Under the pieces are notes generated by a model. The model was not told where the DNA came from, ran no database searches, and was given only the letters and a program-made list of their open reading frames with translations. From Eledone cirrhosa (taxonomy: Eukaryota), in contig OZ024759.1 in assembly GCA_964016885.1 (NCBI GenBank), positions 23,808,001 to 23,872,000 on the forward strand: a stretch of 64,000 bases of DNA, given 5' to 3'. The position numbers and the translations under genes are program-made. Positions within the stretch are counted from its first letter, which is position 1. Each line of letters begins with the position of its first letter. This document shows, piece after piece, positions 1-64,000 of this stretch.

Positions 1-999
1 CTCTGTCTCTGCCTTCTCTATCTTTCCCCCTTCTTTCTCTCTCTCTCACCTTTTTCTCTCTCACACCCTCTCTTTGCACCCCCCCCCTCTTATGTCTGTC
101 TCTGTCTTTCCCCTTCTTTCTCTCTCTCTTCCTCTCTATCTTTCTCTCTCTCTCTCTCTTTCTCACAACCTCACATAAGAATTTCCAAACAATTTGATAT
201 TAAACAATAAAGATACCTTAAGTTATTATTTTAATAATGAAATAATTAATAATGTTAGTAAGTCACTCTGTATTCTTCATTAATTATTTAAACCAGAGAA
301 AAATGGTCACGAAAGGGTTAAAATATTTTGACACTAACTTAATTACAGTTTTGTTATTAACTTAACTTACTTTTCCTGTTGGTTCGGGCTCATTGAAAAT
401 GTTGCTGGTGAAGCTGCCAGCACTCTCTGCCACATACATTTTTTCGTTCTCTCTTGTTGTCTCCCCCTTTTTCGCTTTCTTCTTTCTAGTTATCTCCCTT
501 TTCTCCAGCTGTCTCCGCCTCTCTCTTTCTTCTCTCTAGCTGTCTGTCCCTCTCTCTTCCTTTCTAGTTGTCTCCCTCTCTCTCTAGCTGTCTCCTTTTT
601 CTCTAGTTGTTTCCCTCTCTCTAGTTGTATCCCTTTCTCTCTTTTTCTCTCTAGTTGTCTCCCTCCCTCTCTCTCTCTCTAGCTGTCTCCCCATCTTCCT
701 TCTCTCTAACTATCTCTTACTTTCTGCTGTTCCCCTCTCTCATTGCCTCAACCCTTTACTTCTCTCTCTCGCTTAATTTCTTTACTCTCTATCCTCCTCC
801 TTCTCCCTCATTCTTCTTACTCTTTATCATCTCTGTCTATCCCTTACCTTTTCTTCTCTCTCTCTCTCTCTCTCCCTCTCTTACCATATGTCCACTTCTC
901 TCTTTTTCCTTGTTGCTTTCTTACTTTCTGTTCTCTCCTCCTCTCTCTTTAACCTTCTGCTTTCCCCCTCCCCTTCTCTTTTCTTTATCCCCCTCTGTC

Positions 1000-1197
1000 T
1001 CTCTCTTCAGTCTCTCAAGCACTCACCCTCTCGCTCTCTCTTCAGTCTCTCAAGCACTCACCCTCTCTCTCTCTTCAGTCTCTCAAGCACTCACCCTCTC
1101 GCTCTCTCTTCAGTCTCTCAAGCACTCACCCTCTCGCTCTCTCTTCAGTCTCTCAAGCACTCACCCTCTCTTTTCGGTCTCTCAAACACTCACCCTT
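1000..1197. repeat. 34-36-bp minisatellite within a CT-rich tract
   Basis: TCTTCAGTCTCTCAAGCACTCACCCTCTC(GC)TCTC repeated about 5-6 times. Confidence 0.9.
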
Positions 1198-2194
1198 CCA
1201 CTTTCTGACCATCTAATAAACAGTAATTTATAATCCCCATTTACGTAGTTTTTCGTTGTTCCTATTTTTTCTTTCTATTTATTTATTTATTTATCTATCT
1301 ATCTATCTACCTAAAGATATCTATCTATAGTTTTTCTCTCTTCTCACTTTATCTCCGGGTGTGGATGGATGTATCTATATCTTTCTTTCCTGAAATGTCG
1401 GAACTTCTAGGAAGAACTAACTACTCAAATTATCTGCACGGATATATATATGAAGCAAACAAAAAGACAACATATTTCTACAGTTCAGAGTTGCCTGGCT
1501 GTTGTTTATATTTATATATATAAATATATATAACATCTATGTGGGTGTTTTACGTCCGCCTGTTGGTAGTCTTGTTTATATATGTATAAGTAGTGAGTTT
1601 GTCGCCCGTCCGAGTGAGTCGACACATATGCCGCTGTTCCAAAACTGCCATATTCTATGGGTAAGATCCACATATATTTCTATCTATCATTATTGTTGTT
1701 CTGATCACTTTAACATCGTAAAATACTCTTTAGAAAGCTCAGGATGAAACTCGCCACTTCTTAAGTTTTCTCTCACCTAGTAACATTTCATAAACATTTC
1801 ATTAAAAGAGCCTTTGTGTGCTGTATTCAGGCCGAAGGAATCGTGGTAATCTTTCGTTTTAATATCACAGATAACTTCTATATATAATGACATTATATAT
1901 ATATATTGTATAATTAAAATTTCATACACTTAGCATGTATGCGTGACCTTAGGTTTTGGAGTCCAGTTATGGCTACCTCTGTATAGTGGATGGACCGTTC
2001 CAGTACTGGTCTCTCATCGGGCGCCAGGACAAAATTACGAATTTTAATTATACTAAATAAGCTGTCTTGCAATAGATTAAGCATTGTTTTCTTTGGCTTT
2101 TTACCTACGGATATCCTGGACACACCCACACACATATATGTATATATATCTAAGTTAAAACAATGAATGGACCCCACAACTTACCGTGGATATC

Positions 2195-2255
<61 letters not shown>

Positions 2256-2308
2256 ATTTAAAACTTTACTATTCACAAGTGTTTTTTAACCTTCATTTCA
2301 TGTATCCC

Positions 2309-2379
2309 TATTTTATCTGATGAAAACGCAGATACCATCTCATGATGATATTTGTTTTTGAAATGCGCATAATAAAATA
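2309..2379 (+). ncRNA. Minimal type I hammerhead ribozyme (Penelope-associated type)
   Basis: UAUUUUAU-CUGAUGA-long helix II (loop UCAU)-GAAA-U-GCGC-A-UA-AUAAAAUA; 8-bp helix I, short helix III with palindromic loop. Confidence 0.78.
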
Positions 2380-2455
2380 CTTGGAACTCTTTTAAACATC
2401 TTTTGATCTTATATTATATATATATAAACATAATCGTTATGCCTGTATATATATA

Positions 2456-2522
2456 ACGAAGGAAGTGTGGTAAAGAACCAGATGGACCATAACTCACCAG
2501 AGTACTCAATATATAAATAGAT

Positions 2523-2576
<54 letters not shown>

Positions 2577-2772
2577 AAAGAGGGTGTGGTAAGATACCAG
2601 GTCGACCATAACGCACCAGAGTACTCAATACTTAAGGTAGTAGAGTGGATAATAGGAAAAGAGTCAGGACCCCTACGGCTGAACTCCAGCCGTTTCGACA
2701 GCTAGATCCGAACTGTTCGGATCTAGCTGTCGAAACGTCTGGAGCCCTGCCGTCGGGGTCTTGACTCTTTTC
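2456..2772 (-). mobile_element. Fold-back palindromic element family, copy A (plus short fragment at 2456-2510)
   Basis: Inverted repeat 2656-2772 plus shared tail GTGGTAAG...GGACCATAAC...GAGTACTCAATA; flanked by (TA)n. Confidence 0.7.
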
Positions 2773-3205
2773 ATATATAAAATGTAGATTCCCAAGTTGC
2801 GTCATGGGAGGAGGGTAACCACAATGCATTGGACATACCTGATGATTTCATACGAACGAAACAGCTCTAGTCTTGTAGAAGTCATTTATATAAACACACA
2901 CATATATATGATACACAGCATGAAACTTTAGTGCCCTCACCACCACTAATACACACACGCACCTATCTTTATTTTCTCACAACTTTCTAAATAATGCATA
3001 TTTAATAATGATACATTTCCGAGGTGTAGATAATGATAGTGTTTATAACATTCAAAATGAAACACTCAATTTTCACTCACAGAAATTACTGGAAGTTGTT
3101 TGTGATCTTAAAATAGATGGTTATTCAGAAATCATTGTTTTGAATAAAGAAATCATGGCACAGCCGCTTTAACGTCGTTTAATTTTCTTGGGCAAGGCAT
3201 GAAGT

Positions 3206-3236
<31 letters not shown>

Positions 3237-3348
3237 CAGTTTTCTCTTTTCAAGAACAATTTTATCATATATAGTTGTATTTTGGGAGAGTCACACTGCT
3301 GATCGAAACACACGCACCGAAGAAATCAAATCAGTTTTATGACAGTCC

Positions 3349-3394
<46 letters not shown>

Positions 3395-4159
3395 ACAATA
3401 GGAAGTATGATACATAGCCTAATGTACTATTTATTTTAATAAATTACCGTATTGTACACTCAGCTGAAAATGAGTACCAGCAATAGCTGGGGGTTTAACC
3501 CTGCGATGAACTAGCGTCCTATCCAGGGGCGGGTCTTGTACTCTCAGTTGCTTCACGCCATGAAGCTCCAGCCAAATGAGCCTTCTGGCTAAGACAGACT
3601 TTAGGCTTTTAGATATATGTATATATGTCCTTGAGCAAGACACTTTATTTCACGTTGTTTCTTCTACCTGGAGTTGCGACCGATAGAGAGTTGGAAAGAC
3701 CAACGGAAACATTGTTTCCTCGGCCCGATGTAACGAAAGCCGATCGACTATCGATATCTACATATATCTCTCTCTATATATATATAAGGTAAACAGAAAT
3801 AATAAAACAAACGGCACAGTACACGGAAGAAATATATTAGTTTAACACGAATTATTCACGGTTTGTAGACCGGAACGATCACAAAGTCGGTCACTTAGTT
3901 TTTAATACGTGTTTAGATGAAGAGTAGATCATACATATTCGTTATAATGTCAACAGAAAGTCCTCTGTTCAGATCCAACCACTTATCCACCCTCATCTAT
4001 CGATCCATCCATCACTCTATCCATCCTTACACCTGTCAATCGACCCATTCATTCATTCATTTTTCTCCAGTTACTTTATTTGTTTACCTTTTAAAATAAA
4101 TGTGTCCCAATTCGGTTTGATTCAAGGTACGAGATATATATATATATATATATATATAT

Positions 4160-4544
4160 AACGAAGGAAATGTGGTAAGGAACCAGGTGGACCATAACGT
4201 ACCAAAGTACTCAATACTTAGGGTAGTAGAGTGGGTAATAGGAACGAGTAGGACCCCGACGGCGGAGCTCAAGCCGTTTCGACGGCTAATTTAGTCCAGA
4301 ATTAGCCGTCGAAACGGCTTGAGCTCAGCCGTCGGGGTCCTACTCGTTCCTATATATATATATATAACAAAGGAATTGTGGTAAGGAACCAGATGGACCA
4401 TAACGCACCAGAGTACTCAATATTTAGGGTAGTAGAGTGGGAAATAGGAAAAAGTATGACCCCGATGGCAGAGCTGAAGCCGTTTCGACGTCCAGAAATA
4501 GCCGTCAAAACGGCTTGAACTCTGCCGTCGGGCTCATACTTTTT

Positions 4545-4549
<5 letters not shown>
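4160..4549 (-). mobile_element. Fold-back palindromic element family, copies B and C
   Basis: Two adjacent copies (4160-4353 and 4365-4549) separated and flanked by (TA)n; each ends in a ~100-115-bp palindrome. Confidence 0.75.
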
Positions 4550-4597
<48 letters not shown>

Positions 4598-5169
4598 ATT
4601 GAGTCCATGTTTTCTGTAATATGTATTTAGTTATTTAGTATATGTACAATATACTGTCTTCTCTGAACATATGGTTTTTTCTCTCTCTCTCTCTATATAT
4701 ATATACATATATCTTGTACTTTGGACTATATATATGAATATATAAATGTGTGTGTATATAATATACGTGTATATCTTATATATTGTACTGTCATTTGCTT
4801 TGTTATTTCTTTTTAACTTTTGCATACACTACCTAATCATAGGTCGAGGCTTGATCAACCTCAGTATTGGCGAACGGGGCGAGTCTGCTGGATGAAGGTG
4901 ACTATGTTGTAAGACCTGAATACCCCAGTGAGTCCAGAATACATTGTACGAATTTATGATATATATATACACACACACACACATACAACCCTTATAGAGA
5001 CCTCTCAAGATTTTGGTCTTCGTATTTATTTTTGTATTGTCTCCTATATGTCGGTCCTTGTGGCAATAAATGAAATCATTATTATTACTACTAACTCTAC
5101 TACTATTACTATATATATATATATATTTCGTTTCTGAATTTGTTTAGCAACATGACCCTCCCAAAGTAT

Positions 5170-5200
<31 letters not shown>

Positions 5201-6379
5201 CTTATGCACACGTGTATGAATAAGTATGATGTAAGAAGGCGTGAAGTGTCATTATCGGCAGAGGTCGGACGCCATGCTTTGCAGCATAGAGTTACGGCCT
5301 TTTACGTTCTGATTTCAAATTCCGCCGAGGTTAACTTTGCCTTTCATCCTTACGGGATCGATAAAATAAAGTACCAGTAATTGATGCGCTGGAATAATTT
5401 CTGGCCTTGTTTATTTACACCACTTTTCCTCCACCACTTCATCAGCATCAGCATCATCATAACTTTGTGTTGTAAACGTCATACTAGCATTCCGGTGACG
5501 TCGACCACTCGAAAAACACAAACGTAAACAAACACAGACAGATACATATTTATATATATCCACTTAAAAGATGAATGGTTGTTGTCTTTTTACACATGTA
5601 CACATTCGTTAGTGTTCCTTCGATCATCGTGTATATATATATATATATTTATATACAAGCCAGATATCTGCTACAAACTGTTCCCAATGGCACCAAAAAG
5701 TACGACCAAGTTTCTTATTTTCTTTATGTTCGTTTTTGGGGGCGATCTTTCGTAAACGGTAGACGAAATGTAAACAACGAAATCAATATTTTCAGTTGTG
5801 TGTAAAATATGAATGCTTTCATCGTTCACGTTTCGTCTACTACTTAAGTTAAATGTCCTTCCACCCTTTCTTTTTTTTTTTCATTTCTTCTTTATATTAG
5901 TGTTATATTCTTAAATCTATTTATTATCGTCTTATTGTTTCCAATCATCAACATCACAAAGATCATCAGAAATTTTGTACTGACACAGTCAGAATTTTTT
6001 AATTAATTTTATTTTTTTAATGGAGGAAGGGTCTGTTGAATTCATTAAAGGTTTTCATAAGGGAACATATGTTATTTTATACCACGAAGTACACTGATTC
6101 TTAATGTGGAGCTGTTTGAATATTTTCTTCAACATCCGGCTCCAGGTCTGAAAACAGCTGATTTCTTCCAGATAGAAGGAGGCAGTAAAAGAGGGTGAGA
6201 GGAAGAGAGATATATAGGCAGAGCGATAGAGGTAAATAGGATGAGAGAGAGAGAGAGGAAGAGCTAGAGAGAGATAAAGAGAGAGAGAGAGAGAGACAGA
6301 GGCAGAATGAGAGAAGTATAGAAAAAGAGAGAGATTGAGGCAGCGCGAGAAAGGTAAGAGGGTGAGAGAGTGTCATCAT

Positions 6380-6712
6380 CATCATTTCATTTTACGTCCA
6401 CTTTTCCCTGCTTGCAAGGGTGGGACGGGAACTGATTCTAGCTTGATTTCTACAGCTGGATGCCCTTCCTAACACCAACCTCATTTACAGTGAGTGCTGG
6501 GTGCTTTTTTGCCATGGCACCTCCACGACCACTTTGCAGTGGAATGATATGGACCCCAGTCCCTATCATCTCATTTCTACAGCTGAGTAAACTGGAGCAA
6601 TGTGAAATAAAGTGTCTTGCTCAAGGAAACAACACATCACCCGGTCTGAGAATTGAACTCACAACCTTTCGATTGCAAGCCCAATGCTCTAACCACTAAG
6701 CCATGTGCCTCC
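6380..6712 (-). mobile_element. tRNA-derived SINE (family 1)
   Basis: Reverse complement of 38655-39030 with (CAT)n tail. Confidence 0.8.
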
Positions 6713-7194
6713 AATGTATGAAGAAGAATCTATCCAAATACTGGACTGGTATTTTATCGACCTTAAAAGGATGTGCGGCAAAGGTGGCCTCACTGGGATT
6801 TGAACTCAAAGTGCAGAGAACCGGAACAAATACCACAAAACTTTCTATCAAACTTTCTAACAAATCTGCTAATTCACCATCTTTTGTGGTGCTGTAGCTG
6901 TTAAAATCATTACAATACCAATCCAATCTAGGGCCTCGCTCCTGTTGGAGGAACTCCTCCCTGGTTAATCTCCACTGCTTTCTCTTTGGTTTTGGTCATG
7001 TTAGGAATGTGGCCTTATTCACCATGCTGGGCCAGTTGTGGGTGGGTGAGGATATTTAAACCATAATTGGGGTGGATGGCCGATGACTCTGAGGAGTTCA
7101 TCTGTCCTTTGTTTTTTGTGCTGCTGGTGTTCTACTTACCCTCCTCACCAGGCCAGGGTCTGGTGGAGGAGCCAGTTTAGTCGCTGACCACTCA

Positions 7195-7975
7195 ACCATG
7201 AGGTTGTACTGGGCTACATGGTACCAGTAGCAGACAGAAGCCTGACCTGGTCTGATATTGACCATGAAGCAGGTTGTACTGGGCTACATGGTACCAGTAG
7301 CAGACAGAAGCCTGACCTGGTCTGATATTGACCATGAAGCAGGTTGTACTGGGCTACATGGTACCAGTAGCAGACAGAAGCCTGACCTGGTCTGATATTG
7401 ACCATGAAGCAGGTTGTACTGGGCTACATGGTACCAGTAGCAGACAGAAGCCTGACCTGGTCTGATATTGACCATGAAGCAGGTTGTACTGGGCTACATG
7501 GTACCAGTAGCAGACAGAAGCTCGACTTGGTCTGATATTGACCATGAAGCAGGTTGTACTGGGCTACATGGTACCAGTAGCAGACAGAAGCCTGACCTGG
7601 TCTGATATTGACCATGAAGCAGGTTGTACTGGGTTACATGGTACCAGTAGCAGACAGAAGCCTGACCTGATATTGACCATGAAGCAGGTTGTACTGGGTT
7701 ACATGGTACCAGTAGCAGACAGAAGCCTGACCTGATATTGACCATGAAGCAGGTTGTACTGGGCTACATGGTACCAGTAGCAGACAAGCCTGACCTGGTC
7801 TGATATTGACCATGAAGCAGGTTGTACTGGGTTACATGGTACCAGTAGCAGACAAGCCTGACCTGACCTGATATTGACCATGAAGCAGGTTGTACTGGGC
7901 TACATGGTACCAGTAGCAGACAAGCCTGACCTGACCTGATATTGACCATGAAGCCGGTTGTACTGGGTTACATGT
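7195..7975. repeat. 70-bp minisatellite (65/68-bp variants), about 11 copies
   Basis: GGTTGTACTGGGCTACATGGTACCAGTAGCAGACAGAAGCCTGACCTGGTCTGATATTGACCATGAAGCA. Confidence 0.95.
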
Positions 7976-8444
7976 AACAGATAGAAGTCTGACATAACCA
8001 TAAAAATCATTACCTTTCCTATTTAGCAGGAAATATTTGCTACTCTCTCACAACCAATATCTCTTTCTCTCTATCTTTCTCTCTCTCTCTATTTATGAAG
8101 GCACTCGGAAAAACTCCATATCTCGGGGAACCCGTGCTCTGATTTACGCGAAACTTGTTTTATTCCATTTGTATTCCCATTTTAGGGGCAACTTCCTTTC
8201 AAAGTATTTTCCCATTATGCTCCATTTTTTGCTGTATTAAATTACAGAAAAGACACAATCACAGCGTTTTACTAGTATATAGATATGTATATACATATGT
8301 GTATATATATATATATATATCATCATCATCATCACCATTTTACATCCGTTCTTTCACGGTAGCATGAGTTAGATGGGTTGTCCTGTTGTGGGCAGTCTTC
8401 AGTCGGCTGACCTTGTCTTGCTCATATGGGGAACTGATTCTGGC

Positions 8445-8485
<41 letters not shown>

Positions 8486-8607
8486 TGTGTATTTATATAT
8501 TTGTGTATATATATATATAAGTATATGTATACATATATATATTAGAAATGAAATTTTGTTTCATTTTTTTCCATTTATATATATATATATAAATATATGT
8601 GTATATA

Positions 8608-8652
<45 letters not shown>

Positions 8653-8912
8653 GTGTGTGTATATATATTATATATATAGTCTTTGTTTTACTAACTGCCA
8701 CCATCAATCTGTTTGCTCTATTTCTGTTTGTCTAGTCACTGACTAATCTTGTGGCCTGTAGACACACAGACAGGCATACACATACACATACACACACGTG
8801 TGTGTGTGTGTGTGTATCTATTTATATATATATATATATATAAATAGGCAGGAGGGAGGGCATGAGTCACTGACAGCTATGTGTGTTTGGTTCTCATCTT
8901 TTTTCATCAGGA

Positions 8913-8943
<31 letters not shown>

Positions 8944-9355
8944 GTATATGTTACCCTGTATATCTCTCTCCCTCTCTCTTATCTCACCATCTCCCCCAGT
9001 ACACTGTCACTCCCACCCTTCTAGGTGGAGCTTCATCTGTTTGTCTGTTTCAGTCCCAGTATGAAAACCCCTTGACACCTCCGCCCACACCCACACATCT
9101 CTCCCCACCCACACATCAACTGGACTTGTGGGAACACTACCCATAATATGCAACTAGGTTGTGCTGGGTGGGGATGGGGTAGAATACTAACTCCAATATA
9201 CCTGACTTATACCAACCAGAGCCCATTTCCCCTTCATAAGAACACTAACCCCTAATCTACCCTAATACACAACTGTTGGAAACAAGGATCCGGTGGGGTG
9301 GGGCGAAATTAACTTTTATTTTTATATATTTTCCTTTTTTGGTTGTGGTTTCAAA

Positions 9356-9740
9356 ATAATTGTTTCTACTTTTGGCACAAGGCCAGCAATTACTCCAGTG
9401 CATTACTGGTACTTTATTTTATCGACCCCATGACAATGAAAGGCAAAGTTTAACTTCAGCAGGATTTGAACTCAGAACGCAAAGGGCCATAACTCTATGC
9501 TGCAAAACATGGTGTCTGACGCTCCATCGATGCTGCCAATCCACAGCCCTTGAGATAATTGTTTCTACTTTTGGCACAAGGCCAGCAATTACTCCAGTGT
9601 ATTACTGCTGCTTTATTTTATCTACCCCCCCCCCCTCACTCGTAAGGATGAAAGGCAAAGTTAACCTCAACTGGATTTTGAACTCAGAACGTAAAGGGCC
9701 ATAACTCTATGCTACAAAGCATGGTGTCTGACACTCTAGC
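9356..9740 (-). mobile_element. Two tandem family-2 SINE copies
   Basis: Repeated TTGTTTCTACTTTTGGCACAAGGCC...GGATTTGAACTCAGAACG units. Confidence 0.75.
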
Positions 9741-10219
9741 TCTACCTCTGCCAAAAATAAAAAAAAAACACTTAGTTATTTTTTTATATACGTTCTTTAT
9801 AGAAGCAAACTGGGTTGTGATATTAGGGGTGGTGAGGTAAACAACCTCTAGCACACCAATACACCCCTACCAACACCAACTGAACTCCTTCCACCCCACC
9901 AAAAAACACTACTCCTAATACACAACAGGGTGGTGGTGGTGGTGGTGGTGGTGTGGTGGAACACTACATCCAATATGCCAATGTACTCAACCAACACCAA
10001 CTGGACCCCCCCCCCTCCATCCTTTCTCATAGAACACTACCCCTAATAGCTGACTGGGTAGTGGTGGTGGGGGTAGATAAACACTACATCCAACACAAAT
10101 TGGACACCCTTCCTTCCCCCCTCCATAAAAACACCACCCTTAATACACAACTGGGTGGTGGTGGTGGTTTGGTGGAGTAGGGAACACTACATTCAATCTT
10201 CAATACACCAATACTCAGC

Positions 10220-13200
10220 TACCAACATCACTGGACTCACAACCACTACTACCACTACTACCAACACCACCAACACCACTACCATCACTGGACTCACTAC
10301 CACTACTACCACTACTACCAACACCACCAACACCACTACCATCACTGGACTCACAACCACTACTACCACTACTACCAACACCACCAACACCACTACCATC
10401 ACTGGACTCACTACCACTACTACCACTACTACCAACACCACCAACACCACTACCATCACTGGACTCACAACCACTACTACCACTACTACCAACACCACCA
10501 ACACCACTACCATCACTGGACTCACAACCACTACTACCACTACTACCAACACCACCAACACCACTACCATCACTGGACTCACTACCACCACTACCACTAC
10601 TACCAACACCACCAACACCACTACCATCACTGGACTCACTACCACCACTACCACTACTACCAACACCACCAACACCACCAACACCACTACCATCACTGGA
10701 CTCACAACCACTACTACCACTACTACCAACACCACCAACACCACTACCATCACTGGACTCACAACCACTACTACCACTACTACCAACACCACCAACACCA
10801 CTACCATCACTGGACTCACAACCACTACTACCACTACTACCAACACCACCAACACCACTACCATCACTGGACTCACAACCACCACTACTACCAACACCAC
10901 CAACACCACTACCATCACTGGACTCACAACCACTACTACCACTACTACCAACACCACCAACACCACTACCATCACTGGACTCACAACCACTACTACCACT
11001 ACTACCAACACCACCAACACCACTACCATCACTGGACTCACTACCACCACTACCACTACTACCAACACCACCAACACCACTACCATCACTGGACTCACTA
11101 CCACCACTACCACTACTACCAACACCACCAACACCACTACCATCACTGGACTCACTACCACCACTACCACTACTACCAACACCACCAACACCACTACCAT
11201 CACTGGACTCACCACTACCACTACTACCAACACCACCAACACCACTACCATCACTGGACTCACAACCACTACTACCACTACTACCAACACCACCAACACC
11301 ACTACCATCACTGGACTCACTACCACCACTACCACTACTACCAACACCACCAACACCACTACCATCACTGGACTCACTACCACCACTACCACTACTACCA
11401 ACACCACTACCATCACTGGACTCACTACCACCACTACCACTACTACCAACACCACCAACACCACTACCATCACTGGACTCACTACCACCACTACCACTAC
11501 TACCAACACCACCAACACCACTACCATCACTGGACTCACTACCACCACTACCACTACTACCAACACCACCAACACCACTACCATCACTGGACTCACTACC
11601 ACCACTACCACTACTACCAACACCACCAACACCACTAACATCACTGGACTCACAACCACTACTACCACTACTACCAACACCACCAACACCACTACCATCA
11701 CTGGACTCACTACCACCACTACCACTACTACCAACACCACCAACACCACTAACATCACTGGACTCACAACCACTACTACCACTACTACCAACACCACCAA
11801 CACCACTAACATCACTGGACTCACAACCACTACTACCACTACTACCAACACCACCAACACCACTACCATCACTGGACTCACTACCACCACTACCACTACT
11901 ACCAACACCACCAACACCACTACCATCACTGGACTCACTACCACCACTACCACTACTACCAACACCACCAACACCACTACCATCACTGGACTCACAACCA
12001 CTACTACCACTACTACCAACACCACCAACACCACTACCATCACTGGACTCACTACCACCACTACCACTACTACCAACACCACCAACACCACTACCATCAC
12101 TGGACTCACAACCACTACTACCACTACTACCAACACCACCAACACCACTACCATCACTGGACTCACAACCACTACTACCACTACTACCAACACCACCAAC
12201 ACCACTACCATCACTGGACTCACTACCACCACTACCACTACTACCAACACCACCAACACCACTACCATCACTGGACTCACAACCACTACTACCACTACTA
12301 CCACTACTACCAACACCACCAACACCACTACCATCACTGGACTCACAACCACTACTACCACTACTACCAACACCACCAACACCACTACCATCACTGGACT
12401 CACTACCACCACTACCACTACTACCAACACCACCAACACCACTACCATCACTGGACTCACAACCACTACTACCACTACTACCACTACTACCAACACCACC
12501 AACACCACTACCATCACTGGACTCACAACCACTACTACCACTAGTACCAACACCACCAACACCACTACCATCACTGGACTCACTACCACCACTACCACTA
12601 CTACCAACACCACCAACACCACTACCATCACTGGACTCACAACCACTACTACCACTACTACCAACACCACCAACACCACTACCATCACTGGACTCACTAC
12701 CACCACTACCACTACTACCAACACCACCAACACCACTACCATCACTGGACTCACAACCACTACTACCACTACTACCAACACCACCAACACCACTACCATC
12801 ACTGGACTCACAACCACTACTACCACTACTACCAACACCACCAACACCACTACCATCACTGGACTCACTACCACCACTACCACTACTACCAACACCACCA
12901 ACACCACTACCATCACTGGACTCACAACCACTACTACCACTACTACCACTACTACCAACACCACCAACACCACTACCATCACTGGACTCACAACCACTAC
13001 TACCACTACTACCAACACCACCAACACCACTACCATCACTGGACTCACTACCACCACTACCACTACTACCAACACCACCAACACCACTACCATCACTGGA
13101 CTCACAACCACTACTACCACTACTACCACTACTACCAACACCACCAACACCACTACCATCACTGGACTCACAACCACTACTACCACTAGTACCAACACCA

Positions 13201-14310
13201 CCAACACCACTACCATCACTGGACTCACTACCACCACTACCACTACTACCAACACCACCAACACCACTACCATCACTGGACTCACAACCACTACTACCAC
13301 TACTACCAACACCACCAACACCACTACCATCACTGGACTCACAACCACTACTACCACTAGTACCAACACCACCAACACCACTACCATCACTGGACTCACT
13401 ACCACCACTACCACTACTACCAACACCACCAACACCACTACCATCACTGGACTCACAACCACTACTACCACTACTACCACTACTACCAACACCACCAACA
13501 CCACTACCATCACTGGACTCACTACCACCACTACCACTACTACCAACACCACCAACACCACTACCATCACTGGACTCACAACCACTACTACCACTACTAC
13601 CACTACTACCAACACCACCAACACCACTACCATCACTGGACTCACAACCACTACTACCACTAGTACCAACACCACCAACACCACTACCATCACTGGACTC
13701 ACTACCACCACTACCACTACTACCAACACCACCAACACCACTACCATCACTGGACTCACAACCACTACTACCACTACTACCACTACTACCAACACCACCA
13801 ACACCACTACCATCACTGGACTCACAACCACTACTACCACTACTACCAACACCACCAACACCACTACCATCACTGGACTCACAACCACTACTACCACTAC
13901 TACCAACACCACCAACACCACTACCATCACTGGACTCACTACCACCACTACCACTACTACCAACACCACCAACACCACTACCATCACTGGACTCACAACC
14001 ACTACTACCACTACTACCAACACCACCAACACCACTACCATCACTGGACTCACTACCACTACTACCACTAGTACCAACACCACCAACACCACTACCATCA
14101 CTGGACTCACTACCACTACTACCACTACTACCAACACCACCAACACCACTACCATCACTGGACTCACAACCACTACTACCACTACTACCAACACCACCAA
14201 CACCACTACCATCACTGGACTCACAACCACTACCACTAGTACCAACACCACCAACACCACTACCATCACTGGACTCACTACCACTACTACCAGCACCACC
14301 AACACCACTT
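10220..14310. repeat. 54-bp ACC/ACT-rich minisatellite, about 75 copies
   Basis: Anchor CATCACTGGACTCAC recurring every 54 bp with 45/48/63-bp variants. Confidence 0.95.
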
Positions 14311-14754
14311 GACTCAGGACCACCAACACTACTACCAACACCACTACCACCACCAACACCACTTGACTCAGGACCACCACCACTACTACCAACACCATTA
14401 CCAACACCACCAACACCACTACTACCAACACGACCGCTACCACCACCACCACTACCACTACCACCACCAACACCACTGGACTTACCCCCCCCCCCCCCCT
14501 CCCCTCCCTCCCCACCAACCTTTCTCTTCTAGCCAGCCACCCTAGCCTCCCCCCCCTCATCATTCTCCCCCTCCCTTCAACCAATAGTAACTACCATATA
14601 ATGAGAGGAGACTACCATGGTATTGGTGTGTATGTAGATAACTAGGGGGTGTAGTGAGAGGGATATGGAAGAGGTGAGGAGTTAAAAAAATGTGGTGAGT
14701 GGTGGACACAGCTTGATAGCTAGGTGGGGGGAGGTATGTTCTCTAACACATAAC

Positions 14755-15097
14755 CACTATTACTATCACCACCACCATCACTACCATCTCCACCTTTTTT
14801 TGTCACCACCTCCACCATACCGCCACCTCAATAACCATCACCACCACCTCCATAACCATCACCACCACCTCCATCCCCACCACCTCCATAACCATCACCA
14901 CCACCTCCATAACCACCACCACCACAACCATCACCACCACAACCATCACCACCACAACCATCACCACCACCTCCATAACCATCACCACCACCTCCATAAC
15001 CATCCCCACCACCTCCATAACCATCACCACCACCTCCATAACCATCACCACCACCACCTCAATCACCACCACCACCTCCACCTCCACCATCACCACC
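14755..15097. repeat. CAC-rich low-complexity 21-bp repeat
   Basis: CTCCATAACCATCACCACCAC units. Confidence 0.85.
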
Positions 15098-15459
15098 GAT
15101 TATAGCAACTGTGTCAGTGGTAACCATAGTAACCATTTAACATTTTCATTATCATTCTTGTTGTAAGAACCAGTTTCTACTAAAAATGATATACAGACAT
15201 TGGTAACATATAATATATAGAATTAAATATAAGCAATGTAGGAGTATCTCTCCCTCTCCTCACTCTCCTTCTCTCCCCCAGCCCCTCTCCCTCTCCCCTC
15301 AGGCCTCTCTCCCTCTCCCCCAACCCCCTCTCCCCTCATATGTATATATCATCATAAATATCGTTTTAACAGCCCTTTTTACATGCTAGCCTGGGTTAGA
15401 TGAGTTGTCCAGTTAGGAGACAAGCCAGACCAGATAACCATGTCTTGCTCATAAGGAAC

Positions 15460-16271
15460 TGATTCTTCCTTGGTTTCTATGGCTGGATGCTCTTCCTAAC
15501 ACCAAATTGATTTTGGCTTGGTTTCTATGGCTGGATGCTCTTCCTAACACCAAATTGATTTTGGCTTGGTTTCTATGGCTGGATGCTCTTCCTAACACCA
15601 AATTGATTTTGGCTTGGTTTCTATGGCTGGATGCTCTTTCTAACACCAAATTGATTTGGGCTTGGTTTCTATGGCTGGATGCTCTTCCTAACACCAAATT
15701 GATTTGGGCTTGGTTTCTATGGCTGGATGCTCTTCCTAACACCAAATTGATTTTGGCTTGGTTTCTATGGCTGGATGCTCTTTCTAACACCAAATTGATT
15801 TTGGCTTGGTTTCTATGGCTGGATGCTCTTCCTAACACCAAATTGATTTGGGCTTGGTTTCTATGGCTGGATGCTCTTCCTAACACCAAATTGATTTTGG
15901 CTTGGTTTCTATGGCTGGATGCTCTTCCTAACACCAAATTGATTTTGGCTTGGTTTCTATGGCTGGATGCTCTTCCTAACACCAAATTGATTTTGGCTTG
16001 GTTTCTATGGCTGGATGCTCTTTCTAACACCAAATTGATTTTGGCCTGGTTTCTATGGCTGGATGCTCTTCCTAACACCAAATTGATTTTGGCTTGGTTT
16101 CTATGGCTGGATGCTCTTCCTAACACCAAATTGATTTTGGCTTGGTTTCTATGGCTGAATGCCTTTCCTAACACCAAATTGATTTTGGCTTGGTTTCTAT
16201 GGCTGGATGCTCTTCCTAACACCAAATTGATTTTGGCTTGGTTTCTATGGCTGAATGCCTTTCCTAACACC
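15460..16271. repeat. 51-bp minisatellite, about 16 copies, SINE-derived
   Basis: TTGATTTTGGCTTGGTTTCTATGGCTGGATGCTCTTCCTAACACCAAA units. Confidence 0.95.
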
Positions 16272-19200
16272 ACCCACATTTACAGTGTGGACTAGTATAT
16301 AAATATGTATATAAGCATCATCATATCACCGTTCAATGGCTATTTTTCCACACTAGCATGGGTTATGGGTTAGATGAGTTGTCCTGTTGTGAGACAAGCC
16401 ATATCAGATTACCATGTCTTGCTCATAGAATTGATTTAGGCTTCGTTTCTACAGTTGGATGCCCTTCCCTACGCCAACCAAATTTACTGAGTTGACTGGG
16501 TGCATTTTATTGTGACACCTACATGAACACTTTACAGTGTGGACTGGGCATGTTTTGCTCTGATATGTACAAGACCTCCTCTTCTCACCAACCAGCCAGC
16601 CCAAGAACTTATAGGAGTGTGGGAATATAAGGGCGATGCAGGCCTTCTCTTCCCACCAACCAGCCAGCCTAAGCACTTGGCAGTGTGTGGGAATATAAGT
16701 GAGATGCCCCCCCCCCCCCCACACACACACAGACAGACACACAGATACATACATTCCTATTTCATCTGAGAGGTCAGTAGCTCTTCTTGAGTACTGACTC
16801 AGCTTGTAACAACCCAACCTGACCACCGGAGGAAAAACATGTTAAATAACAATGATGATAATGATTTCTGATCTAGGCACAAGGCCAGCACTTTTGAGGA
16901 GAGGAGAAAGTCGATTAAATTGACCCCCAATGCATTACTGGTACATTATTTCATTGACCCTCTGAGGATGAAAGGCAAAGCTAACCTCAGTGGGATTTGA
17001 ACTCAGAATGTAAAAGGACGTAACTATATGACAATGATGATAATGGTGACATGTTGTGTATCACTACAACACTCTTATGACTCCATCAGGAGTTATGGGG
17101 GGGGGGTCAATCCATCCATGCATTCCTACATACATACATGGTTGGGTTTATGGAATATGAGTCAGGAATTATGGATGATGTCTTGGATAAGTATAGACAG
17201 TTTGTAATTAGTTTTGTTTTAATGACTGTATTAATTACAAGTATGGCATTCGATGGACTTATTCTCTGGCTGTTTTGTCTATTATTGGATTTGTTTTTGG
17301 AGTGAATTATTTATATATAGAGACATCCAGTGATTACTTTGTATTTGTTCTAGGTGTATCTATGTTCAGATTTAGTTGTTTGAGAGTCCTATTTGCTTAT
17401 TTACATACATTCATATTATATTATAGAGGTTTAGATCGATAGCCATTGATTTCAAACCCGTTGTTTACAATTTGCTCAACAAATCCATTTGGAGCACACA
17501 CATAGGATCATTTGTAAAGAACATTCCCAGCCAGATGCCTAAGCCATAAATTTAGAGAGAAATTAATGTTTCAACAGCTCCACATATAAAAACATTAAGT
17601 ACTCACAATTTCATCATTGGAAACGGCCAGGATACAAACATCCACATAGATAGATAGATAGATAGATACATAACACACATATACACACACACAACTATAA
17701 TATAGGTTTAAGCCTTTAGCATTTACATTACTCCATATATTTACTATTATATTTTCACGGTAAAGATTTTATCTTACATAATTATCTCACATAATATCGA
17801 ATCTATGAGATTTTGATATTATTTATTTTGAAAACAATACCTTGACATCAGTATGAGTGGCTAGAGGCATTTTGAACAGAAAAGGTTAAGGAAATTCAGC
17901 TGGTATTTTTAGCAGAATGAGCAGCCATGTAGAGGTTACTTTGTTCTCTCATTATGTGTGGCTTTACCTGTTATTCAAGTTCCACTTGTTAACTTATACA
18001 AAAGCTAGGAATTTAATTGTTGTTTTCCAGGTATTGAACAATTATGTATTCCTTTGTTATACAATTCAGTCTTCATTTACCCACCTGTAGTTGAATGGAC
18101 TAGTCTATTTATAATAATAAACTAGTTGACCAATGCGATCATTAAATATATTTCAATTTTGGAGTCCAGGATTGGTATGCCATATATACAAGTTTTACTA
18201 AGCAGCAAATTGACAGTCATTAGAATGTTGGATAGAATGCTTTGCTGTATTTGTTCTGAGTTCAAATCCTGCCAAAGTCAACTTTTCTTTTCAACCATTC
18301 CAGCTTGATAAAAAAAAAGTACCAGTCAAGTACTGGTGTAGATTTTTCTTCTATATCTCTTTCTCACTTCCATTCTCTTATTCATTTTATCCTTCTCTAG
18401 AAGATATCTGCTGTATTCAGATCTAGAGAGGAGATGGGCTCCACCAGGTTTTAAAATGCCCTAGAAACCTATGTCAATACAGTGTCTCTATGACTCCAGC
18501 AAAAGTTACAGGACCATGCCATGCATATACATGTTTTGCTGGGTACATTAAAAATTATATAAATTGGGATATTTTTGCATTTTGATAAATTTCTGGTTTG
18601 CATAAGATAAACCCTATAGTTTATTCTTAGGAAATGTAGGAATCTCAAACGCAGAAAATTACTGTAACCACAGTCGATTGCTAAATGTTATAGCTTAGAA
18701 ATCAGGTATAAACCCTTATAAATGGAAAAAAGGGACCAGCAACCACAACAAAGGTCAGCTTTTCCTTTCATCCTTTTGAGGTCAATAAATAGAATACCAG
18801 TGTAGTTCTGGGAGTCAATTCTTCCTCTATATCTCTCTCTCTTTGTCTCTCACCCTTTTTTCATTTGAAGGAGTGGGATCTGCCTGACTTAAAATCCCCA
18901 AGGCATGTTACCAATAGCTGTCAGGAGTTTCCTGACCACAAACTGCTTATCTGGTCACCAGATGCAAAGCGCTGAGTGGGGTATCCAAACATAACCATGA
19001 GGACTCTGTTGGTGAAGGACTCTGGCTTCACTTGTTAGGATCTTCTTGCTGTGATGAGAGATCAGGAAGTCTGCTCTGATCAACAGATGCAAAGTGCCGA
19101 GAGGGGTGTCCAAACAACCATCAGAACTCTGTTGGCGAGGGACACTGGCTTCATGGATTTGATCTTTTTGCTGTGATGAGAGATCGGGAAGTCTGTTCTG

Positions 19201-19360
19201 GTCACCAGATGTGAAGTGGTGACCAGATACTATCAAGCAGTCACAACTCCTGGCAAATGGAGCAACATGCTCAAGGAACATCTTGCTCAAGGACACAGCG
19301 CATTGCCCAGTCTGGGAATTGAACTCGCAACCTCATGATTGTGAATCCTACTCTCTAACC

Positions 19361-19843
19361 CAGCAGTTTTCAAATAGTGTTCCCTGGTATCCTAGAATTC
19401 CACTAGAGGTCGCTAGGGGTTCTGCAAGAAACAGTGATAAATAAACTAATGCATTCAGATATTAATAATGATCATGACCATCATCATCAGTATTTAACGT
19501 CTGTTTTTCCATGCTAGCATGGGTTAGACAAGTTGTCCCATTCTGATACAAGCCAAATCAGCTAACCATGTCTTGCTCATACAGAACTCTTTCTGGCTTG
19601 GTTTCTACAGCTGGATGCCCTTCCTAATGACAACCATGCTTACAGTGTGGACTGGGCTCTTTTTGTTGTGACAGCTACATGACCAGCTTACAGTGTGGAC
19701 AGGCGCTTTTTGTTGTGACACACACACCTACAAGACCACTTTACAGTGTGGACTGGGCCTTTTTGTCGTGACAGCAGGGGTTCCCTGAGACATGAAAACT
19801 ATTTCAAGGATTCCACAAGGGATAAAAAGGTTGAGAAACACTG
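19361..19843. mobile_element. hAT (Charlie-like) MITE with an internal SINE-like insertion
   Basis: Termini CAGCAGTTTTCAA / TTGAGAAACACTG; 8-bp TSD CTCTAACC / CTCTAATC. Confidence 0.7.
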
Positions 19844-19960
19844 CTCTAATCATAGAGCCATGCACCAACACTTAATATAAATAAGAACCCTTTAAAATGG
19901 GTGGTTTTGTTTCATAGAAGTCAGAGGTAGTTTTAGGTAGGTTGGTATCAAAAATGTTAA

Positions 19961-20158
19961 CCCTTTAGCATTTATAATAGTCTATATATAGAACTGTATT
20001 TTTGCAGTAAAAGCTTTATCTCACATAATATCAAATTTGATATTATTTATTTTGTGAACAATACCTTAACATCAGTGCAAGGTACCGGTTACGGCTAGTT
20101 CGAACAGGAAGAGGTGAGAGAATTCTGGCTGGATACAGCAGGTTTAAATGCTAATGTG
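19961..20158. mobile_element. piggyBac-like MITE
   Basis: TTAA-CCCTTTAGCATTT...AAATGCTAATGTG-TTAA. Confidence 0.7.
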
Positions 20159-20510
20159 TTAATGTACAAGCTATAGTAGAACAGCCGTGTCTATTTATAA
20201 TAGAGTATAATAATAATATAGCTAAAAGGTATTTCAGCCAAATGTAACACACCAGTTCTAGCTGACTGAACTAATCTATTTTTATATAATATATTAATTT
20301 TGTATTGTATGGACACTTGTTTCATGCCTCTCTCACTCTTTGGTTCTCTCTCTCTCTTTCTATGTATGTATGTATGTGTGTGTGTGTATGTATGTATGTA
20401 TGTATTTTTTTTTTCTTTTTATTTATTTATTATTATTATTTTTTTTTTTTTTTTCTCTCGTGCAATGGCCATACTCGATAACGAGGGGGCAGCCATCATG
20501 TATGTATGTA

Positions 20511-20800
20511 TCATCTTGGTTAAGAGAGTGGGACTGGCTTTGTGCAGGGCCTTTGCTCACTATAAAAGCTTCACGGCACAGGCATTGCTTTATATCTGGA
20601 GATCTCTCTGCACTTGTCGTCACATGGTACCATGGGCCCAGCACTATGTGTCAATAATTGTCACAAGTGTAGTGTTTGTACCAGAGTTTTCAAGTCGCTG
20701 GCTGGACTAAAAAGTCACACTCGTTCAGCGCATCGGTAGGGGTTCTCCTACATGGATATAAAGTAGTGGCCGTACTCGAAAACGAGTTGGCAGCCACCAT
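20511..20800 (+). mobile_element. Dispersed ~290-bp repeat with (ATGT)n tail, probable LINE 3' end
   Basis: Near-identical inverted copy at 53985-54275; ends TGGCCGTACTCGAAAACGAGTTGGCAGCCACC then (ATGT)n. Confidence 0.7.
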
Positions 20801-21184
20801 GTATGTATGTATGTATGTATGTATGTATGTATGTATGTATGTACACACACACATCCTACTGGAGTCCATCCCTTCTCCAGGTCTGAATACAGACAATTTC
20901 TTCCAGAGAAGGAGAGAGCAATGGTGAGAAGGAGATATAGAAGAAGAAATGACTCCAGTATTGGATTGATACTTTCTTTAACGACATTGTAAGGATGAAA
21001 GGCAATGTTGACCTTGGCGAGATTTGAATAATTTGAGTGAGTGCAGAAAACTCAAACAAATACCACAAAGCATTGTTTCTGTCATTCTAATGACTCAGCC
21101 AATTCGCCTATATATATATATGGGTGTGTGTTTGTGTGCATGTGTATATGTGTATATATATGTATATATATCATCATCATCATC

Positions 21185-21509
21185 ATCATTTCATTTTACG
21201 TCCGCTTTTTCCCTGCTTGCAAGGGTGGGACGGGAACTGATTCTGGCTTGATTTCTACAGCTGGATGCCCTTCCTAACACCAACCTCATTTACAGTGAAT
21301 GCTGGGTGCTTTTTTGCCGTGGCACCTCCACGACCACTTTACAGTGGAATGATAGGGACCCCAGTCCCTATCATCTCATTTCTACAGCTGAGTAAACTGG
21401 AGCAATGTGAAATAAAGTGTCTTGCTCAAGGAAACAACACATCACCCGGTCTGAGAATTGAACTCACAACCTTTCGATTGCAAGGCCAATGCTTTAACCA
21501 CTAAGCCAT
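21185..21509 (-). mobile_element. tRNA-derived SINE (family 1)
   Basis: Near-identical to 6380-6712. Confidence 0.8.
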
Positions 21510-21674
21510 AGATATATATATATGCACGGGTGTGTATGATTGTGTATAGAAGATTATATTAATAAGAGGAATTCCAACTTTGTCTGATTTACTCATTTTA
21601 TTTACAATCCTTTAAAATTTATAATGGTATTATAATGAAATAGTATGATAGAATATTAAATGTTAAGTGTTAAT

Positions 21675-21713
21675 TGAACAAGTACTTTCATGCTTTCGCA
21701 ATCTTCAGGTTCA
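21675..21713 (-). ncRNA. Minimal hammerhead ribozyme variant
   Basis: Minus strand UGAAC-CUGAAGA-u-ugc(gaaa)gca-u-GAAA-GUAC-UU-GUUCA; palindromic AAGUACUU in place of helix III; about 160 bp from a Penelope-like RT fragment. Confidence 0.55.
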
Positions 21714-21871
21714 TAATGTGTGGTGACAGTCAAGTTTGCAATGTTCAACATATATACATACATACACACATATATATATATATGATATCAAGCGTTATAC
21801 ATATATTCATTGTACTGTGTCATTTGCTTTGTTCTATCTGTTTACTTTTTGCATATATATATATATATATG

Positions 21872-22238
21872 CAATTTGATATTGTTGATTTTTACCCCTC
21901 TATTACTGTTTCCTTATTAACTAAAGCCTTAGATTTTGCAAGACCTTTCATTAATATTTCTAAATTAGAAGAAGACATTATCTTTCATGCTAGGAAAACT
22001 CTACTCTTTACTAATGAAAGTATTTAGGTTAAAAAGTCAAGCCCGGAAAACTCTTTTGATATTGCAATGGGTTCATATGACAGTGCAGATGTGTGTGACT
22101 TAGTAGGATTATTCCTTCTCCACACCCTTAAAGAGAGATTTCCTTCCCATAATATCGGTTTATACCATGACGACGGATTGGCAGTTTCTCATACCACCAA
22201 TGGCCATAACCTTGATAAATTTCGTAAAGATTTAATCA
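21872..22238 (+). pseudogene. Penelope-like element reverse transcriptase fragment
   Basis: FDIVDFYPSI...IIFHARKTLLF...*...FDIAMGSYDSADVCDLVGLFLL...IGLYHDDGL; RT motifs in one frame with an internal TAG at 22025-22027. Confidence 0.85.
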
Positions 22239-22843
22239 ATGGTTGTTAGACACTGTACGGCTTAATTCGGGATGTTTGTTTACAAACACACCGAGCATTA
22301 TAATAAATGTTCGGTGAATCCATACATACATACATATATATATGTGTGCATGTATGTATGTATGTATACATACTACTGTACGTCTCTATACATATATGTA
22401 TGTACGTATACGTACTTATATTTAAGTAACAGCCGTACTAAGAGTGAGAAATGAAATTTCGTTTCATTTTTTCCGTTTATCGTTTTCTGTGCGCTTGGCC
22501 GATTAACTCACTCGATATGCAAATTAGGCTGCTCAGCTGTTAATATGCATAAGGAGAGTATATACTTTCAGACGTTCAATCATCTGGCAGGAAGGTATAC
22601 GTTGCCGACGATAGCTAATAAGCTTGAAACTAGTACAGCGTTCCTTTGTCAGTGTTGAACAAAAGGGCAACGATGGTTGCTAGACACTGTACGGCTTAAT
22701 TCGGGATGTTTGTTTACAAACACACCGAGCATTATAATAAATGTTCGGTGAATCCATACGTACATATATATATATATGTGTGTGCATGTATGTATATATA
22801 TGTATACATACTACTGTACGTCTGTATACATATATGTATGTAC

Positions 22844-22845
<2 letters not shown>
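22239..22845 (+). mobile_element. Partial-tandem pLTR-like unit fused to the RT fragment
   Basis: Direct repeat starting ATGGTTG(T/C)TAGACACTGTACGG at 22239 and 22673 with a hammerhead-like motif between; ends in (TA)n. Confidence 0.6.
22599..22641 (+). ncRNA. Degenerate minimal hammerhead ribozyme
   Basis: ACGUUG-CCGACGA-u-agcu(aaua)agcu-u-GAAA-CUAG-UA-CAGCGU; U4C core change; lies between 434-bp-period direct repeats. Confidence 0.5.
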
Positions 22846-22887
<42 letters not shown>

Positions 22888-23214
22888 ATAATAATAAATT
22901 TGTAGACTAAAATCCAAAGAGGGCTCGATAAGGATAAATATATATCAAATATTATCAAACATATAAGAACCGTAGAGCAAATTAATCTGTTATTTTAATA
23001 AATATATACATATATATCCCCCCCCCCCTCCCACGTTCTCCCCCACCCCTCTCTCTGCTTATCATCTGTCTCATGTACTGACTCTTTAGCTAAACAATAG
23101 CTGTAGTTATTGTACTTAATGAACAAGTTTGATTACATATTGTATATTCATTGTCAGTTTACCCCAGAGGGACTGAGGCTAGTAGGGTTGTAATGAAAAG
23201 GACAAGCAACTTAC

Positions 23215-24065
23215 CACCACCACCATAACAACAACCATTAACACCACTAGAACTCCCATTATCACCACTACTATAACCACCAAGACAACCAACAAAACTA
23301 TCACCACCACAATCAACCCCATCACCATAACAATAACCACCAGCAGCACCACCACCATAACAGCAGCACCACCATAACAGCAGCACCACCATAACAACAA
23401 CCACTACAACCACAATCACAATCACCAACACCAGTCCCATCACCATAACAATAACCACAACCACCACAACCACCACCATAACAATAACCTCAACCACTAC
23501 AACCACCATCACCAACACCACTCCCACCACCATAACAATAACCACAACCACCACAATAACAATAACCTCAACCACTACAACCACCATCACCAACACCACT
23601 CCCACCACCATAACAATAACTACAGCCACCGCCATGAGAACTACTTTCCTAAGAATAGCTACCACTAGCGCCGCCACCATTATTACCATAACAACCACCA
23701 CCATTATTACCATAACAACCACCACCACCACTAACAGAGTATCACCATTAACAACCTCACACAACTAGAACTATCCCTCCACCAACACCACCACCATCAC
23801 CATCACCAACCTTACCACCTGCACAGCTAGAACTAATCTACCACCACCACCACCACCACCATCACCAACCTTACCACCTGCACAAGTAGAACTAATCTTC
23901 CACTACCACCAACAACACAAACACCACCACCACCACCATCACTGCCAACACCACAACCAACTGCATGACTAGAACTAATCCACCACCACCTGCACAACTA
24001 GAACTAATCCTCCAGCACCACCACCAACAACACAAACACCACCCTCACCACCAACACATATCACC
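23215..24065. repeat. ACC/AAC-rich low-complexity region
   Basis: Degenerate trinucleotide and short tandem units. Confidence 0.8.
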
Positions 24066-24159
24066 ATGTCATTGTTTTAATCATGGCCAAGTCCACAATA
24101 CAACTTGCATCACATCAAGGTTGGTGAGGCCTTTTGAGGCAATATTTTACATCCAGATG

Positions 24160-27100
24160 CCCTTCCTGGTGCCAATTATTTTAGTTGCTTCTTACAACAC
24201 ACAGGGATACGATGTACTTTTTCTCTCCTGGTGCCAATTATTTTAGTTGCCTCTTACAACACACAGGGATACGATGTACTTTTTCTCTCCTGGTGCCAAT
24301 TATTTTAGTTGCCTCTTACAACACACAGGGATACGATGTACTTTTTCTCTCCTCCTGGTGCCAATTATTTTAGTTGCCTCTTACAACACACAGGGATACG
24401 ATGTACTTTTTCTCTCCTCCTGGTGCCAATTATTTTAGTTGCCTCTTACAACACACAGGGATACGATGTACTTTTTCTCTCCTGCTGCCAATTATTTTAG
24501 TTGCCTCTTACAACACACAGGGATACGATGTACTTTTTCTCTCCTCCTGGTGCCAATTATTTTAGTTGCCTCTTACAACACACAGGGATACGATGTACTT
24601 TTTCTCTCCTCCTGGTGCCAATTATTTTAGTTGCCTCTTACAACACACAGGGATACGATGTACTTTTTCTCTCCTGCTGCCAATTATTTTAGTTGCCTCT
24701 TACAACACACAGGGATACGATGTACTTTTTCTCTCCTGGTGCCAATTATTTTAGTTGCCTCTTACAACACACAGGGATACGATGTACTTTTTCTCTCCTC
24801 CTGGTGCCAATTATTTTAGTTGCCTCTTACAACACACAGGGATACGATGTACTTTTTCTCTCCTGCTGCCAATTATTTTAGTTGCCTCTTACAACACACA
24901 GGGATACGATGTACTTTTTCTCTCCTGGTGCCAATTATTTTAGTTGCCTCTTACAACACACAGGGATACGATGTACTTTTTCTCTCCTCCTGGTGCCAAT
25001 TATTTTAGTTGCCTCTTACAACACACAGGGATACGATGTACTTTTTCTCTCCTCCTGGTGCCAATTATTTTAGTTGCCTCTTACAACACACAGGGATACG
25101 ATGTACTTTTTCTCTCCTCCTGGTGCCAATTATTTTAGTTGCCTCTTACAACACACAGGGATACGATGTACTTTTTCTCTCCTGGTGCCAATTATTTTAG
25201 TTGCCTCTTACAACACACAGGGATACGATGTACTTTTTCTCTCCTCCTGGTGCCAATTATTTTAGTTGCCTCTTACAACACACAGGGATACGATGTACTT
25301 TTTCTCTCCTGGTGCCAATTATTTTAGTTGCCTCTTACAACACACAGGGATACGATGTACTTTTTCTCTCCTGGTGCCAATTATTTTAGTTGCTTCTTAC
25401 AACACACAGGGATACGATGTACTTTTTCTCTCCTCCTGGTGCCAATTATTTTAGTTGCCTCTTACAACACACAGGGATACGATGTACTTTTTCTCTCCTC
25501 CTGGTGCCAATTATTTTAGTTGCCTCTTACAACACACAGGGATACGATGTACTTTTTCTCTCCTGCTGGTGCCAATTATTTTAGTTGCCTCTTACAACAC
25601 ACAGGGATACGATGTACTTTTTCTCTCCTGGTGCCAATTATTTTAGTTGCCTCTTACAACACACAGGGATACGATGTACTTTTTCTCTCCTCCTGGTGAC
25701 AGTCCATTTAGTTGCCTCTTACAACACACAGGGATACGATGTACTTTTTCTCTCCTGGTGCCAATTATTTTAGTTGCCTCTTACAACACACAGGGATACG
25801 ATGTACTTTTTCTCTCCTGCTGGTGCCAATTATTTTAGTTGCCTCTTACAACACACAGGGATACGATGTACTTTTTCTCTCCTCCTGGTGCCAATTATTT
25901 TAGTTGCCTCTTACAACACACAGGGATACGATGTACTTTTTCTCTCCTCCTGGTGCCAATTATTTTAGTTGCCTCTTACAACACACAGGGATACGATGTA
26001 CTTTTTCTCTCCTCCTGGTGCCAATTATTTTAGTTGCCTCTTACAACACACAGGGATACGATGTACTTTTTCTCTCCTCCTGGTGACAGTCCATTTAGTT
26101 GCCTCTTACAACACACAGGGATACGATGTACTTTTTCTCTCCTGGTGCCAATTATTTTAGTTGCCTCTTACAACACACAGGGATACGATGTACTTTTTCT
26201 CTCCTGCTGGTGCCAATTATTTTAGTTGCCTCTTACAACACACAGGGATACGATGTACTTTTTCTCTCCTCCTGGTGCCAATTATTTTAGTTGCCTCTTA
26301 CAACACACAGGGATACGATGTACTTTTTCTCTCCTCCTGGTGACAGTCCATTTAGTTGCCTCTTACAACACACAGGGATACGATGTACTTTTTCTCTCCT
26401 GGTGCCAATTATTTTAGTTGCCTCTTACAACACACAGGGATACGATGTACTTTTTCTCTCCTGCTGGTGCCAATTATTTTAGTTGCCTCTTACAACACAC
26501 AGGGATACGATGTACTTTTTCTCTCCTCCTGGTGCCAATTATTTTAGTTGCCTCTTACAACACACAGGGATACGATGTACTTTTTCTCTCCTCCTGGTGA
26601 CAGTCCATTTAGTTGCCTCTTACAACACACAGGGATACGATGTACTTTTTCTCTCCTGGTGCCAATTATTTTAGTTGCCTCTTACAACACACAGGGATAC
26701 GATGTACTTTTTCTCTCCTGCTGGTGCCAATTATTTTAGTTGCCTCTTACAACACACAGGGATACGATGTACTTTTTCTCTCCTCCTGGTGCCAATTATT
26801 TTAGTTGCCTCTTACAACACACAGGGATACGATGTACTTTTTCTCTCCTCCTGGTGACAGTCCATTTAGTTGCCTCTTACAACACACAGGGATACGATGT
26901 ACTTTTTCTCTCCTGGTGCCAATTATTTTAGTTGCCTCTTACAACACACAGGGATACGATGTACTTTTTCTCTCCTGCTGGTGCCAATTATTTTAGTTGC
27001 CTCTTACAACACACAGGGATACGATGTACTTTTTCTCTCCTCCTGGTGCCAATTATTTTAGTTGCCTCTTACAACACACAGGGATACGATGTACTTTTTC

Positions 27101-27220
27101 TCTCCTCCTGGTGCCAATTATTTTAGTTGCCTCTTACAACACACAGGGATACGATGTACTTTTTCTGTCCTCCTGGTGACAGTCCATTTAGTTGTTTCTT
27201 ACAACACACAGGGATACGAT
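24160..27220. repeat. 62/65-bp minisatellite, about 48 copies; diverged copies continue at 27525-28010
   Basis: TTGCCTCTTACAACACACAGGGATACGATGTACTTTTTCTCTC(CTC)CTGGTGCCAATTATTTTAG. Confidence 0.95.
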
Positions 27221-27249
27221 TTAGCTAGTCTCTTTTTCTAATGCCTCTT

Positions 27250-27525
27250 CTTCTTCGCCCACTTATTCCTGAGAGGGTCATGGGGGGAAGAGTCCTCATA
27301 CACTCCCTTCAGCAGGTCCTGTCAGAAGCAACTGTCTCCAACTGATCCGGCTGGATCCCCAAGCGAAACCAGCCAAGCTCATGGATGTTATCCAACCATC
27401 TTGCTCGGGGTCTAGCCCTGGTTCTCCTACCTGTTGGTTTCACCCGTAAAATCTGTCCAGCCATTCTAACCACATGCCCATAGTAATGGCGCTGTGATCT
27501 CTCAATCCGGAGAAGTAGCGACTCT
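27250..27525 (-). mobile_element. RTE-clade LINE 3' fragment
   Basis: Minus strand encodes YYGHVVRM...GRRTRARPRARWLDNI, the typical RTE C-terminus. Confidence 0.7.
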
Positions 27526-28108
27526 ACCTGGTGCCAACACTTTTAATTGCCTTTTACGATACACAGGGATAGAGTGTAGTTAGTCTCCCTTCCTGGTGCC
27601 AACCCTTTTAGTCACCTCTTACAACACACAAGGATACAGTGTATCTATTCTCCCTTCCTGGGCAAACCTTTTAGTCCCCTCTTATGATATGCAGATATAT
27701 GCTGTAGCTATCCTCTCTTCTAGATGCCAACCCCTTTAGTCATCTTGTACAACACACAGGGATACAATGAAATTATTCTTATGACATGCAGGGATGCAGT
27801 GTAGTTGTTCTCCCTTCCTGGTGCTAACCCCTTTAGCTGCTTCTTACAACACACAGAAATATGATGTATCTATTCTCCCTTCCTAGGGCCAATTCTTTTA
27901 GTCATCTTTTATGACACACAGGGGTACAGTGTAGCTATCCTCCCTTCCTGGTACCAACCGCTTTAGCCACTTCTTATGACATACACAGATGTGATGTAGC
28001 TATTCTCTCTATAGTTCTTTGTTTTTCATTGTTTACAAAATTTAAAACTTCGTCTCATTCTGTGTTTTGTTTTCAGGTAATTGGCTGCTTAGGTTGCGCA
28101 AAGCTAAA

Positions 28109-28326
28109 ATGTCATCATCACCTCACAAGTCTGCTCGCTGTGACGACAAAATCTGCGATGAGTTGGTGAACCCTACTGCAGAAATGGTGAAAGATGAATG
28201 TGCAGTAGCCAATCGCTTTGAAGAACTCTTCAACTCTCCTCATTTCAGCGACATCCGTTTGAACATTTGCGGAGATATTTATTACGCCCACAAGTTTCTG
28301 TTAGTCACAGCAAGTGAAGTGTTCAA
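28109..28326 (+). CDS. BTBD17: BTB/POZ-BACK domain protein (BTBD17-like), coding exon 1
   Basis: Acceptor ttttgttttcag at 28076, ATG at 28109 (MSSSPHKS), BTB N-terminal motif LFNSPHFSDIRLNICGDIYYAHKFLLVTASEVF, donor AA|GTAAGT at 28327 (phase 2). The symbol means BTBD17-like; orthology is untested. Confidence 0.9.
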
Positions 28327-29568
28327 GTAAGTAATGTGTGGACCCTGTTGATGTTTTAAACCCTTTTGATTACCAATCTGTTTGAAAGTGGTCCCTGCTT
28401 CAACAATACAAAACTGGTTAGTTTCTATAAGATATCATCATCATCATCACTGTTTAATGTCTATTTTCTGTACTTGCTTGGGTTAGACAGGTTGTCATGT
28501 ACTGAGTCTAGACTGGTCAGGTAACTATGTCTTACTCATACTTTCTGTTTTGGGGGCTGGTTTCTATTGTTGGTTTGTCTTCCTAATACTAACCACTTTA
28601 CAGTGTGTACTGGGAGCATTTTATATGGTCTCCATTATTACCACCTTACAGAGTAAACTGGGTGATTTTTGTTGTGAAACCAGTATGACCATGATACAGC
28701 ACATACCAGGTGCATTTTATCATGACTCTGGCACTACTTTCTTCTTGAGAGAGTCATGGGAGCAGTCCTCAGATATGTCTTGTGTCCTATCAAAAGCAGT
28801 TGTCTACAAATGATTGATGGATTTGCAAGGAAGACCAACTGAGCTTATGAATGTTATCCCACCATCCTGCTCCTGGTCTACCTCTGAGTTCTGCCAGTTA
28901 ACTTTTCTTGTCAATAATGGTTTCTGATTTAGACACAAGGCCAACAATTTTGGGGGAGAAAAAGTCAATTAAATCGCCCCTAACATTTTTTAATCAAAAA
29001 ACAAAACAAGAGTTTATTTCCTCTCCAGGTCTGAACACAGCCAATTTCTTCTAGAGAAGAAGAGAGAAATTTACAAAGAGGAAGTAAGAAAGAGGATAGA
29101 GGAAGAATTGACCTCAGTACTGGACTGGTACTTTTTTTTTTTTTATTAACCTTGAAAATATGAAAGCAGAGTTGACCTTGGCAGGTTTTGAACTCTGAGC
29201 ACAGAAGACCTGAAAAACACTACAAAGCATTCTATCCAATGTTCTAACAATTCTGCTAAATCATAGGCAGAGTATTTCATTAGGACTATAGTAATGAAAG
29301 TGTTAAAGTGTTTATATTTATCTAAAAACCTTCTACCATAATTTTATGTAAGAACTTCTGTTAAGTTGTACTTCTAAATGTAGTCGTTAGAGGTTGATTT
29401 AATTGACTCTCTCCTCCCCAAAATTGATTGCCTTGGGCCTAAACCTGAAACCAATATTAAATCTCTCCAAATTCCTGATTATTTGAAAAGTTATTTGAAA
29501 ATTATAGGCTGTGTCTGTTATTAGAACCAGGGATAGTTTTAAGGCACTTTGCTATTTAATGGGTATAA

Positions 29569-29787
29569 CCCTTTAGCATTTACATTACTCTATATATGGT
29601 ATTGTATTTTCATGGTAAACACTTTATCTTACATAATTATCTCACACAATATCGAATCTATGAGATTTTGATATTATTTATTTTGAGATATACCTTAAAA
29701 TCAGTATGAGTGGCTGGTTATGGTCGGTTTGGACTGAAAGAGGTGAGAGAATTCTGGCCGGATATGGCCAGTTAAAATGCTAAAGGG
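29569..29787. mobile_element. piggyBac-like MITE (intron of BTB gene)
   Basis: TIRs CCCTTTAGCATTT / AAATGCTAAAGGG with TTAA on the right; related copies at 17711-17885, 19961-20158 and 33821-34028. Confidence 0.75.
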
Positions 29788-29839
29788 TTAAAGTGTTCTT
29801 ATAGTTGATTTTCATAATTTTCTTTTATTTTTTCCACAG

Positions 29840-29938
29840 TGCAATGTTAAATGAAGAAAGATGGAAGGAATCTCGTCAACCAGAAATTGAATTAAATGAG
29901 ACTGATGAATGTATTCCAGTTTTTGGACAATTCTTGAG
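29840..29938 (+). CDS. BTBD17: BTB/POZ-BACK protein, coding exon 2 (99 nt, not in ORF track)
   Basis: ttttttccacag| exon |GTAAAT, phase 2 at both ends; translates (N)AMLNEERWKESRQPEIELNETDECIPVFGQFL(R), the typical BTB 'AML..W.ES...I.L......F..FL.Y.Y' segment joining exons 1 and 3 in frame. Confidence 0.9.
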
Positions 29939-30159
29939 GTAAATAAGCCAAACCCTCCTTAAAAATTTGTGGCCATATCCTAATGAATTACACTCTATTT
30001 CAATTGAGTAATGGAGAATTTTGAAGAAATTACATTAAGATTATTAATTATTTCATTACTAAGACATATATATATATATTCAACCCATGCTAGCGTGAAA
30101 GATGGATGTTAAACGATGATGATGAGGATGATTTGACTTTTACACAAGTATATACAGAG

Positions 30160-30192
<33 letters not shown>

Positions 30193-31065
30193 CATATATA
30201 CTCATGTAAAAGTCAAATTTTTAGACCATTTTTTAAGGTTAAATATATTACATGGATATTATATTTGAGGGGCTTGAAATTCAGGCTAGAATCCAATGTA
30301 ACATATCATTCGCAGAAGCTCAACTGATCTCTAAATGTATAAAAACAAAAACTATGAATTACAGTAATATTACCAATTCTATGCATCAAAACACACGTCC
30401 TAGTAAATAACAAAATCTATAAACAAGTGCACATAGCTTTTACTCATATCCATCAAACTTAACAGACTAGATTAATGCAATCAATTAATATCTCATAATT
30501 AATGTATATTACCATGGCTAATATATCTACTGGTATGCAACTACCTGCTGTAATACTCTGCACATGGCTAAATATTTCAACATGATATTTTGGGGTTATT
30601 TCCTGCTCTGTATGTTAATGAGTTTAAACAACTCATAAACATAATTGGAATTCTATAAGAATACAGCTTCTACAGCTCACAGCAAAAACAATGGATATAT
30701 AGCCTTGATAACCGCTAAACAGCAAGAAACGATCGTCGGTTATTTCCCTTTGTTTTTACTGAAGCTAGGTATGTGACTATAGTCACTACTTTAAATTCAG
30801 AACGAAAGGCCTTCAAAATATTTTAAAATAAACATAAAGTATATTATTAAATATACAATACGTACATTCATACGAGCGAGACACGGTCACCCGACCAATC
30901 TTGCCCCAAATGGGACAATTCCCATCTAAACCCATGCTAATGTGGAAGATAGACGTTGAATGATGATGATGATATATATATACTCTTTTACTAGTTGTAA
31001 TCATTGGAGTGCTGTCATTCTTTGTTGCATGTTTGGCTCAATTTTGTCATTTCCATGTGTTTCAG

Positions 31066-32164
31066 GTATATATATTGTGGTAAAGTTGAACTAACGACAG
31101 ACACAACTCTTCCGATACTCTTACTTGCCGACAAATACTCCCTGGCCAGCTTGCGTAAATCCTGTGTAGATTATATGCTGCGACACATCGTGGAATCTCC
31201 GGACACAAACAGAACACTGACATGGTACCAGTATGCCAAAATGACCAATCAGGATGAGTTGGCAGCCAATTGCTTAAAATTCATCACGTCAAACTTTGAC
31301 CTCATTCTTCGCACGGCCGACTGGCTGGACGTTTCTGATTCCGAAGTTGAAGAGTTCTTGAAAAACTCTGAACTTCTTGTTAGCAGTGAAGCTGCTTTGT
31401 GGAAGGAGGTTGAAAAATGGCTGGTTGTTTCCGAAAGCCGACTGGAAAAAACCGAAGATAATCTAGCGAAAATAATTCCTCTGTTACGCTTCAGCATGAT
31501 GACACCGCGCCAACTTCTGGATATTGAATCTTCCAACCTGTGTCGTAACAACCCAGACATTTTCAGTCCACCGTTAAATGCTGCCTACCGTTATCATTCA
31601 CTTTCGTCTGATGTTCTTACAGATATTGGTAAAGAACCTTACCGGAATTACACAGATGATACTTATTCCATCTGCTGCAAAATAGGTCTTCAGAAGTACC
31701 GAGAGGTGACGAAAATCAACAGCAAAGTCGATGCTGTGTTTGATGTGCCCATTGTTTATGCTGCTCCATCTCGTACAGTTGTTAAGAAATTTACTTTCCG
31801 CGTAGAATTTTTCTCCAAGGGCTATTTCAGTGCATATAGCCTGTACGGGCGATACCTTGGTCGTCAGACAGACATGACTATGATGAACATAGACTGCACT
31901 GTGACGCCAGACCTTGCACTTCAGGCAGAGTTCACGATTGTGTTTTACGGCAAAAAGAAAGATTTGGAGTATGTAGTGTACACCTACCATGGCGCACACA
32001 CGTTTTGTCGAGATAGTTGTGGAGCTGTTGTCGAGAATGTGATACCATTGAAATTGTTGACACAGAAAGATTCTGTGTATCTGATTGATGGGAACTTAGT
32101 AGGAAGTGTTTTTATAAAAGTACAGAAGGTTATACAAACCTCACAGAATTTTAGTAACAACTAG
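31066..32164 (+). CDS. BTBD17: BTB/POZ-BACK protein, coding exon 3 (end of BTB, BACK domain, C-terminal domain)
   Basis: Acceptor gtgtttcag at 31065; YIYCGKVEL...LLLADKY (BTB end), WYQYA, BACK motifs L.VSSE..LW..V.KW and IIPLLRFSMM; TAG at 32162-32164. Spliced CDS 218+99+1099=1416 nt (471 aa); no Kelch repeats seen. Confidence 0.93.
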
Positions 32165-32413
32165 AGATGTACGTACATTTGCCTATGCTTTGCTGAGGAT
32201 AACTTTATATACATCATAACAGAATATTTTACATCTATATGTATGTGTGTATGTATGCATGTATGTTTGTATATATATATGTTTGTATGTATATATATAT
32301 ATATATATATACACATGTATGTTCATATATATATATATATAGTGTCCATATATATTATATGTATGCATGTTCATATATATATATGTTCCTTCATATACAT
32401 ATATATGTATGTG

Positions 32414-32445
<32 letters not shown>

Positions 32446-32782
32446 TACATACTAACATACATAAACATAACTAAAAAACAAAATAAAAAGAGGGAGATTT
32501 TTCTTTTTAAATCTCCTTTTTTTGATATTCTCCACGTGGCTGTGAAACATTTTTTCCATAAGATTTCTTTTTAAAATCCAGATTTAAAACAAAAACAAAA
32601 AAAAAAAAACGTAAAAAACATCATTTATTTATTTTTAGTATAGATACGAAATGAATTTTAACAAAGTTAAAAACCTGTACTTTTGTTGTAAAACGGTTAA
32701 TTTTGTAGAAAATTATCAATATTATCCATTGTTTTATTTTATTTAATTAATCCTTTTATATTTTTATTTAATATGTGAAGAA

Positions 32783-32814
<32 letters not shown>

Positions 32815-32914
32815 TTTTTATATTTTGATGAAGATTATTATGAATGATGAAGATTATTGTAAAACTTCATAAAGCATTACATTATTTTAATTTTTATTAT
32901 TAATTCTGACAATA

Positions 32915-33350
32915 AAGGCAGTAGATTAGCAGAATTGGTAGAGCATCGGACAACATGCTTTGTGGCATATAGTTACGGCCCTTTACTTTCTGAGTTCAAA
33001 TCCTGCCAAGATTAGCTTTGCCTTTCATTCTTACATGATCGATAAAATAAAGTACCAGTTAGCACTGGGGTAAATTTAATCAATCGCCTTTCCCCTCCGC
33101 CAAAATTGCTGGCTTTGAGCCTAAATCAGAAACCGTTATTAACCGTAGTAGAACATTGGACAACTTGCTTTGCAGCATATAGTTATGGCCCTTTACTTTC
33201 TGAGTTGAAATCCTGCCAAGATAAGCTTTGCTTTTCATCTTTATCTAGTCGATAATTTAAAATACCATTAACAACCTGGGGTTGATTTAATCAACTCCCC
33301 ACTCTTCCCTTTCAAATTGCTGGGCTTGTGCCAAATGTAAAAACAATTAT
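32915..33350 (+). mobile_element. Two tandem family-2 SINE copies
   Basis: B box GAGTTCAAATCC and GCCTTTCATTC..GATCGATAAA core present twice. Confidence 0.7.
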
Positions 33351-33820
33351 TATCGCAGAAATGCTAAAATGCCTTCCTTGCTCTATTTAAATTTTATATA
33401 TTAACCCTATGACTGAAGCCCTTTCGTGATCACATTTCTAATGAAATATGCTCCATTCCAATTAATTTATGAAGAATTTTATTATTAAGGATTTTATTAA
33501 AATTATAAATTATTTCTTTCCTAAGACAGTAACTTAACATATGGTTCTTATATAAAATCATGTCAGAAGATTTTTTATTTAAAATGGGTGGTTTTGTTTC
33601 ATAGAACCAGAGCTGGTTTTGGTTGGATTTGTATGAAGAGGGTTCTGGAAGAACTTTGAGTGATTTCCTAAATTTATTATTTGATTACAAAAATGGTATT
33701 TGTAACATATGGTTCTTGTATAAAATTATGTTGAAATTTAAATAGAAACTTTTTAAAATGGGTGGTTTTATTTTAGAGAACTAAAGCCACCATTGGCTCG
33801 GTTGATATCAAAAGAGTTAA

Positions 33821-34028
33821 TCCTTCAGCATTTACATTACTCTTTATATACTATTATAATTTCACGGTAAAGGTTTCATCTCACATATTATCAAATCTAT
33901 GAGATTTTGATAGTATTTATTTTGAGAACAATAACTTAACATAAGTCTGAGTAGCCAGTTACAGCCAGTTTGAACAAAAAGTGGTGAGAAAATTCTGGAC
34001 GGATATGGCCTGCTTAAATGCTAAAGGG
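33821..34028. mobile_element. piggyBac-like MITE
   Basis: TTAA on both sides; same internal sequence as 29569-29787. Confidence 0.7.
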
Positions 34029-36499
34029 TTAAGCAAAAATTTCATTTAAATTATAATACAAAAATACAAAAAACAAAGACATTCCTCTGCCTCCTGAGTT
34101 CAAATCCCAGAGAGGTCAACTTTGCTCTTTGTCTTTCTGAGCTTGATAGAAAAGAATAAGATATGTACTTGTACCGTCTTCTAGTGTGGGAAATCACATC
34201 CAGCTCTTCACATTCTGAGTTCAAATCCTGTTGCGGTCAATTTTGCCCTTTTCATCTTTCTGAGGGTTGATGATAAAACAAAATACCAGTCATGTATCAG
34301 GGTTTGATGTAATTGACATTTTTATTTTGCCAAAATTACATTGTGCCTAAATTATAAACAATTGTTATTTGTTGAAGACTATGTCTTTGGATAAGCTCTG
34401 AGAAGGTTCTTCACTAAACTATTTTTTTTTTCTATTTTTTTTCTTTTTGTTTTTGAACTGCATTTAGTTGAAGGAAAGAAAAATGAATTTTCTTTTTTAT
34501 TTTCTATTATTTATTTTAAAATATTATAAGAGCTGTGGATTGGCAGTATCAGTAGAAGATCGGACGCCGTGATTTGCAGCATAGAGTTACGCCCCTTTAC
34601 GGTTTGAGTTCAAATTCCACCGAGGTTAACTTTGCCTTTCATCCTTATGGGGTCGATAATATAAAGCACCAGTAATGCACTGGGGGTAATTGCTGGCCTT
34701 GTGCCAAAAGTAGAAAGAATTATTATTTATTTATACATCACATGTTTAGAAGATGGCAGTGGAATTTGAAAATTGAATTGAATTGTTATCTTTCACTGCA
34801 GAAAATAGTCTTGTAATAACGGTGTATAAGTGCCCTGAACGGAAAAACATGGGCATTCATGGGAAATGAACCACCACCTCTTATTTTCACGATGAGAGTG
34901 CTAACTGATTACACCAACTTGCCCACCCCATTATTTATTTTATTAATTAGTAGCAGCACAAGGGCGCTGGATTGCTATTATTGGTAGGGTGTTGGCCAAT
35001 ATGCTTTGTGTCATATAGTTACATCAATTTATGTTATGAGTTCAAAAATCCTACTGAGGTTAGCTTTACCTTTCATCATTATGGGATCGATAAAATAAAG
35101 CACCAGTAATACACTGTGATAGATTTAATCGACTTCCCCCCCTCCTAAATTATTGGCCTTGTACCTAAATCAGAAACTATTATACATAAACATATTGTAT
35201 ATAGGAAGCTGTGAATAAGCAGAATCATCAGAACTTTGGACAGAATGCTTTGTGGCATTCATTCCGGCTCTCTGCACTTTCTGAGTTCAAATCCTGCTGA
35301 TGTCATCCTTTCAAGGTTGATAAACAGAGGACCAATCTAGTACTTAGGTTGATCTTTCCTCTGTATCTCTTTCTCCTTTCCTCTCCCTTTCACTCAGCTC
35401 ATTTCTTCCACAGAAGGAGAATATGTTCAGATATGGAGAGGGATGCGCTCTGCCAAGTTTAAAATGCCCAAGACATGTGTGTCACTACAGTGCCTCTTTG
35501 ACTCTATCAGCAGTTACAGATCCATACATACCTTGTGTGATGGCTTAACACTACAGAAACCAAGATAAACACAAGCCCGATGAGCCTCTGGGGTTTGAGA
35601 CAGATTTTAGACATATATTATATATGGTTCCATACAAGCCTTTATTTTATTATATTTATATATTTTATGGTGAATCTAAAGACATTGTGAGTGAGAGGTG
35701 TCAAATGTTACATCAAGGACCAGCTATTGTATATTATGTCTTGACAATAATGTAAACTCTTCATTCAGAAAGTCACCAGGAGATTGTCTGTTCACTGACT
35801 CTTGACTATTAACTATGTGTTAATTGTTGATTGTGTTAACTACCTATTAACTGTTAACTATATTAACTGTTAAATGTCTATTAACTGTTAACTGTCTTTT
35901 AACTCTTAACTGTGTGTTAACTGTTTTTTAACTGTCTTTTAAGTGTTAACTGTTAAATGCCTATTAACTGGTTACTGGCTGTTGATAATTGACTGTGACT
36001 GTTACCTGTCTTTTAACTGTTTTTTAACTGTCAACTATGTGTTAACTGTCAACTGACTATGAACTGTGTGTTAACGTTTAACTCCTAACTGTGTGTTAAC
36101 TATCAACTCCATGGTGTTTTACATTTATTTACTGTTTGTTTGTTTATGTCTCATAACTTATCAGTTCAACAAGAAAGGGATCATCGGCAAAATAAGTATC
36201 ATCATCATCATCACCACCACCATTTAACGTCCACTTTTCCACGCTGGCATGGGTTAGACGAGTTATCTTGTTGTGAGGAATGCCATTCAGATGAGGTTTA
36301 CGATGTGAGGATAAATAATTTGATATCTTGATTGTATCTTACTACAGTGAGCGTAAACCATAGTTCTTCCCACCTACTCTGTCTACCATTCATGGTGGCA
36401 CACCAGTGGGTCATGACACTGCCCTTCTGCTTCATAGTCATAACAACAAACATTTCAAGGATATTTTCCTCTGCTAAAACAGATAAACAAATACTGGGG

Positions 36500-36680
36500 T
36501 TTGTCCAGCTTCTTCCACTTCGCTTTTGAGACCTCAGGCGTACTTGGACCTTGTATTGTTGAGTTCCTCCGCAAGATCGGAACGTCAGCGGCCCATCTGA
36601 GGTGGGGTGGCTGTTGCTGTAGGTGTCGCTGGCCATTGTCTGTAGGAATGCTTTTGCAGTCTTGTCCACAGGGCGCAGCA
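36500..36680 (+). mobile_element. CRE-like non-LTR 3' fragment
   Basis: FFHFAFETSGVLGP..EFLRKIG...VSLAIVCRNAFAVL; related to 38280-38450 and 50820-50990. Confidence 0.55.
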
Positions 36681-38149
36681 ACCCCATTATCGCCGCACCC
36701 TAGGCCTAGAACCCAATCGTTCTCAGCCTCTCCCCTCCTCATTCTTCTGTGACTCTAGAGCCCTTGCTATTCCCTTCCTTTTCCGTTTTTTTTTTTTAAA
36801 TATATTTTCTTATTTTCTATACTTGGAATTCAAAATTAACTTTTAGCATGCTGAATTTTTTATGAATTACTTCCCATATGTATTAAGGGGAGATTACTCT
36901 ATCAGCAACATAATGCACCAAGAGCGCCCAGAAGGTTGAAGAACGTACACATTCTCTTCGTAAATCTCATTGGGTAGGATTGGGACAAACTTAAACAGTG
37001 TTTAGCCTAGCGGGCCCAGTGACGGACTCCATATTAACCATGGGCTCAGGTAGTTTTTGAAGCAATTTTTTTACAGCTGGATGTCCTTCCTTGTGACAAC
37101 ACTTTTAGTTGCCTCTCATAATGTAGGAGAGAGAGAAATTCTTACAAAGCCATAAAAGACCAAATAAATCAGGCTCTCATAATTTTTATTTTTCTAATAG
37201 AAAAGTTGTAGCTGGAAGTTGATAGTTTTCAAATAATTTTTTCTATAAAGCAATGTAAATATATATAATTGTTTCTACTTTTGGCACAAGGCCAGCAATT
37301 ATCCCAGTGTATTATATATGTAAATATATATAATGTATGTATGTATTACTGAGATTACCTCCGTTGCTACTCTAAGATTCATGTTTCATACTTTGGTATT
37401 GAGCACTTTTTCTTCATATTTGTAAACCCAAATGTGTGCATACATATATATATATGTGTGTGTACATATATATATATATATATATATACATCATGCATGC
37501 ATGCAGTATCGGTAGAGGGTCGGACACCATGCTTTGATGCATAGAGTTACAGTTCTTGCCATTCAGAGTTCAAATCCTGCGGAGGTTAACTTTGCCTTTC
37601 ATCCTTACGAGGTCGATAAAATAAAGTACCAGTAATGCACTGCGTAATTGCTGGCCTTGTGCCAAAAGTAGAAACAATTATATATATAGAAATGACTTCT
37701 ACAGGACTAGAACTGTTTTTTTTGTATGAAATCATCCGGAATATCTATATATATAAGAGAAATTCAACATATTTGGTCACCTGTCATTTTACTTTATAAT
37801 TCATTTTAATTTGTAATGTATATATCAATGTTTCAGTGTACCACAGCAACCACAACATAAAAATAAATTTAAAGGAGTTCACTTCACCACATACTCTCTG
37901 TCCAGTATCTGGGCTTCTATTAATATCGGCTTCATTCCAAGTCTTGAAATATTTCTTCTGTATGAATGAAATGTATTTTATTAAATATTTGAACATTATG
38001 CTTTCATTTTGTTTGTTTGTTTAACCATTTTTTGTTGCTGGGTTTTTGTTTAAAATTACGTATTACACCTCCAACCATGTTGCTTTGACCACGAACCTGG
38101 ACTCCACTGCTTGCAATATGGAGGAGAGGAAGATAGTCAAATACCATGG

Positions 38150-38625
38150 TCTGTTTTTATAGGTAAAACCAACTGACAGGAAACTCGGGGTAGACCCAGA
38201 GCAAGATAGTTGGATAACATCCATGAGCTTGGCTTGCCTCAATTGGGGCTCCAGCCTGATTAATTGGAGACAGTTGCTTCTGACTTCTTCCTCTTTGCAC
38301 TAGTCTCTATTGAGACCGCTGGCATTCTTGGTCACCACACTGCTGATTTCCTCTGTAAAGACAGAAAGGCGGCAGTCCATTTGAGGAGGGAGCTCCATGA
38401 GGTAGGTTGGCTGTTGCAGCAGGTGTCTCTGGCCATTGTCTGCAGGGCAAGGCTGAGGCAGAGTCCTCAAGTGCACTCTTCAGCAAGTTCTGTCACAAGC
38501 AACCACCTCCAATTGATTCAGCTGGATCCCAAAGAGAGACCAACTGAGCTCATGGAAATTACCCAATCATCTTGTTTGAGGACTACCCCGAGGTCTTCTG
38601 CCAGTTGGTTTTGCCCATAAAATCT
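38150..38625. mobile_element. Composite: RTE 3' fragment (+), CRE-like fragment (+), RTE 3' fragment (-)
   Basis: 38160-38283 and 38480-38625 are inverted copies of the RTE end also seen at 27320-27460; the middle encodes SIETAGILG...WLLQQVSLAIV. Confidence 0.55.
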
Positions 38626-38654
38626 AGAATATGTATGTATGTATATATGTATGT

Positions 38655-39030
38655 GGAGGCACATGGCTTAGTGGTTAGAGCATTGGGCTTGCAATCGAAA
38701 GGTTGTGAGTTCAATTCTCAGAGCGCGTGATGTGTTGTTTCCTTGAGCAAGACACTTTATTTCACCTTGCTCCAGTTTACTCAGCTGTAGAAATGAGATG
38801 ATAGGGACTTGGGTCCCTATCATTCCACTGCAAAGTGGTCGTGGAGGTGCCTCGGCAAAAAAGCACCCAGCCCACACTGTAAAGTGAACGTGTAGGCGCC
38901 ATGGAAAAAAAGCACCCAGCACTCACTATGAATGAGGCTGGTGTTAGGAAGGGCATCCAGCTGTAGAATCAAGCCAGAATTAGTTCCCGTCCCACCCTTG
39001 CAAGCAGGGAAAAGCGGATGTAAAATGATG
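38655..39030 (+). mobile_element. tRNA-derived SINE (family 1)
   Basis: A box TGGCTTAGTGG, B box GAGTTCAATTC, CCTTGAGCAAGACACTT core; near-identical inverted copies at 6380-6712 and 21185-21509. Confidence 0.8.
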
Positions 39031-39107
39031 ATATATATATATATATATATATATGGTATCCCATAATGATGAGGATACATTTTAAATACATCTCTTGAAT
39101 TATAATA

Positions 39108-39290
39108 ATTGTTTCTACCTTTTGGTACAAGGCCAGTAATTACCCAGTGCATTACTGGTACTTTATTTTATCGACCCCGTAAGGATGAAAGGCAAAGTTA
39201 AACTCGACGGGATTTGAATTCAGAATGGAAAGGGCCGTAACTCTATGCGTCAAAGCATGGCGTCCGACTCTACCGATACTGCCAATCCGT
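39108..39290 (-). mobile_element. tRNA-derived SINE (family 2)
   Basis: Reverse complement of 52472-52655. Confidence 0.8.
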
Positions 39291-39326
39291 CTCCTGAATT
39301 ATAATAATGACATTGAGTGAAAAAAC

Positions 39327-39931
39327 GGCATACGTCAAGACGGGAAGTCTCAAAAGTGAAAGTAAATTTATTTTCATTTTCGAACGTCGTGTTTACATTT
39401 TGTGTGTGTGTTTAGATCTAAATTAGTTACTGAGATTAAAGACAGAATCAGAGCCTCTGTCGTTTTAACTGATTATATATATATATGTATATGTGTGTGT
39501 GTGTGTAGTTGACGGTTGAGAGAAGAGTACTCAATACCGAAGTAATCTTGTAATGAGGCTTGCAGAATGGTGAGTCCGCCATTCTAGACGCTGCTGCCTT
39601 GTAGAAGTCCCAAATCGAAGCTCTGACACTCTCGTCCCCATCATTCAGCAGGGATTTTGCCAGGCAGCCGCATCATCTCCGATGGTTGGGCTTCCTATTC
39701 GGAAATTGAAGGTGGGATTTACGTTCATGATGTTGTGGTGCACGAACGGATTTGTAGATCCTGCGGACCTTGATGTGCACACACAGCTCATAAAGAACAC
39801 ATGGAGCCGTTCAAAGAAGAAGCTTCGTCGCCAGCATGTTTCGTTTGAACACACACAAAATGTAAACACGACGTTCGAAAAGGAAAATAAATTTACTTTC
39901 ACTTTTGAGACCGCCCGTCTTGACGTATGCC
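39327..39931 (+). mobile_element. Merlin (IS1595/IS1016-like) DNA transposon, internally deleted
   Basis: ~83-bp TIRs starting GGCATACGTCAAGACGGG, perfect 8-bp TSD GAAAAAAC (39319-39326 and 39932-39939), frameshifted transposase remnant LVEVPNRSSDTLVPII..ILPGSRIISDGWASY..VVH..FVDP..VHTQLIKNTW. Confidence 0.88.
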
Positions 39932-40069
39932 GAAAAAACAATATATTTATTACTTGACAATAAAATATGTCTATACCACCATCAAATCATTATGGGGTAC
40001 AATATACATAGCGAGGGAGGCGCGAAGTGAGAAATGGGGGGGGGGGGGGGTTAACGTCGAGGCAAGAGT

Positions 40070-40079
40070 GTCACGTGAC
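40070..40079. promoter_or_regulatory. Palindromic E-box GTCACGTGAC (CLEAR/USF-type) in a candidate promoter
   Basis: Perfect 10-bp palindrome in a locally CpG-rich unique patch, with ACA|GTAAGT donor 113 bp downstream. Confidence 0.45.
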
Positions 40080-40834
40080 CGTAAAAGCAGACGATATGGA
40101 GAAATGGTGGGAGCTGTCAAGTTTTTTAGTATTCAATAAAATTTAGTAAACTTTCAACAAGAAAAGCAGCAAAGAATTGATAACAACAACAGTAAGTTAT
40201 TTATTTATCTCCTCTCATATATAGTTTTTCACAATGCTACTTATATCTTTAAACAATAAATTCTTACTTTATGTAATTGAAAATTTAGATTTAATTTGTC
40301 CTGAAAATACGAACCGTACCTTTTTTTTGTATAAATACCATGAAATTTCAAAGAAATGTTCTGTAGTAATTATCATTGTATTTCATACCATATCAATTAT
40401 GCATGTTTATAAAATATACACACATGTAGATAAATATTACACATGACATTTTGTAACAATAAGGTGTATCAAAATAGCTATATTTCTTTTTTATACAAAT
40501 GACCATATAACCATGCAGTAACGTGTACAATACATATATGAGTATAAAGTGTTATTCTTTATGTATACCATTTATAATTTTTATAAAGTTATGTATACAT
40601 TGAGCAGTTGTAAAAATTGTAAATAAAATCGAATGCATTGTTTTTATACACCAATTGTTTTTATACACAATGCATTTAATAAAATATACATTGCATATTA
40701 CAAAATGCATGTTATAAAATATATATACATTCACAATACAGGTTTATATATACAATTCAACAGCATTCTAATAAATATTGCCTGTACAGGTATTCGAAAT
40801 GTGTATACATTTCGTGGAGTGGAGAACACCCTGT

Positions 40835-40873
<39 letters not shown>

Positions 40874-40877
<4 letters not shown>

Positions 40878-41497
40878 CACGATAAATTAACGGAGGCATA
40901 GGCCGTCGTTATTCCCTGTAAATAATGTGCTCAAAGGGGAAGAGATCCTGAGCCCTTTAAAATATAATATGTTGAGAAGGTAACACACCAGAGAGAGATA
41001 TATAGTGCGTTATCAATAATACAGGGAAAAAAACCACCAGTGTATGGAATCTATAACCTATGAAAGACAGACTATAGACACGATAATTAAAAATATAAAT
41101 TAAAGCGTAAATAAATACCTTTATAACTATATAACACACGTACAAATCCAAAGATATGTTTCACCAAAAAATTTTTTGAAAGAAATGGTCTAGTCTCGGT
41201 TCATCAGCGTGTGTAAGGCCATACATTTCAGACAACACTAAGAGAATTTTACAATTGACTGTCCAGCTACACGTGGGAGAGAGAAACATCGTGTTTAAGG
41301 GCAGTGAACCAGTGGCCTCTGAGAGACGAACTGCTAGAAAGGGCAGCCCAAAGCCACTCAGAGAAGTGTGCTCAACCAAACAGATAGGAAAGACTGTTGT
41401 TAGGAGCGAAATATCACGATAAATTAATGGAGGCATAGGCCGTCGTTATTCCCTGTAAATAATGTGCTCAAAGGGGAAGAGATCCTGAGCCCTTTAA
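40874..41497 (-). mobile_element. Hammerhead-containing partial-tandem element (retrozyme or Penelope pLTR-like)
   Basis: 87-bp direct repeats at 40874-40960 and 41411-41497 (1 mismatch, period 537) enclosing the hammerhead; flanked by (TA)n/(CA)n. Confidence 0.65.
41134..41214 (-). ncRNA. Type I hammerhead ribozyme (three helices)
   Basis: Minus strand: ACACACG-CUGAUGA-accgaga...uuuuggu-GAAA-cauauc(uuug)gauuug-UA-CGUGUGU; 7-bp helix I, intact core, GUA cleavage triplet. Confidence 0.8.
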
Positions 41498-41714
41498 TAT
41501 ACATATACACACACACACATACACATGTCAAAACACTCGTATTCCCTTTTTTAAAAGTGCAAAATATATATATATATATATATTGATTGATTGATATACA
41601 TTTTGATTTTAAAATGTATGTATGTATAGGGCAAGAGTAACGCACCGCCCTATCGTGTTATTTTACTGGTACGTGGTATTTATATATATATTCGTATATG
41701 TATGTATATATATA

Positions 41715-44258
41715 TGACAGTTTATTATGTCTTTCTCTCATTACTATGATTTATAATGAGCTCGGTCTCTTTTCCTGGATCATAGGAGTTTATTGTTAAC
41801 TATTAACTCTACCTTTTGATTTTATATATATACACATATATATGTATGTATAAAGGGCGGGCAAGGGTAACGCACCACCCTATCGTGATTCTAATTAGAC
41901 CGTGCGTGTCATTTGTATATATATATGTTCGATAATTTAGCTTACGTAGTCAAATTTATTTGATTGAAAGATAAATTAATTTATAAATATTAAAAAGAAA
42001 TAACTTCAATTCGTAAAATAAGAGAGGTTTAGTGACATATTTCATTGAAAATGTTCTCAATTGGATAACAGTAAATTTCAAGAATAAAAATGTCGCCTTA
42101 TGTCCTCCTTGTGAGATCAATAAATTAAAGTACCTGTAATGCACTGATTTAATTGATGGCCTTGTGCCAAAGTAGAAAATTATGTCACTAGTATACTTTT
42201 GTTTAACATTACAAAACGAATCTGATTTAATTATAATTAAACCAATGTTCGAAGTAAAACGAAAGTAAAAAAAAAAAACGATTGGCAACTTTATTTTTAC
42301 ATGAGAAAATGTAAACTTACACATGCGTATATATGTGTCTCTCTCTATATATATGACAGTTTATTATGTCTTTCTCTCATTACTATGATTTATAATGAGC
42401 TCGGTCTCTTTTCCTGGATCATAGGAGTTTATTGTTAACTATTAACTCTACCTTTTGATTTTATATATATACACATATATATGTATGTATAAAGGGCGGG
42501 CAAGGGTAACGCACCACCCTATCGTGATTCTAATTAGACCGTGCGTGTCATTTGTATATATATATGTTCGATAATTTAGCTTACGTAGTCAAATTTATTT
42601 GATTGAAAGATAAATTAATTTATAAATATTAAAAAGAAATAACTTCAATTCGTAAAATAAGAGAGGTTTAGTGACATATTTCATTGAAAATGTTCTCAAT
42701 TGGATAACAGTAAATTTCAAGAATAAAAATGTCGCCTTATGTCCTCCTTGTGAGATCAATAAATTAAAGTACCTGTAATGCACTGATTTAATTGATGGCC
42801 TTGTGCCAAAGTAGAAAATTATGTCACTAGTATACTTTTGTTTAACATTACAAAACGAATCTGATTTAATTATAATTAAACCAATGTTCGAAGTAAAACG
42901 AAAGTAAAAAAAAAAAACGATTGGCAACTTTATTTTTACATGAGAAAATGTAAACTTACACATGCGTATATATGTGTCTCTCTCTATATATATGACAGTT
43001 TATTATGTCTTTCTCTCATTACTATGATTTATAATGAGCTCGGTCTCTTTTCCTGGATCATAGGAGTTTATTGTTAACTATTAACTCTACCTTTTGATTT
43101 TATATATATACACATATATATGTATGTATAAAGGGCGGGCAAGGGTAACGCACCACCCTATCGTGATTCTAAGTAGATCGTGCGTGTCATTTATATATAT
43201 ATATATTCGATAATTTAGCTTACGTAGTCAAATTTATTTGATTGAAAGATAAATTAATTTATAAATATTAAAAAGAAATAACTTCAATTCGTAAAATAAG
43301 AGAGGTTTAGTGACATATTTCATTGAAAATGTTCTCAATTGGATAACAGTAAATTTCAAGAATAAAAATGTCGCTTTATGTCCGCCTTGTGAGATCAATA
43401 AAATAAAGTACCTGTAATGCACTGATTTAATTGATGGCCTTGTGCCAAAGTAGAAAATTATGTCACTAGTATAGTTGTGTTTAACATTACAAAACGAATC
43501 TGATTTAATTATAAATAAACCAATGTTCGAAGTAAAACGAAAGTAAAAAAAAAAAACGTTTGGCAGCTTTATTTTTACATGAGAAAATGTAAACTTACAC
43601 ATGCGTATATATGTATATGTATGTATATATATATGACAGTTTATTATGTCTTTCTCTCATTACTATGATTTATAATGAGCTCGGTCTCTTTTCCTGGATC
43701 ATAGGAGTTTATTGTTAACTATTAACTCTACCTTTTGATTTTATATATATACACATATGTATGTATGTGTATATATATAAAATCAAACAAGAGTAACGCA
43801 CCACCCTACCGTGATTCTAAGTAGATCGTGCGTGTCATTTATATATATATATATATTCGATAATTTAGCTTACGTAGTCAAATTTATTTGATTGAAAGAT
43901 AAATTAATTTATAAATATTAAAAAGAAATAACTTCAATTCGTAAAATAAGAGAGGTTTAGTGACATATTTCATTGAAAATGTTCTCAATTGGATAACAGT
44001 AAATTTCAAGAATAAAAATGTCGCTTTATGTCCTCCTTGTGAGATCAATAAAATAAAGTACCTGTAATGCACTGATTTAATTGATGGCCTTGTGCCAAAG
44101 TAGAAAATTATGTCACTAGTATAGTTTTGTTTAACATTACAAAACGAATCTGATTTAATTATAAACAAACCAATGTTCGAAGTAAAACGAAAGTAAAAAA
44201 AAACAAACGTTTGGCAACTTTATTTTTACATCAGAAAATGTAAACTTACACATGCGTA

Positions 44259-44295
<37 letters not shown>

Positions 44296-46930
44296 GACAG
44301 TTTATTATGGCTTTCTCTCATTACTATGATTTATAATGAGCTCGGTCTCTTTTCCTGGATCATAGGAGTTTATTGTTAACTATTAACTCTATCTTTTGAT
44401 TTTATATATATACACATATGTATGTATGTATAAAGGGCGGGCAAGGGTAACGCACCACCCTATCGTGATTCTAAGTAGATCGTGCGTGTCATTTATATAT
44501 AGATATATTCGATAATTTAGCTTACGTAGTCAAATTTATTTGATTGAAAGATAAATTAATTTATAAATTTTAAAAAGAAATAACTTCAATTCGTAAAATA
44601 AGAGAGGTTTAGTGACATATTTCATTGAAAATGTTCTCAATTGGATAACAGTAAATTTCAAGAATAAAAATGTCGCGTCTCCGCTTTATGTCCGCCTTGT
44701 GAGATCAATAAAATAAAGTACCTGTAATGCACTTATTTAATTGATGGCCTTGTGCCAAAGTAGAAAATTATGTCACTAGTATAGTTTTGTTTAACATTAC
44801 AAAACGAATCTGATTTAATTATAAATAAACCAATGTTCGAAGTAAAACGAAAGTAAAAAAAAATAAACGTTTGGCAACTTTATTTTTACATGAGAAAATG
44901 TAAACTTACACATGCGTATATATGTGTCTCTCTCTATATATATGACAGTTTATTATGTCTTTCTCTCATTACTATGATTTATAATGAGCTCGGTCTCTTT
45001 TCCTGGATCATAGGAGTTTATTATTAACTATTAACTCTACCTTTTGATTTTATATATATACACATATGTATGTATGTATAAAGGGCGGGCAAGGGTAACG
45101 CACCACCCTATCGTGATTCTAAGTAGATCGTGCGTGTCATTTATATATATATATATTCGATAATTTAGCTTACGTAGTCAAATTTATTTGATTGAAAGAT
45201 AAATTAATTTATAAATATTAAAAAGAAATAACTTCAATTCGTAAAATAAGAGAGGTTTAGTGACATATTTCATTGAAAATGTTCTCAATTGGATAACAGT
45301 AAATTTCAAGAATAAAAATGTCGCCTTATGTCCTCCTTGTGAGATCAATAAATTAAAGTACCTGTAATGCACTGATTTAATTGATGGCCTTGTGCCAAAG
45401 TAGAAAATTATGTCACTAGTATAGTTTTGTTTAACATTACAAAACGAATCTGATTTAATTATAAATAAACCAATGTTCGAAGTAAAACGAAAGTAAAAAA
45501 AAATAAACGTTTGGCAACTTTATTTTTACATGAGAAAATGTAAACTTACACATGCGTGTATATGTATGTATATATATATGACAGTTTATTATGTCTTTCT
45601 CTCATTACTATGATTTATAATGAGCTCGGTCTCTTTTCCTGGATTATAGGAGTTTATTGTTAACTATTAACTCTACCTTTTGATTTTATATATATACACA
45701 TATGTATGTATGTGTATATATATAAAATCAAACAAGAGTAACGCACCACCCTACCGTGATTCTAAGTAGATCGTGCGTGTCATTTATATATATATATATT
45801 CGATAATTTAGCTTACGTAGTCAAATTTATTTGATTGAAAGATAAATTAATTTATAAATTTTAAAAAGAAATAACTTCAATTCGTAAAATAAGAGAGGTT
45901 TAGTGACATATTTCATTGAAAATGTTCTCAATTGGATAACAGTAAATTTCAAGAATAAAAATGTCGCTTTATGTCCGCCTTGTGAGATCAATAAAATAAA
46001 GTACCTGTAATGCACTGATTTAATTGATGGCCTTGTGCCAAAGTAGAAAATTATGTCACTAGTATAGTTTTGTTTAACATTACAAAACGAATCTGATTTA
46101 ATTATAAATAAACCAATGTTCGAAGTAAAACCAAAGTAAAAAAAAATAAACGTTTGGCAACTTTATTTTTACATCAGAAAATGTAAACTTACACATGCGT
46201 ATATATGTGTCTCTCTATATATATATGACAGTTTATTATGTCTTTCTCTCATTACTATGATTTATAATGAGCTCGGTCTCTTTTCCTGGATCATAGGAGT
46301 TTATTGTTAACTATTAACTCTATCTTTTGATTTTATATATATACACATATGTATGTATGTATAAAGGGCGGGCAAGGGTAACGCACCACCCTATCGTGAT
46401 TCTAAGTAGATCGTGCGTGTCATTTATATATATATATATTCGATAATTTAGCTTACGTAGTCAAATTTATTTGATTGAAAGATAAATTAATTTATAAATA
46501 TTTTTTTAAAATATCTTCAATTCGTAAAATTTAGTGACATATTCTATTCAAAATGTCTGAATTGGATAACAGTAAATTTCAAGAATAAAAATGTCGCGTC
46601 TCCGCTTTATGTCCTCCTTGCGAGATCGATAAAATAAAGTACCAGTAATGCACTGATTTAATTGATGGCCTTGTGCCAAAGTAGAAAATTATGTCACTAG
46701 TATAGTTTTGTTTAACATTACAAAACGAATCTGATTTAATTATAAACAAACCAATGTTCGAAGTAAAACGAATGTAAAAAAAAAAAAAAAAAAATGTTTG
46801 ACAACTTATTTTTTTACATCAGAAAATGTAAACATACACACGCGTATATGTGTATATATATATATATATATGACATAGTTTATTATGTCTTTCTCTCATA
46901 ACTATGATTCATAATGAGCTCGGTCTTTCT
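41715..46930. repeat. ~640-bp tandem repeat, about 8 copies
   Basis: GACAGTTTATTATGTCTTTCTCTC anchor recurs every 639-650 bp; each unit holds a family-2 SINE 3' fragment. Confidence 0.95.
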
Positions 46931-46943
46931 CCTAGGATCATCG

Positions 46944-46984
<41 letters not shown>

Positions 46985-47092
46985 GAAAAGTATACAAATT
47001 ATTGTAGCAAGAAGCCAACAGTATTCCATAATACCTTTCATTTATTTATATATATATATATATGGCTTTTCGCTACAATGTTTTCTATACCT

Positions 47093-47139
<47 letters not shown>

Positions 47140-47394
47140 TGAGTGTTCCTGTTACAGGTTGGTGATCGACGTGCTGAATGATACATACGGTACATGTGTA
47201 TTATTATTATTAGCACACGCTTTTTTATCACCAAAACATGAGTAAGAAATAAAAACTAGGACCGAAATAATATATTTAAAGTCAATAGAAAATCAGTGTA
47301 GTAAAAACCAAAGCACAAGTATATTGAAATAAATTATGGAAGGGGCAAAAGCCCCTTAACGCCAGAAGGCTTATATATATATATATATATATAT

Positions 47395-47595
47395 AAGAAC
47401 AAGTAAGACCCCGACGGCTGAGCTCAAGCCGTTTCGACGGCTAATTCTGTACTAATTCAGTACAGAATTAGCCGTCGAAACGGCTTGAGCTCAGCCGTCG
47501 GGGTCTTACTTGTTCCTATTACCCACTCTACTACCCTAAGTATTGAGTACTTTGGTGCGTTATGGTCCACCTGGTTCCTTACCACATTTCCTTCG

Positions 47596-47598
<3 letters not shown>
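47395..47598 (+). mobile_element. Fold-back palindromic element family, copy D
   Basis: Palindrome 47397-47516 then an 80-bp tail, reverse complement of 4160-4353; flanked by (TA)n. Confidence 0.75.
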
Positions 47599-47913
<315 letters not shown>

Positions 47914-48519
47914 GATGGACTCCCCCGTCGATTTCGAAGTATGATGATCCAAACAAGCTACTCAGTTCATTCAGTTTGGATGTTTATGCCGAGTATGACA
48001 TTTTAATCCTGCCAAATATTTGCAACTTCGCAGATCGTGTATGTATGTATGCATATACATTAATGTCTGTATATGTATGAATATGTAGCAAAGTATATCT
48101 GTGGGTGTAAAAAAGGAAGGAAAGCAGTGCTCGATCTAGTGTAAGAGAGATGATATTTATTTATATTCATACACAGAACTAGAAAGTGATCTGCACCACC
48201 GTACACAGTCTGGGGAGATGGTCATAAATGGACCTTGAAACCTAAGGTAGTGCTTTCTTGTTTTGAGTATAAACATAAACAATACACACACATTATCCTA
48301 ACGTATCTTATTTTTAAGATGGTAGTCTGTGGTTTGAGGGAAAATTGGCTGTTATTTCTAACAAGTCGGGTGACATGTACACGCTTTCTCTTTGATTCTT
48401 ACATATCTGGTACATCATTATGTCAATAGTGCTGTTGCGTCCACCATTACAGAAACAATCTGAATTAACTATAAATAAAACAATGTTTGAAGTAAAACGA
48501 AACATTCATGTGTGTATAT

Positions 48520-48567
<48 letters not shown>

Positions 48568-48713
48568 AAAGTTATATTTAAATTGTTGGGTTACAACGAG
48601 TAAATATTTATAACTGATATAAAAGTACTCAACAAGTATTTGGAGTATATTTACGATATTAAATAAATGGAAATTATATTTATAAAACCATATTTATAAG
48701 ACTGTTTATATTG

Positions 48714-48781
48714 TATTTTGTCTGAAGAAGGCATAACATATTTTTAATATGATATCCCTGAAATATATATATAATGAAATA
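48714..48781 (+). ncRNA. Minimal type I hammerhead ribozyme
   Basis: UAUUUUGU-CUGAAGA-aggcauaacauau...auaugauaucccu-GAAA-uauauaua-UA-AUGAAAUA; helix I with two GU pairs; embedded in an inverted repeat at 48653-48823. Confidence 0.65.
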
Positions 48782-48821
48782 AATATGGTTTTATAAATAT
48801 AATTTCCATTTATTTAATATC

Positions 48822-48913
<92 letters not shown>

Positions 48914-50167
48914 ATATATGTTTAACATACCTTTTTACACCAGATGTTTATTGAATTTTTTCATGTATATTTTAAATGAAAAAATCCAGTCCTTGTATTG
49001 AATTCCAACGTAATTTTCAGTTATTATCTCTATTGATTGGTAGAACAATGGCGACACCTCGCGGCTAACTTACAAGCTATTAAGTAGGGCCTTTATGTCT
49101 GCCGTGCCCCCACCTAGGGCTTCACAAAGGTAATGCTGAGTGGTCGTGTGTTAAGATGAAATTTTCAAGTATTTTGTTAAAAACATAATAGACACACACT
49201 ACTGAATATCAAAGGCGTTGAATTAACAAGAGCCGTGAAAACGTCTGATAGAATGCTTTGTGGTATTCGTTCCTGTTCTCTGTTCTACGAGTTCAAATCT
49301 CGCCGAGGTCGACTCTGCCTTTCTCGTTTTCGAGGTCGATAAAAAAATGTGCAGTTCAATACTGGGATTGATTCTTTTTCTATATCCCTTTATTTCAAAA
49401 TACACAAATATATTCCTAGTAAAAAATTATATAAAAATAAAAAAAATAATAATTTAATTGAAATTCCGCTATAAGGAAATTCCCGAGGTATAAAAAAAAA
49501 ATTCGCTGTAACGAAAAATTCTTTATAACGAGATCGACCTAACACATCGAGCGTGTGGCCGAGGATTGAAAAAAATTTCGTTATACTGAAAAGTTCGCTA
49601 TAATAGTATTTGTCATACGGAATTTGACCTGTACAAAATGAAAGTAGCCGTGGAAAATAAAAACTAAGTACCATAAACTAGAGGAGCTTATTATGCTTAT
49701 ATACTTCAAAACAGATAAGATGGTCACATCTGGAACGCTTTTGACCATATGTTTTTTTTTGTTTGTTTTTCTTTTCTTTTTCCGTTTTTTATATAATTAG
49801 AAAAGAAGTTTATTACTGGTGCAGAAATAAGTTGCTTGCTATAAAGATACATTTAGAGTTATCTCTCTTAGTAATTAGGATCGACGGAGTTATCTTCCTT
49901 ATACTTTGGTAACTTGATTAAATAATAGAAGTGCAAGTGACTTAAAAACCACGTGTGTCATTTCTTCTGTAACGATAAACTACGACCACCACTACCACTA
50001 CTACTACTGCTACTACTATAATAACGGCTTCTTCTATAGGCACAAGGCCAGCAATTATCGACTCCGTAAGGATGAAAGGTAAAGTTAACCTCGGCGTGAT
50101 TTGAACTCAGAACGTAAAAGGGCCATAACTCTATGCCGCAAAGCATGGTGTCTGACGCTGCCTACCA

Positions 50168-51330
50168 CTTATGTCGAAATTATTGACTGGAATAATCGCA
50201 GAATCAATGTACGGGCATCTTGATGCGAATGAAGTTCTACCAGTTGAGCTGAAAGGGTGCAAGCGTAAGTGCAAAGGTACAAAGGACCAGCTTTTGATTA
50301 ATAAAATAATACTTAAGGATAGCAAGAGGAGGAAAAACCAACTTGACCGTGGCGTGGATTGATTACCGCAAAGCCTATGACATGGATTATGGAATGCCTT
50401 GACTTATTTGGTATCGCATCAAATGTTGAGTGATTCTTCAGGAAAAGTATGGAAGAGTGGAAGACTGAACTGACAGCATATGGAAGAAATTTAAGCACAC
50501 TAGAAATCAAGAGAGGTATATTCCAAGGAGACAGCCTGTCACAATTGATGTTTGTATTGTGCATGATAACACTGACAATGATTTTGAGAAAAGCTAAGGC
50601 TGGTTATGAATTCAAAGATCGCCAGCAAAAAAAAATCAACCACTTAATTATTCATGGACAATCTCAAGCTTTATGATAAGAATGAATCCCAGCTTGGTTT
50701 CTTCATTAATACAGTCTATACATTCAGTGCTGACATCAGAATTGTGTTCGGATTAAAAAGGTGTGGTGTGTTAATCTTGAACGGAGGCAAAATTAAACGC
50801 ATTCGAGGGTTGCTGCTGCTGCCATCAGGCCCTTGGCAGTGGAGACTTCTGGTGTCCTTGGCCCTAAGGCTACCTCTCTACTCCCCACCATAGGCGCTGA
50901 GCGAGCTGGTGTGAGTCTCGCAAGATGGAATGGCTCTTCCAGCGCATCTCCCATACCATCCTCCGGGGAAATGCCTTTTACATTCTGTCCGCCGGGGCTG
51001 TGGGGCGGCCAGCACGTGGGACCCCATTTGCTCACTATAGAGAGAGATGGAGAGGGCGAGAAAGATGGGGGCGATGACAGTGGGAGTTCAGCTCTTCCGT
51101 GTTCGGACACATTGCACCTGTCATGTGGATCATGGGATAATTTCATCTTCCCTGAGACCTTTTATGTTGTAAGGATACGATTCCTGTGGCTAACATGAGT
51201 GTTATTAATTCTCATGAAAGGTTATGAAGCAAATAGAAGAGGAAGGTTATAAGTACTTAGGGATATTGGAAGTTGATTAGATGCAGGAGAAAATGGAAGA
51301 AAAATTCAAGATGGGATGCATGCGTGACTG
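50168..51330 (+). pseudogene. R4/Dong-like non-LTR retrotransposon RT fragment, interrupted at ~50800-51200
   Basis: [54 protein letters not shown], later YKYLGILE; several frameshifts. Confidence 0.8.
50820..50990 (+). mobile_element. CRE-like non-LTR 3' fragment (restriction-like endonuclease end)
   Basis: PLAVETSGVLGPKA...LFQRISHTILRGNAFYIL. Confidence 0.6.
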
Positions 51331-52471
51331 AGAAAGTAGTTGACGAATGTATCTTTTAACACTTCTCGTTCTGACCACACTGAGAAAATTACTAAGCCTG
51401 CATTTTCCACTAGACAGTCCAGACTCATCTACGCTAAAATCATATGACAGTTCATAACACTATAGGACCAACTCTACCACTTTGGATGTATTCATAACGC
51501 TTCTACACGTCAACGATGTTTAGAGATTTATTTATTGATTGCAAGAAATTATAATATATTTAATTTAAGTATACAAATATGGATACAACTGTGATCCCTT
51601 TAAGGGGTGTAACTCCATGCCGTAAAACATGTTGTCCGACGATCTACCGATACTGCCGACCCTCTTCCCTTCCCCTTCTTTCCCATACATATTAATACCA
51701 ATCTTATATATGTATAGATATTTCCACAATGATGCTACGTGTGATCAGAGGAAATTATTATACTTTTAACTAGCAAAAGAGCCCGTCGTTGTAGGGTACA
51801 CACTCATTCCTCAACATGGCCGTCTTTAAATAGCCCCAGAATTCTGCTATTTTAGGGAAGAGAAAGATTTAAACTATATGTTGACCTGCTCAGGGAGGTA
51901 AATAACCTACGTATCAAATTTGAACAAAATCGTATGGAAACTGTGGAAATGCATCGCCTGCATACAGACACTCTATCGATACTGCCAATTTATTTATAAA
52001 GGTTCCAAGCGGTAGACTGGCAGTATCGGTAGAGGGTCGGACACCATGCTTTGACGTATAGAGTTACGGCCCTTGCCATTCTGAGTCCAAATCCCGCCGA
52101 GGTTAACTTTGCCTTTCATCCTTACGGGGTCGATAAAATAAAGTACCAGTAATGCACTGGTTAATGGCTGGCCTTGTGCCAAAAGTAGAAACAATAATTT
52201 GTTTATATTTTCATTTGGACCCCGTACTGCCGAGCTCCTCTGCAAGATCGGATTATGTATTACCTGCAGCATTTTCGTTTATATATATATAGATTTGATT
52301 ATAGGAATTTCTGTAAAACTTTCCTAACTAGCCTTCATGGCAGCGCCAGCTCTGACAAGGCTTGCTATTCTGTGACTGCTGTCTTCTTAATCTCTGTTGC
52401 TGCTGTTATTATTTAACCCCAGGTTGACCGTGGTCTTGCAAAGGGATTCAAATTATTTCTACCATTACTAT

Positions 52472-52655
52472 TGTGGATTGGCAGTATCGGTAGAGTATCG
52501 GACGCCATGCTTTCCAGCATAGTTACGTCCCTTTACGATCTGAGTTCAAATCCCGCCGAGGTTGACTTTGCCTTTCATCCTTACGGGGTCGATAAAATAA
52601 AGTACCAGTAATGCACTGGGTAATTGCTGGCCTTGTGCCTAAAGTAGAAACAATT
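52472..52655 (+). mobile_element. tRNA-derived SINE (family 2), representative copy
   Basis: TTGGCAGTATCGG A box, GAGTTCAAATCC B box, GCCTTTCATCCTTACGGGGTCGATAAA core; further copies near 5250, 6750, 9360, 9557, 16865, 32915, 33140, 34530, 34965, 37500, 39108, 49215, 50035 and 52010. Confidence 0.8.
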
Positions 52656-52691
52656 ACTATTACTACCACTACCACAAGTACCACCACCACC

Positions 52692-52747
<56 letters not shown>

Positions 52748-52928
52748 AACGACTACTATCAACAGTACCATCACCACCTCCACCACCACTACCACCACTA
52801 CTACTACTTCCACGACTACTCCCAAGATTACCACCACCACTACAGCCAACGCCACCACCACCACCATAACTACCACCACGACTAATACCACCTCCCCTAC
52901 TACCAACACTACCACTGCCACCACACTG

Positions 52929-52974
<46 letters not shown>

Positions 52975-53176
52975 CACACTACCATCGCCATGACTACTAG
53001 CGCTATTCCTACTAATGACACTACCAACACCACAACTACCGACACTACCACCACCACTACAACCACCACTACGACAACCTCCTACAACCAACATTACTAC
53101 CACCCTCACCACAACTACCACCACCACTACGACTACAACGTCACCCAAAACTACCAGCACTAACCCCTTCTACCAA

Positions 53177-53245
<69 letters not shown>

Positions 53246-53260
53246 CATCACCACCATTAC
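52655..53260. repeat. (TAC)n/(CAC)n compound microsatellite
   Basis: Directly visible; starts at a SINE tail. Confidence 0.9.
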
Positions 53261-53624
53261 CACTTAATCTGTTTATTTAGCCGTGCTCTACTGTCAAATA
53301 TTTCACGGCTCAAGTGACAGACAGGTGACGAAAGACACTGCATCAAATGTTTATCATCTTTCTTCTCCCCTTCATCATTGCCATTATTACCGTCATCAGG
53401 TTCATCATGATGATCATTATCTTCATTTTCATTGCCAACACAGCACCTCTCCCTCACCTTTCTTATTCTATTTTCCATCATCATCATTTCCAACAGCTGA
53501 TTGTCCTCAACGACCCTTTACCATCCACCACCCACTTCCTGCGCCTACACAATATTTACACACGCACACTTATTTACGTACGTACATACAAGCATACACA
53601 CATACATACATAGATACATACATA

Positions 53625-53890
53625 CAAACGTTGTCAGAAAAATACAGGAGAAGGAGGACATCTACGAACCATTGATGTGGAGTTTACAAATCCAGTATCC
53701 AAGATACACCTTTAGCTTCATACCCATCATTATTGGAGCTACGGGTTATATACCAACCCGCTTGGACCAATGTATAACTAAACTTGGATTTGCGAACAAA
53801 GAGCGCAGTTCCCTAATTCATAGTCTACAAATGGCTGTGATAGCTGGCACCTTCAAAATTTGCAAAATATTCTTGCGATTCAAGGGTGAC
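53625..53890 (+). mobile_element. Non-LTR retrotransposon C-terminal fragment (R4/NeSL-like RLE end)
   Basis: KIQEKEDIYEPL...FIPIIIGATGYIP...LQMAVIAGTFKICKIFL. Confidence 0.6.
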
Positions 53891-53984
53891 AATTTCTTTT
53901 CTTTTACAACCTTGCCACCAGGAAGGTGGCCGGCCAAAAAATATACTCGAAATTAAGAGAAAGAGATAACATACATACATATAT

Positions 53985-54275
53985 ACATGGTGGCTGCCAA
54001 CTCGTTTTCGAGTACGGCCACTACTTTATATCCATGTAGGAGATCTCCTACCGATGCGCTGAACAAATGTGACTTTTTAGTCCAGCCAGCGACTTGAGAA
54101 CTCTGGTACAAACACTACACCTGTGACAATTATTGACACATAGTGCTGGGCCCATGGTACCATGTAACGACAAGTGCAGAGAGATCTCTAGATATAAAGC
54201 AATGCCTGTGCCGTGAAGCTTTTATAGTGAGCAAAGGCACTGCACAAAGCCAGTCCCACTCTCTTAACCAAGATG
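53985..54275 (-). mobile_element. Second copy of the ~290-bp (ATGT)n-tailed repeat
   Basis: Reverse complement of 20511-20800. Confidence 0.7.
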
Positions 54276-54309
54276 ATATTTACCAAAAAGAAGAACAAGT
54301 CAACATCAT

Positions 54310-54565
54310 TGGATACCATCAGAGTTGCAGGTGTTATATCAGAGTTTTCCTTCTCCTAGAATTCTGCCTTGACAAAGGCTAAGGGGTCATCTCTCCCGGT
54401 GATTTTGGATGGCCATTGACTCTTAAGAGCTCCTTTTCCCTTTGACAGGTTTTGTTTTTAGTCCTGCAGGATGTCCAAAGTCACCCTCCTCACCAAGAAA
54501 CCTTGGTGGGGTTGCCAGTTTAGTCGCCAACGACCCGACCATGAGACAGGTTGTACTGGGATACA
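54310..54565 (-). mobile_element. Probable RTE-type 5' UTR fragment
   Basis: Minus strand contains CTAGGAGAAGGAAAACTCTG; homologous to 7070-7220 (GCCAGTTTAGTCGC...CCATGA..GGTTGTACTGGG). Confidence 0.45.
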
Positions 54566-55367
54566 TAGATACATAGATACATAGACACATGCATACATAC
54601 ACACTTATTCACTTAACGTTTTGAAACACATCTTCGATCATACGTACATAGACATGCTTCCGCGCATAAACACACACACACACACACATTAAAACCAAAT
54701 AGCGGAGCTTGATCAACCAATTCCATTTTGTGCCGGTTACTACTAAATTGGGAGGGATTCATTCTGCCTGTCGAAGCAGCCCCTTGGTGTAGCTCATGCT
54801 GTATGTATGTGTGTATACATAAAATCGATAGATGTGTATACACACACACACACATGTACACTTACACAGATACTAATGTGTTATCACTTATCTTTGCTGT
54901 CGATGACAGCATTATAGCCCCCCCCCCCCGGGCAAAGCAGAGCACTGGGGCCCCTACCTACACAACCACTCGCAGGAATAAAAATACAAATGGGCCCCCG
55001 AGCAACTGCCCAGCGTGCCCATGCGTTAAGAAGGCCCTAGTCAGGGGACGATAAATATGAGAGAGAGAGAATACAATGGTGATGATGATGGCAATGAAGG
55101 TGATCGCAAAGCATATGATAATGATGATGATGATGGTGATGATCAATATGATAATGATGATGATGATGATAATGATTGCGATGACTAGGACGACGGCCAG
55201 GAGGATTATAATGTGTTGGTTGTGTTTGATATAGAGTAAGAATTCTTTGAGTTTTATGATCCGAAACATTGACACAGCTGAAAGAGACGGGAAAGTAGAA
55301 TTGTCTTGGCCGGAAGTCTCTATATTCTTCTACACCTCCTCCCACTCCCCCATCATCATCATCATCG

Positions 55368-55434
<67 letters not shown>

Positions 55435-55699
55435 TACTGCTTAATCATCCACATACAACAACAGCCACTACCAACACAGACACACACACACACATAAATA
55501 TACACGGTGACATACACACAACAATAACAACCATTATCAACGTGAGCCAACGAAGGCACGTGGCATAGAGGTTAGGGTGTTGTACTTAGGGTCAAAATGG
55601 TACGGGTTCAATTCTTGAACCCGGCGGCACGTTTTGATCTTAAGCAAAATGATTTCTTTCACGTTATGTGAATGCTATGGCCGAGTCCTCGATCATTAA

Positions 55700-58600
55700 A
55701 GCTATTTATCTCTCTCCCTATCTACCTCATACGATCTACCTCTTTTTGAGTAATCCCTTGCTTGTCTTTCAAGCAAGTTGGTCTTTACTCCTATGGACGT
55801 ATAAACCTTTACACTATCTCATAACCATTCCTATATTCGTCTTTCCAAGTCATGTGCTTTAACACTTTGAGCCCAGTTTACTTCGATATATCCCTATATA
55901 TCTCTATTTTCCTTTTAACGGAAAACACCATGCTGTCTGGCTATCTCTGCCCCTATCTACCACATACTATCTACCTCTTTTTGAGTAATCCCTTGCTTGT
56001 CTTTCAAGCAAGTTGGTCTTTACTCCTATGGACGTATAAACCTTTACACTATCTCATAACCATTCCTATATTCGTCTTTCCAAGTCATGTGCTTTCACAC
56101 TTTGAGCCCAGTTTACTTCGATATATCTCTATATATCTCTATTTTCCTTTTAACGGAAAACACCATGCTGTCTGGCTATCTCTCTCCCAATCTACCTCAT
56201 ACTCTCTACCTCTTTTTGAGTAATCCCTTGCTTGTCTTTCAAGCAAGTGGGTCTTTACTCCTATGGACGTATAAACCTTTACACTATCTCATAACCATTC
56301 CTATATTCGTCTTTCCAAGTGATGTGCTTTAACACTTTGAGCCCAGTTTGCTTCGATATATCTCTATATATCTCTATTTTCCTTTTAACGGAAAACACCA
56401 TGCTGTCTGGCTATCTCTCTCCCAATCTACCTCATACTCTCTACCTCTTTTTGAGTAATCCCTTGCTTGTCTTTCAAGCAAGTTGGTCTTTACTCCTATG
56501 GACGTATAAACCATTACACTATCTCATAACCATTCCTATATTCGTCTTTCCAAGTCATGTGCTTTAACACTTTGAGCCCAGTTTACTTCGATATATCTCT
56601 ATATATCTCTATTTTCCTTTTAACGGAAAACACCATGTTGTCTGGCTATCTCTCTCCCAATCTACCTCATACTCTCTACCTCTTTTTGAGTAATCCCTTG
56701 CTTGTCTTTCAAGCAAGTTGGTCTTTACTCCTATGGACGTATAAACCTTTACACTATCTCATAACCATTCCTATATTCGTCTTTGCAAGTCATGTGCATT
56801 AACACTTTGAGCCCAGTTTACTTCGATATATCTCTATATATCTCTATTTTCCTTTTAACGAAAAACACCATGCTGTCTGGCTATCTCTCTCCCAATCTAC
56901 CTCATACTCTCTACCTCTTTTTGAGTAATCCCTTGCTTGTCTTTCAAGCAAGTTGGTCTTTACTCCTATGGACGTATAAACCTTTACACTATCTCATAAC
57001 CATTCCTATATTCATCTTTCCAAGTCATGTGCTTTAACATTTTGAGCCCAGTTTACTTCGATATATCCCTATATATCTCTATTTTCCTTTTAACGGAAAA
57101 CACCTTGCTGTCTGGCTATATCTCTCCCAATCTACCTCATACTCTCTACCTCTTTTTGAGTAATCCCTTGCTTGTCTTTCAAGCAAGTTGGTATTTACTC
57201 CTATGGACGTATAAACCTTTACACTATCTCATAACCATTCCTATATTCATCTTTCCAACTCATGTGCTTTAACATTTTGAGCCCAGTTTACTTCGATATA
57301 TCCCTATATATCTCTATTTTCTTTTTAACGAAAAACACCATGCTGTCTGGCTATCTCTCTCCCAATCTACCACATACTCTCTACCTCTTTTTGAGTAATC
57401 CCTTGCTTGTCTTTCAAGCAAGTTGGTCTTTACTCCTATGGACGTATAAACCTTTACACTATCTCATAACCATTCCTATATTCGTCTTTCCAAGTCATGT
57501 GCTTTAACACTTTGAGCCCAGTTTACTTCGATATATCCCTATATATCTCTATCTTCCTTTTAACGGAAAACACCATGCTGTCTGGCTATCTCTTACCCAA
57601 TCTACCTCATACTCTCTACCTCTTTTTGAGTAATCCCTTGCTTGTCTTTCAAGCAAGTTGGTCTTTACTCCTATGGACGTATAAACCTTTACACTATCTC
57701 ATAACCATTCCTATATTCGTCTTTCCAAGTCATGTGCTTTAACACTTTGAGCCCAGTTTACTTCGATATATCTCTATATATCTCTATCTTCCTTTTAACG
57801 GAAAACAACTTGCTGTCTGGCTATCTCTCTCCCATTCTACCTCATACTCTCTACCTCTTTTTGAGTAATCCCTTGCTTGTCTTTGAAGCAAGTTGGTCTT
57901 TACTCCTATGGACGTATAAACCTTTACACTATCTCATAACCATTCCTATATTCGTATTTCCAAGTCATGTGCTTTAACATTTTGAGCCCAGTTTACTTCG
58001 ATATATCCCTATATATCTCTATTTTCCTTTTAACGGAAAACACCATGCTGTCTGGCTATCTCTCTCCCAATCTACCTCATACTGTCTACCTCTTTTTGAG
58101 TAATCCCTTGCTTGTCTTTCAAGCAAGTTGGTCTTTACTCCTATGGACGTATAAACCATTACACTATCTCATAACCATTCCTATATTCGTCTTTCCAAGT
58201 CATGTGCTTTAACACTTTGAGCCCAGTTTACTTCGATATATCTCTATATATCTCTATTTTCCTTTTAACGGAAAACACCATGTTGTCTGGCTATCTCTCT
58301 CCCAATCTACCTCATACTCTCTACCTCTTTTTGAGTAATCCCTTGCTTGTCTTTCAAGCAAGTTGGTCTTTACTCCTATGGACGTATAAACCTTTACACT
58401 ATCTCATAACCATTCCTATATTCGTCTTTCCAAGTCATGTGCTTTAACACTTTGAGCCCAGTTTACTTCGATATATCTCTATATATCTCTATTTTCCTTT
58501 TAACGGAAAACACCATGCTGTCTGGCTATCTCTCTCCCAATCTACCTCATACTCTCTAGCTCTTTTTGAGTAATCCCTTGCTTATCTATCAAGCAAGTTG

Positions 58601-61600
58601 GTCTTTACTCCTATGGACGTATAAACCTTTACACTATCTCATAACTATTCCTATATTCGTCTTTGCAAGTCATGTGCATTAACACTTTGAGCCCAGTTTA
58701 CTTCGATATATCTCTATATATCTCTATTTTCCTTTTAACGAAAAACACCATGCTGTCTGGCTATCTCTCTCCCAATCTACCTCATACTCTCTACCTCTTT
58801 TTGAGTAATCCCTTGCTTGTCTTTCAAGCAAGTTGGTCTTTACTCCTATGGACGTATAAACCTTTACACTATCTCATAACCATTCCTATATTCGTCTTTC
58901 CAAGTCATGTGCTTTAACACTTTGAGCCCAGTTTACTTCGATATATCTCTATATATCTCTATTTTCCTTTTAACGGAAAACACCATGCTGTCTGGCTATC
59001 TCTCTCCCAATCTACCTCATACTCTCTAGCTCTTTTTGAGTAATCCCTTGCTTATCTATCAAGCAAGTTGGTCTTTACTCCTATGGACGTATAAACCTTT
59101 ACACTATCTCATAACTATTCCTATATTCGTCTTTGCAAGTCATGTGCATTAACACTTTGAGCCCAGTTTACTTCGATATATCTCTATATATCTCTATTTT
59201 CCTTTTAACGAAAAACACCATGCTGTCTGGCTATCTCTCTCCCAATCTACCTCATACTCTCTACCTCTTTTTGAGTAATCCCTTGCTTGTCTTTCAAGCA
59301 AGTTGGTCTTTACTCCTATGGACGTATAAACCTTTACACTATCTCATAACCATTCCTATATTCATCTTTCCAAGTCATGTGCTTTAACATTTTGAGCCCA
59401 GTTTACTTCGATATATCCCTATATATCTCTATTTTCCTTTTAACGAAAAACACCATGCTGTCTGGCTATCTCTCTCCCAATCTACCACATACTCTCTACC
59501 TCTTTTTGAGTAATCCCTTGCTTGTCTTTCAAGCAAGTTGGTCTTTACTCCTATGGACGTATAAACCTTTACACTATCTCATAACCATTCCTATATTCGT
59601 CTTTCCAAGTCATGTGCTTTAACACTTTGAGCCCAGTTTACTTCGATATATCCCTATATATCTCTATTTTCCTTTTAACGGAAAACACCTTGCTGTCTGG
59701 CTATCTCTCTCCCAATCTACCTCATACTCTCTACCTCTTTTTGAGTAATCCCTTGCTTGTCTTTCAAGCAAGTTGGTCTTTACTCCTATGGACGTATAAA
59801 CCTTTACACTATCTCATAACCATTCCTATATTCATCTTTCCAAGTCATGTGCTTTAACATTTTGAGCCCAGTTTACTTCGATATATCCCTATATATCTCT
59901 ATTTTCCTTTTAACGAAAAACACCATGCTGTCTGGCTATCTCTCTCCCAATCTACCACATAATCTCTACCTCTTTTTGAGTAATCCCTTGCTTGTCTTTC
60001 AAGCAAGTTGGTCTTTACTCCTATGGACGTATAAACCTTTACACTATCTCATAACCATTCCTATATTCGTCTTTCCAAGTCATGTGCTTTAACACTTTGA
60101 GCCCAGTTTACTTCGATATATCCCTATATATCTCTATTTTCCTTTTAACGGAAAACACCTTGCTGTCTGGCTATCTCTCTCCCAATCTACCTCATACTCT
60201 CTACCTCTTTTTGAGTAATCCCTTGCTTGTCTTTCAAGCAAGTTGGTCTTTACTCCTATGGACGTATAAACCTTTACACTATCTCATAACCATTCCTATA
60301 TTCGTCTTTCCAAGTCATGTGCTTTCACACTTTGAGCCCAGTTTACTTCGATATATCTCTATATATCTCTATCTTCCTTTTAACGGAAAACAACTTGCTG
60401 TCTGGCTATCTCTCTCCCATTCTACCTCATACTCTCTACCTCTTTTTGAGTAATCCCTTGCTTGTCTTTCAAGCAAGTTGGTCTTTACTCCTATGGAAGT
60501 ATAAACCTTTACACTATCTCATAACCATTCCTATATTCGTATTTCCAAGTCATGTGCTTTAACATTTTGAGCCCAGTTTACTTCGATATATCCCTATATA
60601 TCTCTATTTTCCTTTTAACGGAAAACACCATGCTGTCTGGCTATCTCTCTCCCAATCTACCTCATACTGTCTACCTCTTTTTGAGTAATCTCTTGCTTGT
60701 CTTTCAAGCAAGTTGGTCTTTACTCCTATGGACGTATAAACCTTTACACTATCTCATAACCATTCCTATATTCGTCTTTCCAAGTCATGTGCTTTAACAC
60801 TTTGAGCCCAGTTTACTTCGATATATCTCTATATATCTCTATTTTCCTTTTAACGTAAAACACCATGCTGTCTGGCTATCTCTCTCCCAATCTACCTCAT
60901 ACTCTCTAGCTCTTTTTGAGTAATCCCTTGCTTATCTATCAAGCAAGTTGGTCTTTACTCCTATGGACGTATAAACCTTTACACTATCTCATATCCATTC
61001 CTATATTCGTCTTTGCAAGTCATGTGCATTAACACTTTGAGCCCAGTTTACTTCGATATATCTCTATATATCTCTATTTTCCTTTTAACGAAAAACACCA
61101 TGCTGTCTGGCTATCTCTCTCCCAATCTACCTCATACTCTCTACCTCTTTTTGAGTAATCCCTTGCTTGTCTTTCAAGCAAGTTGGTCTTTACTCCTATG
61201 GACGTATAAACCTTTACACTATCTCATAACCATTCCTATATTCATCTTTCCAAGTCATGTGCTTTAACATTTTGAGCCCAGTTTACTTCGATATATCCCT
61301 ATATATCTCTATTTTCCTTTTAACGAAAAACACCATGCTGTCTGGCTATCTCTCTCCCAATCTACCACATACTCTCTACCTCTTTTTGAGTAATCCCTTG
61401 CTTGTCTTTCAAGCAAGTTGGTCTTTACTCCTATGGACGTATAAACCTTTACACTATCTCATAACCATTCCTATATTCGTCTTTCCAAGTCATGTGCTTT
61501 AACACTTTGAGCCCAGTTTACTTCGATATATCTCTATATATCTCTATTTTCCTTTTAACGGAAAACACCATGTTGTCTGGCTATCTCTCTCCCAATCTAC

Positions 61601-64000
61601 CTCATACTCTCTACCTCTTTTTGAGTAATCCCTTGCTTGTCTTTCAAGCAAGTTGGTCTTTACTCCTATGGACGTATAAACCTTTACACTATCTCATAAC
61701 CATTCCTATATTCGTCTTTCCAAGTCATGTGCTTTAACACTTTGAGCCCAGTTTACTTCGATATATCTCTATATATCTCTATTTTCCTTTTAACGGAAAA
61801 CACCATGCTGTCTGGCTATCTCTCTCCCAATCTACCTCATACTCTCTAGCTCTTTTTTAGTAATCCCTTGCTTATCTATCAAGCAAGTTGGTCTTTACTC
61901 CTATGGACGTATAAACCTTTACACTATCTCATAACTATTCCTATATTCGTCTTTGCAAGTCATGTGCATTAACACTTTGAGCCCAGTTTACTTCGATATA
62001 TCTCTATATATCTCTATTTTCCTTTTAACGAAAAACACCATGCTGTCTGGCTATCTCTCTCCCAATCTACCTCATACTCTCTACCTCTTTTTGAGTAATC
62101 CCTTGCTTGTCTTTCAAGCAAGTTGGTCTTTACTCCTATGGACGTATAAACCTTTACACTATCTCATAACCATTGCTATATTCATCTTTCCAAGTCATGT
62201 GCTTTAACATTTTGAGCCCAGTTTACTTCGATATATCCCTATATATCTCTATTTTCCTTTTAACGAAAAACACCATGCTGTCTGGCTATCTCTCTCCCAA
62301 TCTACCACATACTCTCTACCTCTTTTTGAGTAATCCCTTGCTTGTCTTTCAAGCAAGTTGGTCTTTACTCCTATGGACGTATAAACCTTTACACTATCTC
62401 ATAACCATTCCTATATTCGTCTTTCCAAGTCATGTGCTTTAACACTTTGAGCCCAGTTTACTTCGATATATCCCTATATATCTCTATTTTCCTTTTAACG
62501 GAAAACACCTTGCTGTCTGGCTATCTCTCTCCCAATCTACCTCATACTCTCTACCTCTTTTTGAGTAATCCCTTGCTTGTCTTTCAAGCAAGTTGGTCTT
62601 TACTCCTATGGACGTATAAACCTTTACACTATCTCATAACCATTCCTATATTCATCTTTCCAAGTCATGTGCTTTAACATTTTGAGCCCAGTTTACTTCG
62701 ATATATCCCTATATATCTCTATTTTCCTTTTAACGAAAAACACCATGCTGTCTGGCTATCTCTCTCCCAATCTACCACATACTCTCTACCTCTTTTTGAG
62801 TAATCCCTTGCTTGTCTTTCAAGCAAGTTGGTCTTTACTCCTATGGACGTATAAACCTTTACACTATCTCATAACCATTCCTATATTCGTCTTTCCAAGT
62901 CATGTGCTTTAACACTTTGAGCCCAGTTTACTTCGATATATCTCTATATATCTCTATCTTCCTTTTAACGGAAAACACCATGCTGTCTGTCTATCTCTCA
63001 CCCAATCTACCTCATACTCTCTACCTATTTTTGAGTAATCCCTTGCTTGTCTTTCAAGCAAGTTGGTCTTTACTCCTATGGACGTATAAACCTTTACACT
63101 ATCTCATAACCAGTCCTATATTCGTATTTCCAAGTCATGTGCTTTAACACTTTGATCCCAGTTTACTTCGATATATCTCTATATATCTCTATCTTCCTTT
63201 TAACGGAAAACAACTTGCTGTCTGGCTATCTCTCTCCCATTCTACCTCATACTCTCTACCTCTTTTTGAGTAATCCCTTGCTTGTCTTTCAAGCAAGTTG
63301 GTCTTTACTCCTATGGACGTATAAACCTTTACACTATCTCATAACCATTCCTATATTCGTATTTCCAAGTCATGTGCTTTAACATTTTGAGCCCAGTTTA
63401 CTTCGATATATCCCTATATATCTCTATTTTCCTTTTAACGGAAAACACCATGCTGTCTGGCTATCTCTCTCCCAATCTACCTCATACTGTCTACCTCTTT
63501 TTGAGTAATCTCTTGCTTGTCTTTCAAGCAAGTTGGTCTTTACTCCTATGGACGTATAAACCATTACACTATCTCATAACCATTCCTATATTCGTCTTTC
63601 CAAGTCATGTGCTTTAACACTTTGAGCCCAGTTTACTTCGATATATCTCTATATATCTCTATTTTCCTTTTAACGGAAAACACCATGTTGTCTGGCTATC
63701 TCTCTCCCAATCTACCTCATACTCTCTACCTCTTTTTGAGTAATCCCTTGCTTGTCTTTCAAGCAAGTTGGTCTTTACTCCTATGGACGTATAAACCTTT
63801 ACACTATCTCATAACCATTCCTATATTCGTCTTTCCAAGTCATGTGCTTTAACACTTTGAACCCAGTTTACTTCGATACATCTCTATATATCTCTATTTT
63901 CCTTTTAACGTAAAACACCATGCTGTCTGGCTATCTCTCTCCCAATCTACCTCATACTCTCTACCTCTTTTTGAGTAATCCCTTGCTTGTCTTTCAAGCA
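55700..64000. repeat. 235-bp satellite, about 35 copies, runs off the window
   Basis: GAGTAATCCCTTGCTTGTCTTTCAAGCAAG recurs with an exact 235-bp period. Confidence 0.97.

Follow-up and report, generated by a model that had tools for sequence, protein, structure and literature searches.

The insertion at 40874–41497 (minus strand) of the 64,000-nt Eledone cirrhosa window, by which the whole stretch of DNA analyzed is meant, is one copy of a dispersed, high-copy, non-coding family with a unit of ~540 nt. It is a 5′-truncated 1.16-mer, here assigned to family A of a non-coding retrozyme or non-autonomous Penelope-type element, in which each unit carries one type I hammerhead ribozyme motif. The explanation preferred here, and rated somewhat better than even as a whole, is that the element is moved in trans by a Penelope-like element (PLE) of the Neptune type, probably from a circular RNA template. 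Its two parts are held with different confidence: the class, a non-coding hammerhead retroelement mobilized by PLEs, is highly probable, and the circular step is moderately favored once that class is granted. The proposal of the sequence-only reading that the 1.16-mer was mobilized by a Penelope-like reverse transcriptase (RT) is kept as regards a non-autonomous hammerhead retroelement with Penelope-like insertion features, but not as regards terminal redundancy.

The insertion comprises one full monomer (40874–41410, minus strand), bounded by the head-to-tail junction and the long 3′ end, and a truncated upstream unit (41411–41497, minus strand) that is the tail of the previous monomer alone and forms the second direct repeat. 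Several features noted earlier were borne out, namely 87-bp direct repeats (40874–40960 and 41411–41497; spacing 537, 1 mismatch in 87), the lack of a credible open reading frame (overlapping stop-to-stop frames reach at most 94 aa), and microsatellite flanks, consisting of a strandless (TA)n target at the 3′ end of the element (40834–40877) and a TA/CA run on the opposite side. The 537-bp unit holds for the window copy, which has small deletions, but not for the family, whose monomer is 541–543 nt in sister copies. Nor is the 87-bp redundancy a feature of the element; it is rather the remnant of a 5′-truncated head-to-tail tandem, and it coincides with the 88-nt tail (40874–40961, minus strand) because the 5′ cut fell at the AT-rich short 3′ end site. 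This tail lies between the short (40962) and long (40874) 3′ end sites, which by analogy with PLEs (PMC11167929) may represent two reverse-transcription start sites, and 56 of its 88 columns are identical across families A, B, and C. A 10-bp word resembling a target-site duplication is found on the plus strand at 40868–40877, overlapping the 3′ end of the element by 4 nt, and again at the 5′ junction (41497–41506). The full monomer has a G+C content of 38% and its fold as a whole unit beats chance (z −3.4). A predicted structured 3′ domain (40874–41060, minus strand; 43 predicted pairs) covers both end sites and is a putative RT-binding region, its covariation in families A and B together being weak (1 of 43 predicted pairs changed on both sides).

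The hammerhead motif itself (41214–41134, minus strand) is of type I with a long helix III, and its core, 7-bp helix I, helix III, and GUA are all as first described. The 5′ strand of helix I (41214–41208), which forms 7 bp with the 3′ strand (41140–41134), is followed by the core sequence CUGAUGA (41207–41201), helix II and its loop (38 nt; 41200–41163), the core sequence GAAA (41162–41159), helix III (41159–41142; six pairs and one U-U), and the GUA triplet, with cleavage predicted between 41141 and 41140. The base pair of helix II in the window copy is A-U instead of the usual G-C, and the usual G10.1-C11.1 is replaced by A-U, A.C, and C.C in families A, B, and C, respectively, so that cleavage may be slow. 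The loose core pattern is weak evidence on its own, with three overlapping matches at one locus where 9 of 100 shuffles of the window reach three; an isolated 101-nt hammerhead piece folds like its shuffles (z −0.58), and no Rfam hammerhead family matched the window motif at E ≤ 1 or E ≤ 10. That the motif is not a product of chance is concluded because it is conserved, with covariation, across three families. Twelve of 14 columns in helix I and the core, and 11 of 12 in the cleavage site and helix I, are common to A, B, and C, compared with 8 of 32 in the loop and upper part of helix II. The second pair of helix I is C-G in all distinct sequences of family A (18/18) and family B (14/14) and U-A in all 30 of family C, while helix III pairs 6–7 are switched between families from U-A, C-G to C-G, U-A. 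In a 21-row alignment 5 of 15 hammerhead pairs have changed on both sides, giving a covariation score that was matched by none of 500 shuffles and none of six slid controls, with the qualification that related sequences can beat shuffles and that the effective count is three events between families. Covariation across copies, whose absence the sequence-only reading had named beforehand as part of what would refute it, is therefore present in three families with the core kept, and from these comparisons the hammerhead appears to be under selection in A, B, and C.

The family is large. Searching its own genome with the 624-nt insertion gave 2,771 first-look candidates, and the 40 scored were 97–100% identical to the window insertion and had a common 3′ end. 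An exact hammerhead-core pattern matched at least 1,208 times and an exact pattern joining the long 3′ end to (AT)n at least 1,165 times, both totals being lower bounds, compared with none in the reversed controls. Walking outward from diverged pieces revealed family B, which is 80–87% identical to the window copy, and family C, which is ~69% identical to family A and has a unit of ~499 nt; intermediate subfamilies bridge the range from A to C. All three families are non-coding and keep the core, the helices, and a tail of 88–89 nt, and the junction between successive units is identical among them. Related sequence was also detected in contigs from a run of a second organism, among four DNA or unlabelled runs examined.

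The anatomy of these insertions was determined in a position-ordered sample of 86 (90 loci less four duplicates, accounting for 97 of the first 100 matches listed). Read in the sense of the hammerhead, the 3′ end is fixed at one of two sites, the long end or the short end 88 nt upstream (89 nt apart in family C), and 77 of 78 regular 3′ ends adjoin (AT)n. Thirty-five of the 86 insertions are head-to-head pairings of a long with a short end, and like pairings (long/long or short/short) do not occur; a further 14 inversions have an irregular end, and 37 insertions are without inversion. A head-to-tail junction is found in 47 and two hammerheads on the same strand in six. Arrays extend up to 4.4 units, the 4.4-unit insertion having a fixed 3′ end together with a 5′ inversion. 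The pairing of long with short arms is not absolute, since in a separate sample anchored at the long end (n = 70 arms) the partner end was short in 41, long in 4, irregular in 7, and absent in 18. Words resembling a target-site duplication occur in 15 of 52 insertions, as against a mean of 5.2 in mismatched controls. Free circular permutations, which the sequence-only reading had proposed to look for, are not what the copies show; the 3′ end occupies one of two fixed sites, and variation is confined to the 5′ end.

Truncation at the 5′ end, partial tandems, head-to-head inversions, and a one-sided tail between two fixed 3′ ends are Penelope-like traits (PMC8557442, PMC3846280), the tail of a PLE being bounded by two internal RT start sites (PMC11167929). 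The endonuclease-bearing PLEs of the Neptune/Nematis and Poseidon types (Craig, 2021, PMC8557442; Arkhipova, 2013, PMC3846280; Frangieh, 2024, PMC11167929) further resemble the present element in their AT-rich or microsatellite targets and in having a hammerhead upstream of the ends. They differ in possessing an RT-GIY-YIG reading frame, which is absent here, and in their shorter tails (30–40 nt, compared with 88 nt). Such elements are plentiful in this genome, where 10,596 GIY-YIG candidates were counted, and young families display the RT, zinc-finger linker, and C-terminal GIY-YIG of the Neptune/Nematis layout (PMC8557442). In three intact families of this type, too, insertions terminate at either of two sites next to (AT)n, the tails measuring 68, 37, and ~48 nt. 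In one of the three, 57 of 59 scored matches lack an internal stop, and the nearest named relatives of one PLE protein of the genome are from bivalve molluscs. The young families are represented by L061, L063/L230, and L232 with their sister loci, and their tails are equal to or longer than the published 30–40 nt; inspection by eye suggests a U3-A8 core variant in the first family (68-nt tail) and a minimal hammerhead in the third (~48 nt).

No homologous parent or partner emerged when 207 PLE loci representing ~7 families, a small and score-biased sample of the 10,596 candidates, were compared by blastn and profile HMMs, only separate insertions (e.g., L035 and L230) being recovered. F3, the third of the intact Neptune-type families, has a word near the short end in common with family A (a similarity reached in 4 of 200 shuffles, for the best of nine comparisons), but this was rejected as a link, F3 continuing at that point in 28 of 28 copies. 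At locus L347 (G000:C1:97043100-97046300), positions 1277–1900 hold a direct 5′-to-5′ join between a family B arm and an inverted F3 pLTR piece, both with their 3′ ends in (AT)n, which could represent one integration from two RNAs, and L351 has a similar 5′-to-5′ join with another microsatellite-ended repeat. The L347 join, one case among 208 loci, is a lead only, since 28 of 74 non-inverted 5′ joints adjoin DNA other than microsatellite.

The failure to detect a partner bears on whether the copies are pLTR stumps of an autonomous Penelope-like element that the searches missed, an explanation considered very improbable even though the insertion anatomy is identical to that of such stumps and the PLE screen took in only ~7 families. 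Attachment to a PLE reading frame, which according to the sequence-only reading would make the element an ordinary pLTR, was found in none of the 86 insertions; none has an RT/GIY-YIG frame in register with the unit or lying between pLTRs, and the autonomous PLE and its pLTR were rejected as identities for the element. PLE protein matches lie within 1.5 kb of only four of the 86 and are set apart by microsatellite or distance, while upstream a unit is invariably bordered by a further unit, by an arm in inverted orientation, or by flanking DNA. The sharing of one unit-to-unit junction by A, B, and C, and the lack of a recurrent foreign joint among the rows listed from contigs of four runs, argue in the same direction. 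Still less credible is a dispersed minisatellite spread by DNA-level processes in which the hammerhead-like motif is incidental. The missing Rfam match and the ease with which the loose core pattern arises by chance would suit it, but fixed 3′ ends combined with random truncation on the 5′ side, inversions, a preference for (AT)n targets, and the excess of duplication-like words are marks of retrotransposition, and the core and helix I have been kept while loop II diverged. A plant-type LTR retrozyme, with type III hammerheads in two LTRs and a 4-bp target-site duplication, was also rejected given the type I topology, single motif per unit, and ~10-bp word found here.

Which RNA is copied can be approached through the cleavage site, as cDNA started at the long end of a cleaved linear monomer would stop 268 nt later. 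Among 83 long-end arms, with L015 over-extended in the tally, 50 fall short of the cleavage site, three stop within 10 nt of it, and 30 pass it, so that at most 3 of the 33 arms reaching the site stop there; 27 of the 50 early stops fall at 130–195 nt, inside the predicted 3′ domain. Given so few 5′ ends at the cleavage site, the template is likely to be a circle or an uncut multimer. Sixteen of the 83 arms are longer than one unit and, because only two hold two whole hammerheads, loci competent to yield circles would be rare. Three common haplotype markers of the source are shared by the units or both arms of an insertion in 17 of 20 informative cases and are discordant in three. Divergence within insertions (1.0–1.1%) compared with that between them (1.5%) was set aside, as it fails to separate a circle from a multimer.

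The alternative to a circle that carries most weight, which is possible if on the unlikely side, retains the same element class and PLE enzyme but supposes that a small number of long master arrays are transcribed into a linear multimer and that this serves, uncut, as the template, in which case the hammerhead would merely free the 5′ end or act late. It is kept because the Anolis Poseidon PLE acted mainly on uncut RNA in vitro (PMC11167929), and the lack of any clustering of 5′ ends at the cleavage site is equally compatible with it. Arrays of 2.8–4.4 units exist, the base of helix II is weak, three haplotype cases are discordant, and in the 4.4-unit insertion (L020:852-3210) a variable site switches from each unit to the next, hinting at a dimer period. 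In a related setting, eight of nine Xenopus retrozymes tested did not cleave (Li, Clavereau & Pollet, 2026, bioRxiv 10.64898/2026.07.22.740005). Every 5′-truncated round of linear copying, however, shortens its source, whereas this lineage has kept its tandems through ~30% divergence and many subfamilies, and no haplotype specific to unit position recurs in 46 young insertions. A circular template is preferred because such copying would erode tandems and because circles have been demonstrated for the retrozymes of coral, mussel, and axolotl (PMC7229834).

Under the preferred explanation, a circular RNA copied by a Neptune-type PLE, the features seen in the DNA, namely tandem units with fixed ends, truncation at the 5′ end, head-to-head inversion, and insertion into (AT)n, would arise as follows. 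Loci with at least two hammerheads would be transcribed and the transcript cut twice, with a host ligase closing the monomer into a circle, by analogy with the circularized monomers of coral, mussel, and axolotl (PMC7229834). The PLE protein would then bind the structured 3′ domain and nick (AT)n, and cDNA synthesis would be primed internally on the RNA, from a single start site or from both with one serving each DNA end, which would yield head-to-head arms, one long and one short. In crossing the ligated cleavage site the RT could exceed one unit, thereby regenerating multimers. The window copy has a single hammerhead and hence no release of unit-length RNA by double cleavage, so it would represent a dead end. 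A bolder version, regarded as doubtful, holds that the family is a long-lived, parentless lineage of circular ribozyme RNA that hijacks Neptune-type RT-endonucleases through shape and not sequence homology, with an 88-nt dual-priming geometry of its own and a need for a monomer-competent hammerhead in order to propagate. If true, it would offer a natural system to settle the copying of circular RNA by PLEs and the purpose of their hammerheads.

The retrozyme class of animals and its link to PLEs are already published (PMC7229834; bioRxiv 10.64898/2026.07.22.740005). The non-LTR retrozymes of animals (Cervera & de la Pena, 2020, PMC7229834), for which a mussel example is given and PLE mobilization proposed, are likewise non-coding head-to-tail units of a few hundred bp with one type I hammerhead per unit, G+C below 50%, and thousands of copies. 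Their units are shorter (170–400 nt, compared with 499–543 nt here) and their helix III has one to two pairs and a palindromic loop, in contrast to six to seven pairs; fixed dual ends, a tail, and (AT)n targeting do not figure in the available text of that account. Expression and circles have been demonstrated for them. Li et al. (bioRxiv 10.64898/2026.07.22.740005), covering 35 genomes with no mollusc mentioned in the available text, similarly regard animal retrozymes (51–972 bp) as non-autonomous PLE sequences. Their link relies on pLTR homology (24 of 57 Xenopus families match known elements), which fails here in the PLE loci screened, and the mechanism they prefer is that a PLE end is amplified locally in tandem; in the present family, by contrast, it is the unit that has undergone repeated retrotransposition, bearing a PLE signature.

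PLE hammerheads (Cervera & de la Pena, 2014, PMC4209133) are also of type I, with an irregular helix II base and a position a few hundred nt before the 3′ end. In metazoan PLEs, however, the motif is minimal or has a small palindromic helix III and is thought to require dimers, and a large helix III is, in the available text, reported only for fungal and protist PLEs (PMC4209133), which makes the long helix III of this element, as read from its sequence, appear unusual for an animal. Non-autonomous Chlamys elements such as MRC1 (PMC8557442) are alike in being non-coding, multicopy, and head-to-tail with pLTR-like redundancy, but their 3′ end is similar to that of their autonomous partner, and they are mostly described as lacking hammerheads.

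No account of this family or of a cephalopod retrozyme was found in the openly accessible literature, although the supplements of the cited papers may list mollusc families. A squid genome paper gives 235 Rfam hammerhead matches with no analysis in its available text (PMC6962438). What the present family adds is a true retrozyme whose insertions bear the PLE signature directly, together with the 88-nt tail, the long helix III, and a persistence for which no parent was detected. The mobilizing enzyme of animal retrozymes has so far been proposed from co-occurrence and pLTR homology and their life cycle inferred, while here the insertion ends themselves display Penelope-type priming. The role of the hammerhead in PLEs is debated, being dispensable in vitro (PMC11167929) and possibly parasitic (PMC8557442); since an element without protein has kept a covarying hammerhead across ~30% divergence, a role for the ribozyme fold in spread can be argued. 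As the genome also contains young intact PLE families, element and enzyme can be tested as a pair in vitro, and tools for RNA-templated gene insertion could take a lead from a small cis-only RNA integrating into (AT)n.

A splice-donor-like site lies ~20 nt past the cleavage site (41119–41118, minus strand), next to an AT-rich tract, and is kept in A, B, and C. PLEs carry introns in the 5′ UTR, but an intron was rejected as a reading of this site, which is conserved without a conserved acceptor in the three families.

At least four further hammerhead families with a short palindromic helix III were encountered (L066, L077, L211, L224, and L234; L069, L121, and L237; L235:241-861; L071), one of them a 310-bp tandem, and the group represents more retrozyme or pLTR families of the genome. 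Two other repeat families with fixed ends at (AT)n often lie beside the insertions described here (L060, L065, L214, and L228; in the window, 4135–4572), and (AT)n runs are common landing sites for several repeat families. Within the window the element is adjoined by a tandem array of 639–661-bp units (~41620–46900) that holds microsatellites and a piece of a dispersed repeat. At 39326–39932, 84-nt inverted repeats (96%) surround 439 nt in a MITE-like arrangement with, by eye, a transposase-like remnant, and at 38657–38729 a tRNA-like match (31.5 bits) is probably the head of a tRNA-derived SINE.
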